Below, piece after piece: positions 1-60,344 of a stretch of DNA of 60,344 nt; position 1 is the stretch's first letter; the number at the start of each line of letters is the position of its first letter. The notes below the pieces were generated by a model that saw only the letters and a program-made list of their open reading frames with translations, searched no databases and had not been told where the DNA came from. The translations under genes and the position numbers were made by a program. The stretch comes from Candidatus Aenigmatarchaeota archaeon (lineage in GTDB: Archaea; Aenigmatarchaeota; Aenigmatarchaeia; GW2011-AR5; JACRAC01), in the NCBI GenBank assembly GCA_016187395.1, contig JACPJV010000006.1, forward strand, positions 1-60,344, given 5' to 3'.

Positions 1-425
1 TCGAGATTTATTTCCGAGGCAATGCGCATTTCCTCTGCCGGAAACGCATCCATAATCAAAACTTTATTGTTCGATATGAGATAGATGTATTCGCCGTCAT
101 TTTTTACAAAGTCCGCCTCGTCCACGCCTGCGACCTGGATGTTTGTAGTGGAATAGTCCGCTGCCTTTGGCGCAGGCGCCTGAGCAGCTGTTGCAAAGGA
201 TTCTGATGTCAAAACTTCAGCAGACGCAATTCCTCGCGAAATTCCAAGGGCGCCTGTATAGTAAATTCCCGAGCCCCTGTTCTCCTCAAGAAAAGCCTTC
301 AATTCCCTTTCAGATGCAAATACATTCAGCTTCTCAACAGAAGGTTCCAGAGACCGGTAATTCTCTATAATGACAGCTCCAGCTATCACGACGATTATCA
401 CGATTGCAGGCAGGATGTGTTTCAT
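1..425 (-). CDS. Secreted/membrane-anchored beta-propeller domain protein (N-terminal part; runs off the window edge)
   Basis: Manual translation from ATG 425: MKHILPAIVIIVVIAGAVII...DYSTTNIQVAGVDEADFVKNDGEYIYL, the signature of the Beta_propel family; absent from the ORF track because it is truncated. Confidence 0.85.
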   Translation of the reverse strand, partial: MKHILPAIVIIVVIAGAVIIENYRSLEPSVEKLNVFASERELKAFLEENRGSGIYYTGALGISRGIASAEVLTSESFATAAQAPAPKAADYSTTNIQVAGVDEADFVKNDGEYIYLISNNKVLIMDAFPAEEMRIASEINL

Positions 426-522
426 GCATTTAATTTCCCAAAAGGCTTCTTAAAGTGACTGCAAATCATTCGGAAAGAACCGAATAATCGAAATTTATAT
501 ATCTTTCGCCCCAATTTCACTT

Positions 523-1062
523 ATGGAAATAGACAAGAGCACCATAAAGGCGCTGGCAAGCGACACAAAGTCAGGCATTTTAAAAAAACTGGAAGAAAGG
601 CGCAAGATGCCCGCAGAGCTTTCAAAAGAACTTAATTTATCGCCGTCAACTGTAGTGGAGCATCTCAAGGCATTGGAAAATCTGGGGCTTGTAAAGAAGA
701 CAGAGACAGGGCATAAATGGGTCTACTATGAATTAACAGAGAAGAGCAGAAACATAGTAAAGCCGAAAATCCCGGTGCAAAACATATTCATGCTATCATT
801 AGGAATCGTCCTAACAATCGGCAGCTTCATTTCCTATTTATTTCAGAGTGCAGCAAGCCAATTTACAGAATCAGCCTCCATACAAAACATTGCAGGAGTA
901 GAGAAAGCTGCACAAGAAATAGCAGAAACACCGCAAACAGCAGACATATCGCAATTTTCTGCTGCAACAGATTACTTTCTTATTGTAATTTTTGCAATAG
1001 GAATTATCCTGATTGCATACAGCATGTGGAAATTGAGGCAAGCTAAGAAGGAGACTCTATGA
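523..1062 (+). CDS. ArsR-like winged-helix regulator with two C-terminal TM helices
   Basis: KALASDTK..ILKKL..PAELSKELNLSPSTVVEHLKALENLGLV; hydrophobic segments downstream; TTTATATA about 28 nt upstream. Confidence 0.8.
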   Translation: MEIDKSTIKALASDTKSGILKKLEERRKMPAELSKELNLSPSTVVEHLKALENLGLVKKTETGHKWVYYELTEKSRNIVKPKIPVQNIFMLSLGIVLTIGSFISYLFQSAASQFTESASIQNIAGVEKAAQEIAETPQTADISQFSAATDYFLIVIFAIGIILIAYSMWKLRQAKKETL

Positions 1063-1896
1063 AACACTCTCTGCCGCAAAATCCAGGCACGTATGCCATA
1101 TTCCAGGGGCATAGCTCTTTACAACATTTCTGCCTGTTATTGAAACAATCCTATAGCCGCTTTTCCTTGCTGCCTTTTCCACATCCTTCAGCGGCTTTTC
1201 CCACAGCTCCTTGTCGCTGTATAAGTTATGGTAATGCACAACGCCCCTTTCTTTTAAAAATTTGAATGCATGTGGCAGGAATTTCTCAGTGCCGGGGAAA
1301 TACCCCATAATCACCCTGTCAGCCTTTTCCCTTATCCTGATCTTTCTGCAGTCGCCGCGTTTCGGTTCTATGCTCCTTATACCATTCAGCTTGATATTCT
1401 GCTTCAGATAATCAAACGCCTTCCTGTTTTTTTCTACCGCGTATATTCTATTTGCAGGCGAATGTTTTGCCAGGCCCAATGAAAAATAGCCTATTCCGGC
1501 AAACATGTCTACTATCGTCTCTCCCTTCTGTATCATTCCTATGAGTCTCTGTCTTTCGCTGAGATTTCCCTTTGAAAACATTATTTTGCCAACATCAATT
1601 TTGAATTTAATCCCATTCTCTGTATGGGTTGTTTCCAGAGTAGGCTTGGAAATGCGGGATGCTAAGATAGTTGTTTTTGGAATTCTAAATTCACCTTCTA
1701 TTCCGTTTATCTCGCACACAGTTTCTATATTGGAAAATGTTTTCAAACAAGTATCTGCTATGGTTTTCCTTTCCTTTTTTCCAGTAGTCTGGAAGAATTT
1801 CAAGAGCATAATGTTTCCTATAGTCTGGTAGCCGTCAGGAATCTTCTCAAGAGAAACGCCTGAAGCAAGAGAAATTATGTCTTTGAAAGACATCAA
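1057..1896 (-). CDS. taw2: tRNA aminocarboxypropyltransferase Taw2 (Trm5/Met10+ family)
   Basis: VDMFAGIGYFSL SAM motif, MFSKGNLSER, and ADRVIMGY (Taw2-type, not Trm5 NLP); divergent from taw1. Confidence 0.8.
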   Translation of the reverse strand: MMSFKDIISLASGVSLEKIPDGYQTIGNIMLLKFFQTTGKKERKTIADTCLKTFSNIETVCEINGIEGEFRIPKTTILASRISKPTLETTHTENGIKFKIDVGKIMFSKGNLSERQRLIGMIQKGETIVDMFAGIGYFSLGLAKHSPANRIYAVEKNRKAFDYLKQNIKLNGIRSIEPKRGDCRKIRIREKADRVIMGYFPGTEKFLPHAFKFLKERGVVHYHNLYSDKELWEKPLKDVEKAARKSGYRIVSITGRNVVKSYAPGIWHTCLDFAAESVS

Positions 1897-1944
1897 TAAT
1901 AAGAAACGCAGAAAGATTAAATATCTGATGAAATAGCTTATTCT

Positions 1945-2967
1945 ATGGTTATACCATTAATGATGGAACCTGCCACAGAAGAATCGTTGCAACAGTGGAA
2001 CCCCGAGGTTGATGCAAGATTAAGAATGCAGACAGAACCCGGAAAGCCCGTCCTTCCTCAAGAGCTCATCGCAAAAATGGAGCGGAACATGGGCTACCGC
2101 TTTGTCGGCCCTAGCAAGCACAGCGCTGTCAAGGTGTGCACATGGACAAAGAATTCTCTTTGTGGCGAGGGTGCCTGCTACAAGCAGCAGTTTTACGGAA
2201 TAGAATCACATCGCTGCATGGAAATGACGCCCTCCGTGCCATTTTGTACAGAATCATGCCAGTTCTGCTGGCGTTTAAGAGAGCTAAGCGCGCCAAAGTG
2301 GTTCGGTGCAGTTGACCCGCCAGACATAATTATCGAAGAATGTATCAAAGCCAGAAGGCAGCTGCTCCAGGGCTTTGCCGGAAATCCTGATGTGGAAAGA
2401 GGTAAAATTCATCAATCAGAGAGGCCGACGCAGGTTGCTATTTCTTTAGATGGTGAACCGATGCTATATCCGAGAATAAATGAATTGGTTGAGGAAGTGC
2501 TGAGCAGAAAAATGACTGCCTTTCTTGTCACGAATGGAACGCTGCCAGACAAGGTGAAAAACCTGAACCCGGAGCCCACAAACCTGTACATAACGCTCGC
2601 GGGTCCAGATAAGGAAATTTTTGTGAAAACAGTCAAGCCACTGATGAAAAATACATGGGAGCTGCTTATGCAGTCTTTGGCAGAAATAAAGCACAAAAGC
2701 TGCGCGACTGTTATCCGCCTAACCCTTGTCAAAGGGCTGAACATGGTAAATCCTGAAGAATATGCGGAAATTATTGATAGAACCGAAAGCAAATTTGTAG
2801 AATTGAAATCGTTTATGTCAGTAGGGGCGGCGAGGGAAAGACTGCCATACAACACCATGCCCTTGCACGAAGAGCTGCGGGCTTTTGCAGAAGAAGTGGA
2901 AAGAAAAAGTTCTTATCATATATCAGATGAAAACAGCAGGAGCAGGGTTGTACTGATGACACGGTAA
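1945..2967 (+). CDS. taw1: 4-demethylwyosine synthase Taw1/TYW1 (radical SAM)
   Basis: HSAVKVCTWTK, CYKQQFYGIESHRCMEMTP, CTESCQFCWR, AISLDGEPMLYP, FLVTNG. Confidence 0.95.
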   Translation: MVIPLMMEPATEESLQQWNPEVDARLRMQTEPGKPVLPQELIAKMERNMGYRFVGPSKHSAVKVCTWTKNSLCGEGACYKQQFYGIESHRCMEMTPSVPFCTESCQFCWRLRELSAPKWFGAVDPPDIIIEECIKARRQLLQGFAGNPDVERGKIHQSERPTQVAISLDGEPMLYPRINELVEEVLSRKMTAFLVTNGTLPDKVKNLNPEPTNLYITLAGPDKEIFVKTVKPLMKNTWELLMQSLAEIKHKSCATVIRLTLVKGLNMVNPEEYAEIIDRTESKFVELKSFMSVGAARERLPYNTMPLHEELRAFAEEVERKSSYHISDENSRSRVVLMTR

Positions 2968-2974
2968 AACTGTT

Positions 2975-4819
2975 CTAGGCACTGCCGTGCATCTCACCGC
3001 CATTTCCACGTACACTCACATGTCTTCGTTGGTGCGTCATCCTATAAACATAGAAGGCAACCGTATGCTCCGGAGGAGCCCTCTCTTTCAGGACAAGCCC
3101 GGAAACCTCGAAACATACTATCTCGTCCGGCTCTTTCAGGTGGAGGTTCCCAAGAACCCTTCCTCCGGGCGTTTCAACAAGGTGCTGCCTTACAAAGCAG
3201 CCGTGAATGCTGGAAGGTGGAACCTCAAGCATATATTTTACTGCGCCGGAAGGAATTGGAACGTTCTCTTCCGCAGGCTCTGGCTGTCCCTCGTCAGGGA
3301 GAGGCGTGTCCTCATCTGTATAATGGCTATCCTGCATTGCATAGTAACGGCTGCTTCTGCGGACAGGATGCCCGTCCTTCTCCTTCCCCTTTCCGTTTCT
3401 GTACAGGCGCATGAATCTCTCCATATGTTCCATCCACGTCAGAGGCACCACAGGCCTTGACGGAGACCTCGGAGGCTCTATCGGCGTTTTCAGGAGGTCC
3501 CTTACCCTGACCCCCTCCTCTACAAGCTCTGCCACGAAATCCCGGAAAGGTATTCTATGAACCTTTCTCAGCACTTCATATGGATGCGGATAATGCCTTT
3601 CAAATTCGCCAGCCTTCATCCACCCTCTTCTTTCCCTTATGCAGTAAAGATATGCCTGCCCTATCCTTTCGCGGGTCCAGAAAAGCCTCCTGCCCTTTTC
3701 CGGATGTCTTTCAGGCAAAGCAGGATGCACTATTTCAGGTTTCACATTCGCATCGGCATCATGATGAAGACCGGCAGGCTCCACAGGCTTTTCAGTGTCC
3801 TTTGCCTTTCTCTGCATGGGAGACCGTCTGTGAGGTCTGGGGGAATTCAGGGAAGGAAGATCCATCCGCTTTATTTCCTCAAGTGAATATCTTTCCTGCA
3901 TATTGCTGCGGAAATCCGGGAAGCTTATCCCATGAATAGTCGCCAAGGCCGGGTATGCGCCTCCGTAGTATGATGACAAATCTCTGCTGTTTGCCCAGCC
4001 TCCCCCTCTTTGCACTGCATGAAGGTATGCCAGCTCTATGTTTTCCATATCCCAGAAGCCGTGATATTCATTGTTTCCTCCAAGAGGATGTGGTTTTTCC
4101 CGCCTTGCCGGGACAACAGCTGCCGGAGAAGCGGTTGTTTCTGAATCCATCGTGTCAGGCAGAAGTATCGGCTCCCTCTTGGCAGGGTCTTTCCTGACAA
4201 TTTCGAACGGTTTGCTTTCCATTTCTTGTTTTGGTCTTTTAAGCGGTTTTATCTCGCATTTTGGAGGCACTGGAGGCTCTATGTCCATTTTCAGGACATC
4301 TTCGAGCCTGTATTTTTCCTGCATTCCAGAGCAGAACTCAGGAAATGTCATGTTATCATATACAGAGGTGCAGGCCCCTCCAAAGGCACGCATGAATATG
4401 TCAGGGCCGGCCCAGTTTCCCCGTTGTTTTGTGGCATAGAGATATGCAATCTCCCTTCTTTCTTCTGTCCAGAAACCAGGCGGAGGTCTTTTTTTGGAGG
4501 TCTCTGTCCCCACGGGCTGCGCATGGAGGGCTTCTCCATTTCCTCCGGCTTCAGAAGATCGCGGCGTATCAGAAATTTTATCGTCAAGCGGCGGAATGCT
4601 CATTTTCATTATGCTTTCAACCGGATGTCGCCTCCTCATCCTTGCCTCGAACACGTCGTAAAATGTATTGTGAGCCCTGTAAAGCGCTCCACACGCCCCT
4701 CCATATGCCCTCATGAATTCCGGCGATGTCGGATACCTCCCAAGCTGTTTTGCTGTAAGAAGCCATGCCCTTTCTACATTTTCTATGTCGCTCCAGAATC
4801 CCTTAGTCCTCCCTCCCAT
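2975..4819 (-). CDS. Hypothetical protein with four ~70-aa (G/L)FW...A(Y/W)L repeats
   Basis: 614-aa ORF; repeats begin GFWSDIENVERAWL, GFWTEERREIAYL, GFWDMENIELAYL, LFWTRERIGQAYL. Confidence 0.8.
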   Translation of the reverse strand: MGGRTKGFWSDIENVERAWLLTAKQLGRYPTSPEFMRAYGGACGALYRAHNTFYDVFEARMRRRHPVESIMKMSIPPLDDKISDTPRSSEAGGNGEALHAQPVGTETSKKRPPPGFWTEERREIAYLYATKQRGNWAGPDIFMRAFGGACTSVYDNMTFPEFCSGMQEKYRLEDVLKMDIEPPVPPKCEIKPLKRPKQEMESKPFEIVRKDPAKREPILLPDTMDSETTASPAAVVPARREKPHPLGGNNEYHGFWDMENIELAYLHAVQRGGGWANSRDLSSYYGGAYPALATIHGISFPDFRSNMQERYSLEEIKRMDLPSLNSPRPHRRSPMQRKAKDTEKPVEPAGLHHDADANVKPEIVHPALPERHPEKGRRLFWTRERIGQAYLYCIRERRGWMKAGEFERHYPHPYEVLRKVHRIPFRDFVAELVEEGVRVRDLLKTPIEPPRSPSRPVVPLTWMEHMERFMRLYRNGKGKEKDGHPVRRSSRYYAMQDSHYTDEDTPLPDEGQPEPAEENVPIPSGAVKYMLEVPPSSIHGCFVRQHLVETPGGRVLGNLHLKEPDEIVCFEVSGLVLKERAPPEHTVAFYVYRMTHQRRHVSVRGNGGEMHGSA

Positions 4820-4847
4820 GCGCTATTTTTGGTTTTTGGAGATTTAT

Positions 4848-4898
4848 AACCTTCTTCCCCCTTTCCTGCGGGCTTTTATTTCTCTTGGCATCGGAAAA
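4848..4898 (-). pseudogene. Displaced homologous 3' fragment of trm56
   Basis: Encodes FSDAKRNKSPQERGKKV versus FRGAKLKIKPQSRGKKV at 6508-6558; AACCTTCTTCCCCCTT is identical at 4848 and 6508. Confidence 0.7.
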
Positions 4899-4955
4899 AG
4901 CAGCAATCCATCTGCTAGGTAAGCCAGAGGAAATCTCTCACCTACAATTTTAACT

Positions 4956-6482
4956 TCATGAAAATAGTTCCCTGTATCCACCGTAAGGGGAATAGTCTGC
5001 GATCTCTGCTACTCCATCACTATCTATATCAACCCATCCTGCCATTCTCCTGACTTGTGTAGCAAATATTTGACCGGAGAACATTAGTTCATACTCATTG
5101 TCATTATCTAAATCGTACAAATAAAATTTAATATCATTTAATCTAAATGAGCATGAACTTGAAGAATCAGCCTCTAGCCAAGAGGGCCTTTCATCAGCAT
5201 ATATCTTCAGATCATCTGGTAGTTCTATAGCGAAATAGTCGGGAGAATGCTTAAAGAACTCACAATTTCTATATTCTCCTTCTTTCTTTCCAGTAAAGGG
5301 ATCTATGTTCTGCCCTTCAAAGGTCAAATATAACTGATTTTCATAAGATAGAAAAGTATCATGCAATCCGAAGGATGCATGTGAAGCCTCGTGACTAAAT
5401 AAGCCAAACATTCCATAGAATTCTAAAAATAAAAGCAACTCTTTTTTATCCGAAGTGAAATTATAGTTTCCACCTATGGCTAATGGTGAATAAGCGAATG
5501 ACATATTCTTCCAAAAACTAGCATAACCACCTGCACGCCTTTCAAGAATAAAAATTGGGGATAATATTAGCATTTGGAAGTTGCTCTGGTTTATCTTATT
5601 GACTGCTGCACTATAAATTTTTTCTATATCATCATTAGAATAGTAATATTGGTAGCTGATTTGTGGAATTGGTCTTTCAATGCCTTCTGGGGGATTTATT
5701 ACAACAGGCGTTATATCATATTGCAGAGGATTATCAACTTCTTGCATTTTTATCATTTTTTCATTCTCAGCTGCTTCAAATTTTTTAGTCCAGTTGATAA
5801 GAGTATACTCAGGATAAACTTCATCAAAATTTATAAATATCAAAAGTGCCCTTACTGTTCTTCCGTATACTGGATAAACTTTATCTATATTGGTAATTAG
5901 TGAACTATTAGTTGAGATGAAATATTCTAAAATAGTTGCTTGTGTACTATTTTTCCATAAAAATGAAGTCAGCGTTGGGGCACTGTCAAGTCCATATGAG
6001 AATGCCACATCCGGAAAAGGCACTTCATAGCCATGCTTACGCCATAAATTAGAAATAAATATCGGTAATCTTCTTGAATACCCATATTGATAATTCATAA
6101 CACCCAATTGTTCTGCCCAGCAGGCTGAAGGGTAAACTATGCCATCCGAATCATGAACAGGATTGTGAACTATAGGGCATGCCATGATTTTCCAGCAAGC
6201 GTGTTGATTACATTCGTCCCTGTAAAATTTGGCACACTCTGGCTCTCCTCGTCCTAATTGAAAGCATTTTGAATTTTCTGGCAAGGGTAGTGGAAGTTGT
6301 CTTTGCTGTGGAAACTGCGTATCTGTGGAGGTTGGTGCTGTGTTCGGAGGCGAGGTTATTAGGTCTGGTAAAGAAGGAATCTCCTTAAAACTTGAATTGA
6401 AATATTTTGATGTTTGTTGTAATATCTTGGGTGCTGCAGTTGCAATTCCCATTGAATCCCCTTTTCTATTTCTATTGTTCAA
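4956..6482 (-). CDS. AT-rich hypothetical protein with Kazal-like Cys module and HExxH motif
   Basis: CPIVHNPVHDSDGIVYPSACWA resembles Kazal; SHEASHASFGLHD resembles zincin; start uncertain (TTG). Confidence 0.7.
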   Translation of the reverse strand: MNNRNRKGDSMGIATAAPKILQQTSKYFNSSFKEIPSLPDLITSPPNTAPTSTDTQFPQQRQLPLPLPENSKCFQLGRGEPECAKFYRDECNQHACWKIMACPIVHNPVHDSDGIVYPSACWAEQLGVMNYQYGYSRRLPIFISNLWRKHGYEVPFPDVAFSYGLDSAPTLTSFLWKNSTQATILEYFISTNSSLITNIDKVYPVYGRTVRALLIFINFDEVYPEYTLINWTKKFEAAENEKMIKMQEVDNPLQYDITPVVINPPEGIERPIPQISYQYYYSNDDIEKIYSAAVNKINQSNFQMLILSPIFILERRAGGYASFWKNMSFAYSPLAIGGNYNFTSDKKELLLFLEFYGMFGLFSHEASHASFGLHDTFLSYENQLYLTFEGQNIDPFTGKKEGEYRNCEFFKHSPDYFAIELPDDLKIYADERPSWLEADSSSSCSFRLNDIKFYLYDLDNDNEYELMFSGQIFATQVRRMAGWVDIDSDGVAEIADYSPYGGYRELFS

Positions 6483-6492
6483 TATTTAACGA

Positions 6493-7020
6493 TTAGTCAA
6501 CCCCTTCAACCTTCTTCCCCCTTGACTGCGGCTTGATTTTGAGTTTAGCGCCGCGAAATTTCTTTCCAAGTTCTTTGCCCCTGAAGTATTCATGCAGAAA
6601 TATCGCTAAGGCAGCCACCTCGCTGTGCGGCTGGCCTGTGACTGCAATATTAAAATCCGCCTCCTGATACACCTGCGGCGGAACTTTCTCGCCGCCGATG
6701 ATTACAAGGATATTTTTCTTTTTCCTTATCCTTCTGATTACCTTCTGAACAGGCATGCCGTACATCGTCAGATGCACAATTGAAAAATTCCTCTTCCTGT
6801 ATTTTTTCACAACATGCTTCCAGTTTTCCTCATATTTTGCCGAAAAAGGACCGCCCCATCTGTTTGCCGTTTCATTCACGCTTTCCAGAAGGATTTGATC
6901 GCGCTCGCCTGTGTAAATTATCTCCCGCGCACCGAGGGCGCGCGCTACAAGTCCGCAGTGCGTGCTTATCCTTGCATCGCGGCCGAGGCGGTGGCCCAAA
7001 CGCAGAACTGAGATAGGCAT
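6493..7020 (-). CDS. trm56: tRNA (cytidine(56)-2'-O)-methyltransferase aTrm56
   Basis: VLRLGHR..RD.RISTHCGLVARALGA, VHLTMYG, GGEKVP, QPHSEVAALAIFL. Confidence 0.95.
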   Translation of the reverse strand: MPISVLRLGHRLGRDARISTHCGLVARALGAREIIYTGERDQILLESVNETANRWGGPFSAKYEENWKHVVKKYRKRNFSIVHLTMYGMPVQKVIRRIRKKKNILVIIGGEKVPPQVYQEADFNIAVTGQPHSEVAALAIFLHEYFRGKELGKKFRGAKLKIKPQSRGKKVEGVD

Positions 7021-7048
7021 GATAATATTTGCTTGCATCGGTTAAAAA

Positions 7049-8566
7049 TCAGACGTCGTAGACCCTTTTGCCTCCTCCATCAAAGGTCTGTGCTATCTGA
7101 AGAAGCCTGCGGCCATCAGGGGTGGGATATTCGCCCGTAAGGCAGGCTGCGTCGGGTGTTGGTATCCCCGCTCTTCTCATGATGCTAACTATAACGTCGG
7201 GTGGATTATACCTGAAGCTCGTGGAGTCTATCCTTTCTGCAAACCTCCTTTCTGTTTCTGCATGAATACGGTCCTTGTCCCATAAAGGATGTTCTTTCCT
7301 TATCTCCTGCTGAATCATATAAATTGCCAGCTTTCTTGGATCCGGAGTATCTATGCCGTAGTAGCAGGGAGATTTGATCCCTGCAGAAGCCCTTTGGTGA
7401 ACTTCCCTTGCCCCTGCGCTGTAAAGTATTCCGGAGAGTGCTTTTGCCGTATCCCCCCTTACAGTTGAGTCATCAGCGGTCGCTACCCGCTTTTCATGAA
7501 TAAAGCGTCTGATAGGAGAATGCTTTCTTATTACCTTCTCCGTTCTGTCAGGATCAGGATCTATGAAAACCCTCCCCCCTCTTTTAACAAGCGCGTGCAC
7601 GACATCGACATGCTTTTTGTGATGATCCCACATCCCTTTTACATATCCGTCTGAATGGTGCAGGCCGCTGTTCTGAATCGGTATAAGAATGTCGTATTCG
7701 CAGTCTTCCCTCCTTGCCAGATCATAACCGAGATCATACCTAAAACCTCCGACGCTCACGCCGTACATTACGGAGTCCGGGCTCGCGAAGTAAATATATT
7801 CGAATATGCACGGAGAATTTCCTTTCTGAACAAGCGTCTTTCTGTGCGCTCCGTTTTCATCGAAAACAACTGCCTCTCCGGGTTCTGGCTCGAAGGAGTA
7901 GTCAAAACCAACGAAATCAAGAGCTGTCGTTTCTGATGCTATCATGAAGCCGCTTTCATTTGTTCCTATAACCATCGGCCTTATCCCATAGGGGTCTTTG
8001 AAAGCCAGCCCTATCATCCTTCCGCTCCTGGTGGCTATCAGTGCTGTGGCTGAATAGGCTCCTTCAACTTTTTGCTGGACTCTCTCAACTGCAGCAAAAA
8101 TATCGTCATCAGTAGGCTCTTCATTGCCATTCAGTTCGCATGCAAGCGCGCCAAGAAGATATCTTGCATCGCACTGGCTTTCTTCATTGACTTTTATTTC
8201 CTTCTCTTCCATTTCCCTCCCTATAATTTTGCAGTTGTTTATATTGCCGTTATGCGCCAGTAGGATGGCACAGCTGCCATAATAGACTTCAGGCTGCGCG
8301 CTTTTTTCCAAGGCTTCTTTCTTCCTCCCACCAAATGTCGGATAGCGTACATGACCAACTGCATGCCGGGAACCATCGACGCCATCAAAAACACCGCGCT
8401 TTATGGCATCAGAAGCCATCCCATCAGTCTTCCTTACTAGAAACTCCATACCATGCGGCACGCCTATCCCAACACCATTCTGCCCCCTGTGTTCCTGCGC
8501 GAGAAGACCTGCTTTAACAATCTCAGAAGCATTTTGCACATTATAGACCAAACAGATTCCGCACAC
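7049..8566 (-). CDS. purF: Amidophosphoribosyltransferase
   Basis: GTG start gives (M)CGI Ntn-Cys; QEHRGQ, GHVRYPT, AHNGNI, DPYGIRP, CIFEYIYF, DDSTVRG, PCYYGID. Confidence 0.9.
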   Translation of the reverse strand: MCGICLVYNVQNASEIVKAGLLAQEHRGQNGVGIGVPHGMEFLVRKTDGMASDAIKRGVFDGVDGSRHAVGHVRYPTFGGRKKEALEKSAQPEVYYGSCAILLAHNGNINNCKIIGREMEEKEIKVNEESQCDARYLLGALACELNGNEEPTDDDIFAAVERVQQKVEGAYSATALIATRSGRMIGLAFKDPYGIRPMVIGTNESGFMIASETTALDFVGFDYSFEPEPGEAVVFDENGAHRKTLVQKGNSPCIFEYIYFASPDSVMYGVSVGGFRYDLGYDLARREDCEYDILIPIQNSGLHHSDGYVKGMWDHHKKHVDVVHALVKRGGRVFIDPDPDRTEKVIRKHSPIRRFIHEKRVATADDSTVRGDTAKALSGILYSAGAREVHQRASAGIKSPCYYGIDTPDPRKLAIYMIQQEIRKEHPLWDKDRIHAETERRFAERIDSTSFRYNPPDVIVSIMRRAGIPTPDAACLTGEYPTPDGRRLLQIAQTFDGGGKRVYDV

Positions 8567-8634
8567 AGCGAAATAAGGGAATCGAAGTATTAAAGTTCTT
8601 GTGATGCAGAAATTACTAACTGGAAAAAGGCAAC

Positions 8635-8797
8635 AGCCCCGTCGTCTAGCGGTCAAAGCCGTATGACGAACCGCAGGTTCGTCTTTGTGCGGCTATGGAT
8701 AACGGGCTTTGGATGTCACCAAAGCTTTGAGCGTAAATTGAGTTTACGCTGTGATAAAGGAAACCCGTTGACGGCAGTTCGAATCTGCCCGGGGCTA
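8635..8797 (+). tRNA. tRNA-Gln(UUG) with two introns (D-loop 8657-8696; canonical 37/38 8713-8762)
   Basis: Exons join to AGCCCCGTCGTCTAGCGGTCAA-GGATAACGGGCTTTGG-ACCCGTTGACGGCAGTTCGAATCTGCCCGGGGCTA; all stems pair; BHB-type motifs at both junction pairs. Confidence 0.9.
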
Positions 8798-8928
8798 TCC
8801 AAGCGAGGCGTGCGAGCAACTTAGAATCTAAAATCAAAGTCTGACATAGCAAATCCAAAATTATTGTCACCAGAGCGGTGGCAACCTTTTCTCCTTCCGT
8901 TTCCGCTTATTTCTATAACTGCAATTTT

Positions 8929-9582
8929 CTATATCTTTCTTATCAAAACATTAAACCTGAATCTTGCATTTTCATATCCTTCTAGTTCGTGATCAAAAAT
9001 CTCTGCATCTGGAAATGCCCTGAAGAAATCTCTTTCATAAAACAGTCTCGTAAGATTGTGCGTTTCAGGTTCTTTTGCCTTTTCATACTCTGTTCGTTTC
9101 GCTGAATTGGGGATATCAGCTATGTAAATGATGCCATTTCTATCACAAACCCTTAGCATTTCCAGCACAGACTTTCTTGCATATTCTGGATCAGGGAAGT
9201 ACTGGAACATCGAATGACAGAGTATCTTATCAAAGGAGCCGTCTGCAAAAGGCAGGCGGCTTGCTTCCCCCAATATCCTTGGGGTATGGTTTGGGACATA
9301 TCTGATCATGGAAAGTGAAGCATCGACTCCAATAATTTTTGGTGCACATCTTGATAATGGAACTGTTATAACCCCAGCTCCGCATCCCACATCCAATACC
9401 CTATCGTTCTCTTTTATCTCCAACTTCTCAGCAATAGAACCTACAAGCTTCCTAAGCGTTCTATCTGACAATTTGGCAAGTCTATGACTGTATCCACTCA
9501 TTCTTCTAAGATCCTTCCATCTTCCTTTACCCCTTCTTTCCCAGTATGCTCTCCAGTCTTTGTAATCTCTGTATTTTTCCAT
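8929..9582 (-). CDS. Class I SAM-dependent methyltransferase
   Basis: VLDVGCGAG, LPFADGSFDKIL; likely start MEKYRDY. Confidence 0.85.
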   Translation of the reverse strand: MEKYRDYKDWRAYWERRGKGRWKDLRRMSGYSHRLAKLSDRTLRKLVGSIAEKLEIKENDRVLDVGCGAGVITVPLSRCAPKIIGVDASLSMIRYVPNHTPRILGEASRLPFADGSFDKILCHSMFQYFPDPEYARKSVLEMLRVCDRNGIIYIADIPNSAKRTEYEKAKEPETHNLTRLFYERDFFRAFPDAEIFDHELEGYENARFRFNVLIRKI

Positions 9583-9625
9583 CAATATGATAAGCCTTTT
9601 ATACTTTAATCTCTTAGGCAGAGCT

Positions 9626-10500
9626 ATGGACGAGATGGAAATTATTAAAATTCTAAGACGCAGATTGCACAAGCCGCGCTATCTGAAAACATGGCTCGAT
9701 GAAGACTGCGAGATTATCGAATCTCCGAAGGGGTTTCTTCTTGCAACAGTAGATACGGCATCGGAAGGCGCTGATTTTCCATCGGACGCACCAAATGACT
9801 CTATAGGATATTTCTGCACTTCGCTGAGTCTTAGTGATATAGCTGCCTGTGGAGGAATTCCACTAGGCTAATTGGAGGTGATACAAATTCCTCGCATGAA
9901 TTCAGTCTTTCCGTAGTTAGTCTGGGAAATGTCGAGAAGAATCATGTATTACGCAGGCACAAGGCAAGAGTCGGGGACTTGGTTGGTGTGACAGGAGAAC
10001 TCAGCAGATTTAACGAAGGTTTTTTCGCTTACAAACAAGGGGGCGCTAAAGGGGTCGATTTTCAAAGAATGTTGGTGCAAAAACCACCGATAGAAAAAGG
10101 TAGAATATTGGCTTCTTCTGGATGCACTAGTTGCATAGACCTTCCCGACGGGCTTATAAAAGCATTGAACGATACCGCGGGAGATTATGGATTTGTGATT
10201 GATGATTCTGAAATCCCTGTGAACATGGGAGATTATAAGGCAAGTGGTATGAAAATAAGGTATAGGCATGAAATGGCATCGTACCCGGCTGGGGATATCG
10301 AATTGTTATTCACCATCCCAGAAAAAAGGAGGGGAAGTCTTGAAGAAAAATTCGGATATGCTGGATTGAAAATTTACTGGATTGGTAAGGTTGTTTCTAA
10401 ACCAGGTATTCATATCGATTCAGGAGGCGGCAAATTGCTTGAACCAGGGGTTGCCGGTTTTGTCCATCGATTCAAAGGAAAAATGCTTTTCGACAGGTGA
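9626..10500 (+). pseudogene. thiL: Thiamine-monophosphate kinase, frameshifted with internal deletion
   Basis: First frame ...SLSDIAACGGIPLG* ends at 9871; LIGGDTN...R..ARVGDLVGVTGEL...CIDLPDGL continues in another frame from about 9868. Confidence 0.8.
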
Positions 10501-11030
10501 TGGTTATGAGCGATGAACTGCTAGATATTGTGGATGGGAAAAATGTAGTTATTGGGCAAGAAAAGCGTGATGTTGCACATTCCAAAGGTCTTTTCCACAG
10601 GGCTGTTAACATTTTCATTTTCAATCCAGAAGGCAAGATTTTTTTGCAGAAGAGAAGCGCAAACAAGGACGTATGCCCATCAACTTGGGATCTCAGCGCC
10701 TCAGAAACCTTGAAGTCAGGAGAGGACCATCATCAGGCAGCTATGAGAGGTGTTCAGGAGGAACTTGGAATAAAACCCAGGCTCATCAAAATCAGAGGCA
10801 TTCATTTACAGAAGAACGAGTATTTCAACGGCAGAATAAGGGATTATGAGTTTGTTGAGTTGTACAAGGCTGTTCATGAAGGGAAGATAAATCTGGATAA
10901 AGATGAAATTGCTGAGGGTCGTTTCTTCGATGCAGAAGAGATAAAGAGAACGCTGAAGGATAACAAGAATAAATTTACCCCATGGTTTCTTGATGAATGG
11001 AAGTTCATGGAAGAGAACAATTTAGTTTAG
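10497..11030 (+). CDS. NUDIX hydrolase (IDI type 1-like)
   Basis: HRAVNIFIFN, LQKRS..K, WDLS, AMRGVQEELGI. Confidence 0.85.
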   Translation: MMVMSDELLDIVDGKNVVIGQEKRDVAHSKGLFHRAVNIFIFNPEGKIFLQKRSANKDVCPSTWDLSASETLKSGEDHHQAAMRGVQEELGIKPRLIKIRGIHLQKNEYFNGRIRDYEFVELYKAVHEGKINLDKDEIAEGRFFDAEEIKRTLKDNKNKFTPWFLDEWKFMEENNLV

Positions 11031-11177
11031 ACTCCACGGATCCTTTTATATCAACAACCGAGATTGTTCTTTCTGATTCCCAGGATTCCAATCTTTTTTT
11101 GGCTTGGCCATATATGGCGTAGGAGTCACAAAGCTATTAAACGCTTCTGCTGCACCTAATTTTTAGGTAGAGGAACA

Positions 11178-11621
11178 ATGCCCAGAAAAATCCTCTTCGT
11201 CTGCATGTACAACGCAGGACGAAGTCCTTTTGCGGAGTATGCGATGAGGCAGGCGCTGGATGAAAGAGGAATAGAAGGCGTAGAAGTCTATTCCGCAGGG
11301 CTGAGCGAAGGAACAAGGGAATCTTTGCCTGCACCGTCCCCGGTTTTAGAGGCATCAATGAAATTAGGCGTCAACGTAGCGGGGCACCGCAGGAAGCGGC
11401 TTACAGAGGAAATGGTGAAGAGGGCGAACGAGATATACGTCTTCGAAAGGGAGCATCAGAGGCAAATACAGGCGGCGTATCCGGAAGCTGAGTGGAAGGT
11501 TTACGTGCTTAGAGAAATTCAGGACCTGAAAGGAACGCCCGTTGAAACGCATGTGAAACATCTCAGGGAAATCAGGGATGCGGTGGAAGAGCTGGTTGAA
11601 AAAGAAATTGCCGCAGGATAG
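11178..11621 (+). CDS. Low-molecular-weight phosphatase / ArsC family protein
   Basis: ILFVCMYNAGRSPFAE (CX5R P-loop), VYSAGL. Confidence 0.85.
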   Translation: MPRKILFVCMYNAGRSPFAEYAMRQALDERGIEGVEVYSAGLSEGTRESLPAPSPVLEASMKLGVNVAGHRRKRLTEEMVKRANEIYVFEREHQRQIQAAYPEAEWKVYVLREIQDLKGTPVETHVKHLREIRDAVEELVEKEIAAG

Positions 11622-13310
11622 CTATCTGAATTTCTCAACATCCTCCTTAATCCTCTTCACGAAATCCTCCACCTTCACGCCGTATTCAACCTTCCCTTCC
11701 CTTGTTCTTACTGCGATTGTGCCTTTCTCCTCCTCCTTGCCGCCTGTGATAATCATAAATGGAATTTTCTGGAGCTGCGCCTCTCTTATTTTATATTGGA
11801 TTGTATGAGATTGCTCATCAAGTTCTGTTCTTATTCCAGCTTCCTTAAGCTTTTCCAAAATGCCTTCCGCATAATCCCTGTTTTCATCAGATATCGGCAG
11901 AATCTTGACCTGCACAGGCGCGAGCCAGAGAGGGAATTTTCCCTGATAATGCTCGACTAATATTCCTATAAATCTCTCAAGGCTTCCATAGATTGCGCGG
12001 TGGATTATCACAGGCCTGTGGTTCTTGCCATCCTCGCCGACGTAGCTGACGTCGAACCGCTCAGGCATCTGGAAATCCGCCTGTATGGTTGCCAGTTGCC
12101 AGAACCTGCCCAACGAGTCCTTGATATGGAAATCTATCTTCGGGCCATAGAATGATCCTTCGCCTGCGTTAACCTTGTATTTCAGCTTTTTCTCTTTCAG
12201 CGCATTCTCAAGCGCCCTTTCTGCCTTGTCCCATAATTTCCTGTCGCCCATGGATTTCTCAGGCCTCGTGGATAATTCCACGCGATATTCAAAGCCGAAT
12301 GTCTTATAGAAATAATCCACCAGCTCCACTGCTTTCGCAAGCTCATCTTCAAGCTGGTCCTCGCGGACAAAGAGATGCGCGTCATCCTGCGTAAGCGCGC
12401 GCACCCTGAATAAGCCCGAGAGCACGCCGCTCAGTTCGTTCCTATGAACAAGACCAAACTCTGCGAGCCGCAGAGGCAGATCCTTGTAGCTGCGCGAGCG
12501 TGTCTTGAAAACTAAAATAGCGCCAGGGCAGTTCATCGGCTTTACCGCATAATCATCTTCATCGACAGTCGTGAAGAACATATTGTCCTTGTAATGCTCC
12601 CAGTGCCCGCTTATCTGCCATATAGCCTTGCTCATCACAAGCGGCGTCTTCAGTTCCTGGTAGCCGCGCTCCAGCTGGATTTTTCTGGAAAACTGCTCCA
12701 GTATATTTCTTATTATCATGCCTTTGTGGTGGAAAAAAACCATGCCAGGCGCAACCTCGTGGAAGCTGTATAGATCAAGGTTCTGCCCGATAATCCTGTG
12801 GTCGCTGTCACTCAGTTTTTCTGCCTCTATCGTAGGCCTCTTGCCAAGCCTCTGGACAGTTGATTTTATCCCTGCGCTTTCTTTTCCCGCCTTGCCTTCA
12901 GCTGCGCCATAAACCCGCGACTGCTCTGCAAGCGGATGGCCCTTGACTGACAAAGCCAGTTTCTTGTTCCATCCGAAAGGAGCGCGATGAACTTCAATCT
13001 TATTCTTTTTCGCCTCCTCTTCCATTGCCTTTATGATTTTAATTGCGTCAGCAGGCTTTGCTAAATTTGCACTTAGATGAGCGAACGGATAGATGAGTAT
13101 GACGTTCGCCTTTATCTTTTTGAGGAATTCCTTTGCATCCCCGATAACTTTTTCCGCAATGCCTTCTTTATCCCCTTTCTCCACGCACGTGAAAAGAACC
13201 AGAGCATCTTCCAGCCGGTGTTTTTTCCTCTCCACAGATTCCGCTCCCTTTATTTCCTTCTCCAGCGGCTCATATTCTATCCAATCCACGTGCGTCTGAA
13301 GTATGCGCAT
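11622..13310 (-). CDS. thrS: Threonine--tRNA ligase (archaeal editing domain plus bacterial-type catalytic core)
   Basis: N-terminal YPFAHLS / RAPFGWNK / KGHPLAE; core KPMNCPG, LFRVRALTQDDAH, FYGPKIDF, IHRAIYGSLERF. Confidence 0.95.
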   Translation of the reverse strand: MRILQTHVDWIEYEPLEKEIKGAESVERKKHRLEDALVLFTCVEKGDKEGIAEKVIGDAKEFLKKIKANVILIYPFAHLSANLAKPADAIKIIKAMEEEAKKNKIEVHRAPFGWNKKLALSVKGHPLAEQSRVYGAAEGKAGKESAGIKSTVQRLGKRPTIEAEKLSDSDHRIIGQNLDLYSFHEVAPGMVFFHHKGMIIRNILEQFSRKIQLERGYQELKTPLVMSKAIWQISGHWEHYKDNMFFTTVDEDDYAVKPMNCPGAILVFKTRSRSYKDLPLRLAEFGLVHRNELSGVLSGLFRVRALTQDDAHLFVREDQLEDELAKAVELVDYFYKTFGFEYRVELSTRPEKSMGDRKLWDKAERALENALKEKKLKYKVNAGEGSFYGPKIDFHIKDSLGRFWQLATIQADFQMPERFDVSYVGEDGKNHRPVIIHRAIYGSLERFIGILVEHYQGKFPLWLAPVQVKILPISDENRDYAEGILEKLKEAGIRTELDEQSHTIQYKIREAQLQKIPFMIITGGKEEEKGTIAVRTREGKVEYGVKVEDFVKRIKEDVEKFR

Positions 13311-13358
13311 AAGATCAATTCACTATAAGTATAGAAAAAGTACTAATTAAAATGCGAA

Positions 13359-13598
13359 TCATCCCATCGTATAAGGAGTAGTGGTAAGTTCCTCAGGACC
13401 GCCACAGGGTCTTCTTTCATTCAAAACCCTGTATCTTCCATCCTCTGTCTTTAATGTGAGCTCTGTGCCGACAGGATATCTTCCTATGTGCGCATGCCTC
13501 AGGGGGACTTCTCTGCCGTTCTCTGTCCTTATAAAAGGACCGTGTCTTCCCATCCCTACAATTGTTGTAAATGGTGTTCCTGAATTGTTCTTTCCCAT
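13359..13598 (-). CDS. Hypothetical protein
   Basis: ORF fills the gap; TATA-like sequence about 27 nt upstream of ATG 13598. Confidence 0.55.
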   Translation of the reverse strand: MGKNNSGTPFTTIVGMGRHGPFIRTENGREVPLRHAHIGRYPVGTELTLKTEDGRYRVLNERRPCGGPEELTTTPYTMG

Positions 13599-13649
13599 TC
13601 CCAATTTATGGGATAGAAACATATTTAATCGTTTAATTCAAGTAATCGC

Positions 13650-14444
13650 ATGAAAATCATTTCAATTCTTCCTATATTATCAATACTAATTGTAGCTGGT
13701 TGCGTGGGGCAGACAAGCCAGAACGTCGGAGAGCTTTTTCTGGGTTACGCAGAAAAGTCAGCTTCCATAGATAATTACCGGATCCACTATGAAACAGACT
13801 ACCGAATAGAGGGATCGGGCCAGTCGCTGGATTTGGATGGAGAGATGCTCATAAACGAGCAAGGCGATGATTCTTACGTGTTCTATAGCTTCCAGGATCC
13901 AACTTCCCTGAGAACTGTAGAATCGCACGTATACAAGATAGACAGCAACATCTATTCATGCGTCTGGGAAAAAGGCTCGACGCAAAAAAGATGCATAGAA
14001 ACGAAAAACGTGCCGGAAGACCTTGCGCCAGACCCTGTGCAGGAGCGAAGGCAAATACAGGCGCTTCTTGACGAAGGCGTTGTCACACTTGCATACGAAG
14101 GGAGAAAATCAGCCGCCGGATACAATTGCGACAGCATTGTTATTGAATATGATCTTGACAAGCTGAAAGAAAAAGCCCCTCTTGCAGCAATAGGGAGCGA
14201 GATAACATTCATGCGGCAATCGCAGTGTTACGAAATAGATTCAGGCCTTCCATTGATAATGACCCTGAATATGCGCCTCCTTCAAGGGGATGGCGCAATT
14301 GAAAGCACACTTGCAACAACAGCCACTGAATTTTCAAGGGTAAATTCAGAAATAAGCCTTCCGGAAGATGTTGAGATAGCAGACCTGGGGTCAGGGGTTT
14401 TCGGAAACATAACAGGATTTGGAACCAATGAATCTGAGGAATAG
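13650..14444 (+). CDS. Lipoprotein, possibly LolA/LppX-like beta fold
   Basis: Signal peptide with lipobox IVAGC; motifs shared with the ORFs at 24805 and 54920. Confidence 0.7.
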   Translation: MKIISILPILSILIVAGCVGQTSQNVGELFLGYAEKSASIDNYRIHYETDYRIEGSGQSLDLDGEMLINEQGDDSYVFYSFQDPTSLRTVESHVYKIDSNIYSCVWEKGSTQKRCIETKNVPEDLAPDPVQERRQIQALLDEGVVTLAYEGRKSAAGYNCDSIVIEYDLDKLKEKAPLAAIGSEITFMRQSQCYEIDSGLPLIMTLNMRLLQGDGAIESTLATTATEFSRVNSEISLPEDVEIADLGSGVFGNITGFGTNESEE

Positions 14445-14456
14445 AGGACAACCGCA

Positions 14457-14744
14457 TCAGCAAAATCCCTGAGTAAGTTCAAGTTCAGGATCCATAGGTG
14501 TAATTGCAACGAATCTCGGTTTCCCAAGTCTTCTGAATTCCTTGGGGGTTAAGTTGTATCCAAGACCTTCTCCACAGTAAGCGGCTCTTTTTTCATCAGC
14601 ATCCACTAATCTCATAGTATAACGCCTCCCTACCAGAATTACGCCGTCACCTTCACCCGAAACATCTTCATCTTCATATGGAAGAACCTCAATCAGTGTT
14701 CCAATCTGATCAACAATCATGTTTCTCCTTCCAAAAAGTCGCAT
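14457..14744 (-). CDS. Hypothetical protein
   Basis: 95-aa ORF directly downstream of the TrmB-family gene. Confidence 0.55.
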   Translation of the reverse strand: MRLFGRRNMIVDQIGTLIEVLPYEDEDVSGEGDGVILVGRRYTMRLVDADEKRAAYCGEGLGYNLTPKEFRRLGKPRFVAITPMDPELELTQGFC

Positions 14745-14760
14745 AGAATCACAGCAGGAT

Positions 14761-15588
14761 CTACTTCACAGGCTTTGCCTGCTTCCATACCATGTCGTAA
14801 ACTGGCTCCAGGAATCTGGAAGAGGCGTGAGAGCTTTGCGTCCAAAAAGCAATGTCCTGCGTAGGATGAGTCTTCGCATCATCTGTAAGGCCCATCAGGA
14901 ACTCATTCCCGTCAACTATTACGCAATGTCCGAGTATTTTATCAACGTTCTCAATACTCGATACGTCTCTGACATCTGCATACTTGGCAAGCAGTTTTGC
15001 CTGCTCGCCGGTATTTTTCTCGATAGGGGCAAGAATTTTGATCTTCACCCCATTTTCAGAAAGTCTTTTGAACAGAAGCATCTTATTCTCGGCAGTTTCA
15101 TTCAACATGTTTGGAGTTAGAAGCATCTTTACGTGCTTCTTCGATCTTTTCATCATGCTTTCCAGATGCTGGTGCAGCGCATATCTGCCTTTAATGGAGC
15201 CTGATAATTCTTCCGGCTGCACAACCTTCATGCTGCCTTTATGCAGCTTCTGCAACTCCCTGATAATATCCGAATTTTTCATCCTGTCTATCTTGTGCAC
15301 CCGCTCTTCAGTCATTTCCCTTATGCGCTTTTTAGCCCTGTCGAATGCCTCATGCGGAGCCACAGCAACATAGCGCATAGGTTTTCCAGGCTGGACTATG
15401 ACAAAGCCCAGATCTGCAAGTGATTGCAGAACATCATAGCATCTTGATCTGGGAACATTAGAAATATCTGACAACTCTCCGGCCGTGGATGCGCCGCGAG
15501 AAAGCAGCGCTGCCCAGAGGTTTCTCTGATACTTATTAAGGCCTATAGCCCTCAACGCATCCATAGTTTTCGACGAAGCAAGTACCAT
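14761..15588 (-). CDS. TrmB-family (TrmBL2-like) regulator/chromatin protein
   Basis: LRAIGLNKYQRNLWAALL..TAGELSDISNVPRSRCYDVLQSL..GKPMRY; SD-like GGGGTG before ATG 15588. Confidence 0.9.
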   Translation of the reverse strand: MVLASSKTMDALRAIGLNKYQRNLWAALLSRGASTAGELSDISNVPRSRCYDVLQSLADLGFVIVQPGKPMRYVAVAPHEAFDRAKKRIREMTEERVHKIDRMKNSDIIRELQKLHKGSMKVVQPEELSGSIKGRYALHQHLESMMKRSKKHVKMLLTPNMLNETAENKMLLFKRLSENGVKIKILAPIEKNTGEQAKLLAKYADVRDVSSIENVDKILGHCVIVDGNEFLMGLTDDAKTHPTQDIAFWTQSSHASSRFLEPVYDMVWKQAKPVK

Positions 15589-15600
15589 CGTACCACACCC

Positions 15601-15624
15601 CACGGTGCGTTGCAACGCACCGTG
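15601..15624. promoter_or_regulatory. Perfect 24-bp palindrome upstream of the TrmB-family gene
   Basis: CACGGTGCGTTGCAACGCACCGTG is its own reverse complement. Confidence 0.6.
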
Positions 15625-15874
15625 CATTCGTTAGCACAACTCACACTACTATTTAGTGGATTCTGATTTTTAAGCTTTAAATCCCTTTTGCACCCAGCTT
15701 AATTATTATAAAGTGGCTAATATCAGCCCTTTTCATAACCTATAGGCGAGAACTATTAAAAGGTTTTTTGCGTGCATTGAAAACGTATGCTTAAAAACAT
15801 TTGCTATCGATATGCGTATATACGGTCATACGAAAGGCTTAAATAATTTACTTTATAGTAATGACTTTCGATAG

Positions 15875-16624
15875 GTGAAAAAAATGAGTGGTGAAGACGT
15901 GGATAAAACTTTCATGACCAGGGAAGATTTGAGAAAACCAGGAGAAGAGAAACGCCGAAAAGTCATTGTACACAGGGTTACATTCCAGAGACCCGAAGAG
16001 GCCCTGGTGAGCCATACTATCAAGGAAGGAGACATGGCAACAAAAGTGGTGAGAAAAATATATGATTATACCCTTCAAAGAATGGCAGAGGGGGAAAGAC
16101 CGGATTATGTAGCTGACATGAAAGAAGATGAAGAGGTTGTCAAGAGAATTCTGCTTAAGAGATTCGATGCAAATGACAGCGATGATATCGAAACAATCCG
16201 CTGGCTTCATAAAACAAGAGAGGGCTTGGTGTATTCTGCAGCAAGGCTTTTTGTCAGTCCAGAATGCAGGCAGGTTTCCAGGACCCACGCAAATATTGTT
16301 CTTAAGGCAAGATTAGCAGAAGGAAGCGGTGGAGTAGTGGAAGAATACTTTGAGTTGCACGATTTGCCTCCGTACAGGGGTGTGCCAAAAACCCGCGTTT
16401 ACAGGGACCATCTTTTCGGAGAATTTTCAACTGAACAGCGCGAGAGATTAATAGCGGCAGGAATCGTAAGGCACGGAACTCAGGATAGTGATTTGGTTAG
16501 AGTCCCGTACAAAGTAGTCCCAGGAAAGCCCTGGAAGCTTCGGGATCAGGACGTAGTAGGTCTTGGTGGGGAGATAGGACAGGACGTCAAACTCACTTAT
16601 TCTGTAACCGCAGAATATGAATAA
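15875..16624 (+). CDS. Hypothetical protein with C-terminal FHA-like domain
   Basis: VSRTHANI...FELHDL...WKLRDQDVVGLG matches the FHA SRxHA...DL...LxDGDxIxLG pattern. Confidence 0.55.
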   Translation: MKKMSGEDVDKTFMTREDLRKPGEEKRRKVIVHRVTFQRPEEALVSHTIKEGDMATKVVRKIYDYTLQRMAEGERPDYVADMKEDEEVVKRILLKRFDANDSDDIETIRWLHKTREGLVYSAARLFVSPECRQVSRTHANIVLKARLAEGSGGVVEEYFELHDLPPYRGVPKTRVYRDHLFGEFSTEQRERLIAAGIVRHGTQDSDLVRVPYKVVPGKPWKLRDQDVVGLGGEIGQDVKLTYSVTAEYE

Positions 16625-16625
16625 A

Positions 16626-16830
16626 TAGCTTTGTAGAAATTCTTAGATTTCGAGAGCGGCTTCCTAATGATTTCGGCAAGGATTTCTACAGAGCTGTTAT
16701 TTTTAATGTGAAACAAGGATCCCATGCGAATCGAAGATTCGCATGTACAGGTGAACCAAAGGTTCACCTTGTAAAGCTGCAGGTTTTGCGAGGAGGCTTC
16801 CGCAGATAAAAGATGACCAACTCAATGAAT
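16626..16830. repeat. Cluster of strong hairpins plus a partial element arm
   Basis: 19-bp stem 16626-16644/16678-16696; ATGCGAATC-GAA-GATTCGCAT; AGGTGAACC-AAA-GGTTCACCT; 18-bp direct repeat at 16702 and 16830. Confidence 0.65.
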
Positions 16831-16831
16831 T

Positions 16832-16927
16832 TAATGTGAAACAAGGAAATAATACCGGCATATCCTTGTTTCACAGTATAGTGCACAAGGAATTACCATA
16901 TCCCAACTTATTCCTTGTAGCACTATA
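16832..16927 (+). mobile_element. Double-hairpin MITE-like element, copy A
   Basis: 96 bp, TA at both ends; 90/96 identical to 43311-43406 with all 6 differences in loop regions. Confidence 0.8.
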
Positions 16928-16952
16928 TAAGCTTCTTCTAGCGTCTATTTTT

Positions 16953-17828
16953 ATGCCGAGGAGGAAAGAAAGAAACAGGAAGAAGAAGGGAAGGATGAAT
17001 ATTCTTCTGGTTGCAAAACAGAACCCCACCGGAATAAAGGCTGCGAAGGCTGTTTACAAAAGGCTTCATGAATTCGCAGACGTGCACCTTGACCTTACAA
17101 CCTCGCTGAGGCTGCGAAGGCCGAGGGGAACAGCGCTAAAGAAATTCAACGGAGATGTGATAATCACGCTTGGCGGTGACGGGACATTCCTATGGGCAGC
17201 CTACCAGGCCAAAGTTCCAATACTGCCTGTACGGATAGAGGGGCACGGCTTTCTCTGCACGATAGACTATAAGGATTTTTTGAAAGAAATGGAAAAGATA
17301 CGGCGAAGGGATTATTTCATCGAGAAAAGAATGCGACTGAAATGCACGGCTGTAAGGGAAAAACTTTTGCGGAAGATATTCGGAAAGCCTTATCCGCTTT
17401 CGCTGAATGAGATAGCGTTTGCGAGAAAAAGGCCTTCAAAAGTCCTAAATCTAAGCTTCAAAATAGACGACACTGTTTTTGACCTTACAGGCGACGGTGC
17501 TGTATTCTCAACGCCTTCCGGCTCCTCGGCATATGCTGCATCAGCAGGAGGCCCTATAATTGATCCTTCGCTGGAAGCGATAACTGTCGTACCCCTGTAT
17601 CCGTTTCATTCCCACATAAAGCCGATAATAATGCCTGCCGACAAGAAAATAGAGGTGGAGATCGTAGGAGGCGACTGCGCGCTGATAATAGACGGCCACG
17701 GAGGGGAGTACGTAAAACGAGGGGCAAAATTCTTCGTGGAGCGCGGTGATTCTGTCAAGATTGTGCACCTGAAGGAGCACAGATTCTACCACAAGTACAA
17801 GTCCTCTTTCCTGGAGCGAAAGGTTTAA
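16953..17828 (+). CDS. nadK: NAD(+) kinase
   Basis: ITLGGDGTFL, LNE, GDG..FSTPSGSSAYAASAGGP; start is 16953 or 16995. Confidence 0.9.
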   Translation: MPRRKERNRKKKGRMNILLVAKQNPTGIKAAKAVYKRLHEFADVHLDLTTSLRLRRPRGTALKKFNGDVIITLGGDGTFLWAAYQAKVPILPVRIEGHGFLCTIDYKDFLKEMEKIRRRDYFIEKRMRLKCTAVREKLLRKIFGKPYPLSLNEIAFARKRPSKVLNLSFKIDDTVFDLTGDGAVFSTPSGSSAYAASAGGPIIDPSLEAITVVPLYPFHSHIKPIIMPADKKIEVEIVGGDCALIIDGHGGEYVKRGAKFFVERGDSVKIVHLKEHRFYHKYKSSFLERKV

Positions 17829-18526
17829 AGTTCTCTCAACATTCTCATAAGCTCCTCGAAGTCTAAGTTTCTACCCAGAATCAATTCCCATGCTTCTGCG
17901 TGCACCCTATCAGTTTCCATGTCTTTTCTTGAACTTACCCATCGCCTTGCATCTTCCGGATACCTTTCCAGCATGTAAGAAAGTTCTACAAAAGAGGCAA
18001 GCGATTCCTCCACGATATATCTACGTTCATCCAATTTCTGGCCTAACTTGTAAGGAAATTTTATGGCTACAACTCCATGCGTACATTCGTGAACCAAAGT
18101 CGAATCCTCAGGAAAGTCTGCTGCTGGTATGTAACCTCCCAAAGAAAAGCAGAATTTTCTGCTCGGAACCTTTGCATAACCAGGTTCTACTCCTTTCAGT
18201 TCTATAAGAGACGTTGCAATATCTTCCTCGCGGTTCAAATCACGGAGTTCCACCAGATCTCCGTTTCTCCAAGTAGTCCCGAAAAATGGCATAAACCTGG
18301 CGTCAGTTCCGAGACTTCTTACATTCAATTCTCCAAGTTTTTCAGCATCAACCTCCCTCACATAAATGCCGTTGTGCTCTCTGTATCCGCCGAGGGACCT
18401 GTTCACATAAAGAACGACAGTTCCGTCATCTTCCCTGTCCGTAAGAACAGCTGCGCAGTCCCTGCCGAAACGGCTTCTTACGTATTCCGTGCTATCTTTA
18501 AGATGCCGCACCGAAAGCTCGTTCAT
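17825..18526 (-). CDS. Hypothetical zincin-like protein
   Basis: LVHECTH followed by EESLA. Confidence 0.6.
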   Translation of the reverse strand: MNELSVRHLKDSTEYVRSRFGRDCAAVLTDREDDGTVVLYVNRSLGGYREHNGIYVREVDAEKLGELNVRSLGTDARFMPFFGTTWRNGDLVELRDLNREEDIATSLIELKGVEPGYAKVPSRKFCFSLGGYIPAADFPEDSTLVHECTHGVVAIKFPYKLGQKLDERRYIVEESLASFVELSYMLERYPEDARRWVSSRKDMETDRVHAEAWELILGRNLDFEELMRMLREL

Positions 18527-18574
18527 GCCTTATATAACGAACCGAAACCTTTTAATGATTTTCGCTACTCTAAA

Positions 18575-19414
18575 ATGGTAACAAAAGGTGCTTATATGGA
18601 TGTAAATGTTTCGTCGGATGTTGGGGATATTTATCGTTCGATGCGCCCGCTCTTTACGAAAGGCGACGTAGAAGGGCTTGCCAGAGTTAGGCAGGTCGGA
18701 AGAGAACTCGGCCATTACGGTATTACAGAGGATTCAGCTGTTTACATGCATGCCCTTGAACATGGGTACGATCCAGAACAGATGACCGTGGATGAATGGC
18801 GTGCAAGGGCATCGGAGCTCGTGAATGAGGAAGATCATGTTGCTGCTTTAGGTAATTGCCTGCGTTATGGAAGATTGTCTCCTTTCGGAGAAGGTTTAGA
18901 TGAACGTGCCAGATATTTTCTTCATATTTATCCCGGTCTTATGGGCAGTATTTATGAACGTGTTGAAGAACTGCGTCTTAAACAAGGCCATGAAAAGGAA
19001 TCCAGTGAGCAGATTCCCTCGGAAAGTATGCTTGCTGAAAGTCTTGTGCGCTTGATGGCAAAGGCTGCAACCGCTGGAGAAAGAGAAGGCGCCAGAAGGC
19101 GCGTTCTGGATGCATTGAGTAATGTATTCTACAGATGTCTCGGTAATTGCCTACATATCGGATGGTTTGACATAAGGCTTCTTGCACTTGAGGAAGCCAG
19201 CGGTAATCACGGCGCTGTTATAAGGGCTTACAGACCCGTTGTTGAAAGGCTTCTGGATGAGGGACAAGAAGAGCGGGCAAAGACCATTGCTGAGATGGCA
19301 GGGATAGGCCTGTCTCTACCTGAGCCAAGGCCGAAAGTGACGTCAACATCTAATTTTGGACTTGATCCTCCTATCATGTCATTTCGTAGCGATTTAGTAG
19401 GGAGGCGCGACTAA
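18575..19414 (+). CDS. Hypothetical helical protein
   Basis: Likely start MVTKG at 18575; the upstream extension in the ORF track overlaps the opposite gene. Confidence 0.65.
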   Translation: MVTKGAYMDVNVSSDVGDIYRSMRPLFTKGDVEGLARVRQVGRELGHYGITEDSAVYMHALEHGYDPEQMTVDEWRARASELVNEEDHVAALGNCLRYGRLSPFGEGLDERARYFLHIYPGLMGSIYERVEELRLKQGHEKESSEQIPSESMLAESLVRLMAKAATAGEREGARRRVLDALSNVFYRCLGNCLHIGWFDIRLLALEEASGNHGAVIRAYRPVVERLLDEGQEERAKTIAEMAGIGLSLPEPRPKVTSTSNFGLDPPIMSFRSDLVGRRD

Positions 19415-19438
19415 ACGAACTTATATCCTCTTTTTCTA

Positions 19439-19534
19439 TATAGTGAAGCAAATTAATAATCCCGACTGGGAAATTTGCTTCACATATAGTGAGCAAGGAA
19501 ATATAATATCCTGATTATTCCTTGCATCACTATA
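19439..19534 (+). mobile_element. Double-hairpin MITE-like element, copy B (divergent)
   Basis: 96 bp; stems GTGAAGCAAATT/AATTTGCTTCAC and TATAGTGAGCAAGGAA/TTCCTTGCATCACTATA. Confidence 0.75.
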
Positions 19535-19592
19535 AATGCAAATGGCTGTTCAGGTAAATCATATTTAAATCGCTGAACAGCCAAGCGGTTTT

Positions 19593-19858
19593 GGGCCCGT
19601 AGCTCAGTTCCAAATCCTTTTCTTTCCGAAAGAAAAGTCTTTGGAGATTTCCAAAAGAAAGGTCCGGAAGCAAAGCCTCCGGAAATAGAAAAGGATTTTG
19701 AGAGCAATGGCAGAGCACTACGCTGATAACGTAGGGGCCGGGAGTTCGATTCAAGCGAACTAGGCGAGCAAGAGAAAAACGAGGCGAAGCCGAAGTTTTT
19801 CCGCAGCGAGCCGTGTGAGCGCGAAAGCTCACTGCTTGCGAACATCTCCTCGGGCCCA
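19593..19858 (+). tRNA. tRNA-Ile(GAU) with two non-canonical introns (15/16: 19608-19707; 59/60: 19751-19844)
   Basis: Exons GGGCCCGTAGCTCAG-TGGCAGAGCACTACGCTGATAACGTAGGGGCCGGGAGTTCGAT-TCTCCTCGGGCCCA; BHB central helices GCTC/GAGC and TTCG/CGAA with 3-nt bulges. Confidence 0.9.
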
Positions 19859-19907
19859 TTTTCAAAAAAAGCATTTAAACAGCAAGGACAACATTATAGC
19901 GATTATT

Positions 19908-20045
19908 ATGCCAGAGACGATAACTATAACAAAAGAAGAATACGATATACTCAAGAAAAAGGAGGAAATAGCGGACGATGTAATATTCCAGCTTTCAAAG
20001 AGCCTTGAGGACATGAAAAAAGGAAGGATAAAGAGGTCTGATTAG
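19908..20045 (+). CDS. Small putative antitoxin
   Basis: MPETITITKEEYDILKKK...SLEDMKKGRIK; adjacent to a RelE-like gene. Confidence 0.65.
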   Translation: MPETITITKEEYDILKKKEEIADDVIFQLSKSLEDMKKGRIKRSD

Positions 20046-20359
20046 AAGCTATTCAGGAATTCTATGTACTCTTCTTTATGAAGGAGAATGTAATCTATTA
20101 TCTTCTGCTGGTCCTTCTTGGATGCGAAAGAGACCAGTAATATTCTCGGCTTTTTCATTGATATCATGTAGTACAGCCTTTTGTTTTCGAATTTCTTCTC
20201 TCTGAACCACTGGAAACGTAATGGGTCTCCTGCCTTTGGATTTGATTTTAGTTGCCTTTTCATCTTGTTGATCCATTCCCTTTCCGTAGCTGTAAGAGAT
20301 TCGTATATCTTCGAGAAAGTTTCAGTTTCGAATGTTTCGTATTCTTCCATGAACATCAT
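20042..20359 (-). CDS. RelE-like toxin
   Basis: TETFSKIYESL...QLKSNPKAGDPL...FREKK...RLYY. Confidence 0.65.
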   Translation of the reverse strand: MMFMEEYETFETETFSKIYESLTATEREWINKMKRQLKSNPKAGDPLRFQWFREKKFENKRLYYMISMKKPRILLVSFASKKDQQKIIDYILLHKEEYIEFLNSF

Positions 20360-20500
20360 TGCGCGTGGAACCTATAAATTGATGAAAGACTTTACAACAA
20401 ATTTCAAAGGGAGGCTGTAATAAATTTAGTGAAACCCCGGTGCCAGAAACCTTTAAAAAGATTTGCTTTCTTATAACCTTTAAGTAGTGATAGAATAGGT

Positions 20501-21464
20501 GTGATTATGCTCAACCGACTAGGCTACGTTGCCGCTGCGATGCTCATACCTGCAGCTGCCGCTGCCGGCATAAAAGATGAAATTCCTGCTGCGTACGAAG
20601 AGCTCAGAACATGCGTAACAGATCCCGGAAGGCTTGGTTATGGAAGCAGGAAAGAATGCGAGTCTGGCGTTGCCAGTAAATATTCTATAAGCCCTGAACA
20701 GAAAAAAGAAGCCTACCGGGATATATGCTGGGACCTGCGCGACAAGGATAACACCTCTTCTACAGAAGAAAAAGATCGAAATCTTTTGGGATGCCTCGGA
20801 GATATAAAAAGTGCTGAAGAGGCTGAAGCTGTAAGAAGGCTTCCGGAGGGCAGGGAAAGCTGCTCCGGCTTTGGAGACGAATGGAAAAATATTTTCGATA
20901 CCCTTGACAGGCTGCAAGGCGAAGGCAGGATTATCGGGTGGTGGTGAAGGCAGGATTATCGGGTGGTGGTGCGACGAGGCTACTGTCGTGGAGCCTTATG
21001 CAACGCGCGGCGGAAAGTTTGACCCTAACCAGAAGGAGGGAGTTGTTCCTGCTGTCGTGGCAAGGAGGTATCCGACAGGCGACAAGAAGCCTGACGTGCT
21101 GGTGTGCCCGCAAGGCAGCGTTGTCTGCCAGTCTGTTGAGAACAGCTACAGAGGAAGCGTGGTATTTCTGCCTCAGATAAATTTTCCGCCTGCACAACCA
21201 CAATCAAGCGATTCTGTTAGCACGGATTATGAAGGCCCTATTGTGCAGGAAAAGGCAGGCTTTTGGAAAGGCTTTGGAAGAGGTTTGAGAGGTGCGCTTG
21301 GATTTGGAAAAGGAAAAAAGCCGGAAGATCCTCTGGAGATGGCGACAGGACTGGTTTACGCTCCTGAAGGCGGTTATGCGACAAGAATGGGCGAAAGAAA
21401 AACAGCTAAAGAGGTTATTGCCGAAGGCATAGAAAATGCAAGAAGGGGTGGTATGAGTGAATAA
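20501..21464 (+). pseudogene. Secreted hypothetical protein frameshifted by a 25-bp tandem duplication
   Basis: ORFs 20501-20947 and 20871-21464 both contain EGRIIGWW; removing one repeat copy fuses them. Confidence 0.75.
20921..20970 (+). repeat. Perfect 25-bp tandem duplication
   Basis: GAAGGCAGGATTATCGGGTGGTGGT x2. Confidence 0.95.
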
Positions 21465-21903
21465 ATATTTTATTGTGCTTCTGGGACTGATCATAATCAT
21501 GTCATCTACTGCAAATGCAGTGACGTCATTTGTCCCGGGATCTACGGTGCCAGGCGGCGCTGCAGCTTATGCAACTGCGCCTATACCTTCCCAGCCGGCT
21601 CCAAGCCCGTACAGCGCCGGCTATCTGGTTGGAGTAATGCCATACTATTGCTCTTACTGCTTCGGCTATCCATACTACTATAACTATCCTTACTACGGAT
21701 ACTACCCGAATTATTTCTACACGCTTACGTACAGCACTCCCGGCGTGCATGTCAGTTATACAAACTACGGCGGTGTTGTGCAGTCAGCGACGGTAGTCGT
21801 GAAGAAGAACGACTGGTTCCTGCTTGGCGGCTTTTCCCGTACAACAACAGGAACTACAAGCGGGGTCATTCTTGACAAAAGAAGCCTGTTTGCGATGGGG
21901 TAA
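21457..21903 (+). CDS. Secreted Tyr/Pro-rich hypothetical protein
   Basis: Signal peptide; YYCSYCFGYPYYYNYPYYGYYPNY. Confidence 0.65.
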   Translation: MNKYFIVLLGLIIIMSSTANAVTSFVPGSTVPGGAAAYATAPIPSQPAPSPYSAGYLVGVMPYYCSYCFGYPYYYNYPYYGYYPNYFYTLTYSTPGVHVSYTNYGGVVQSATVVVKKNDWFLLGGFSRTTTGTTSGVILDKRSLFAMG

Positions 21904-21996
21904 GACGACGATCGAGTGCCTATGGCAAATAAATTCGCTATTGACTTTGCAGAAGATTCTTAATTCCGTTTTTATTTATTCCTTCTTATCTGACAA

Positions 21997-22093
21997 TATA
22001 ATGCTACAAGAAAAGAATCGATAGTATGATGCTTTCTTGTGCACTATATGTAAACCAAATAAGGTATACCGATTATTTATTTGGTTCACTATA
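21997..22093 (-). mobile_element. Double-hairpin MITE-like element, copy C (divergent, reverse orientation)
   Basis: 97 bp; TATAATGCTACAAGAAA/TTTCTTGTGCACTATA and AACCAAATAA/TTATTTGGTT stems. Confidence 0.7.
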
Positions 22094-22117
22094 TACAATC
22101 TTTTAGTGTGATTTTTT

Positions 22118-23326
22118 ATGACAGACCCTTTGGAAAAGGAGAAGACGAAGCTGAAAAAGCTTGTGCGGGAACTGGGCTCAATCAAGGGCAGGCATACCGA
22201 ACTAGTCACGGTCTACGTGCCTGCCGGGTATAACCTCAATGAGATGATAAATACGCTGCGCAACGAGCAAAGCACTGCCATCAACATAAAATCAAAGGCA
22301 GTGCGAAAGAACGTCACGGCTGCCCTGGACAAGATAATTCAATACCTGGGCAATTACAGAAAAACTCCTCCAAACGGCCTTGCTGTTTTTTGCGGCAATG
22401 TTGCAGAAAAGGAAGGGCAGACTGATATTAAATTGTGGGCATTGGAGCCTCCTGAGCCTCTCAGGGCAAGGCTATACTGGTGCTTCCAGCAGTTTGATTT
22501 GCGGCCGCTGGAAGAGATGGTTGCTGAAAGGGAAATCTATGGAATTATTTTGATAGACAGAAGCGAGGCTGATGTTGCGCTGCTGAAAGGCAAGAAGATA
22601 GAATCCCTGTTCCATGCTGATTCGCTTGTGCCGGGCAAATCGAGGGCGGGAGGACAGAGCTCTGCACGCTTTGCACGGGTGCGTGAGGGACTTAAGCATG
22701 ACTGGTTCAAGCAGGTGACTGAGGCAGCTAACAAGATTTTCTCGGATCATCCGGAGATCCTTGGCATAATGATTTCCGGTCCCGGCCCCACCAAGGAAGA
22801 ATTCCTGAAAGAGGAACTGCTTCATGCAGAAGTGAAGAAGAAGATACTCGGCACTGTTGACACATCGTATACAGGCGACCACGGCTTAAGCGAGACCGTT
22901 GAAAGAGGGCAAGATCTGATAAGGGAAAGCGCTGTTGTGAAGGAAAAGAACCTTCTGCAGCGGTTTTTCATGGAGGTCCAGAAGCCCGGCGGGCTTGCAG
23001 TATACGGGCTGGACGAAACAGTAAACGCAGTTAACAGGGGGATTGTCGAGGAAGTTCTGGCAAGCGAGAAGGTTGAATTTGTAGAAATAGAATATGAGTG
23101 CCATGAAAGGAAAAAAATCTACGCAAAAAGAGGGGAAAGACCTCAGGCGTGCAATGAATGCAACAGAGCCCCTGTCGTGATCGGTGAAAAGGAACTGGAA
23201 GATGCGCTTATGGACGCATCCATACAGTTCGGGACAAAGATCACGATCGTATCTGCGGACACGCGCGAAGGACAGCAGTTTCTGGCGTTTGGCGGAATAG
23301 GCGGTTTTCTGAGATACCGGGCGTGA
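22118..23326 (+). CDS. prf1: Peptide chain release factor aRF1
   Basis: GRHTELVTVYVP, NIKS, AGGQSSARF, FGGIGGFLRY. Confidence 0.97.
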   Translation: MTDPLEKEKTKLKKLVRELGSIKGRHTELVTVYVPAGYNLNEMINTLRNEQSTAINIKSKAVRKNVTAALDKIIQYLGNYRKTPPNGLAVFCGNVAEKEGQTDIKLWALEPPEPLRARLYWCFQQFDLRPLEEMVAEREIYGIILIDRSEADVALLKGKKIESLFHADSLVPGKSRAGGQSSARFARVREGLKHDWFKQVTEAANKIFSDHPEILGIMISGPGPTKEEFLKEELLHAEVKKKILGTVDTSYTGDHGLSETVERGQDLIRESAVVKEKNLLQRFFMEVQKPGGLAVYGLDETVNAVNRGIVEEVLASEKVEFVEIEYECHERKKIYAKRGERPQACNECNRAPVVIGEKELEDALMDASIQFGTKITIVSADTREGQQFLAFGGIGGFLRYRA

Positions 23327-23330
23327 TGAT

Positions 23331-24368
23331 ATGAAAGCAGTATTTTTTGAAAAAACAGGCGGAGCAGAAGTGCTCAGACACGGAGAATTTCCAACTCCTA
23401 AACCGCAAAGGGGCGAAGCCCTTGTGCGAGTGCGGGCGGCTGGTCTAAATCGCCTTGATATTTGGTTGCGTGAGGACAAAGAAAATGCCCGCAATATCCC
23501 CATGCCTCACATTTCCGGCTCGGATGCCGCCGGAGTTATCGAGAAGATAAATGGCGAAAGTTCACTTAAAGTCGGGCAAGAGGTAATTTTGAACCCTGCT
23601 ATTCCCTGCGGTACTTGTCCTCGCTGTAAAAAAAGCGAGCCATGCGAGCTCGTTAAAATTTTCGGCGTGAAAAATCAGGGTAGTTACGCCGAGTATGTTA
23701 CTGCGCCAATTTCGCAATTCTATCCAAAGCCCCAAAACATTTCTTTTGTTGAGGCGGCAGCGTTTCCACTTACATTTCTCACTGCTTGGCACATGCTCGT
23801 TGGGCGAGCGAGTCTACGCAAAGGCGAGACAGTTTTTATTTGGGGCGCGTCCGGTGGCTTAGGTTCGTCAGCTATTCAAGTAGCAAAATATCTCGGCGCA
23901 AGAGTGATCGCCGCCGCAAAATCCAAGGAAGACTCAAAACAAATCCGCAAGATTGGCGCAGATGAAATTGTAATTTATACAAATGGAAATGTTGAAAGTG
24001 TTGTAAAGAATCTGACAAATAATCTCGGTGTTGATGTCGTTTTTGAAAGCGTTGGAGCGAAGACATGGAATACGACGCTCGCGATTCTTCGTCCTTACGG
24101 TCGGGCTGTTATTGCAGGAACAACCAGCGGTGATATGGGAACACAGGATCTGAGCGATATTTACGTCCGCCAGCTTTCGATTTTCGGTGCAAGAATGGGA
24201 ACAAAGGTGGAATTTGAAAAAGTTTTAGAATTGGTCGGCGCAGGAAAATTGAAGCCTGTTATTGACAAGGTTTTTCCGCTCAAGGAAGCGGCTGAAGCGC
24301 AACGCAGGATGGAAAAAAGGGGGCATGTTGGCAAGATTGTTTTGGAGGTTAAATCAAATATAATGTAA
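23331..24368 (+). CDS. Zinc-binding dehydrogenase (MDR/quinone oxidoreductase family)
   Basis: PHISGSDAAG, CGTCPRC...C, WGASGGLG, GHVGKIVL. Confidence 0.9.
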   Translation: MKAVFFEKTGGAEVLRHGEFPTPKPQRGEALVRVRAAGLNRLDIWLREDKENARNIPMPHISGSDAAGVIEKINGESSLKVGQEVILNPAIPCGTCPRCKKSEPCELVKIFGVKNQGSYAEYVTAPISQFYPKPQNISFVEAAAFPLTFLTAWHMLVGRASLRKGETVFIWGASGGLGSSAIQVAKYLGARVIAAAKSKEDSKQIRKIGADEIVIYTNGNVESVVKNLTNNLGVDVVFESVGAKTWNTTLAILRPYGRAVIAGTTSGDMGTQDLSDIYVRQLSIFGARMGTKVEFEKVLELVGAGKLKPVIDKVFPLKEAAEAQRRMEKRGHVGKIVLEVKSNIM

Positions 24369-24398
24369 AGGGGAAAACAAATTAACTATCTGCATAGT

Positions 24399-24736
24399 TT
24401 ATTCTCTGCAAACCAGTCCGTCTCTAAGAGGGAAACCATGATCGCCTGCATTGAGATGCCTGTTTGCGGCAATATTTCCGGGCGGTATGACAGCCAGAGG
24501 GACGTATCCTAATGCTACGCGTAGATTATAGTGAAACCACAAATAAAACGGAACATGATATTTGTGCTTTCCCATATAGCAAACCAACTTTGCTATGCGG
24601 TTTATTAAGTTGGTTTGCTATCCAAAGGCACAGAACCTCCATAACGATCAAAAGTGCTTTTCAGTTCTTCGTGCACTCTGCCTCCCATAGGAACTGCAAA
24701 GCTGTATACAATAACGGTTCCATTTTCGTTTGTCAT
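24399..24736 (-). pseudogene. Small hypothetical gene interrupted by element copy D
   Basis: Deleting 24529-24620 yields one 81-aa ORF MTNENGTV...GSVPLD|NLRVALGY...LVCRE*. Confidence 0.6.
24527..24620 (-). mobile_element. Double-hairpin MITE-like element, copy D
   Basis: 94 bp, TA-bounded; near reverse complement of 53276-53372. Confidence 0.8.
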
Positions 24737-24804
24737 ATATTCAACATCTGTTTTACCTGATATGAAAAATACAGATATTAAAAGTTTGGTTTTTCTCATG
24801 TTCT

Positions 24805-25455
24805 ATGAGTGTTCTTGCGTCAATACTATTGAGCGCACTTTTTGCTTCGCCGCTTTCTGCGAATACAGGCAATACTCTGGATACGCTTCGCATGTATCAG
24901 GAAAGATCGGAGAGAATCTCCTATTTTGCCGCTTATGCCGGCGATGCGAGGGTTAGAAGAGGGGGCGAAAGAAGCAGATATAGCAACACTAGCATATTCG
25001 CAAGAGATGATGAAGGCAATTACCATGCACAGGATCACATCCAGAACGGCAGAATCGTAGTAGACGTATACTTTATTGACGGTGTTGTAACTTTCTGCAA
25101 CCAGCGTGAAAAGGTCTGCAAGAGACAGGATCCGGACAAAACTCCTGGAACAAGAACAGGAGCTGTTATTAAGAAGATAGAAGACGGGGGAATGGATGTT
25201 GTAAATGCGCGATATAGCAAGGCTACTCTGAACGGAAATGAAGCTGTGAGATTCAACGTGGTTCTCAAAAACAACAGCCGGGAAGAAATGATCGTTCTGC
25301 TTCTTGACGAGAAAACCGGGGTTCCGCTTGTATACAGAAGCAGAATTACGGATGAGAACTACAGAAGCGATCTTAAAGAAGAGGTTTTCGCCTTTATCGA
25401 AGTACCGGAAGATCTTTTGGAGATACAGATACCTGAAGAATACGAAGTTGAATGA
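24805..25455 (+). CDS. Secreted hypothetical protein (paralog of 13650/54920)
   Basis: Signal peptide; VYFIDG..FC...C and LDEKTGVPL. Confidence 0.7.
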   Translation: MSVLASILLSALFASPLSANTGNTLDTLRMYQERSERISYFAAYAGDARVRRGGERSRYSNTSIFARDDEGNYHAQDHIQNGRIVVDVYFIDGVVTFCNQREKVCKRQDPDKTPGTRTGAVIKKIEDGGMDVVNARYSKATLNGNEAVRFNVVLKNNSREEMIVLLLDEKTGVPLVYRSRITDENYRSDLKEEVFAFIEVPEDLLEIQIPEEYEVE

Positions 25456-26175
25456 TCAGGCTGCTGCAATTTCCTTCGCGACAATTCCTTGTATTTCTGC
25501 CACTTTTTTGATGCAGTAATCCGGTGCAAATTTCCTGCATCCGCGGTGCGTGCCTATATGCACGGTGCGCAATCCGGCTTTCTTTGCACCTACGACATCT
25601 TCTTCCGGATTATTACCTACGACTATAACCTCGCTTGGTGTCATGTGCATCTGAGTAAGCGCTTTTTTGAACGGTATGCCTGTGTGTTTTTCATAGCCAA
25701 TCTGCTCGGATACTATAACGAAATCCAGGTGCTTGTTTAATTTCAACGATTCCAGAATCTTGTTCGTGCGTATTACAGTGCCGTTTGCGACAAGGCACGT
25801 GGAAACTCCCTGGGCTTTTATCGATTCCAGAACTTCAATCGTATCAGGATAGTTTTCAGCTAATTCTATCAAGGAAAGCTGCACGTGGTAGTCGAGGTTT
25901 ATTGCTATTGCAGGATCTATTCGAAAGCCCAGCTGCCTGCATGCCTCTACGAACACAAGTCCGATCTGGTGCCTCATCGGGCTGCCCTTGTACCTTACTT
26001 CTACTGCATCAGAGGCATTCTCGAAAACTTCTTTCCATTTTTTCAGCTCCGTCTTATAACCCAGAGAATGAAGAATATCAACGTACTTCCTGTAAGCATC
26101 GTTGCTCTTCCACTTTGAAGTATCTATAAGCGTACCGCCTGAGTCGAATATAACGCCTTTTATCATGCACCGCAC
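25456..26175 (-). CDS. HAD-superfamily hydrolase
   Basis: VIFDSGGTLID, VGNNPEEDVVGAKKAGL. Confidence 0.85.
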   Translation of the reverse strand: MRCMIKGVIFDSGGTLIDTSKWKSNDAYRKYVDILHSLGYKTELKKWKEVFENASDAVEVRYKGSPMRHQIGLVFVEACRQLGFRIDPAIAINLDYHVQLSLIELAENYPDTIEVLESIKAQGVSTCLVANGTVIRTNKILESLKLNKHLDFVIVSEQIGYEKHTGIPFKKALTQMHMTPSEVIVVGNNPEEDVVGAKKAGLRTVHIGTHRGCRKFAPDYCIKKVAEIQGIVAKEIAAA

Positions 26176-26342
26176 CCATCACTAACCCCATCACGCAGCC
26201 TTTAGCTAAAATGCAATTCGTTATGTATAGGTTGACCGAGTCCGATAATAAAGCAAGTGTCCCACACTAGGTGGGAGCATATAGGTAGAAAGGCAAAATG
26301 AAAAGGTTTTCTGTTTTTATCCTTTTCTGCTCTATTTTCTTG

Positions 26343-26621
26343 ATGAGAAGAGAAACATCGTGGCCTGAGCAGCGTGCCGGAAAGAAAGATTTTAGATACG
26401 GAGAAGGGATAAGGGAAGAGCCTCCTATTGCTGGATATAGGTGGATGACAAACGTAGACCGAACAAAGCTTCCGCAGGACACCCAGCGCAGAGAACTTCC
26501 TTACACAGACGAAGAAATAGCGCTTCGCTTTGCTGAAAGGAGAGGCGTTCCTGTTGCTGACATAATGGTTACTGCGTCATTATTGTTTCCGGATGGCAGG
26601 GCTGTTTACATAAAGGAATAG
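26343..26621 (+). CDS. Hypothetical protein
   Basis: ORF abuts the convergent gene at 26622. Confidence 0.55.
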   Translation: MRRETSWPEQRAGKKDFRYGEGIREEPPIAGYRWMTNVDRTKLPQDTQRRELPYTDEEIALRFAERRGVPVADIMVTASLLFPDGRAVYIKE

Positions 26622-27728
26622 CTACTTCCTGTCTCTCTCGTAGTAATAGCCTTCGGCAAAGAGGATCGTTTTTCTTCTGTCCTCGTACTTGTTCACGAAG
26701 CCTTTTTTCTTTGCGATCTTCTTCATCTGGTTTATGTTTGCGACCTCTGCCATCCTTTTCAAGACAGGTTTTTTCTTCACCTGTACGATAAACTTCTTGG
26801 GAAGCAGCTCTTTTTGCGCCTTCTTTCCGACCTTGGCGTAGAAAATCACTTTCTTTACGCCTTTTCTTATTTTTGTTTTTCGCTTAGCTTTGGCGTAGAA
26901 TTTGACGAGCTTCCTGCCTTTCCTTTTTTTTACTGCTTTTGGTTTCTTCCTGACTTTGGCGTAGAATTTGACGAGCTTCTTGCCCCTTGCCTTTCTTGCA
27001 GTTCTTCTTTTTAATGTCCTTCTGGTTTTTCTTTTCGCCTTTTTTATCTTGGCGTAGAATACTATTTTTTTCCTGCCTTTCATTATCCTGATCTTCTTCC
27101 TTTTTTTCTTTATCTTCATGATCACCGGCTGCGGCTCTGGAATCCGGATATGGACATATTCTGGCTTCGGAGGCAATTCCTGCTTTACTTTCGTCTCCTC
27201 AATCCTGTCTTTTACATCGATGATCTCTGTTTTAATCTCAGATATCTCCCGAAGCTGCTGGTTCCTTATGATGTCCAGTTCTTCCTTTATTGCGCCAAGC
27301 TGCCTCTGCTCAAACACGGGCTGGCTTGACAGTATCCTTATCTGACCTCTTACTTCGTCGAGCTCTTCTTTAATCTCGTTCAGTCTCTGCGGTTCAAATG
27401 CGGGCTGGCTGGACAAGACTCTTATCCGGCTCCTCACATCATCCACTTCTTCCTTGATTTCCTTCACTTCGCTAAACTGTTTCCGTATGTCATCCAGCTC
27501 TTCCTTTATTTCATTCAGCCGTCTTATCTCTATCGCACTTGCCAAAGGTTTGGCAGAAATAGCTGTTTTTATTTCGTTTAGCCCTTCCTTCACCTCCTTT
27601 ATTTCGTTTGCATCCGGATTGCTGGAATTCTTGAATGCATCCGGAGCGTATATGTGTTCAAGCATCATGTCGTCCCATCCTATATCGGCATCTTTTCTGA
27701 AATAATACTTTGCTCTGACAGGCTCCAT
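26622..27728 (-). CDS. Coiled-coil protein with Lys-rich repetitive tail
   Basis: Repeated LNEIKEELD..R units; four KK(L/I/V)xxFYAK-type repeats. Confidence 0.75.
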   Translation of the reverse strand: MEPVRAKYYFRKDADIGWDDMMLEHIYAPDAFKNSSNPDANEIKEVKEGLNEIKTAISAKPLASAIEIRRLNEIKEELDDIRKQFSEVKEIKEEVDDVRSRIRVLSSQPAFEPQRLNEIKEELDEVRGQIRILSSQPVFEQRQLGAIKEELDIIRNQQLREISEIKTEIIDVKDRIEETKVKQELPPKPEYVHIRIPEPQPVIMKIKKKRKKIRIMKGRKKIVFYAKIKKAKRKTRRTLKRRTARKARGKKLVKFYAKVRKKPKAVKKRKGRKLVKFYAKAKRKTKIRKGVKKVIFYAKVGKKAQKELLPKKFIVQVKKKPVLKRMAEVANINQMKKIAKKKGFVNKYEDRRKTILFAEGYYYERDRK

Positions 27729-27785
27729 GAGTTATTAACTAGTGGTAAATTATTAAAACGCAGATGAATGCAAGGCTTTAAAAAT

Positions 27786-28232
27786 TCATTTTCTTCTCAT
27801 TTCCCACCACACGAGGGACAATAAAATTGCAGCTACTATGAAAACTACAGGCAAAAATACATCGTCAGGGACGACGCTGCAGTTCTGGACAATTTCCAGC
27901 GGCGCCTGCAATACTGTATTATTCCGGCGCAGCTTGACGGATGCTACGGCATTATCTGTGTCAAGCATTCTTACCCTCACAACTGCCTCGCCGCTGCAGA
28001 GCGCGTTAGGCACGTAAAAAAATGAGTCTTTCCATCCGTCCCTGTGAAGGACCTCCGCAGGCGCTTCTATCTTGACGTCAAAGCAGCCTTCTCCTTCATG
28101 CTCCACGTGCACAAGGAAGTCGCGGCATTCGCCGCTCGCAGACGCGGTAAGGGCGTGGGACGGCGGGATGAAAAATAAAACCACTAGAAGAGAAAAAACA
28201 AAGGCGCGGCGGAATTTTTTTGGGCTGTGCAT
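27786..28232 (-). CDS. Secreted, C-terminally anchored hypothetical protein
   Basis: Signal peptide (…PSHA) and C-terminal TM followed by RRK. Confidence 0.65.
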   Translation of the reverse strand: MHSPKKFRRAFVFSLLVVLFFIPPSHALTASASGECRDFLVHVEHEGEGCFDVKIEAPAEVLHRDGWKDSFFYVPNALCSGEAVVRVRMLDTDNAVASVKLRRNNTVLQAPLEIVQNCSVVPDDVFLPVVFIVAAILLSLVWWEMRRK

Positions 28233-28310
28233 AACCAGATTAGGAAAAGCTGGAAATAAAGGTTTGTGATAGCAAGGCATGGAAGGTGATGAAATCCTTC
28301 TGGAAAAACC

Positions 28311-29075
28311 TCACATTATCCCGAAAACATGCAGCGCATTCTCCGCTGTCTGCGAAAGAGCCTCTTCTTTATCAATGTTCTTGATGTTCGCCACGACTTC
28401 TGCTGTATGAACTATCTTCCAAGGACGGTTGGTCAGCTTCTGCTCAACGCCCGGCGGCCTCTCCGGATCTAGCCACGGTGCGTCTGTCTCCAGAAGCATC
28501 CTTGATAAAGGCACTCCGTGCATCAAACGCGGATGCTTTTTCGTGTAGCAGGCATTTGTAGCAAAGGAAAGGTACCACGCAGGGTGGGTCAGGATAAATT
28601 CTGAAAGGGATTCTGTCCCTGAATAGCAATGGAAGATTACACGCTGCACCTTTTTTTCTGCAAGGATCTTTGGCACATCGTTCCATGCGTCACGGCAGTG
28701 AATTACCAGCGGCTTTTTCAGTTCCATGGCAAGATCTATAAATCTTTTGAAGACTTCCTGCTGCTGGATGGCGTCATAATCGCCGCGATATTCCAGCCCT
28801 ACTTCGCCTATGGCCGCAATGTCAGGGGCTGCGTTCCTTATCATCGTGATGTATTTGCCTATTCCTGCGTCTGAATAATCCTTCACGTGCTCAGGATGAA
28901 ATCCTGCGCATAGAAAAAGAAAGCCCCTATGTTTCCTCTGCAGGATGAGCATGTCTGCCAGGTTTTTGGGGTCAGCAACACTGGTGAATATTGCGCGCAT
29001 CCCTCTTTCCTTCGCCTCATTCACAACATCGGAAGGATTCTCCATGTGTTCAAGGTGACAATGCACATCAATCAT
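28311..29075 (-). CDS. tatD: TatD-family hydrolase
   Basis: MIDVHCHL, GFHP, AIGEVGL, IHCR, FHCYSG, LLETDAP. Confidence 0.92.
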   Translation of the reverse strand: MIDVHCHLEHMENPSDVVNEAKERGMRAIFTSVADPKNLADMLILQRKHRGFLFLCAGFHPEHVKDYSDAGIGKYITMIRNAAPDIAAIGEVGLEYRGDYDAIQQQEVFKRFIDLAMELKKPLVIHCRDAWNDVPKILAEKKVQRVIFHCYSGTESLSEFILTHPAWYLSFATNACYTKKHPRLMHGVPLSRMLLETDAPWLDPERPPGVEQKLTNRPWKIVHTAEVVANIKNIDKEEALSQTAENALHVFGIM

Positions 29076-29148
29076 ACTATCAATATTGAAAAGAGGGCTA
29101 TAAAAACAGGTTAAGAAATTTTCGGTGTCTACAGATAGTGGAGGTTTC

Positions 29149-29607
29149 ATGAAAGTGCTGGAAAGAAAGGACTGGAAGTTTTTGAAGAATTCAGGTCTTG
29201 GAACAGGCGCGGGCATTGCTGGTGGTGTAGCAGGGGCGCTGCTCACAGATCTGTTTACAGATTCAAAGGCTGCAATAGCCATATGTTCCACTGCAGTCCA
29301 GTATGCTGGGGCGATAGGAACTTTTTCATGGCTTCATGCACGTGACAATCCTGACATATACAGAGGTAACGGAATATTCAGATGGAGAGACTACATATGG
29401 GATATGGCCAAATTGAATGCGGGTTTTGCTGTTCTTGATTATCTGTACGTGGTTGGAAGGCCTTTTGTTAATTACTGGCTCCTGAGGCGTGGTTATGACC
29501 CGTCAACTGCCTCTCTCCTGTCAGATGCTGTATGCATTCCGATGTACTGGACTGTGGCTCTGCCAGTTGCAAAGGCGCTTGGCGTTATAAGAGAAAGAAG
29601 AGATTAG
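29149..29607 (+). CDS. Multi-pass membrane hypothetical protein
   Basis: GGAGG SD before ATG 29149; several hydrophobic helices. Confidence 0.65.
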   Translation: MKVLERKDWKFLKNSGLGTGAGIAGGVAGALLTDLFTDSKAAIAICSTAVQYAGAIGTFSWLHARDNPDIYRGNGIFRWRDYIWDMAKLNAGFAVLDYLYVVGRPFVNYWLLRRGYDPSTASLLSDAVCIPMYWTVALPVAKALGVIRERRD

Positions 29608-29612
29608 ACTTT

Positions 29613-29936
29613 TCATTTCATAATACCTGCACGCCGCGCCCATTCGTAGGGATTTCTCAGGTATGCGCTTGCTTCCTTCACTGCTGTTTCCATCGTTCCT
29701 TGAACCAGGATAGAAGGGGGTTCTCTCAGGCTTTTGCGCCTTGCCTCCAATTCCCAGGGCATCTCCCCTCTCCTTTGCGAAGGTCCTGAGTCTATTGTAA
29801 CCGCGTACAATCTATCTTTGTCCATCTCCCATATCTTTGCGCAGGCTGCGTCACCGAACAGGGCTCTCAATTTTGCTCCATGGTTCGAATCCCTCACAGG
29901 CATGTTTTCTGTCCTGTAAACAATCCTTCCGTTCAT
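29613..29936 (-). CDS. Hypothetical protein
   Basis: Starts 2 nt after the nucleotidyltransferase stop. Confidence 0.6.
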   Translation of the reverse strand: MNGRIVYRTENMPVRDSNHGAKLRALFGDAACAKIWEMDKDRLYAVTIDSGPSQRRGEMPWELEARRKSLREPPSILVQGTMETAVKEASAYLRNPYEWARRAGIMK

Positions 29937-29938
29937 TT

Positions 29939-30676
29939 CTACCCTCCCTTCTCCACCCATCTTCTTGCCTCTTTGAGGGATTCGCTGTCGCCTATGTCAA
30001 ACCACGTTCCATTTCCGTGAAATGCATGCACGGGTGTGCGCTCTACAAACCAGGACATGAAATCGCCCAGCCTGTCTTTCTTTTCGGATTTTTCCAGATA
30101 TTCTGATATGAGCTTCAGGGAATCCACGGTCAAAAAATAGATGCCTGTGCATACGAGCGTTGATGAGGTGTGCCGGGGCTTTTCTATCACTCTGGTAATC
30201 AGGCTTTCGCTGACCTGCGGCACTCCGAATAGCTTTGCTTTTTCCCTTGAACCTATGTCGTAAACAACGTGACACGGCGTTTTCAATCTTCTGAACTGGC
30301 TTGTGAAGTGACTTAGATCAAAGGAAAAAAGGTTATCGCCCATTATCAGGATTAAATCGTCGCTTATTTTTTTCTCGCGCAATGCATAATCTACTGCCGC
30401 CACGGCGCCGAGCTTTTTCTCTGCGGAATCAGCCGGCTCAACAAACAACGTGATTTTTTTACCTATATTTTGTTTTTTTATCCATTTTTGATAGTCACCT
30501 TCAAATTTACGGTTTGTTGATATTACTATTTCATCTATTTCATCTACTTCATCCAACTTATCTATCGTACGCGACAAAACAGCCCTTTTCCCAATCTCTA
30601 TCAAAGGTTTGGAAACGTTCCTGCCTAAAATTCCCAGACGCGTTCCAAATCCGCCGCATAAAACCAAAGCTTTCAT
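29939..30676 (-). CDS. Sugar-phosphate nucleotidyltransferase
   Basis: MKALVLCGGFGTRL...SKPLI, MGDNLF, WFDIG. Confidence 0.9.
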   Translation of the reverse strand: MKALVLCGGFGTRLGILGRNVSKPLIEIGKRAVLSRTIDKLDEVDEIDEIVISTNRKFEGDYQKWIKKQNIGKKITLFVEPADSAEKKLGAVAAVDYALREKKISDDLILIMGDNLFSFDLSHFTSQFRRLKTPCHVVYDIGSREKAKLFGVPQVSESLITRVIEKPRHTSSTLVCTGIYFLTVDSLKLISEYLEKSEKKDRLGDFMSWFVERTPVHAFHGNGTWFDIGDSESLKEARRWVEKGG

Positions 30677-30713
30677 AGATGTAGAAAATGGAAAGAAAGC
30701 TTAAGAATTTCAC

Positions 30714-31187
30714 TTATGGAAATCCCAGGGATTGAGCTGCACTTGCAATATATGGATTTAGGTAAAGGATCAGAAAAAATGCTATCAAACCTGCGATGAA
30801 CCCGCCTATTGCATCAGCCTTATGATGACGCTTCAGCGAGATGCGCGTGTAGGCTATGAGAATTATTGCAATTATGGATATTATCCAGAATATCGGCGTG
30901 TTGAAAAAAGAGGATACGAGAAACCATAATATTGTTCCTCTTGTCACGTGCTGGCTTGGAAAGGATCCGGCGTCTATTTTATGCATAATATTTGAATAAT
31001 TTTGCCTTTCAGGGCGCTCGCGGAAGAATAAAATACGGAAAGGCGTGACGAACAGGTAGCTGAATAAAAATCCCGCAACAAGCCTGTAAAAAAAATGCAC
31101 GTCTGTATGCAACGCAATAACCGCTATTGCTATGTAAACAGGCGCTCCCCCTAATGAGGTTATGTCACGGAACCATTCGCTGCGCAT
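30714..31187 (-). CDS. PAP2-family membrane phosphatase
   Basis: FFRERP, SFPSQH, TRISLKRHH..D. Confidence 0.85.
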   Translation of the reverse strand: MRSEWFRDITSLGGAPVYIAIAVIALHTDVHFFYRLVAGFLFSYLFVTPFRILFFRERPERQNYSNIMHKIDAGSFPSQHVTRGTILWFLVSSFFNTPIFWIISIIAIILIAYTRISLKRHHKADAIGGFIAGLIAFFLILYLNPYIASAAQSLGFP

Positions 31188-31211
31188 GACATAACTCCGA
31201 AAAGAAATGAT

Positions 31212-31403
31212 TTAAGTATCCCTTTTCTCGAAAAGAGATTGCTGTCTATAAGCTGAAAGTGGATTCTGGCCAGAATCGTAGGCTTCTTTTCTGCCTTCCC
31301 GTTGTCGCATCCTTGCGGCCAGCTCGACTAAAAAGTTGTGCGCTTCGACAGGCGTAAAAAACTTCCGTTCTCTTACAGAATAGCAATCTTCCATAGTCAT
31401 CAC
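31212..31403 (-). CDS. Small hypothetical protein
   Basis: GAGGAG SD upstream. Confidence 0.5.
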   Translation of the reverse strand: MMTMEDCYSVRERKFFTPVEAHNFLVELAARMRQREGRKEAYDSGQNPLSAYRQQSLFEKRDT

Positions 31404-31464
31404 TACTCCTCATTAATTACTACTTCCCATTAATTATTAAGGAAAGAAAATAAAAAAACATTTC

Positions 31465-31677
31465 CTAAGCGTTTGGAGTGTATCTGGGTTCGTCGGAATG
31501 ACCATTTGGGCATGTACCGTTTCCGTTCAGCCTTGCCCTGTGGGAAACATCCTCAGACTTCCTTCTTGCCTCTGCTAATGCGTATGTCCTGACAGTCAAA
31601 GGAATTACACCCCTTCGTCCTTCCCTTATTCTGGCTCCATCCATATCTGGTCTTATCCATTGTGCCATAGTTACCAC
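31465..31677 (-). CDS. Small hypothetical protein
   Basis: 70-aa ORF co-oriented with its neighbours. Confidence 0.45.
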   Translation of the reverse strand: MVTMAQWIRPDMDGARIREGRRGVIPLTVRTYALAEARRKSEDVSHRARLNGNGTCPNGHSDEPRYTPNA

Positions 31678-31706
31678 TTAGTAGTAATTACTATATAGAA
31701 AACTAC

Positions 31707-32351
31707 TTAAGCTTTTCGGTTGTATCCTTCTTCGCCTACCAGAGGCACAAAAACGTAATAACCCAGGGATTGCCTTTCTGCCTTGCCTCTTTTCTTTTCT
31801 ATGATAAACATCTCATGGCCTACCGGGATCACCATCTTCCCGCCTTCGTTCATTTGCCTGAAGAGGCTCTGGGGTATTTCGGGCGCCTCTGCTGTTACAA
31901 TAATGCGGTCATATGGCGCCTCTTTTTCGTATCCGAGGCTGCCATCACTCAGAATGGTTTTTACATTTTTGCAGCCTTCTTTTTGCAGGTTGTTTTTTGC
32001 GAAATCATAGAGCTCTTTTAATCGCTCCACAGTCACCACAATGCCTTTTTTCCCAACAAGCTCTGCAATAACAGCTGCCTGATAGCCGCTGCCTGTGCCT
32101 ATTTCCAAAACCTTCTGGCTTTTGTGCAAATCCAATGCCTCTGTCATGGTCGCGACCGTTAGCGGTTGAGAAATAGTCTGGCCAAAGCCTATAGGCAAGG
32201 GCTCGTCCACATAGGCATGTTTTTTGTATTCCTGAGGGACAAAGCTCTCTCTTTTTATTTTTCTGAATGCTTTGATGACTTCCGGGGTTCGCAGGTATCC
32301 CAGGTCTATAAGCCGTTTTATCAGGGCTTTCTTCTCATCCTGCAAAGACAT
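31707..32351 (-). CDS. pcm: Protein-L-isoaspartate O-methyltransferase
   Basis: AYVDEPLPIGFGQTISQP, VLEIGTGSGYQAA, APYDRIIVTA, FVPLVG. Confidence 0.95.
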   Translation of the reverse strand: MSLQDEKKALIKRLIDLGYLRTPEVIKAFRKIKRESFVPQEYKKHAYVDEPLPIGFGQTISQPLTVATMTEALDLHKSQKVLEIGTGSGYQAAVIAELVGKKGIVVTVERLKELYDFAKNNLQKEGCKNVKTILSDGSLGYEKEAPYDRIIVTAEAPEIPQSLFRQMNEGGKMVIPVGHEMFIIEKKRGKAERQSLGYYVFVPLVGEEGYNRKA

Positions 32352-32409
32352 GCTAATCTATTGTTCAGGAGAAATAAGCGGTTAAATAGTTGATTATTAC
32401 GATTCATTT

Positions 32410-33540
32410 ATGTCCACAACCACGCGGGAAGAAAGAATTGCCAGGGTGAAGAGCCTGATTGAGAGAGGGATGAATGCAGAAGAAATGCATGCACAAACCG
32501 GTATCCCTATAAAGACGCTGTATCGATTTAGAATAGACGGCGCACCTCTGCCCAGGAAACGTCATTTCAGGGCGAAAAGAAAGCCAGGGATAGATATTTT
32601 ATTGGATCATTGGGAAGAGCTTCGTCCAGAAGATCTTTCGCTGCACTCGCTTGCCGAGGCAGGAGGATACCAGACTCCGCAAGGTGCCTGGGATTATCTT
32701 TCGAGAACAGTCCGGCTTGGTTTATGGAATGACAGAAAAGAGCGCCTGGAAGCAGCACGGAAAGAGGCAAGGCTGAAGCTTCTGCGGGTGCTTACGAACC
32801 CTGGAGAAAAAATTGCAGCCTTGCTTACAGGGAAAGTCTTAAGAGACGCTGAAGGACAAGGGGCGCTGCATAGAAAGGCCATAGAATATCTTATGAACAG
32901 AAAAAGAATCTCCAGAAACGTCCCTCCGGAAAACGTGCTTAGATTCGTGGAGGCTTACGAGGAGGCGGAAAGAAACGGGGAAAAACCAGGCATTCAGCCG
33001 CTTGCTGAAAGAAGCGGGATCCGTTCTTATGGAACAGGGCGGTTCATTTTAAGAAGGATTGGCAGAGAGCCTTTGAACGGATATGGCATTCCAGGAGAAA
33101 AAGCACAGGCGCTTGAAAGGGCATATGATCTTCTTGATTTTAGCTCGCAGGATTTAGAATACTATACTGGAATTTCAAGGAATTCTATTCTGTATTTCTT
33201 CAGAAAGATCAGAGAAAAGACTGGCAAAAGAAGGAAATCAAGAAAATCTATAACACAGTTCGTCGGGGTTTCTGGAAATACCCTTTGTTACAGGCATGCG
33301 AGCGAAATATACAGGGCATGGGACGCAGGGTTCAGAAGATATGACGAGATATCAGAGCTTGCTGGAAGGGACGTGAGGGTTGTCAGGTTTGCCGTAGAAA
33401 ACAGAAGAAAGGGATTGGACATAGAAAGCCTGATCGTAAATGCCCTCGGTGTGCTTTATCCTGGCCGAGGCACAGACAAACCATACCCAGGAAGCTGGCT
33501 GTCTCAAACAGGCCTGCAGAAACCCATCTCTTCCAGATAA
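32410..33540 (+). CDS. Hypothetical protein with multiple HTH-like segments
   Basis: AEEMHAQTGIPIKTLYR, SQDLEYYTGISRNSILY, YDEISELAGRDVRVVR and two further segments. Confidence 0.65.
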   Translation: MSTTTREERIARVKSLIERGMNAEEMHAQTGIPIKTLYRFRIDGAPLPRKRHFRAKRKPGIDILLDHWEELRPEDLSLHSLAEAGGYQTPQGAWDYLSRTVRLGLWNDRKERLEAARKEARLKLLRVLTNPGEKIAALLTGKVLRDAEGQGALHRKAIEYLMNRKRISRNVPPENVLRFVEAYEEAERNGEKPGIQPLAERSGIRSYGTGRFILRRIGREPLNGYGIPGEKAQALERAYDLLDFSSQDLEYYTGISRNSILYFFRKIREKTGKRRKSRKSITQFVGVSGNTLCYRHASEIYRAWDAGFRRYDEISELAGRDVRVVRFAVENRRKGLDIESLIVNALGVLYPGRGTDKPYPGSWLSQTGLQKPISSR

Positions 33541-33818
33541 GAGAGAACAGACCTGTAGGAATGCATGACTGTTGAATGGTCCCTCAAAAGCATGCGTCCT
33601 ATATTAGGATAGGACACTTCAAATCTTTCTCTCAATACATAAATTGCAACAGCTCTGGCTACTACGTGTCCGCTTCTTTGCGCTCTGCCTCTGAGGTCTG
33701 GTACAGCTATGCCTGTCCTGCGGCTTACAGCCGGAAGGACGCCTTCCAGAGTCATCCCGGCAGTTCCCATCAATTCAGCGATCATCCTTTCTGATCCGGC
33801 CCACTTATCACTGTTCAT
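33504..33818 (-). CDS. Stand-alone DnaA domain IV (C-terminal HTH)-like protein
   Basis: VVARAVAIYVLRE...SYPNIGRMLLRDHSTVMHSYR; ATG overlaps the upstream stop (ATGA). Confidence 0.75.
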   Translation of the reverse strand: MNSDKWAGSERMIAELMGTAGMTLEGVLPAVSRRTGIAVPDLRGRAQRSGHVVARAVAIYVLRERFEVSYPNIGRMLLRDHSTVMHSYRSVLSYLEEMGFCRPV

Positions 33819-33991
33819 TCTTTCACCTTCTTTTTCATTCTGCGTTTCGCTTTTCTTTTCGCATCTTCTTCCATAATAACAGGCCCGCGATAGCCGCAGT
33901 TGTTGCATAGGTAGAATATTCCTAAGACACCTCCCATCCATATGCCTATAGGGCCTTTCCTGCATTTTGGGCAGATTTTGTCGGCAGGCAT
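33815..33991 (-). CDS. Small Zn-ribbon protein (58 aa, not in the ORF track)
   Basis: Manual translation MPADKICPKCRKGPIGIWMGGVLGIFYLCNNCGYRGPVIMEEDAKRK...; starts 2 nt after the srp54 stop. Confidence 0.75.
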   Translation of the reverse strand: MPADKICPKCRKGPIGIWMGGVLGIFYLCNNCGYRGPVIMEEDAKRKAKRRMKKKVKE

Positions 33992-33993
33992 TT

Positions 33994-35319
33994 CTACAAC
34001 CCCAGTCCTTTCATCCCGCCGAACTGGCGCAGGAGCTTTGCCATATTGCCTCTCTTCATATTTGCAGGGGAAAACTGCTTCATCATTTTCTTTATTTTGT
34101 TGTAATTGCCCAGAAGCTCGCGCACGTCCTGCTCGCTTGTTCCGGAGCCCTTGGCTATCCTGGATATTCTTGGTGTGTTTATTATATCCGGGCTCTGCCT
34201 CTCATGCCTCGTCATAGAATTCATTATGTGTTTCCACTTGCGCATTTTCTCTTCCTGCACAGAAAGAAGGTCCTTTGGCACCTTGCCCCCGAGTCCTATC
34301 ATGTCTACGATCTGCCCTAATGGTCCCATGCTCTGCATTGATTCCATCTGCTTTATGAAATCCTCCAGGTCAAAATCTGCTTTCGCAATTTTTTCCGTAA
34401 GCTCGGGTTTTACAGCTGCCTTTGCTTTTTCGAGTAATGTCTCCAAATCAGGCATTCCGACAAGCCTTGCAACGAAGCGCTTGCTGTCGTATATTTCCAG
34501 CTTATCAGGCTGCTCGCCGACGGTCACAAAGATGACCTTTGCCCCTGTCTCGTAGCATGCTGTGAGCGCGCCTCCTCCTTTTGCTGTTGCATCCAGCTTT
34601 GTTACTATGACGTCAGTGATTCCCAGAGCCTTTTGGAACGCGGAAGATTGCTCCTTTGCAGCCTGTCCTATATCGGCAGGAATAACAAGTATGCGCTCGT
34701 CAGGCTTTGCTTCTGATGCCACGGATTTTATTTCCTTTACCAGATTTTCATCGAGGGCATCGCGACCAGAGGAATCGAATATGATAACGTCTGTTTTTGT
34801 TTTTTGCAGGGCATTCTTTGCGATCTTTGCTGCATTTATTTCGCCCTTCTCGCCGTAGAACTGCGCACCTATCTGCTGCGACAGCTGGTGCAGCTGCTCA
34901 TACGCGGCAGGCCTGACCGTGTCGCAGCATACCAATCCCACGGAAAACCCTTTTTTCTGGTAAAATCTCGCAAGCTTTGCTGCTGTAGTAGTCTTTCCGG
35001 ATCCAAAAAGCCCGACAAGAAGCATCTTCTTGGGCTTTATTTTTATTTCCGGCTTTTCGCCGCCCATTATTGATGCTAATTCATCGTAAACAGTCTTCAC
35101 TACCAATTCCCTGCGAGTCATTCCAGCAGGAAGTTTGCCAAGAGATTTCTTTCTTATATTCTCTGCAAGCTCTTCTGCGAGATGCACGTTCACGTCGCCT
35201 CCAACCAGCGCGCGCTTTATCTCGCCTACTAATTCACTGACAGCTTTCTCATCAACGCTGCCTATATTTGATATCTTCTGCAGCGCGCTGCGCAGTTTTT
35301 TTGAAAGTGATTCCAGCAT
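33994..35319 (-). CDS. srp54: Signal recognition particle protein SRP54
   Basis: GLFGSGKTTT, DTVRPAAYEQL, TKLDATAKGGGALT, M domain MNSMT..ER...RIAKGSG. Confidence 0.97.
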   Translation of the reverse strand: MLESLSKKLRSALQKISNIGSVDEKAVSELVGEIKRALVGGDVNVHLAEELAENIRKKSLGKLPAGMTRRELVVKTVYDELASIMGGEKPEIKIKPKKMLLVGLFGSGKTTTAAKLARFYQKKGFSVGLVCCDTVRPAAYEQLHQLSQQIGAQFYGEKGEINAAKIAKNALQKTKTDVIIFDSSGRDALDENLVKEIKSVASEAKPDERILVIPADIGQAAKEQSSAFQKALGITDVIVTKLDATAKGGGALTACYETGAKVIFVTVGEQPDKLEIYDSKRFVARLVGMPDLETLLEKAKAAVKPELTEKIAKADFDLEDFIKQMESMQSMGPLGQIVDMIGLGGKVPKDLLSVQEEKMRKWKHIMNSMTRHERQSPDIINTPRISRIAKGSGTSEQDVRELLGNYNKIKKMMKQFSPANMKRGNMAKLLRQFGGMKGLGL

Positions 35320-35343
35320 GAACAGAAATTGCGCTTAAACACT

Positions 35344-36060
35344 TTAAAGCCTTTTGGGAGTTCCCTCCAGTCCCCACGGATTGGCAAGGTTTTCCGGATC
35401 GTACAACCCTCTTGATATCATAACATCTCTTGCAGTATTATCCAGCCTGTATAATGAATCTGCCAGGGAAAGCCATACCCGGCTTTGGTTCATACTGCGC
35501 ATAGCATGCAGAACTGTGTCTGCATCCTGCTCGCCTCTGTAAGCCCTTGCATTTCTCAGGGCGTCATATCTTTCGCATGCACCAACAAGAAGTTCGATGG
35601 TGTTCTTTTCACGTCTTCTGGTCTTTCTTCCACCCCTTTTTCTCGGGCTTTCCGTCTGGTCTCTATATTGATCTACTACGGTATGATGATCCCTTGCTGT
35701 TTCTGCTACAACAGAGGGAAGTCCGTTGCCTGTACCGGTCAATAACAGGTATCCAAGCTCGGTGTGCCTGCCTACTTCTCTTTTTTCTTCTGCTGTAAAA
35801 TCTCCGGGCTTTTTAAGCAGTTCCGGTCTTGGAAGCATTATCTTTCCTACGTCGTGCACCAGCGCTGATTTAACTGCATCAGGGTCTCCTCCAAGAAGTA
35901 CGACGGAAACCCCTGTCCTGACTGAATGAGGATAGGTGTCAATACCGTATTTTATGTCGTGGCGCCTTATCAATTCTAAAAATCTTAGGATACCAGGGTC
36001 TGAAACAGCTCTAAGCACGTAATCAACCGCACTCTCCACTCCTTCTCGGACATCACTCAT
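35344..36060 (-). CDS. HD-GYP-like phosphohydrolase
   Basis: HSVRT, LVHDVGKI, LLKKPG.FT.EE, HTELG, DHH, YDAL...RAYR. Confidence 0.75.
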   Translation of the reverse strand: MSDVREGVESAVDYVLRAVSDPGILRFLELIRRHDIKYGIDTYPHSVRTGVSVVLLGGDPDAVKSALVHDVGKIMLPRPELLKKPGDFTAEEKREVGRHTELGYLLLTGTGNGLPSVVAETARDHHTVVDQYRDQTESPRKRGGRKTRRREKNTIELLVGACERYDALRNARAYRGEQDADTVLHAMRSMNQSRVWLSLADSLYRLDNTARDVMISRGLYDPENLANPWGLEGTPKRL

Positions 36061-36122
36061 GAAATCACCATAAATCTTGAACAAACTTGAATATAAAAGA
36101 AAATGATTTCAAAGGCAGGGCA

Positions 36123-36875
36123 TTAGATCCTGTCTCCCATCATCTCATTCATCAGCCTGAAGGCGTCTGATTCTGCATCGGAAAGAAATCTGCCATAAGC
36201 GGTTCCTGCCATCTTTCTTCTCATCCTTCTGATTCTTTCTGCCGCATTTCTCTGGACATCGCTTTCCTTTCTTAAAAACCCGCTTTCCTCAAGTTCGTGC
36301 GCCAGAACATGGAATTTGCCTCTGTACGACAGGTCTCTGTCTACAAGCAGGAATTCGCCTCTGTCATAATCGCGAAAATGACCCGGATATTTGTCCCTGC
36401 TGACCCTGAATCCGTGCACCCTGTGACCTGTCATCTGTTCTATTGCCTCTATTGGCAATTCAAATACTTCTCTGCCCTCTCTTTTTGCATCATCAAGAAG
36501 CATCTTGTATAATCCTTCGTACTCACGTTCGCCTTCTTCCCCAAGCAGGTACGGGAAAGCAGGTTTCCTTTCCGGCTGTTGCTGGGGTGGCTGAGCTCTG
36601 GGTTTCCGGGATTCCCTGTACTCGTTGACAGCAGCGCTGACTGCATTTAGATTCAATTTCACAGGTGCGTAAGGACCGTCCTTAGGATCTTCGCCCAGTA
36701 CAGAGGTTATGCCGAGCGCGTCTGCCAAAGCCGCTGCATATCTGCGAGTGCTTCCTGCAGGCGCAGAACGCCAGCTGAAGGGCAGTTTTGCCCTGTTCCA
36801 GCTAACCCTGTAGCCTGCGTCCTTGTCTCCCTTCACCCATTCATCGTCCTGAAGCATCAGATCTGCAAATGCCAT
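36123..36875 (-). CDS. Hypothetical protein with HELEE zincin-like motif
   Basis: FHVLAHELEE; GGTGA SD upstream. Confidence 0.65.
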   Translation of the reverse strand: MAFADLMLQDDEWVKGDKDAGYRVSWNRAKLPFSWRSAPAGSTRRYAAALADALGITSVLGEDPKDGPYAPVKLNLNAVSAAVNEYRESRKPRAQPPQQQPERKPAFPYLLGEEGEREYEGLYKMLLDDAKREGREVFELPIEAIEQMTGHRVHGFRVSRDKYPGHFRDYDRGEFLLVDRDLSYRGKFHVLAHELEESGFLRKESDVQRNAAERIRRMRRKMAGTAYGRFLSDAESDAFRLMNEMMGDRI

Positions 36876-36893
36876 AACATCACCTACATATTC

Positions 36894-37337
36894 CTAATCT
36901 CTCGAAACATACCTTCCAAATGCCCTTGAAAACAGGCTTCCCCTGAAGACAATCCCGCCTCTGAAACCGCCCTCCCCGTTCCACAGGTTCGGATTTGTGT
37001 ATGCATTATTCATGACTGCCGCAAGTTCATCCGCGGCCCGCCTGTCTGATGCATCGGGCAAAGCCGTTTCCATCGAATATCTGAAGCCTGCCCTTCTTGC
37101 ATCCTCCACAACTTCCATTAGTCTGGTATCGCCTCTTACCCAAGCATCAACTCCCATATATCCAGTACCCTCTGCCAGATAAAGCTCCATCTCCTGCGGA
37201 GTTTTTGTAAGCATTCTTATATCAGGCAGCTCTGCCTCTATCTTCGCCCTCGAAGCAGGGCAGTCAAAAAACGCGTAAGCCTTTCCGATGGTCATGATAT
37301 CACCTAATTTTACTGATGTCTGGCAACCTACGGCCAT
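36894..37337 (-). CDS. Hypothetical protein
   Basis: ORF; true start probably MTIGK after GGTGA. Confidence 0.6.
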   Translation of the reverse strand: MAVGCQTSVKLGDIMTIGKAYAFFDCPASRAKIEAELPDIRMLTKTPQEMELYLAEGTGYMGVDAWVRGDTRLMEVVEDARRAGFRYSMETALPDASDRRAADELAAVMNNAYTNPNLWNGEGGFRGGIVFRGSLFSRAFGRYVSRD

Positions 37338-37714
37338 TTCGGCCTAACTATTTTTCCTTGCCTCTCAGCGGCTTCAAATGAATCTATTACGCGACCTCCC
37401 AGAAACTTATATTCGCTAGGCTTCTCCCTGAGAGGAGACGTATCGAGAGGTATATCTACAATCCTAACATATGCCTTACGGACTTCTGCTTCTTTAAGTT
37501 TTCTTCCCAATTCCTTAACCTCCCTTCTGCGTTCTCTCATCTCCTGATATACAGGCGTGTTTCTGAGATTTCTAAGTTCTGCAGCTTTTCTGTCGCGCCT
37601 GAAATTTCCGACAGCAGCTCCTACATTGCCTGTCGCCAAAGGAGCAACATAACGCTCAATCATCCTGTCGCTCCAAGTCGGGTTTGCTACTCTGTTTGCT
37701 ATTCTGTATCCCAC
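37328..37714 (-). CDS. Hypothetical protein
   Basis: GTG start after GGTGA. Confidence 0.55.
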   Translation of the reverse strand: MGYRIANRVANPTWSDRMIERYVAPLATGNVGAAVGNFRRDRKAAELRNLRNTPVYQEMRERRREVKELGRKLKEAEVRKAYVRIVDIPLDTSPLREKPSEYKFLGGRVIDSFEAAERQGKIVRPKWP

Positions 37715-37821
37715 AAAATCACCTGCCTAAATATGGCTCCGCAAGGTATTTAAAGTTTTCGCTTCTGGAAAGTAGTGACAGGGTATTTAAATGCTCCAAA
37801 TAGCTGCATACAGGGATTTTT

Positions 37822-37992
37822 ATGGCTGCGAAGACGGTTTCTATCATGAAAGCCAAAAGCAAAAGCAGCCTTATGGATATAGCCGGCATTCTTACAAAGA
37901 AGGAATCGGAGCTGCTCAGAAAAAGCGTGAAGGAAACGAGGCTCGCCATGAGGAAGAGAATCGGGAAAACGGCAAAGAGGTTGTCTAAATGA
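37822..37992 (+). pseudogene. Internally deleted orphan VapB (DUF217-type) antitoxin
   Basis: MAAKTVSI-MKAKSKSSLMDIAGILTKKESELLRK...; lacks the central EEAY..L...SFSDVV core present in the paralog at 60208; no toxin follows. Confidence 0.55.
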
Positions 37993-38089
37993 ATGCACGG
38001 CGAGTGAATGGACATTGAATAAAAAGGGTTGGGAATGATTCACCCTTGAAAATTCTGAAATATTAATATCCTCAAACCATAGTTTTCCT

Positions 38090-39448
38090 ATGCCAGGTCT
38101 GGAAGGATATTCGAAGAAAGTGCAAAAGCTGCTTGGCAAAAAAGGCATACGCATAGGCGACCGCGTTTCTGCGGGCGGCTACGAAGGCATGCTGATGCCG
38201 CGCATAGGCGGCGATGCAAATGCACTGGTCATAAAGCTGGACAACGGATATAATATAGGCGTGCGGGCGGAGAATGCCAGAAAGCTGGCTGGAAAAGCAA
38301 AAATGCAGGAAAGGGAGTGGAAGCTGAAATCTCAAAGGGATCCTGCAAAGCCGACTATTGCAATACTTCACACAGGCGGCACGATTGCGTCGAAGCTTGA
38401 TTACAGGACGGGCGCTGTGGAGCCTGCTATCACTGATGATGAATTGCTGGCGATGTATCCTGAACTCATGGAGCTTGCGAACGTACGCTCGCGCATCGTG
38501 TTCCAGATATTCTCAGAGGACCTGGAACCTGCTCACTGGGAAACGATTGCAAAGAAAGCCTACGATGAGATAGCAGAGGAAGGATGCGACGGCGTTATTA
38601 TCACGCACGGCACTGACACGATGTACTATACTGCTTCTGCCCTGAGCTTTGCGCTTCAAAACCTGCCTGTCCCTGTTTTGCTTGTCGCAAGCCAGCGCTC
38701 TTCTGACAGGCCGAGCAGCGACGCAGGCGTAAATCTTCTGAGCGCCGCGCTCTTCATAGCAAAGGGCGATTATGCTGGCGTGGGCATATGCATGCACTCT
38801 TCGCCATCTGATGACAAATGCTGGATTTTAGAGGCGAACAGGTGCAGAAAAATGCACACGTCACGAAGAGATGCTTATCGGCCAATAAATTCGAAGCCTC
38901 TGGCGGAGATAGACTGGAATGCACGGTCGATAAATTTCCTGAAGGAAGATTACAGAAGGAGAGACCAAAAAAGAATACTGCAGCTAAAGGCGAAATTCTC
39001 AGACAAGGTAGGTCTGCTTAAGATCTATCCGGGCTTTCCTCCGGACCTAATCGATTTTTTCGCAAAGAAATACCAAGGATTGCTCATAGAAGGCTATGCG
39101 TTCGGCCAGATGCCTGTGAATGCAGTGGATTCGAAAACAGATCATCATAAGATTCTCCTCGGAAAAATTGCAGCTCTTGCAAAGAATATCCCCATTGTCG
39201 TGGCTTCGCAGGTGCCTTATGGAATAGCCAATATGAACGTCTACTCGACGAGCCGCGACCTCACGAAGGCAGGGGTTATAGAGGCAAGGATGCCTGCCTA
39301 TTCTGCTTACGTGAAATTGTGCTGGCTGCTTGGAAACGGCAAAAGGCTGGATGATATCAGGAAAAAGATCAATGAGGATATTGCTGGAGAAGTTGTGACG
39401 CGACAAGAGCTTGATGAATTTCCGGACGAGGGGCTGGAGAAGGGATGA
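38090..39448 (+). CDS. gatD: Glu-tRNA(Gln) amidotransferase subunit D
   Basis: IKLDNGYNIG, HTGGTIASKLDYRTGAV, HGTDTM, SQRSSDRPSSD, RKMHTSRRDA. Confidence 0.97.
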   Translation: MPGLEGYSKKVQKLLGKKGIRIGDRVSAGGYEGMLMPRIGGDANALVIKLDNGYNIGVRAENARKLAGKAKMQEREWKLKSQRDPAKPTIAILHTGGTIASKLDYRTGAVEPAITDDELLAMYPELMELANVRSRIVFQIFSEDLEPAHWETIAKKAYDEIAEEGCDGVIITHGTDTMYYTASALSFALQNLPVPVLLVASQRSSDRPSSDAGVNLLSAALFIAKGDYAGVGICMHSSPSDDKCWILEANRCRKMHTSRRDAYRPINSKPLAEIDWNARSINFLKEDYRRRDQKRILQLKAKFSDKVGLLKIYPGFPPDLIDFFAKKYQGLLIEGYAFGQMPVNAVDSKTDHHKILLGKIAALAKNIPIVVASQVPYGIANMNVYSTSRDLTKAGVIEARMPAYSAYVKLCWLLGNGKRLDDIRKKINEDIAGEVVTRQELDEFPDEGLEKG

Positions 39449-39451
39449 ACA

Positions 39452-39500
39452 TTGGGAAAATTTCCTTGTTTTTCCCAAAATCTTTAAATATTTTGGGAAA
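39452..39500. promoter_or_regulatory. Inverted-repeat operator flanking the TATA box of the AbrB-vapC operon
   Basis: TTGGGAAAA..TTTTCCCAAAAT-CTTTAAAT-ATTTTGGGAAA. Confidence 0.6.
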
Positions 39501-39519
39501 CAATACTTCTTGTGATTTA

Positions 39520-39765
39520 ATGGAAATTCTCACGATAGACAGGGCTGGAAAGATGTATTTTCCAAAGGCTGTAAGGCATAAAATCAAGGAAAGGAATTAT
39601 GTAGCTGTTATACTGCCAGACGGCACTATAATGCTGCACAAGTTCAGGAGAATCAGGGACCCTAAAAAAGCGCTAAAGGAATTCCAAAAGCTGCCAGAGG
39701 TTACCAAGACGATAAAACAGATAAAGAAGGAGATTTACGACGAGGCTCTGAAGGGTGTGAAATGA
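39520..39765 (+). CDS. AbrB/MazE-type antitoxin
   Basis: LTIDRAGKMYFPKAVR; overlaps the PIN gene start. Confidence 0.75.
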   Translation: MEILTIDRAGKMYFPKAVRHKIKERNYVAVILPDGTIMLHKFRRIRDPKKALKEFQKLPEVTKTIKQIKKEIYDEALKGVK

Positions 39766-40145
39766 TGTACGCTGATCTGGACTTTTTCCTTGCGTTGCTG
39801 AAGAAGGAGGACTGGCTCAAAGAAAAAGCTGAAGAAATCTACAGGAAGCATCATAGGGAGATATGGACTTCCACCATCACTCTGCAGGAAATAATGCTCT
39901 ACGCATCCAGGGAACGCCTGAACCTATCCGAATTCATTGAGAGGATGCTGTCCCTCACAGAAATACGGGAAATCAATATCACAGTGGAAATGTGCCTTGC
40001 TGTCACCGACCTGATCAGCAGATTTAACATGACTCCCTTTGATGCCTTTCATGCTATGATATGCGAAGGCGATGAAATAATCAGTTCTGACAATTCTTAC
40101 GACAGAATAGGACTGAGACGAGTAAGACTGGAAGGCGACCATTGA
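39762..40145 (+). CDS. vapC: PIN-domain VapC toxin
   Basis: YADLDFFLAL, TLQE, TPFDAFHA, IISSD..YD. Confidence 0.85.
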   Translation: MMYADLDFFLALLKKEDWLKEKAEEIYRKHHREIWTSTITLQEIMLYASRERLNLSEFIERMLSLTEIREINITVEMCLAVTDLISRFNMTPFDAFHAMICEGDEIISSDNSYDRIGLRRVRLEGDH

Positions 40146-40334
40146 ATCCCGAAAAATGCGATAAAGGCAAATCAGGGCAAGAAGGAAAGCGTTATCAATA
40201 TGCATAGTCATGGAAAAAGGTGCGCGCAGTTTTGACGGAGCTTTCCAGAAATCAGTGATCTCTGCGAGCCTGTCTCGAATCGCGCTAACGCGCTTTTATG
40301 CCTTGCGCATACAATTCTTTTCTGGTGTGGTGTT

Positions 40335-40763
40335 ATGATCGAAAGGCTTAGCCCTGCAGAAGCTGCGGAAGTGATGAAACGGCATTTTGCAAGATTGGGA
40401 GAATACCAGATGTCGTTAAGAAACGAGCTGCTTGGCGATGTCATCTCTGCAGTTGAAAGTGTCGGTGGAAACGGGTCTAATCCAATGGCGCATGCACAAA
40501 ACAGGGCAGTGGAAAGGTACGGGGATGACCCCAATTTTTATAAAATTCTACCAGTACTTGAAGAAATTGCTCATGATTATTTCCTTCTCCTAGAAAGGTC
40601 TGATTTATTGAGGAGGTGCGAGATGAAAACTGAAATAAGGTCCGCTCTTTTCCAGCCACCGGATGCAAACCGAGTATATGACTTTGTGAGCGATCTTCTG
40701 GTAAGCCTGAGAAGAGCTCAAATCCGGCATTCTAAACATCACGGGGAGCCTCTCAGTTTTTAA
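40335..40763 (+). CDS. Hypothetical protein
   Basis: ORF with GGTG SD, upstream of gatE. Confidence 0.6.
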   Translation: MIERLSPAEAAEVMKRHFARLGEYQMSLRNELLGDVISAVESVGGNGSNPMAHAQNRAVERYGDDPNFYKILPVLEEIAHDYFLLLERSDLLRRCEMKTEIRSALFQPPDANRVYDFVSDLLVSLRRAQIRHSKHHGEPLSF

Positions 40764-40785
40764 CCTTCTGCGGGCATACTTTCTC

Positions 40786-42585
40786 ATGGCTAAAGGCAAA
40801 TATGAACTGCGCTGCGGTCTCGAGATACACCAGCGCCTACACACGAAAAAACTTTTCTGCAATTGCGAAAGCACACAAACAGAAGAGCCGTTTCTTGAGG
40901 TGCGCCGGCAATTAAGGCCTGTGGCTGGCGAGCTGGGCGACGTGGACCCTGCTGCTCTTCATGAAGCGCTTCGCGGAAGGCATTTTTTGTATCAAATATC
41001 CCAGAAAGAAAGCTGCCTTGTTGAATTAGACTGCGAGCCGCCGCATGAGATTAACCTGGAGGCACTGGATGTAGCTCTGTCTGTTTGCAAACTTCTGCAA
41101 TGTACCATACCTGAGGAAATCCATGTTATGAGAAAGACTGTCATTGATGGCAGCAATACAGGCGGCTTTCAGCGCACGGCGGTGGTAGGGATGGATGGAA
41201 AGATCAAGGTCGGCAATGAAATCATAGAGATAGATCAGATAGCTCTGGAAGAGGAAAGCGCCCGGATTGAAAGCAAAAGCGAGCACGAGACAATCTATAG
41301 ACTGTCCGGCCTTGGAATACCGCTTGTTGAAATAACGACTGGTGTGATTGATGATGCAGATAAATTGCAGAAGGTGGCGGAGCATATAGGGCTCCTTTTA
41401 CGGTCATTTGATGTGCAGCGCGGCATCGGAAGCATAAGGCAGGACGTGAATGTTTCTATTGCTAATGGAGCAAGGGTTGAGATAAAGGGTTTCCAGGAAC
41501 TGGAAAAAATGGCAGAGCTTGTGAAGAATGAAGCAAAGCGCCAGCAGGACCTGCTTAACATCATGAATAAACTAATAAAGCGCAAGGCTTCGGTTTCCGG
41601 AGCAGTAAAAGATGTTACGAAATATTTCGGTAATACGGGAAACATTCTCCTGAAAGACATTGTAAATAACAAAGGGCGCGTTTTCGCTTTTCTTCTCAGA
41701 AATTTTGATGGAATGATGACAGAGGAATGCGGCGACCGCACGCTTGGCAAAGAGCTGGCAGGGTATGCGCAGGCATACGGCATAGGCGGCATAATTCACA
41801 CCGATGAAGACCTTGGCAGATACAAGCTGAGGAATGAGTTTGACCTTTTGAAAAAAGAATTCAAGGCGAAGGAAAGGGATTCTATAGTAATCCTTGCAGG
41901 CATGATGCCTGATGTCAGGAATGCAGTTAATGCCGTGTATGAGCGCGCTTTGCACCTGCTTTCCGGAGTTCCGGAAGAAACGCGCTTTTCTGATGGCATA
42001 GGCTCAAAATTTGCAAGGCCCCTGCCAGGAAAGGCGCGAATGTATCCTGAGACAGACGTGCCTCCTATAATTGCAGAAGCGCCGAAAAAACTGCCGAAGA
42101 CGATGTTCGAGAAGGAAAGTGACTTAAAAAAGAGGCTGCCTGCAGAAATGGCGGAGCAGATGATAAGATCACACAGGCTGCCCTTGTATGAAAAACTTGC
42201 AGAAAGGCATGATCCTGTTCTTGTGGCAAACACGCTTCTTTCTACCATGAAGGACTTAAGTAGGCGCGGGTTTGATGTTGAAAGAATAGGCGAGGAAGAA
42301 TTGTCTGCAATATTTTCTATGGTAAAGAAAGGCAAAATCACAAGGCAGGCGATCCCTGAAGCGCTTGCTATGATTGCACAAGGAAAATCGATAAATGATA
42401 TAGAAAAAAGCTTCGGGTCCATGCCAGAAATCCAGCTTCGAGATATAGTGCGTTCTGTTATAAAATCCAATCCAAATGCAAACGAGGGAGCTTTAATGGG
42501 CATTGTAATGAACAAGGCCCGTGGACGCGTTGAAGGCAAGATCGTGGCTAAAATAGTCAGGGAGGAAATGGGAAAGGGCAGGTAG
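40786..42585 (+). CDS. gatE: Glu-tRNA(Gln) amidotransferase subunit E
   Basis: CGLEIHQRL..KKLFC, MRKTVIDGSNTGGFQRT, RGIGSIRQDVNVSI, RMYPETDVP. Confidence 0.97.
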   Translation: MAKGKYELRCGLEIHQRLHTKKLFCNCESTQTEEPFLEVRRQLRPVAGELGDVDPAALHEALRGRHFLYQISQKESCLVELDCEPPHEINLEALDVALSVCKLLQCTIPEEIHVMRKTVIDGSNTGGFQRTAVVGMDGKIKVGNEIIEIDQIALEEESARIESKSEHETIYRLSGLGIPLVEITTGVIDDADKLQKVAEHIGLLLRSFDVQRGIGSIRQDVNVSIANGARVEIKGFQELEKMAELVKNEAKRQQDLLNIMNKLIKRKASVSGAVKDVTKYFGNTGNILLKDIVNNKGRVFAFLLRNFDGMMTEECGDRTLGKELAGYAQAYGIGGIIHTDEDLGRYKLRNEFDLLKKEFKAKERDSIVILAGMMPDVRNAVNAVYERALHLLSGVPEETRFSDGIGSKFARPLPGKARMYPETDVPPIIAEAPKKLPKTMFEKESDLKKRLPAEMAEQMIRSHRLPLYEKLAERHDPVLVANTLLSTMKDLSRRGFDVERIGEEELSAIFSMVKKGKITRQAIPEALAMIAQGKSINDIEKSFGSMPEIQLRDIVRSVIKSNPNANEGALMGIVMNKARGRVEGKIVAKIVREEMGKGR

Positions 42586-42643
42586 CTTCGAGCAAGCCGA
42601 TTTCTGTAAAGGAGTGTTGTCGCAACCAGGTTTGATACCTTTA

Positions 42644-42664
42644 AATACATGTATGACATGTATT
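42644..42664. promoter_or_regulatory. Palindromic operator of the vapBC promoter
   Basis: AATACATG-N5-CATGTATT overlapping TTTAAATA. Confidence 0.55.
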
Positions 42665-42669
42665 ACATT

Positions 42670-42894
42670 ATGCAATTAAGCGTCAGGAATGTTGCCAAAA
42701 AAACCTTCAAGGAGTTTAAGGCCAGAACCGTTGAGGAGGGCGTCCCTGTTGGGACGGCTCTGACTCTTGCCATGGAGGAGTGGCTTGAAAGGAGGAATAC
42801 TAAGAGGAAAAAATACCTCGAACTAAAGCCTTGGGACTGGGGAACAGGCACGGAAAGAACGAGCAAGGATATTGACAAAATAGTCTACGGGTGA
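42670..42894 (+). CDS. Antitoxin (RHH-like)
   Basis: LSVRNV...FKEFKA; overlaps vapC (GTGA). Confidence 0.75.
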   Translation: MQLSVRNVAKKTFKEFKARTVEEGVPVGTALTLAMEEWLERRNTKRKKYLELKPWDWGTGTERTSKDIDKIVYG

Positions 42895-43307
42895 TTATAA
42901 TCTCCGTTCTTATTGATACCAATATTTTCGTATCCTACTACAATAAAAGAGATGTGGAGCACGAAAGAGCTTCAAAAATAATGCCTGAAATATTTGACGG
43001 GAGGTTCGGTAAACCTATAGTCTCTGATTATATTTTCGATGAGATAATCACTGTCTGCCTTGCACGGCTCAAAGACAAAGAGCATGTTAAGAAAATAGGA
43101 TCTGATATGCTTTCTACGGACATCATCTTCGTCAAGGTCAGTGAAAATGTTTTTTCGGAAGCATGGAAATTCTTCCTTTCGACAGATAAAACTTTCAGCT
43201 TCACTGACTGCACAAATATTGCGCTGCTGAAAATCTATAACATAGATTCCATAGCGACGTTTGATAGTGAATTCAAAAAGGTGAAAGATGTAAAGGTTGT
43301 GCCGTAA
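42891..43307 (+). CDS. vapC: PIN-domain VapC toxin
   Basis: LIDTNIF, DYIFDE, SFTDC, IATFDSEF. Confidence 0.9.
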   Translation: MIIISVLIDTNIFVSYYNKRDVEHERASKIMPEIFDGRFGKPIVSDYIFDEIITVCLARLKDKEHVKKIGSDMLSTDIIFVKVSENVFSEAWKFFLSTDKTFSFTDCTNIALLKIYNIDSIATFDSEFKKVKDVKVVP

Positions 43308-43310
43308 GTT

Positions 43311-43406
43311 TAATGTGAAACAAGGAAATAATACCGACATGTCCTTGTTTCACAGTATAGTGCACAAGGAATTATTATATCCCGATTTATTCCTTGTAGC
43401 ACTATA
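43311..43406 (+). mobile_element. Double-hairpin MITE-like element, copy E
   Basis: 96 bp; exact reverse complement of 59087-59182. Confidence 0.85.
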
Positions 43407-43564
43407 AACTCAAAGATCAAACTTCGTTACAAGCCTAGGAAACGCAGAATCTTAGGGTTTTCGTATAAGGGGTGTTAAATGAAATTGCTGATTTTTCTCA
43501 TGATTTTAATTTTCTGTGCCCAAGCTCAAAATATTTATAATGTATTTGATTCATCTATTATCAT

Positions 43565-44326
43565 ATGAAAGAAACAAAGGTCTCAATCCTTAACAAACAA
43601 AACGAAAAACTTGTCGGGATAGAAACCGCCCCCTCAATTGAGGAAGAAAAATATCCAACAGTTCTTTTGGTTCATGGTTTTGGCGTCACCAAAGAGGAGG
43701 GTGGAATGTTTGATGAACTTGCAAAGAATCTTGCAGACGCAGAATTTTTGGTTTACAGGTTTGACTTTTCAGGAAGAGGAGAAAGCGAGGGAGACTATAG
43801 TGAAACATCTATATCAAAACAAAAGTCAGATTTAACAAAAATATTGAAATTTGTTAAGTCACAAGAAAAAGTGGATGTTGCAAGAATAGGTATTTTAGCA
43901 CAATCTTTTGGCACATCAGTTACAGTTGCTCTAACTCCCAATGTAAAAACAATCATTCTTATGGGAAGTATTGCACATCCACAAATAGTTTCTGGAAAGC
44001 CCTCCAAATGGGAAGTTTTTGATAAAGAGGGGACCTCAAAAAAAGTCAAACCTAATGGAGAAGTTATCTTCATAAAATCACAATTTTGGAAAGATATGGA
44101 TAATTATAATTTATTGGATTTAATATCCAAAATTGATTGCCCCATATTATTCATTCATGGGTCACTTGATGACAGAGTTCCGCTTTCTGAAATGGAAGAG
44201 TATTTTAAAAATGCAAATGAACCAAAAGAAAAAATAATAATTGAGGGGGCGGATCACGAATTGAGACCTCATAGAGATAAAATGTATAAAATCGTAGTAG
44301 AGTGGTTCAAAAAACAATTAGCTTGA
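43565..44326 (+). CDS. Alpha/beta hydrolase (AT-rich)
   Basis: LVHGF, RFDFSGRGESEG, AQSFG, FIHGSLDDRVP, EGADH. Confidence 0.9.
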   Translation: MKETKVSILNKQNEKLVGIETAPSIEEEKYPTVLLVHGFGVTKEEGGMFDELAKNLADAEFLVYRFDFSGRGESEGDYSETSISKQKSDLTKILKFVKSQEKVDVARIGILAQSFGTSVTVALTPNVKTIILMGSIAHPQIVSGKPSKWEVFDKEGTSKKVKPNGEVIFIKSQFWKDMDNYNLLDLISKIDCPILFIHGSLDDRVPLSEMEEYFKNANEPKEKIIIEGADHELRPHRDKMYKIVVEWFKKQLA

Positions 44327-44419
44327 GCTTGGGCACTTATTCTATATGAACGAAAAATCAGCAACTTGCTCACTATCGTTCGCACCCCGCTGCGCTCTCC
44401 TCCTTTCAGTCGTCGGGTC

Positions 44420-44519
44420 ACTTAACACGGGCTATATGAGAATTTGCTCGGCTCGCAAATTCTCCAAATTTTTCTTCCACTTCGTTCCAGAAAAACTTCG
44501 TATATCCCTAACGTTATGC
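44420..44519 (+). repeat. attC-like palindromic site
   Basis: ACTTAAC-ACGGGCTATATGAG...TTCGTATATCCC-TAAC-GTTATGC; the arms pair and enclose internal hairpins. Confidence 0.5.
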
Positions 44520-44541
44520 CCAATATCCAGTCCCTTTCTAT

Positions 44542-45213
44542 CTATTCCACAAACCCCAGCGCCTCTGCTATTCTCCCAAGCTCCGGGCCGCTGCTTGCGG
44601 ATGATGCGACAAAGCCGGAGCTGTTTGCTATTATGCCTGAGCCTGGATACGGCGAGCCGAACGAGACTGTGCCTATATCTGCTTTGACTGCAAGAACTTT
44701 TTCTATTGCCTTCATTTCACTATTGGTTACCTGCGGATGCAAAAGGCATCCTTTGTTTGTGCACAAAGCTGCTGATCCTATGATGTTTATGTTTGCTATG
44801 GTGGATATTTCCGCATTCAAGCCGCTCACCCTTTCTATATTTTTCTTAAGATGCTTTATCATCGGAGATATGACGATGCCGTTGTCATTTGCGAGGATCA
44901 TGTTTCCTAAAGCTTTCTCTGTTTCTATTTCTACTATCTCAGCCCTGTTTCCAACTGCTTCCGCAATGCTTTTTTTATCGCTGTCAAAAAGAAAGTCCGG
45001 AATGAAAAGCATGGAGGAGTTTCCGGCCAGGAACAATTTCACCAGATCAAGCCCTATTATGGTTGCTTCTCCTGCGTCTGTGCGCAATGTTTTTTCTATA
45101 ATTTCCCTTCTTCTGACCATTTTGCCCATGATGCAGTAGGAATCAGTAGCAAGGCCGTAAAAGCCTATGTTATTATCACCGGCCACATCTGTCTGGGAAT
45201 AAAATTCTGGCAT
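44542..45213 (-). CDS. eif6: Translation initiation factor 6 (aIF6)
   Basis: NIGFYG, ALGNMILAND.G, NKGCLLHP, IGTVSFGSPYPGSGIIANSSG, ELGRI. Confidence 0.93.
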   Translation of the reverse strand: MPEFYSQTDVAGDNNIGFYGLATDSYCIMGKMVRRREIIEKTLRTDAGEATIIGLDLVKLFLAGNSSMLFIPDFLFDSDKKSIAEAVGNRAEIVEIETEKALGNMILANDNGIVISPMIKHLKKNIERVSGLNAEISTIANINIIGSAALCTNKGCLLHPQVTNSEMKAIEKVLAVKADIGTVSFGSPYPGSGIIANSSGFVASSASSGPELGRIAEALGFVE

Positions 45214-45247
45214 GACTTTAATTGAACGATACGGTTAAAAACAGATT

Positions 45248-45943
45248 TCACACTCTTATTATCCTTTTTGATTTTGGTATGAACCTGCGAAGTTTTGTCT
45301 TGAATTTCTCATAATTATCCTCCTTTGTTTTCACAAAGACTTCCAATTCAACCTCATCTCCTATTTTCATCCCTGTTTTTTCCTGCAAATTGTCATCATC
45401 TATTAATTCTGCCACATCCTCTTCCTGTATACCTACCTCCTCATGAATTATCCAGCACTCCTCGATGAAATTCCTGAAATACAACCTTGCTTTTGCAAGC
45501 CGTGCGTCTATCCACACCCTGCCGTCAAAAAGCACGTGCTGTACCCTTCTTTCTTCTATATCCTCTATCCTTACTGCCTTCTCGAGCTTAACATTAAGAG
45601 TTCCTGGAAACGGCTTGCAGCCTAGAATATGCCTGAGGCGAGGCTCATATCTTTCAACAAGCTCCTTGCCTCTTCCTGTACCGCTGATAACTTTGCCGCG
45701 CAATCTTACTGCTATGCGCTCTTGTTCTTTGGACATTTCTATCGGTATCTGCTCTGACAGTGCGCGCTGCACGGGAAGCTTATCCACTCCTTTTTTCTCG
45801 TTTTGCTCCTCTTCGTGTTTTTCTTCTGTTTTCGGTTCTTCGGAGATTTCTTCCTTGCGTTCTTCCTCCTTTTTAGCAGGCTCCTTGTTTTCTTCGCCCT
45901 TCAGTACAGCTCTTTTGTAACGCTCCAGTTCGTCATCAGCCAT
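45248..45943 (-). CDS. CTP-dependent riboflavin kinase (DUF120)-like protein with acidic N-terminus
   Basis: LRGKVISGTGRG...LGCKPFPGTLNV...IGDEVE. Confidence 0.7.
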   Translation of the reverse strand: MADDELERYKRAVLKGEENKEPAKKEEERKEEISEEPKTEEKHEEEQNEKKGVDKLPVQRALSEQIPIEMSKEQERIAVRLRGKVISGTGRGKELVERYEPRLRHILGCKPFPGTLNVKLEKAVRIEDIEERRVQHVLFDGRVWIDARLAKARLYFRNFIEECWIIHEEVGIQEEDVAELIDDDNLQEKTGMKIGDEVELEVFVKTKEDNYEKFKTKLRRFIPKSKRIIRV

Positions 45944-46032
45944 GAGAAAATATTCTTTACCGCAGATAAAAAACAAATATATACCCTTCCTGACATAATA
46001 ATAGGAGTTCACGGGACACTAAGTGTGGTGCC

Positions 46033-46236
46033 ATGGTAAGCAAGGCAAAACATGTTATTTATGGCAATGGATATCACTGCGATGTCTGCGGCTTTATGTA
46101 CAGAAAAATAACGCATGCACGCTGTTGCGAAAGTTTTTGCAAAAAAAACGGCAAATTCTCTTTAGAGAATGTACGGAAAGCAATAGGAAGGACAGAGACT
46201 CTTCGTAATTCTCTTGAAGCTGAAATAGCGCTTTAA
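46033..46236 (+). CDS. Small Cys-rich (Zn-finger-like) protein
   Basis: YHCDVCGFMY...ARCCESFC. Confidence 0.65.
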   Translation: MVSKAKHVIYGNGYHCDVCGFMYRKITHARCCESFCKKNGKFSLENVRKAIGRTETLRNSLEAEIAL

Positions 46237-46260
46237 AAACTATTCTGTTCAATTTCTTCC

Positions 46261-46686
46261 ATGACAAAAGAAGAGGACCAGAAGGGATTGCAGAAAAAAT
46301 ATTTGCAGCTTCAGCTGCTGAAGCAGTACGTCACTGCTATGATTGAAGAGAAGGGGAAAATAGAGACAAAAATAGCAGAAAGCGCAGTTACTATGCATGC
46401 AGCAGAAAGCATATCTAATGTGCAGAAGGGTGAGGAATTCTGGGCGCCTCTCGGGTCTGATGCTTACATGCTATCAGACATTGTTGATGTGAAAAATCTT
46501 CTCTTAAACGTTGGTGCGAATGTCTACGTACAAAAAACCATCGAAGAGGCAAATGAGTTGCTGCAAAAGCGAAGAAAGGAGTATGAAGAAGTAAATGAGA
46601 AGATGGGGGCAGAGATTGCAGAAATGGTGCGGCAGATTGAACTGCTCGAGAGACAGGTTCAGGAGATGGCGAAGGAGATAGAATAG
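46261..46686 (+). CDS. pfdA: Prefoldin subunit alpha
   Basis: Two coiled coils around APLGSDAY...LLNVGANVYVQKTIEEA. Confidence 0.88.
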   Translation: MTKEEDQKGLQKKYLQLQLLKQYVTAMIEEKGKIETKIAESAVTMHAAESISNVQKGEEFWAPLGSDAYMLSDIVDVKNLLLNVGANVYVQKTIEEANELLQKRRKEYEEVNEKMGAEIAEMVRQIELLERQVQEMAKEIE

Positions 46687-46695
46687 GCGGATGAT

Positions 46696-46941
46696 ATGAA
46701 TTACAAGACAAGAAGGGTCGTGCAGGCTGCGGGCGCTTTGGCATGGGTTGGATCTGTTTTTTTCGGGCTTCCAAGCGTAGTTGGATACCGCATGACAAGA
46801 GGAACGCTTGAAGCCGGATATTCTGAGGGTGAGATAAGAAGAAGAATTTCTGAAGGTTATGGGGAAGGAATGGACACCAAACTTGTTGTGATAAGGGCGT
46901 GGCCTGGCATTGAGGCAGCTCTGTTGTTGCACGGAGAATAG
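46696..46941 (+). CDS. Small membrane hypothetical protein
   Basis: N-terminal hydrophobic segment. Confidence 0.5.
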   Translation: MNYKTRRVVQAAGALAWVGSVFFGLPSVVGYRMTRGTLEAGYSEGEIRRRISEGYGEGMDTKLVVIRAWPGIEAALLLHGE

Positions 46942-46982
46942 ATATCAGATGCTTTTTTATCGTTTAGCTGCCTAATTTCAAA

Positions 46983-47963
46983 ATGTTCCTTGAGAAGTAC
47001 AAGCCAAAAGGCATAAGCGGTATGATAGCGAACGGGAAGGGGGCTTATGAGATTCTTTCTTTTGTAAAGAACTGGAAGAAAGGATTTGCTGTTATAACCG
47101 GTCCTCCGGGTTGCGGAAAGAGCTTGTCGCTGGAGCTGGTCTCGCAAGAACTTAAATGCGAGCTGATTGAAGGCACGCTAGAAGATGTGGAAAAGGCTTC
47201 GAAAGAGCAGAGCCTGCTTGGAAGAAACAAAATGCTTGCTGTTGACATAGACGAACCTCCTCCATCCTCAATGACGCATAAGCAGTATCTTGATTGCCTT
47301 GAGAAGCTCGCAGAAAAGGCAAGGTGGCCCCTTTTTTTTGTTACCAATGACATTTATCAGGACTCTTTGTGGAGATTCCGGAAGAGATTTCCGGGGATGA
47401 GAATGATAAGGTTCTTCCCCTCCTTTGAGAATGCGCTTTTGCAATTTCTTGGATATGTATGCAAAAGCGAAAGGATCCCCTACGACACGGAGGCTCTTCG
47501 CCTTATTGCGAGAAAAAGCGATGGCGACCTGCGGTTTGCGCTGATTGCGCTAGAAAGCATGCCCAGAATTGCAGTTGAATACTCCGGATCGGTAAGCAGG
47601 GATGGTTTGTACAACATCTATACTGCGCTTGATTCGATCTTTACAGGCGTGAATTTTTCTGAAGATTATGATTCCAATAACATGCTTCAGATAGTTGCGG
47701 AAAACATTCCAAATGTTTACAGCGAAAACCTGCTTGTGCATGCTTACAGGTGCATAGCAATGGCAGAGTGGTTCCAGAAGAAAAGCAAAAGTCACATTTA
47801 CATCCTAACATCCCTTCCAAAGGCTCAAAAGCAGAGAAGGAGCTATATATTTCCCAGGAAAAGTTATGACAATTTCCCCAAAGAAATTTCGCAAAAACTC
47901 CACTGTTCCGCAAAAAAGGTTGTTGCATATAAAAACGTACTTGAAAAGATCGGCGTGTTTTGA
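46983..47963 (+). CDS. Replication factor C-like AAA+ protein (divergent, short large-subunit type)
   Basis: EKYKPK, GPPGCGKS Walker A, GDLRFAL; atypical Walker B. Confidence 0.7.
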   Translation: MFLEKYKPKGISGMIANGKGAYEILSFVKNWKKGFAVITGPPGCGKSLSLELVSQELKCELIEGTLEDVEKASKEQSLLGRNKMLAVDIDEPPPSSMTHKQYLDCLEKLAEKARWPLFFVTNDIYQDSLWRFRKRFPGMRMIRFFPSFENALLQFLGYVCKSERIPYDTEALRLIARKSDGDLRFALIALESMPRIAVEYSGSVSRDGLYNIYTALDSIFTGVNFSEDYDSNNMLQIVAENIPNVYSENLLVHAYRCIAMAEWFQKKSKSHIYILTSLPKAQKQRRSYIFPRKSYDNFPKEISQKLHCSAKKVVAYKNVLEKIGVF

Positions 47964-47970
47964 CCAAAAC

Positions 47971-48246
47971 CTATTTCCATAATCTTCTGTTTTCAGAGTA
48001 GTCTGCGATGACTCCGATCAAAACTACCAGAATCAGCGAGATTATGATATAGGTAGGAATCTCTACAGACGGTGCAGCTGTTGGTGAAACCAGAGGCGGT
48101 GACGGTATGGGCGGCGGAGAAGGCAGCCCTGCTTCTAGTTCCAAAGGAGGCGACGGGAGATCCGGGGGTGGTGGTGGGAGCTCCTGCGCATAAACTGCTG
48201 CTGCAAGAACCAGGACTATCACTAATAGCGGCAGGGTCTTGTTCAT
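47971..48246 (-). CDS. Pro-rich membrane-anchored small protein
   Basis: Signal peptide, poly-Pro, C-terminal TM. Confidence 0.6.
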   Translation of the reverse strand: MNKTLPLLVIVLVLAAAVYAQELPPPPPDLPSPPLELEAGLPSPPPIPSPPLVSPTAAPSVEIPTYIIISLILVVLIGVIADYSENRRLWK

Positions 48247-48338
48247 TAATATAAAAATAGCAGGTTTCGCTATATAAAGCTTCTCTGACCTGACAATGGT
48301 TTTTGCAAATCTATTATATATCCGGGAGAAATTTAACT

Positions 48339-49169
48339 ATGCGCGGGACTTTTTTAGGGACACTTCTGACGATTCTTTTCTTCATAATCATCATAGGGGC
48401 ATCTTTGTTCGCGATGATATTCTTCTCTTTCTCTTCTGGCGCGCAGGACAACGCTTTATTCCAGCTATTTACCTCGATAAAAGGAACGAGCCTTGGAGGA
48501 GGCCTGTTGCAGTATAGAATCGCAGGCGATCCGGTTACAGACATATCTATACGAACCCTCGCAAGGGGTACTTTGCAAAGTGCAGACGCGAAATCCTTAT
48601 CACTGTACATAGCAAGACTCAGAACAATTTTCAATGATAATCTGAAAGTAAAAATGGATAATTCATTATACGCAACGGGATTTGCCCCTGTATTCTGCGG
48701 AAGTGGCAATTTGATTGCCTACTGCGAGAATGCGGAGAGCGGGTGCTCTTCAGGGAGAATAGGATGCATTGGAAGCGAATGCAACAGCAACGTATGCGGA
48801 GAAGGAAGCGTGTGCTGCAAAGAATTATTCAATGTCCAGACACAAACGTATCAGGAAGAGCCTGAACTGCAGTTGTGCCAGAACAGGAAAGGCATATGTG
48901 AAATAATCGAATGCGCGCCTGGAAGGGGACTGCTGCAAAAGGACGACTCTTGTGCGGTTGCATTATCAAGAGAAAAATCCATGCAGCCTGTGCCGCTGTT
49001 CGGGTTGGAACAGCCGTTTTTGTGCTGCATTCCTTTAGGAAGGGATGAACTTAGAAGAACAGTTGAGAGAAGGGACGAGCCTGTTCTTGAGGTGCCTCTC
49101 TTATCATCGGGCGACCAGCAAAGACCTAGTGGTTACGTAGGGAAAATAGAGATTGTATCAGGTGGGTGA
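48339..49169 (+). CDS. Pilin-like surface protein with two Cys-rich modules
   Basis: MRG|TFLGTLLTILFFIIII class III-like leader; C..GC...C...CC modules; TATA at -27. Confidence 0.65.
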   Translation: MRGTFLGTLLTILFFIIIIGASLFAMIFFSFSSGAQDNALFQLFTSIKGTSLGGGLLQYRIAGDPVTDISIRTLARGTLQSADAKSLSLYIARLRTIFNDNLKVKMDNSLYATGFAPVFCGSGNLIAYCENAESGCSSGRIGCIGSECNSNVCGEGSVCCKELFNVQTQTYQEEPELQLCQNRKGICEIIECAPGRGLLQKDDSCAVALSREKSMQPVPLFGLEQPFLCCIPLGRDELRRTVERRDEPVLEVPLLSSGDQQRPSGYVGKIEIVSGG

Positions 49170-49174
49170 TCAAA

Positions 49175-52006
49175 ATGAAAGGTGTGGGTATCGATTTCAT
49201 ACTAGGAACACTCATAGCAATAGCCATGCTTGGATTATTTTACAACCTTGTGACAACCTCTGTAATTGCAAACAACAGAATAACATCAAAAATCGGCGAT
49301 ATATCTTCTGCCTACGCGGCTATAGATGCATTTCGAATATCTTACGACGGAACGCTTGAAAGGTTAGCCAAAGATTCCGCCTCATTTGCCTTGCAAAAAA
49401 GATTTGGAATGCCTTTTTCTGCAGATTTCACCGATGCAGATATGAACAATGCGTTGGCAAGCGCTTTGGCCACACCTGCCTCTGTTTCTGAATACCTGGA
49501 ATCTGATCTTTCTTCAGCCACAGTTCCGGCTCAGGCAAAACTCGCCTACAACAACAGGCCTTTTGACGTGGTTGTTGACTTTATGCTTAAAACAATATCA
49601 CTGCCTTACGAAGAAGAAGCAAGGTTTCTTTCAGAGGTCAGCCTTCTTGTTGACGGTGTTCAGATAGATACAGATACAAGATATGAGAACGAGGCAACAA
49701 GCGGGAAAAGGATACGGAATACAATATTAAATTCATGGAGCATTGCATCGTTTATAACAAGGACTCATCATCAGCTGCTGGAACCATTACAATATATTGA
49801 AGACACTCCGAGATCAAGAAGGGCAGAATTGTTTGGTATTGTAAGTTCTAATTCTGTTTTTCTTCCGTCCGACTCTGCATCTTATTTCGTTAATGCTAAA
49901 TCAGAAGGCAGTGGAATTTCTTATTCTATATCGTCTGAGATAGGGGAAACCAGAAAAATGTTTGTTACAGGGCTTTCCCCGCCGGAGTGCGGAATAAAAA
50001 AGCAGGAATATGACAGGTATGCAGGTGCTATAGAGAAAGCGCTGCCTGACAGGCTTCTTCCTTACGTAGATAATCCCAGATCTCTTATAGCTGCGGTAAT
50101 AGAAGTGCAATCTTCATGGACTCCGATACGATCAGGACTTACAGGAATGACTGCTTCAAAAACGCCTGGCGAGGAGATTCTCCTGCTTGTTAACGTGCTG
50201 GAGGATAAGGCAGATGAACTGAAGATGGACAAATTTTATGCAGACAGTGGCATGGAGGTTGTAGAAGAGCTGTTAGGCAGGATAGGATTGTCGCCTGATG
50301 AAATTAACAACATTTTAAGTCTTTATAGCAGCTGGGAAAAATGCCCGTTCAATAACCCGTTTCCTGAAGGGAGTTTTTCAAAACCGCTTGAAGGGCCCGT
50401 TATAAAATGCTACGGAGACCCTGCATGTTCAGGAACTGCTCCGTCAGAGGAATTCTATCCAGGCATAGACATATTTGGAAAGCCGGGATCTGATGTATCT
50501 GCAATACACGAAGGTCGCCTGATAAAAGTGACGATAAGGGTTGGCAGCCAGATTTACCAGGATTCTTTCTCTCTGATTTACCAGGATCCGGAGACAAGGC
50601 GCAACTTCATAACTATATACAACAACGTGGAGCCTGTGCCTGACACTTCGCAGAACTACTTCAAGGCAGGAGACAAAATAGGAACTGTTAAGGATATCGG
50701 GAATCTTTCTTACGTGACCATCATAATTGCATTTTTGCCGTTATCAGATCCTTTCCTGCACATAGAAGACTATACGATAAATCCCTGCCTTCTTATAGGA
50801 TGCATCCCGCAAACACCCGGCTTGGGCGAATTCCCTTACGTCTTCAGGGCGCTTGCAAATCCCGAAGATTATGCGGCGTTCCTCTCAGGAAAAAACGAGA
50901 AAAATATATTTCTTGGCGAGAGATTCTGCACAGAAACAAATATCAAGGAACGCGGTTTCCGGAATCTGGGATACAGCTTCTATTCAGCGGATGAAAATCT
51001 GTTTGAGGTCTACCCTGCCTTTCCCGGGAAGGTTGTGAAGGTTATGAGAGGTGACTTCTCAGGATCGGGATCGTGGTACGGATGCGGCGGAGCTGTTTTT
51101 GTAGAGACAGAGACCCCTTCGGGATCTTTCATAACAGCCTACGGTGGCACTACTCCTTTTGTTTCTGAAGGAGATTTTGCAAGCAGGAACCCCTTTCTTG
51201 GAAAGTCAATCATAGGGGGTGTTTCAAATTTTCACGGCCTCTGCCCTGAACCGCATCTGGATGTCCGGATATTCGAGAAGAGCTACATTCCTGAAGAAAG
51301 CATAACAAACGCCTGCGGAACAGCGGTCAGCGAATGCACGGTTGCGCCGCCTGCGCCTGATGAAATAAGCACAACCGTATACGCATTCAAAAACCACTGC
51401 GCAGCGCTTGAATGGGAAGCTGTCTCGCGTGCGTCATTCTCGCCTACATTGGCCAAAAAACAGCTCGCGCTGAATTATGAGAAAATTCCAGAGGCCCTTA
51501 GAACAAGAATGGAAGTCACGTCGCCTGCATCCTGCGAGGGCGACGGGAGATTCAAGTGGCAGGATACAGAAGATGCGTTGTGCATGGATGGACAAATTCA
51601 CATCTGCACGACAACTGAACAGGCTTCCGGGGAGAATATTCTTTATGAAGACATGACGGTTGGAAGTTACACCTGCAGGATATTCGAAGAAGGGCTTCGC
51701 GACAGATGCGTAGAACATTCCGGAAACATCCTGCTTGAGCAGAAATGCGGGCAGAAGATACAGAATCCGGACTTTGAAAAATATGCAAACTGGGTTTCCC
51801 AAAAGCTCGCAGGACCTCCAAGCCAGCCTGAGTCCGGGACGCTGTTCACCAGGGTGATATCAAAGCTGTGCAGTTCAGAGGAGGATCAGAAGGATTACAC
51901 GTGCTGCGTTGCAAGCGGCAAAACCTACAGATGCACAGGAAGCGTGGCCCTGGACCCGACAAGCTTTGAACTAACATGCAACGGAGAGGCTGCGTGCACT
52001 AGCTAG
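49175..52006 (+). CDS. Large pilin-like surface protein with degenerate SLT-like and two M23-like domains
   Basis: MKG|VGIDFILG leader; LIAAVIEVQSSWTP; FYPGIDIFGKPGSDVSAIHEG; VYPAFPGKVV...PHLDVRI; Cys-rich C-terminus. Confidence 0.7.
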   Translation: MKGVGIDFILGTLIAIAMLGLFYNLVTTSVIANNRITSKIGDISSAYAAIDAFRISYDGTLERLAKDSASFALQKRFGMPFSADFTDADMNNALASALATPASVSEYLESDLSSATVPAQAKLAYNNRPFDVVVDFMLKTISLPYEEEARFLSEVSLLVDGVQIDTDTRYENEATSGKRIRNTILNSWSIASFITRTHHQLLEPLQYIEDTPRSRRAELFGIVSSNSVFLPSDSASYFVNAKSEGSGISYSISSEIGETRKMFVTGLSPPECGIKKQEYDRYAGAIEKALPDRLLPYVDNPRSLIAAVIEVQSSWTPIRSGLTGMTASKTPGEEILLLVNVLEDKADELKMDKFYADSGMEVVEELLGRIGLSPDEINNILSLYSSWEKCPFNNPFPEGSFSKPLEGPVIKCYGDPACSGTAPSEEFYPGIDIFGKPGSDVSAIHEGRLIKVTIRVGSQIYQDSFSLIYQDPETRRNFITIYNNVEPVPDTSQNYFKAGDKIGTVKDIGNLSYVTIIIAFLPLSDPFLHIEDYTINPCLLIGCIPQTPGLGEFPYVFRALANPEDYAAFLSGKNEKNIFLGERFCTETNIKERGFRNLGYSFYSADENLFEVYPAFPGKVVKVMRGDFSGSGSWYGCGGAVFVETETPSGSFITAYGGTTPFVSEGDFASRNPFLGKSIIGGVSNFHGLCPEPHLDVRIFEKSYIPEESITNACGTAVSECTVAPPAPDEISTTVYAFKNHCAALEWEAVSRASFSPTLAKKQLALNYEKIPEALRTRMEVTSPASCEGDGRFKWQDTEDALCMDGQIHICTTTEQASGENILYEDMTVGSYTCRIFEEGLRDRCVEHSGNILLEQKCGQKIQNPDFEKYANWVSQKLAGPPSQPESGTLFTRVISKLCSSEEDQKDYTCCVASGKTYRCTGSVALDPTSFELTCNGEAACTS

Positions 52007-52814
52007 GCCTGTTTTTTATTATCTCCACTTTTTTATCCGCAACGTCCTGTGAATTCACTTTTCTCACTGTTTCTGTCGCATCCCCTGCTACGTATTCAAC
52101 TCTTTCTCCGAACTTGAAAGGATTCTCCCTGCTATAAACAAGCTCTGCCTCTGTTTTTCTGCATGAAGTGAAGAAATCTATGCTGCCTCTGGACGTTATT
52201 ATCATTGCACGCATGCATATCCTGCCGTCTTCGCCGTATAACTCGCATTCATTGCCTGCACGTGGCTCGCTCACACCGCTTATACCCCTCCCGACACCCT
52301 GGCACAATATCCTTGTGACAACTTCTTTGGCGATCAGTGCCTTCTCTGCGTCGCACGTGAATCTTGACAGCGCATAATCGAATATTACGACGCGCATCTC
52401 TGCAGGCAGAAGGGTTTCTCCGCTCTTTAGCCACACGCCGTATCTGCCGACAAACGTGCTTTCGGAATTCTCTATATTCTCAAAAGTTTTGTCGCTCAAA
52501 AACCCAAAGCTCCAGTTTTCCTCGTAACCGCTTTCATTCAAAAGATAAAACCCGTATCGTGCAGCCATGCTGCACGGTCTGACCAGCTCCTCGTCAGAGC
52601 CATCCATTTTTTTGATCAAATCCAGATCAAAAACCCCCCTGCTTGCCGTGAGGTTTGACTGTAGCATGAGATTTGCAGATTCTGCGGCCACTTTTTCCAT
52701 TGACTGCGTGTTGATCTCGGCGTAAAAGGCGTTGTTCAGGAGGATTGCCATAACAACGAATCCTATTAGCGCCACCATCCTGATCAAAAAATTTACCTGC
52801 TCCGCCATCGACAT
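51999..52814 (-). CDS. Membrane-anchored pilin-like hypothetical protein
   Basis: MAEQ + hydrophobic N-terminal helix. Confidence 0.6.
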   Translation of the reverse strand: MSMAEQVNFLIRMVALIGFVVMAILLNNAFYAEINTQSMEKVAAESANLMLQSNLTASRGVFDLDLIKKMDGSDEELVRPCSMAARYGFYLLNESGYEENWSFGFLSDKTFENIENSESTFVGRYGVWLKSGETLLPAEMRVVIFDYALSRFTCDAEKALIAKEVVTRILCQGVGRGISGVSEPRAGNECELYGEDGRICMRAMIITSRGSIDFFTSCRKTEAELVYSRENPFKFGERVEYVAGDATETVRKVNSQDVADKKVEIIKNRPS

Positions 52815-52827
52815 GCTATCGCCTCCA

Positions 52828-53250
52828 CTATGCGGGCTCTGTTGCCTCTACATTTACCTTGTCATCCTGCCTGCGGAAGACAAGCATCTGATTCCTGCTG
52901 CAGTCTTCACTTTTCTGCCAACTTTCAACCAGATACTTTCCATCAACGGATATGATGCTTGCTGCTGAAACTCTTTGCCCGGACTTCAAGTCAACAAAAT
53001 TTTCATGTATCCGGAGTTCGCAGCTGCTCAGCCTTGGCAGCAATAATTCGTACACAGAACCTTCAGGCGCTTCCTGCATTACGCCTGCTATTGACGCTAT
53101 TTCAGCGGTGGTTGCCGCCAAGCTGAATTTTACTGCGTTTTCGCCCATGCTGCTTATTGTTGTGAAAAAAACCACTACAAAAACTAGCATTATCAGGAGC
53201 ATTGCCCACGTCTCCAGCGGCTTGGTGAGTACGTATACCTGCTCTGCCAT
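52828..53250 (-). CDS. Small pilin-like hypothetical protein
   Basis: MAEQ...hydrophobic helix, then AEIASIAGVMQEAPEG. Confidence 0.6.
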   Translation of the reverse strand: MAEQVYVLTKPLETWAMLLIMLVFVVVFFTTISSMGENAVKFSLAATTAEIASIAGVMQEAPEGSVYELLLPRLSSCELRIHENFVDLKSGQRVSAASIISVDGKYLVESWQKSEDCSRNQMLVFRRQDDKVNVEATEPA

Positions 53251-53275
53251 GGAAATAGTAGTTTGGTTCTTTGCT

Positions 53276-53372
53276 TAAAGCAAACCAACTTAATAAACGA
53301 CATACGAAAAGTTGGTTTGCTTTATGGGAAAGCACAAATAACATGTTCCGTTTCATTTGTGGTTTCACTATA
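53276..53372 (+). mobile_element. Double-hairpin MITE-like element, copy F
   Basis: 97 bp; AAAGCAAACCAACTT/AAGTTGGTTTGCTTT plus a second hairpin; close to copy D. Confidence 0.8.
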
Positions 53373-53434
53373 AAGATTGCAGAGCTTTTCCTCTGAATGA
53401 TTTCAAAGCTCATTCCTCCTTGCATTGCTTCCCG

Positions 53435-53481
53435 TGTAGTGAACCAACTTTCCAGCGGTATTTTTAAGTTGGTTCACTATA
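53435..53481 (-). repeat. Solo half-element hairpin
   Basis: TAGTGAACCAACTT-N15-AAGTTGGTTCACTA. Confidence 0.7.
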
Positions 53482-53491
53482 AATAGTGATC

Positions 53492-54919
53492 ATGGCGCGA
53501 GGCATAGGCTTACCTTTAGTTCTTTTGCTTGAGGTCATGGTTGCAATAATAGCCAGCGTAGTAATTGCGAACTTTCTGAACTCTGCGTGGAATCCGCACG
53601 AGCAAGCTGCGTTTGCGAGCGCGGAGGCGCTGGCGCTGACCATTGACGAGGTATGCGGAAGGCAGCTTGGCTTTTCAAAGGAACTTGACGTCAACGTGCC
53701 GCAGCCGACGCCGCCTGTGATCGGAGGGACTACACTGTTCCCTCAAATAGGAATGCGGATAAACGGCGATCCGCACTATCTTCTCTATTATGAGAATTTC
53801 CCTCCAGGCGAGGCAATATCCTGGGAGATCTACAACAATTTTCCGGAGCGTGCAGTTGTATTTGCCGACCCGGATGAGGGAGAGACGCTGGGAGAATACG
53901 TCGGAAGGTTCAGGCAAAACCTGCAAGCAGCAGGCTTTTCAACAGAGCTCAGCAGGTATGTCTTTGGAAATATAGTGCTGAATGACGTGCCGGAAAAAGG
54001 CGAAACGCGTCTTGCAGGCGACATAGGCCACTGGGAAGGGAATGTATACAAATTTGACAAGACTCCTGTGCTTGCAAAGGCAGACCAGTCGCTTGCCAAA
54101 TACCGCACCTGCAGTCCCTTTTCCCTGTGCTTCAAGACCCGCCAGGGAATTGTGCGGATACCGCTGCATAACTGCAGGCGTGCCAACGTGACGATAATGC
54201 AGGTGGAAAGAGAACCGCCGTCTCATCCAACTGGCGCTGTGGAGGATTACGGCAAGACTGCTCTCGGAGGCATTGCAATAGGCACAGCAACAGGAGCTAC
54301 GATAGGAGCGGTTGCAGGCATCTGGACAGGACCGGGTGTATTGGCAACCACGCTGACAGGTGCAAAGATAGGTGCGTGGGTTGGAGGCTCGCTTGGTGTG
54401 ATAGGCACGTCCTTCAAAAGAGTGAATACCGTTGGCGACGTCTCTGATTTCTACCTGGCCAGTCCGTGCAAGGCAAAGGCAGAGATTACAAAAACCACGT
54501 GCGAATGCAGGAGCAGCAAGTTGCCTGACGCTGTTCTGCCAGAAACATTTAAAAAAGAATATACAAGCGATGAGTTCGGAATATATGAAATATCCTCTGG
54601 AAACCTTGTATCGTCCAAGGAAAAGAGCGCCTGCATACACCAGTATTCAAGGGACGACAAGCTGGAGGAAAGAGAGCTGGAAAAGGAGTGCGTCAAGGTT
54701 CGGCTTGACGTCTCTGAAGGAAGCTTCTGCACAGGAGGGCAGAATGAGCTGGGCCAGGTCACGCTGAGCACTGTGTGGCATGACAGCATCGAGAAAGGCC
54801 TTGCCCAGATGTTTGACACCAAGGAATTGAGGAAGGAGGTGACTGTCGGCGAAAAATCAGGGTTCATCCAGAAGGCTTTTGGCGGTTTAAGGGTTCCGTT
54901 TGGATGGCCGGTTGGATGA
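53492..54919 (+). CDS. Pilin-like surface protein with glycine-zipper insert (paralog of 55734-57248)
   Basis: MARG|IGLPLVLLLE leader; GDPHYLLYYENFPPGEAISWE; DFYLASPC. Confidence 0.7.
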   Translation: MARGIGLPLVLLLEVMVAIIASVVIANFLNSAWNPHEQAAFASAEALALTIDEVCGRQLGFSKELDVNVPQPTPPVIGGTTLFPQIGMRINGDPHYLLYYENFPPGEAISWEIYNNFPERAVVFADPDEGETLGEYVGRFRQNLQAAGFSTELSRYVFGNIVLNDVPEKGETRLAGDIGHWEGNVYKFDKTPVLAKADQSLAKYRTCSPFSLCFKTRQGIVRIPLHNCRRANVTIMQVEREPPSHPTGAVEDYGKTALGGIAIGTATGATIGAVAGIWTGPGVLATTLTGAKIGAWVGGSLGVIGTSFKRVNTVGDVSDFYLASPCKAKAEITKTTCECRSSKLPDAVLPETFKKEYTSDEFGIYEISSGNLVSSKEKSACIHQYSRDDKLEERELEKECVKVRLDVSEGSFCTGGQNELGQVTLSTVWHDSIEKGLAQMFDTKELRKEVTVGEKSGFIQKAFGGLRVPFGWPVG

Positions 54920-55612
54920 TCACCTGCCTATATCTGTCGGCTCGCTTCTGCCGCTTATTCTTGTTGCCATCCACCTGTCGGTACCGTCTTTGTCTATGAG
55001 AAACGGCATGCTTATGAAATCCGAATCTGTAGAAAAGCAATATCTTACAGGCGTGGTGTCGCCCGGGATATCCGAAATTACTGCAATAACCTCGCATTCA
55101 TGCCCTGCTATTGTTCTGGTTCCTTCTGGCTTGGCAGATATCAACTTGCTTATTCTGTGGCGCGTTGTCATGGTATCTTCGGGACATCTAAATGGAATGG
55201 AGTACTCGCTTTGCTCAGACCATAAAAGATTTGAAGGCGTTGCAGGCGGAAGGTGATGTCGCATATAAATCTTGCCGCCAACAGAGGCGTACCTTTGGGG
55301 AAACCTGCTTAAAGGCCCTGACCTTGCTCCCTCTGGAAGCATGTCCTCTGGCAAAAAATCAAATCTCCAGTTATTTCCGTGCCTGCTTATATCCACTGTC
55401 CCTTTTTTTTCTCCTGTTTTCTCCCGGCTTAAGGAATAGGCAATGAAGTATTCTCCGCCGTTTTCGCAGTAGCTTTGCATTTTTTTGATCCTATCCTCAA
55501 ACCTTTCTCTTGCATTATTAAACGGATTGACCCTGTCAAGGATTCCTGTAGATGCTGCCCATATGCCTGCCCCTGCAATAAGCAATCCTGACGCAATATA
55601 TGCTAATTTCAT
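54920..55612 (-). CDS. Membrane-anchored hypothetical protein (paralog of 13650/24805)
   Basis: N-terminal TM; EGTRTIAGHECEV...YCF. Confidence 0.65.
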   Translation of the reverse strand: MKLAYIASGLLIAGAGIWAASTGILDRVNPFNNARERFEDRIKKMQSYCENGGEYFIAYSLSREKTGEKKGTVDISRHGNNWRFDFLPEDMLPEGARSGPLSRFPQRYASVGGKIYMRHHLPPATPSNLLWSEQSEYSIPFRCPEDTMTTRHRISKLISAKPEGTRTIAGHECEVIAVISDIPGDTTPVRYCFSTDSDFISMPFLIDKDGTDRWMATRISGRSEPTDIGR

Positions 55613-55733
55613 GATGAACACCCAACACCAGTGCATCTGGTGTTCAGCATCTCGAAATAACCCAGTATTTTTAATCGAAGTTCTTTCAGAGATAATCCAA
55701 TTGCAGGCCGAAAGCTATTAAAGCTATGAAGCG

Positions 55734-57248
55734 CTATGGCCACGAATACCCGGCAGCTCCCAGTTTGGTGCTGATGCCGGAAGGCCTTGCAAACTGGTCT
55801 GTGCTCTCCAGGGTAACTATGCCCTGGTAAAGTCCTCCGCCAAGAACAGATGCAGACTGGTAGAGAGGGAATTCACTGCTGCCTTCAACTCCTTTGAACT
55901 TGGAAAAGCAGAAGCCGATGTGATCTTCCACTGTAACGCGGATGCACGAGGGTATTACAGGCGTTTTCTGGTTTAGCTCTTCAAACTTGCTTTCGTCTGT
56001 TTCTTCAACATCGATCTTCTCGCTGTTTCTTATCATCCTCTGCCTGCACCGGAATCCGTCTTCTGCGCGGTTTGCCGTGTAATCATCGCCGCTCCCTTCG
56101 AGCTGCCATTTCTGTGTTTGGAATGCAGTTTTATCAACCGGAAGGAACCCGGGGAAATCAGGGAAATCATCCCAGCACGTGCATGATGTTTTTTCTATCT
56201 TCACGCTTGCCCTGCACGGGCTTGCAAGATAGAAGTCTGTGTTTGACTCGGCTGAAAATATGCTTGAAACATCGTCCGCCTTTCCGCCTACATATGCTGC
56301 TAAGGTTGTCTTCAGAGCTGCTCCTGCCGTGGTTTTTGACAAATCTATGCCCATGCTGAGGTAGCTTGCGGTCTTTTTTGATGAAAACAGGCGCACTATA
56401 GGTTTCCACGTGTGTGCTGTGGCTATCTTCAGAAACTTCCCCACAACCCTGGTCCAGCTAAAAAGCGATATGGTAATAGGAACTGCCTTGCCAATCACGG
56501 TTGTGGATCCCTTGAACATAGGCTGGTAGGTGGTCAGCTGCATGTAATTAATGCCTGCTTCCGCGCACTTGTCAAGGGGATAAACGATTATTTGTTTGGG
56601 TGTTTTGAGGCATAGCGCGTTCACGCCGCATAACCTGTATTTGACCGCTGTTTTGTTCAGAGGGCTTAGCGATTCATAATTGTCAAAGACATACCTGTTT
56701 CCTTCCTTGTTCCATTTTCCAAAGTCGCCGATAAGATTGAAGCCGCCTTTCTGCCTGTCCTTCAAAGGCACATTTGCAAAAACAGCGCTGGAATACTGCA
56801 GGCGCTCCAGCGCGTTTCTTTCCAGAACAGACAGTTGCTCGTCCCTCACAGAGTCTGCGTCAGGATTCTGGTAATATAATACTGCGCGCTTGCCGAAGTC
56901 ATGATATAATTCCCAGCTTATGGCTTCGCCTGGCGGAAACGACTCGTAGTATAAAAGTATATTCGGGTCTCCTCTGCTGGACAGAAGACCTCTTGGGATG
57001 ACGTTCTTTGCAATCACAACCCCGCCAAGATCCACGTCTGCAACAGACTGGGGAAGTGACACTTCTATGCTTTTGGCAGAGCCGCTCTGGCAGACCTCGT
57101 TGATTTCTTTGGCGAGGAGTGCGACAGATGTCTCTGCCTCTGCCTGGAAAGGCTGGAGACCTTCTTTTACAAATCCTCCCAGGACAAACAGCGACAGCAA
57201 AAGCCCCATTACCATGAATAGAAGTTCAAATTCTCCGTCCCCTTTCAT
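55734..57248 (-). CDS. Pilin-like surface protein (paralog of 53492-54919)
   Basis: MKG|DGEFELLFMVMG leader; GDPNILLYYESFPPGEAISWE; DFYLASPC; ends YSWP. Confidence 0.7.
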   Translation of the reverse strand: MKGDGEFELLFMVMGLLLSLFVLGGFVKEGLQPFQAEAETSVALLAKEINEVCQSGSAKSIEVSLPQSVADVDLGGVVIAKNVIPRGLLSSRGDPNILLYYESFPPGEAISWELYHDFGKRAVLYYQNPDADSVRDEQLSVLERNALERLQYSSAVFANVPLKDRQKGGFNLIGDFGKWNKEGNRYVFDNYESLSPLNKTAVKYRLCGVNALCLKTPKQIIVYPLDKCAEAGINYMQLTTYQPMFKGSTTVIGKAVPITISLFSWTRVVGKFLKIATAHTWKPIVRLFSSKKTASYLSMGIDLSKTTAGAALKTTLAAYVGGKADDVSSIFSAESNTDFYLASPCRASVKIEKTSCTCWDDFPDFPGFLPVDKTAFQTQKWQLEGSGDDYTANRAEDGFRCRQRMIRNSEKIDVEETDESKFEELNQKTPVIPSCIRVTVEDHIGFCFSKFKGVEGSSEFPLYQSASVLGGGLYQGIVTLESTDQFARPSGISTKLGAAGYSWP

Positions 57249-57353
57249 AGGATTACTTTGCCAGGGCGGTAAATAAATGTTCTGAAGTGAAGCAAATATC
57301 AGGCTGTTCATTTCTTTCCCAGGTTTTTAAATTTTTGTTTCGTTTTATGATGC

Positions 57354-57923
57354 ATGGCTGTTGTTAGTCCTGTTAAACTGTCATGCGTTCGTTTCAGGAG
57401 GTTTGCAAGACATGGAGTGCCCCCTTCTGGTACAGACGTGATTGAAGTTCCAGAATTCCTTTTTTCTGGCGGGGAGCAACACCCCAACGTGTACGCGGAA
57501 AAGGTGAACAGCTTTATGCTCGGCAGATACGACGATAGAATGAAATTTGTACCTGACGAGGAGGGGACTAAAGCGATGAGAGAAAAATGCGTAGAAAATT
57601 CTCCTGAACTTGTCGGGTTTCGCGTGAGCCGCCATGCCGATGATTTACAATTGTTAAGGAAGACCGTAACTGGCGGAAATTTTCACTACGATAGATGGAA
57701 TGGCAAAAGGATCGGGAAGCGCAGGGGATCTTATGCGTTAGGAAGAGCTGTAGCACGTTCCTATGCAGGATTTACACCAGATGAGTTTAGCGCACTGGTC
57801 GGCGATGAAATAATTCCTTATACAGTTGAAGAACGAAGTCCTGCCAGATCCTTTGCTTACCTAAGCGCAGATAGAACAGAGCTGTTTCTGATCAGCGACC
57901 TTAATAGAATACGGCGCTCGTAG
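57354..57923 (+). CDS. Hypothetical protein
   Basis: 189-aa ORF; TTTTTAAA about 28 nt upstream. Confidence 0.6.
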   Translation: MAVVSPVKLSCVRFRRFARHGVPPSGTDVIEVPEFLFSGGEQHPNVYAEKVNSFMLGRYDDRMKFVPDEEGTKAMREKCVENSPELVGFRVSRHADDLQLLRKTVTGGNFHYDRWNGKRIGKRRGSYALGRAVARSYAGFTPDEFSALVGDEIIPYTVEERSPARSFAYLSADRTELFLISDLNRIRRS

Positions 57924-57928
57924 CTGAT

Positions 57929-58570
57929 TCATTCTTCATCTTCTTTCTCCTTTACGCTTTCTTCCCTTTCCCATCCGAAATCCTCTGCCCTTATGCCTGC
58001 TTTTTCTCCTTTTAGCTCCAGGAATTTCTTTGCCAGCCCCCAAAAGACGAGCGAAAGGGCTTTTCTTCCTTTGTTGTTGCATGGAATGACCAGATCTATG
58101 TAGGAGGCGCTGTAAGATGTGTCTGCCAGAGCTATTACAGGAATTCGTGCATTAACAGCCTCTTTGATTGCCTGGGCGTCTGCCGTAGGATCAGCTGCCA
58201 GAAGCAGATCTGCCTCGAAAAAGCCTTTGTAGCTCGGGTTTGTTAATGACCCGGGCATGAACCTGCCCAGATGAACCTTGATCCCCGTAATCTCCCCGAA
58301 CTTCGTGCACGGTTCCCATGCTATTTCTTTCCTGCACACTACAACAGGGTTCTTTGCAGAGGCGAGCATCTGCGCGGCTTTCTGTATCCTTTTATCCAGT
58401 TCGCCTATATTGAGCACTGCAAGGCCGTTTGGCCTGACCTTGTAGACAAAGCGCATCATATCCTTTGTTTTGTGCGTCATGCCGATGTGCGCGCCTGACG
58501 TCAGGTACATTTCCCTTGGCAGATATAGCTGAACGTCTGGTTGCAAATCCTCGTCTTTCTTTTCGGCCAT
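57929..58570 (-). CDS. rps2: 30S ribosomal protein S2 (uS2)
   Basis: YLTSGAHIG, GRFMPGSLTNP, QAIKEA, IPCNNKGRKAL. Confidence 0.95.
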   Translation of the reverse strand: MAEKKDEDLQPDVQLYLPREMYLTSGAHIGMTHKTKDMMRFVYKVRPNGLAVLNIGELDKRIQKAAQMLASAKNPVVVCRKEIAWEPCTKFGEITGIKVHLGRFMPGSLTNPSYKGFFEADLLLAADPTADAQAIKEAVNARIPVIALADTSYSASYIDLVIPCNNKGRKALSLVFWGLAKKFLELKGEKAGIRAEDFGWEREESVKEKEDEE

Positions 58571-58802
58571 GGCATCACAACAGTTGTTCATCTGTTCTTT
58601 CTCTTTCGGAAAGAAGATTTAAATATCGAGATTCATGCTAAAAGACATGACAAGAAAGAGGGCTGTGAAAAACAAGGCCAGGGCGAGAAAAAATCATAAA
58701 AGCAGCAAAGACATCAGGCTTCTTCAGGAAGGCTTTATCCCGGAACAAACAAAGATGGGCACTCCGTTCAAAGGCAAGAACAAGATAATTGTGGTGTGAT
58801 AT

Positions 58803-59075
58803 ATGATGAGATTTACTGTCTATAGAGAACTTCCCGTGGGGCTTCGGGTTCACTATCAATTAGGTCCTGAAGGTGGTGTTTCTTTTCCAAGATCGGATGA
58901 AGATGCTATTGAGTACATTTGTAGTGCCATAAGAGACAGGAAGGCTGATAGAGCAGAAATAGATACACTCCATAGTCCTTCAGAAATTCCTTGGAATGTA
59001 CTTCCGTATCCAGCTTTGGATCTGCAGGTAATGAGGGAGCTTGTTGCTGAACAATCTGGAATTCCTGTAGAATAA
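58803..59075 (+). CDS. Hypothetical protein
   Basis: GGTG SD; 90-aa ORF. Confidence 0.55.
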   Translation: MMRFTVYRELPVGLRVHYQLGPEGGVSFPRSDEDAIEYICSAIRDRKADRAEIDTLHSPSEIPWNVLPYPALDLQVMRELVAEQSGIPVE

Positions 59076-59086
59076 TTTTTCTAACT

Positions 59087-59182
59087 TATAGTGCTACAAG
59101 GAATAAATCGGGATATAATAATTCCTTGTGCACTATACTGTGAAACAAGGACATGTCGGTATTATTTCCTTGTTTCACATTA
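59087..59182 (-). mobile_element. Double-hairpin MITE-like element, copy G
   Basis: 96/96 reverse complement of copy E; its terminal TA lies in the TAA stop of the adjacent gene. Confidence 0.85.
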
Positions 59183-59740
59183 TGCAGCTTCTTCCAGCGG
59201 CTCTTTTTGAATTATCGCTTTTCCATATTCCCTCCACAGGTCTTTTGCAACAGACAATGCATGATCTGTTCCCAGGAACGCTTCGTACTTCCCGACACGC
59301 GCTTCAAGCATTCTGTAGAGCTCTTTTTCCAAAGGATATGGATGCGGGCGCGAGTATCCTATCACGCCTTCTGTCGCTGCGGAGGCTGCGCCTTCTATGA
59401 AGGCTGCTCCTGCTTCGCTTCCCAGTTCTTCAACGTATCTTTCCATTGAACCGCTGAGATGCTGGGCTGTATGAAACTGCTCGTGCGCGATAACTTCCCT
59501 GGCTGTTTCTTCGTTTGCAAGTGATTTTGGATCTATGTAAAGCCTTCCCGGGCGAAGGGGGTTGTATTTTCCCAGGGCGTTGCCGTGAAGCTCCCTGACC
59601 ACTACCTCTCCTTCAGGAAGCCATCTGTAAAGCCTTTCGTCATCCACTCCGAGCTCCCTAAGATAATTTTCAATCTCTCCGGAAACCTGCGGAAGAAGCT
59701 GATTAAGGTGATTTTCGTCAACATTAGCAGATCCGACCAT
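59180..59740 (-). CDS. Zincin-like metallopeptidase
   Basis: LGKY...LYIDP...VIAHEQFH...FIEGAA. Confidence 0.7.
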   Translation of the reverse strand: MVGSANVDENHLNQLLPQVSGEIENYLRELGVDDERLYRWLPEGEVVVRELHGNALGKYNPLRPGRLYIDPKSLANEETAREVIAHEQFHTAQHLSGSMERYVEELGSEAGAAFIEGAASAATEGVIGYSRPHPYPLEKELYRMLEARVGKYEAFLGTDHALSVAKDLWREYGKAIIQKEPLEEAA

Positions 59741-59807
59741 GCATATGAATTAGATGCAAAGAAATAAAAGGGTTCTGATGAAGCCTGTCAAAACATTTCT
59801 GCCTTAT

Positions 59808-60002
59808 TTACACCCTGAACCTTCCGATGTCTTTCGATATGTCTTTATGCGTCAGAAACATGGTTCTGCAGCAGTATCTTTCAAGGCCCAGAGAATCGAG
59901 AACTTTTGCAGGCGTTTCGCCTTTCCCTACGCGCTCCTCGTATTCATTCCATTTGCCTCCTACGGGCTTGCCGCAGGTTATGCATCTGACTGGAATTATC
60001 AT
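59808..60002 (-). CDS. rpoN: DNA-directed RNA polymerase subunit N (Rpo10)
   Basis: MIIPVRCITCGK...LDSLGLERYCCRTMFLTH. Confidence 0.97.
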   Translation of the reverse strand: MIIPVRCITCGKPVGGKWNEYEERVGKGETPAKVLDSLGLERYCCRTMFLTHKDISKDIGRFRV

Positions 60003-60207
60003 TCTATCACCAGAACAATAGAGGCAAGGGATTTAAAGGTGATGCATGCCATCAGCGAATTATTCGGTATGCACATTTTCCCCGAATCTCGTCTTTTGCA
60101 GGCTCGAATGCCAGAACATCTCCGTCGTGAACGTTGAACTGTTCCACCTCTTGCCTGCGTCAAAACCCTTAAATACATGCGCATGCATATGTGCATGCAG
60201 TGATAAG

Positions 60208-60344
60208 ATGGTGAAAGTAATCTCTCTGTCAGAAGAGGCCTACGCAACGCTTAAGAGCCAGAAGGAGAAAAGCGATTCTTTCTCTGATGTCGTGCTCAGG
60301 CTCTCGAAAAGGGAAAGGAAAGACGATATAAGGGAAGTTTTCGG
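60208..60344 (+). CDS. VapB (DUF217-type) antitoxin, runs off the window edge
   Basis: MVKVISLSEEAYATLKSQKEKSDSFSDVVLRL; TGCATG-rich palindromes upstream. Confidence 0.75.
   Translation, partial: MVKVISLSEEAYATLKSQKEKSDSFSDVVLRLSKRERKDDIREVF

Follow-up and report, generated by a model that had tools for sequence, protein, structure and literature searches.

A catalogue of archaeal type IV pilus systems (T4P/TFF) was compiled by Makarova, Koonin, and Albers (2016, PMC4858521), in an article whose main text makes no mention of DPANN, Aenigmarchaeota, peptidoglycan, or M23. The system described here shares with them a PilB/FlaI/VirB11-family ATPase, a TadC/FlaJ-type platform, an A24 peptidase, small pilins with putative class III signals, and candidate minor pilins. 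In the operons of relatives these parts form one locus, whereas in the genome under study they are dispersed; the system differs further from the catalogued ones in its accessory families, which match no Pfam or NCBIfam model, and in its long ATPase (about 740 aa), the copy here carrying an insertion. For DPANN archaea, Makarova, Wolf, and Koonin (2019, PMC6393860) predicted that "dark-matter" islands beside a secretion ATPase and TadC encode diverse pilins; that prediction was a general one for some genomes, and the text of the article describes neither the gene order of the operon treated here, nor the family called F3 below, nor pilin-fused murein hydrolases. Unannotated signal-peptide proteins adjoining a secretion ATPase and TadC are the feature in common, the difference being that the island described here is detached from both.

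Bacterial type IV pilins can be modular, as are PilB (vWA) and PilC (lectin) of Streptococcus sanguinis, whose grafted modules were proposed to be displayed at the filament tip (Raynaud et al. 2021, PMC8179133). The main text of that study mentions GspI-J-K and PilY1 but not archaea, peptidoglycan, M23, or hydrolase. The large subunit family described here (F1L) appears to share with such pilins a pilin-type N-terminus followed by a grafted functional module; theirs are bacterial and carry the IPR012902 motif, whereas the cargo here consists of SLT, M23, or amidase domains in relatives and of an apparently dead M23 in our cluster. Minor-pilin tip complexes comprise GspH-I-J-K in type II secretion and four minor pilins plus PilY1 in type IVa pili, and such sets are believed to initiate the filament and to cap it. 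As in these complexes, four or five different pilin-like proteins, one of them large, are encoded together in our cluster; no sequence or significant fold relation was found, however, the number, sizes, and domains differ, and some members here have no leader.

Large extracellular proteins with murein lytic transglycosylase domains were described in Woesearchaeota and Pacearchaeota by Castelle et al. (2021, PMC8204110), whose text also lists an Aenigmarchaeota-specific module without a predicted function. Archaeal peptidoglycan hydrolases were reported to kill bacteria (PMC12352652), in a text that does not mention pilin, pili, or any term beginning with "Aenigm." The likeness to our locus and its relatives lies in murein hydrolase domains of bacterial type on archaeal proteins that are secreted or anchored, interpreted as signs that bacteria are contacted or attacked; theirs, in contrast, are giant proteins or modular secreted enzymes, neither pilin-type nor encoded in a pilus operon. 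Among bacterial LytM-domain proteins, EnvC and NlpD are catalytically inactive, and domains of this sort work by binding and regulating, not by cutting. What our protein g2 may share with them is an M23 fold in which metal-binding His is replaced, but its context is a pilus-type operon in an archaeon without murein. From the texts cited here no Aenigmatarchaeota host is known; encounters of DPANN archaea with their hosts are usually approached through surface structures.

Seven N-terminally anchored proteins encoded on both strands

The cluster lies at 48339-57311 of the window (the whole 60,344-nt stretch that was analyzed, C6:1-60344, from a tiny Candidatus Aenigmatarchaeota archaeon of groundwater) and comprises seven genes on both strands, each encoding a protein with one N-terminal hydrophobic stretch that serves as an anchor. 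All seven open reading frames are full length. g1 (48339..49169, + strand; 276 aa) combines an MRG leader and a hydrophobic helix with an ectodomain containing 14 Cys and was matched by the HMM of family F1m, built from 28 relatives (E 8.7e-16). g2 (49166..52006, +; 946 aa) is a modular pilin-like protein of family F1L with an MIKMKG start and a Cys-rich C-terminus, related to the F1L protein of locus L039 (tblastn E 2.6e-34). On the opposite strand, g3 (51999..52814, −; 271 aa, or 269 from the MAEQ at 52808) starts MSMAEQ and belongs to family F4 (HMM of 40 relatives, E 4e-32), and g4 (52828..53250, −; 140 aa), a small pilin-like subunit starting MAEQ, belongs to family F1s (HMM E 2.8e-19). 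g5 (53486..54919, +; 477 aa), with an MIMARG start (MARG from the ATG at 53492), and g7 (55734..57311, −; 525 aa, or 504 from the MKG at 57248), a divergent paralogue, were both matched by the HMM of family F3 (E 4.8e-76 and 3.4e-67, respectively). On these matches, g5 and g7 (F3), g4 (F1s), g3 (F4), g1 (F1m), and g2 (F1L) are orthologues of five families. Between g5 and g7 lies g6 (54920..55636, −; 238 aa), an orphan with an N-terminal anchor that falls outside the conserved operon described below: it was carried by none of the 60 relatives searched (0/60), retrieved itself alone among 5.8 billion clusters, and had no match in Pfam or NCBIfam. The first-pass annotation had placed the reading frames of g1 to g5 and g7 correctly, its span ending with the MKG of g7 at 57248; the six anchored proteins it counted were all confirmed, but g6 had been left out of the count.

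No Pfam or NCBIfam model scored above any cut-off on eight proteins of the window. The divergent spacer between g4 and g5 contains two copies (53280-53320 and 53439-53477, within 53280..53477, no strand assigned) of a dispersed palindromic repeat of ~40 nt; the genome has 9 full copies of it. At this site contig depth increases about 10-fold and public contigs break, so that the g4/g5 junction, which crosses the repeat, is bridged uniquely by no public contig. The public sequencing runs listed as containing the cluster were four DNA runs of one groundwater study, one of which may be its source, and no RNA dataset; a sigma-70 promoter/terminator scan, whose model was not made for archaea, returned sites no more often than in shuffled sequence. 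There was no sign of a mobile or foreign island, a reading left unsupported because the GC content of the cluster (0.45-0.49) is like that of the rest of the window.

Class III signal peptides are short basic leaders that end in Gly or Ala immediately ahead of a hydrophobic helix of about 20 residues and are cut in front of that helix. A putative class III signal pattern, M-x(0-4)-[KR]-G, was recognized in g1, g2, g5, and g7 and was absent from g3 and g4, which bears out the earlier claim of such leaders in four proteins and of MAEQ starts in two. When a hydrophobic stretch was required directly behind the pattern, 27 of 1283 crude open reading frames genome-wide qualified; in the cluster, 3 of 7 genes did (binomial P 4e-4), and g7 escaped this strict scan solely because three acidic residues come after its G. 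The dipeptide alone is not special, since a looser scan before N-terminal stretches found [KR]G 28 times and [KR]S 26 times genome-wide. Across the families, an automatic scan that undercounts found [KR][GA] before a hydrophobic stretch in 24/24 members of F2 (small pilins), 16/19 of F1L, and 11/17 of F1m, and a K/R-G leader in 9/22 members of F3, 7/18 of F1s, 0/21 of F4, and 0/13 of F5. With leaders missing from F4 and F5 and present in only part of F3 and F1s, part of the gene set is therefore not of the classic prepilin kind. "Cys-rich," as the proteins had been called, proved apt for g1 (14 Cys, 5.1%, 96th percentile) but not for the others, which range from the 62nd to the 83rd percentile. 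Cysteine counts are even throughout the six family-assigned proteins (14, 24, 6, 2, 10, and 10, the first being g1), and all cysteines are positioned behind the anchor, many of them conserved.

A conserved operon in relatives and its dispersed parts

In relatives, these families belong to a conserved, phylum-restricted, pilus-type operon. The g5 family (F3) was present in 44 of 61 related genomes, and 42 of 43 distinct neighborhoods contained it, the set having been ascertained via F3 from related, non-independent genomes. The canonical order across the 42 loci is secretion ATPase, TadC, F5, F6, F3, F1s, F4, F1m, F1L, and small MKG pilins. Neighborhood conservation had been proposed as a check, with a lack of co-conservation as the outcome that would speak against the first-pass annotation, and the genes turned out to be strongly co-conserved: co-oriented downstream of F3 lay F4 in 38/42 loci, F1m or F1L in 35, F1s in 30, and small MKG pilins in 24, and upstream of it F5 in 32/42, an F6-like gene in 33, TadC in 19, and the ATPase in 15, counts that are affected by the many loci that stop at contig ends. 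The small pilins (100-135 aa, Cys-containing) come singly or in pairs at the end of the operon. In one relative operon (L058), Pfam recognized T2SSE (66.2 bits), T2SSF (28.5 bits against a cut-off of 25.2), and M23 (90.4 bits). The accessory families F3, F1s, F4, F1m, F1L, F5, and F6 matched no Pfam or NCBIfam model, and Pfam searches of 39 F4 and 32 F1s members gave single chance-level matches only; the five families represented in our cluster, previously unannotated, thus gain an annotation based on context. In a search of 1.84 billion proteins the F3 profile retrieved 355 cluster representatives (E ≤ 0.001), and among 301 genomes sampled from the phylum it had matches in 102.

Within the window (C6:1-60344) there was no match to T2SSE, T2SSF, or Peptidase_A24, as expected from the first-pass annotation, which had noted the lack of an ATPase, TadC, or prepilin peptidase there and had suggested locating the PibD and ATPase genes. 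Both were found elsewhere in the genome. Orthologues of TadC (C6:91772-93781; 52% identical to TadC of L039) and of the ATPase (C6:93867-97931) occupy C6:91754-97985, 34-41 kb downstream of the cluster on the same contig, and a PibD-like peptidase is encoded by a 268-aa reading frame on another contig (C25:32143-32949; Peptidase_A24 at C25:32185-32496, 31.9 bits against a cut-off of 26.5). Four F2 pilins are encoded on a third contig (C35), and a 3638-aa protein adjoining the motor genes carries an intact SLT domain. Subunit and motor genes, co-located in relatives, are thus not co-located in this genome; compared with the canonical order, the g1-g2 block and g5 are inverted, g5 also relative to g7-g4-g3. 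Every component of the system is nevertheless retained, in single copy except for the duplicated F3, and that the accessory set is intact and complete though cut loose from motor and pilins argues for its working in trans. An archaellum was rejected because no archaellin (PF01917) was found in the genome (79.6% complete).

A pilin-like subunit, two accessory families, and a hydrolase-like module

The type IV pilin fold consists of an N-terminal helix of ~50 residues packed on an antiparallel beta-sheet, often with a disulfide. The AF2 model of g4 (pLDDT 88.8) has a helix at residues 2-60 (59 residues) and six strands forming a beta-sheet, and the protein has a conserved Cys pair (C77 and C117). 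In VIA-align, type IV pilins and pseudopilins made up 12 of the best 50 rows, all with Z < 5, where trust is advised only above about 8; the best row was PilA4 (6xxd; Z 4.6, rmsd 3.3, 89 aligned), and GspI, EpsI, and XcpV/W were among the weak matches. A Foldseek search of PDB with g4 returned none at E ≤ 0.001, and the region aligned by hhalign between F1s and the F2 pilins was "MKG" only; g4 itself has no MKG leader, which many of its F1s homologues have. As modeled, g4 is a pilin-like lollipop rather than a plain anchor with a domain.

In family F4, represented by g3, an N-terminal anchor with a conserved Arg is followed by invariant C79, G102, and C152. The nearest ESM Atlas cluster of g3 was from Aenigmatarchaeota (0.91); an assignment to DUF7287/7288 (0.87 and 0.81 in the ESM Atlas) was dropped, as Pfam did not confirm it, and hhalign found nothing between F4 and F1s. 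Since F4 has no K/R-G leader in any of 21 members scanned, g3 is not a classic prepilin. A complex prediction for g3 and g4 from alignments A4 and A3 scored 0.12 against a mark of 0.32 and carries no weight for or against binding.

F3 proteins have two domains: in g5, a long N-terminal helix (residues 8-57 in the AF2 model) leads into an alpha/beta domain, a variable Gly/Ala/Thr-rich linker, and a beta domain, with a W-x-W-P motif near the C-terminus. The family alignment has 19 invariant columns, 6 of them Cys, and residues 3-59 aligned with the pilin N-terminus at an hhalign probability of 84.8%. g7 is 38% identical to g5 across residues 13-247, and in a quick tree (SH-aLRT only) it was placed beside g5 and the F3 protein of L039, with g5 and g7 on long branches. 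No solved fold matched the F3 ectodomain: Foldseek with g5 against PDB returned none at E ≤ 0.001, a wide VIA-align run with the whole 477-residue model returned no row at Z ≥ 2 (multi-domain models of >400 residues can be missed), and ESM Atlas neighbors, with scores up to 0.76, were uninformative. Profiles of F3 and F4 likewise gave nothing significant against solved structures, the best matches being an Rhs-family chain (E 0.16) and "Geopilin domain 1" (E 0.46, F3 residues 8-47). The membrane-active-looking module that had been proposed comes down to a Gly-zipper match, which scored 13.6 bits against a cut-off of 28.9 and falls in the variable linker, a low-confidence part of the g5 model.

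Enzyme domains occur in F1L. In an alignment of 41 sequences of this family, C790 and C814 (g2 numbering) do not vary, and K5 and G6 hardly do. Among 41 F1L-class open reading frames, M23 was found in 13, SLT in 10, Amidase_2 in 2, and Amidase_3 in 2, and in 17 of 25 F1L proteins scanned one by one the pilin-type N-terminus was followed by a murein hydrolase domain. The zinc-binding and catalytic motifs of M23 are HxxxD and HxH, and the catalytic Glu of SLT lies in an "ES" motif. In g2, the M23 (LytM-like) domain at aa 415-548 (50408..50809, +), identified by Pfam and profile alignment, is degenerate: the Pfam match scored 23.8 bits, under the gathering cut-off of 28.7, and in comparison with a profile of the M23 domains of 12 relatives three conserved histidines are missing. 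F-Y-P-G-I-D stands for "fhkGiD," Tyr replacing the first His of HxxxD, and V-T-I-I-I-A stands at the position of "hLhlev," so that HxH is gone; M23 proteins on three other contigs of the same genome (C10, C12, and C23) retain H-L-H. A possible vestige of the SLT catalytic motif at aa 300-320 (50063..50125, +) matched a profile of 9 relatives without significance (E 0.081, 4.1 bits), with Gln in place of the Glu of "ES" ("kESsw"), and Pfam SLT gave no match in g2 at E ≤ 1. Searches of g2, whole and in two parts, against the sequences of solved structures gave nothing significant. The peptidoglycan-enzyme-like modules noted earlier thus have a real hydrolase ancestry in relatives, whereas in our cluster they come down to one sub-cut-off M23 match, in g2, with catalytic residues missing. 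Judged by its residues, this M23-like domain looks catalytically dead and, with three conserved histidines gone, is therefore more likely to bind than to cut, as a pseudo-enzyme adhesin would; hydrolase cargo can thus decay to a probable binder.

Probable accessory subunits of a filament and competing readings

We consider the cluster to be probably the accessory, minor-pilin-like gene set of an Aenigmatarchaeota-specific type IV filament system. The minor-pilin proposal of the first-pass annotation is strengthened by co-conservation with the motor, by the presence of the motor genes, and by the pilin-like model of g4; it is weakened by the members that have no prepilin leader (g3 and g4 here), by the low Z of the pilin matches of g4, by an F3 ectodomain unlike any solved fold, by sequence profiles that tie F1s to the pilins through "MKG" only and F4 to F1s not at all, and by the detachment of the cluster from the motor in this genome, with a g4/g5 junction that crosses a dispersed repeat. 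The "penetration" suggested with it is unlikely for g2 because the module has no catalytic residues here. In the proposed mechanism, the K/R-G proteins g1, g2, g5, and g7 would be cleaved by the PibD-like peptidase, and these four together with leaderless g4 would be incorporated by their N-terminal helices into a filament of F2 pilins, at its base or tip, by analogy with the minor pilins of type II secretion and of type IV pili in bacteria. g3 would serve as a membrane-anchored accessory, and F1L would be a "modular pilin," with a pilin-type N-terminus and a cargo module. For the set as a whole, we infer a location at the tip and contact with a host. Murein hydrolases (SLT, M23, amidase), the F1L cargo of relatives, suggest that bacterial cell walls are the target; a phylum-restricted operon whose large subunit repeatedly carries bacterial cell-wall hydrolases makes it a testable hypothesis that these archaea target bacteria, and supplies named parts for searches in proteomes and tomograms. 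A wider version, which we regard as speculative and rather doubtful, has a type IV filament armed lineage-wide with hydrolase-bearing modular pilins at tip or shaft, a device of episymbiosis or predation that would attach to and open bacterial walls. In the present genome, g2 would then be a pseudo-enzyme adhesin, cutting having moved to the giant SLT protein beside the motor, and disulfide-rich, two-domain F3 would link cargo to filament as a conserved adaptor that defines the lineage.

The same ATPase/TadC machinery might instead make another product, a short pseudopilus or "bindosome"-like array displaying large class-III-signal proteins (F3, F1m, and F1L with enzymes or binders), for which the Sulfolobus Bas system and the type II secretion pseudopilus offer likenesses. 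Most members of the operon are indeed proteins with large ectodomains (F3 of 390-914 aa, F1L of 380-1614 aa), F1L carries enzymes, F4 and F5 are without prepilin leaders, and accessories dominate an operon with just one or two small pilins at its end. Those MKG pilins, however, which stand last in the operon at 24 of 42 loci and number four in this genome, are what a filament needs, and we judge a short array unlikely.

Compared with a filament accessory set, an envelope or adhesion complex of ordinary Sec-inserted anchored surface proteins, independent of the pilus motor, appears quite improbable. It was considered because the cluster is no longer linked to the motor: it lies 34 kb away from the ATPase and TadC, with the pilins on a different contig. 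The missing K/R-G leaders of g3 and g4, the lack of genome-wide enrichment of that dipeptide (28 against 26 for K/R-S), and the fact that family, sequence, and fold searches tie F3 and F4 to pilins by the N-terminal helix only would all suit such a complex. Set against this, these five families remain linked to ATPase, TadC, and pilins throughout the order, all components are still present in this genome, and g4 is predicted to form a pilin-type lollipop.

Very improbable is a decaying remnant en route to loss after rearrangement and active-site loss, for although the cluster has two inversions, the orphan g6, two dispersed repeats, lost catalytic residues in g2, and long branches for g5 and g7, its seven frames are open at full length, g3, g4, g5, and g7 retain the invariant residues of their families, including conserved Cys, contigs assembled from four runs of one study show the locus again with few differences, and inverted arrangements with intact genes occur in two relatives (L056 and L071) as well.

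Anchored proteins of the cluster and a conserved operon in relatives

Seven open frames between positions 48339 and 57311 each encoded a protein with a single N-terminal hydrophobic stretch: g1 (48339-49169, plus strand, 276 aa, start MRG), g2 (49166-52006, plus, 946 aa, MIKMKG), g3 (51999-52814, minus, 271 aa, MSMAEQ), g4 (52828-53250, minus, 140 aa, MAEQ), g5 (53486-54919, plus, 477 aa, MIMARG), g6 (54920-55636, minus, 238 aa), and g7 (55734-57311, minus, MKG at 57248). The first-pass annotation had recognized g1 to g5 and g7 as anchored and was one short, g6 being the seventh. It had also called the proteins Cys-rich, which fits g1 (5.1%, 96th percentile) and none of the others (1.4 to 2.5%); Cys numbers were even, and all Cys lay behind the anchor. 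The GC content was similar to that of the remainder of the window (C6:1-60344 of a 127-kb contig), the genome (42 contigs, 0.98 Mb) was 79.6% complete, and the locus was present in contigs of four groundwater runs from one study. No protein of the cluster matched Pfam or NCBIfam above cut-off, and searches for T2SSE, T2SSF, and A24 were empty within the window, in agreement with the earlier statement that it holds no ATPase, TadC, or prepilin peptidase. Just upstream of g1, a 91-aa protein (47971-48246, minus strand) combined a signal-like N terminus with a Pro-rich central part (PPPPPDLPSPP...) and a hydrophobic anchor at its C terminus; it had no relative in the first 20 loci and falls outside the conserved operon.

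Within the same order, 44 of 61 genomes (this one counted) encoded a relative of g5, and 39 public loci encoding one were labelled “Candidatus Aenigmatarchaeota” (24) or just “archaeon” or “uncultured archaeon” (15). Neighborhoods were sampled from 20 loci, plus 39 from a motif scan minus 16 sharing a 60-mer with an earlier locus, with ORFs called by a crude longest-ORF rule and clustered by BLASTP. The recurrent order was ATPase (F10, ~740 aa), TadC-like (F7, ~660 aa), F5, F6 or a variant, F3, F1s, F4, F1m, F1L, and F2, the last being one or two small pilins of 100 to 135 aa (MKG-ISLPIE...) that close the operon; Alba often lay between the pilins and FEN1 behind them. In one such operon, Pfam matched T2SSE (66.2 bits), T2SSF (28.5), and M23 (90.4), as well as Alba and XPG/FEN1. 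The cluster genes correspond to F3 (g5 and g7), F1s (g4), F4 (g3), F1m (g1), and F1L (g2). These families were co-conserved, as the first-pass reading demanded: in the 42 loci that contained F3, co-oriented downstream of it were F4 (38/42), F1m or F1L (35/42), F1s (30/42), and F2 (24/42), and upstream were F6-like genes (33/42; F6 20, N106 8, N113 3, N108 2), F5 (32/42), TadC (19/42), and ATPase (15/42), in loci that were ascertained via F3 itself, came from related and so not independent genomes, and had at least four called genes downstream in only 35 cases and upstream in only 34. The four loci missing F4 downstream had either a contig end (L079, L097) or an inverted block (L056, L071).

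N-terminal leaders and predicted structures

The leader sequences first reported for g1, g2, g5, and g7, and the MAEQ starts of g3 and g4, were confirmed. A strict pattern, M-x(0-4)-[KR]-G with a hydrophobic stretch directly after, was matched by 27 of 1283 crude ORFs genome-wide versus 3 of the 7 cluster genes (P = 4e-4); g7 escaped the scan solely through the Asp and Glu residues after its Gly. The K/R-G dipeptide alone proves little, because in a looser count before N-terminal stretches it was no commoner than K/R-S (28 versus 26). Across the first 20 loci and the window, K/R-G/A directly before a hydrophobic stretch, a scan that by eye missed a few cases, was found in F2 (24/24), F1L (16/19), F1m (11/17), F1s (7/18), F3 (9/22), and F6 (5/12), and in none of 21 F4 or 13 F5 members. 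Many leaderless F1s and F3 proteins start with Met plus acidic residues aligned right after the Gly of their K/R-G homologues (F3 and F1s alignments; L039 to L097), and g4 is of this kind; judged from these alignments, they would have pilin-like N termini without need of a prepilin peptidase.

An AlphaFold2 model of g4 (32 homologues; pLDDT 88.8) comprised a helix at residues 2 to 60 followed by six strands, and two Cys (positions 77 and 117) were retained in the F1s family. Foldseek gave no match to this model at E ≤ 0.001. A VIA-align search of 48,161 chains ranked Thermus PilA4 best (Z 4.6, rmsd 3.3, 89 aligned), no Z reaching 5, and type IV pilins or type II pseudopilins made up 12 of the best 50 rows, all below 5; by the standard of VIA-align itself, the modeled likeness to pilins would be only that of a common arrangement.

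The g5 model (40 homologues; pLDDT 73.9) had a helix (8 to 57), a confident alpha/beta domain (64 to 245), and a beta domain (319 to 409), with residues 254 to 315 unmodeled between the domains; neither Foldseek nor VIA-align returned a match. Residues 3 to 59 of F3 aligned with the F2 pilin N terminus at an hhalign probability of 84.8%, a modest indication, as each of the two regions is a hydrophobic helix. Six of the 19 invariant F3 columns were Cys. The supposed membrane-active module of g5 (Gly-zipper, 13.6 bits against a cut-off of 28.9) proved to be the F3 linker, which is not conserved: Gly/Ala/Thr-rich and low in charge, it ranged from 5 to 163 residues, and 29 of the 40 aligned members had at least 40. 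In most of these 40, a W-x-W-P motif lay within a few residues of the C terminus (W474 and P475 of g5 were invariant by the aligner), and a sortase-type signal was ruled out because no hydrophobic segment follows it. Among 1.84 billion proteins, the F3 profile retrieved 355 cluster representatives at E ≤ 0.001 and 149 at 1e-30, and across the phylum it matched 102 of 301 genomes sampled, at full length in the order of this genome and elsewhere partially, within longer frames.

Dispersed machinery and rearrangement in the genome

Family HMMs and tblastn gave single matches in the genome and assigned g5 and g7 to F3 (E = 4.8e-76 and 3.4e-67), g4 to F1s (2.8e-19), g3 to F4 (4e-32), g1 to F1m (8.7e-16), and g2 to F1L (2.6e-34). 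The remaining parts were dispersed: F5 at C6:75533-76504 (9.3e-14), an operon-type TadC at C6:91772-93781 (52% identity to that of a relative), an ATPase at C6:93867-97931 (two matching blocks in one 1379-aa frame), an F2 pilin at C6:78022-78453, and two pairs of F2 pilins on contig C35, beside FEN1 (29455-30165) and around Alba (73791-74919). Contig C25 encodes an A24 peptidase together with a second, shorter ATPase/TadC pair. The ATPase and peptidase genes that the first-pass annotation proposed to locate are thus placed on C6 and C25, respectively. No archaellin was found in this 79.6% complete genome. The F5 gene and two small anchored genes (C6:75533-77248, plus strand; L100) lie in divergent orientation beside a giant SLT protein and the TadC and ATPase genes; the upstream half of the operon therefore stayed by the motor, and the cluster described here represents the downstream one.

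The minus strand of the cluster retained the canonical order (g7 ... g4, g3). The F1m-F1L block (g1, g2) is inverted, and g2 and g3 are thus convergent with an 8-nt overlap. The second F3 gene, g5, is an insertion in reverse orientation. Between it and g7 sits g6, whose stop abuts that of g5. This gene is an orphan: none of 60 genomes from the order contained a relative, and among 5.8 billion protein clusters its product matched nothing but itself. In a quick tree, g5 was the partner of the one F3 that a same-family genome encodes (SH-aLRT 87), and g7 formed the adjoining branch (92); these were all long branches, and neither fork reached 95. Since the F1s-F4-F1m-F1L block is also inverted relative to F5, F6-like, and F3 in relatives L056 and L071, inversion inside the operon has occurred more than once.

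Public contigs bridged the g2/g3, g5/g6, g6/g7, and g7/downstream junctions. None bridged the divergent g4/g5 spacer (53251-53485), where depth rose ~10-fold and contigs broke at a dispersed repeat. Two palindromic copies of ~40 nt (53280-53320 and 53439-53477) have 12-nt arms and a 15- to 17-nt loop, the second changed in both arms with the palindrome kept. The genome contains nine full copies, each within or close to intergenic DNA, and 25 half-sites, against 2 occurrences of the reversed pattern. This repeat may have mediated the inversions.

Three further small proteins (C11:8846-10662) begin MKG(I/L)xP(I/V) ahead of a hydrophobic helix, and Pilin_N matched weakly at C11:10237-10350. By sequence they appear to form another set of archaeal pilins, of a more conventional type, which the shorter pair on C25 may serve.

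Cell-wall modules and proposed role

Among 41 F1L-class ORFs (E ≤ 0.001), Peptidase_M23 was found in 13 (g2 counted), SLT in 10, Amidase_3, Amidase_2, and SLT_2 in 2 each, and Glucosaminidase and Lysozyme_like in 1 each. At least one murein-hydrolase domain occurred in 17 of 25 F1L ORFs scanned singly, the other 8 being mostly short forms, and it lay 300 to 400 residues behind the K/R-G leader. This cargo of the relatives points to bacterial walls as a candidate target. M23 domains carry HxxxD and HxH motifs and SLT domains a catalytic Glu, as is also visible in the profile consensus. Against a profile of 12 relatives' M23 domains, g2 lacked HxH and had Tyr where HxxxD has its first His; against nine SLT domains, only residues 300 to 320 aligned (E = 0.081), with Gln at the catalytic Glu position. 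Given the relatives' hydrolase domains and these degenerate motifs, g2 descends from a murein-hydrolase pilin-type protein and is most likely not an enzyme; the peptidoglycan-enzyme-like module first described corresponds to its M23 match below cut-off (23.8 bits, cut-off 28.7). An SLT domain with the Glu-Ser motif occurs in the 3638-aa protein adjoining TadC and ATPase (C6:78465-89381), and M23 domains with H-L-H occur on C10, C12, and C23.

The analysis established family membership, the operon context in relatives, and that the genome encodes motor, peptidase, and pilins. We propose that the A24 peptidase would cut the K/R-G leaders, the ATPase/TadC pair would polymerize F2 pilins, and F1s, F1m, F1L, and F3 would join this filament via their N-terminal helices in minor-pilin fashion, the large subunits showing their ectodomains outward and F4 and F5 serving as anchored accessories. 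The cluster is probably a minor-pilin-like accessory set of a type IV filament system. Membership in a pilus-type system is the firmest part, a minor-pilin or tip role is evenly balanced, and contact with bacteria is tentative. The first-pass observation was largely right, and its interpretation held as to kind, a pilus-type accessory set, with the role a candidate one. A short display array built by the same machine is unlikely beside the F2 pilins that close the operon. An independent Sec-anchored complex, to which the leaderless g3 and g4 would be suited, is improbable next to an operon shared with ATPase and TadC in relatives. A decaying remnant, suggested by the degenerate g2, is very improbable given seven open, full-length frames.

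The literature searched, as main texts, yielded no description of the operon, the F3 family, or Aenigmatarchaeota pilin-type murein hydrolases. In the parts consulted, the archaeal type IV pilus catalogue of 2016 (PMC4858521) does not mention DPANN, Aenigm*, peptidoglycan, or M23, a 2025 paper on archaeal peptidoglycan hydrolases (PMC12352652) does not mention Aenigm*, pilin, or pili, and the word peptidoglycan is absent from the main text of Li et al. (PMC8407114). Makarova et al. (2019; PMC6393860) predicted that in some DPANN genomes diverse pilins are encoded by the unannotated genes with signal peptides that adjoin a secretion ATPase and TadC, and Castelle et al. (2021; PMC8204110) list a module specific to Aenigmarchaeota whose families have no predicted function. 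Giant transglycosylases of Woese- and Pacearchaeota, treated in the latter paper, invite the same bacterial-wall reading as the F1L cargo. The closest working model (PMC8179133) is a bacterial modular pilin with a functional module grafted on, probably displayed at the tip; such a grafted-module pilin would act with a multi-protein minor-pilin complex.
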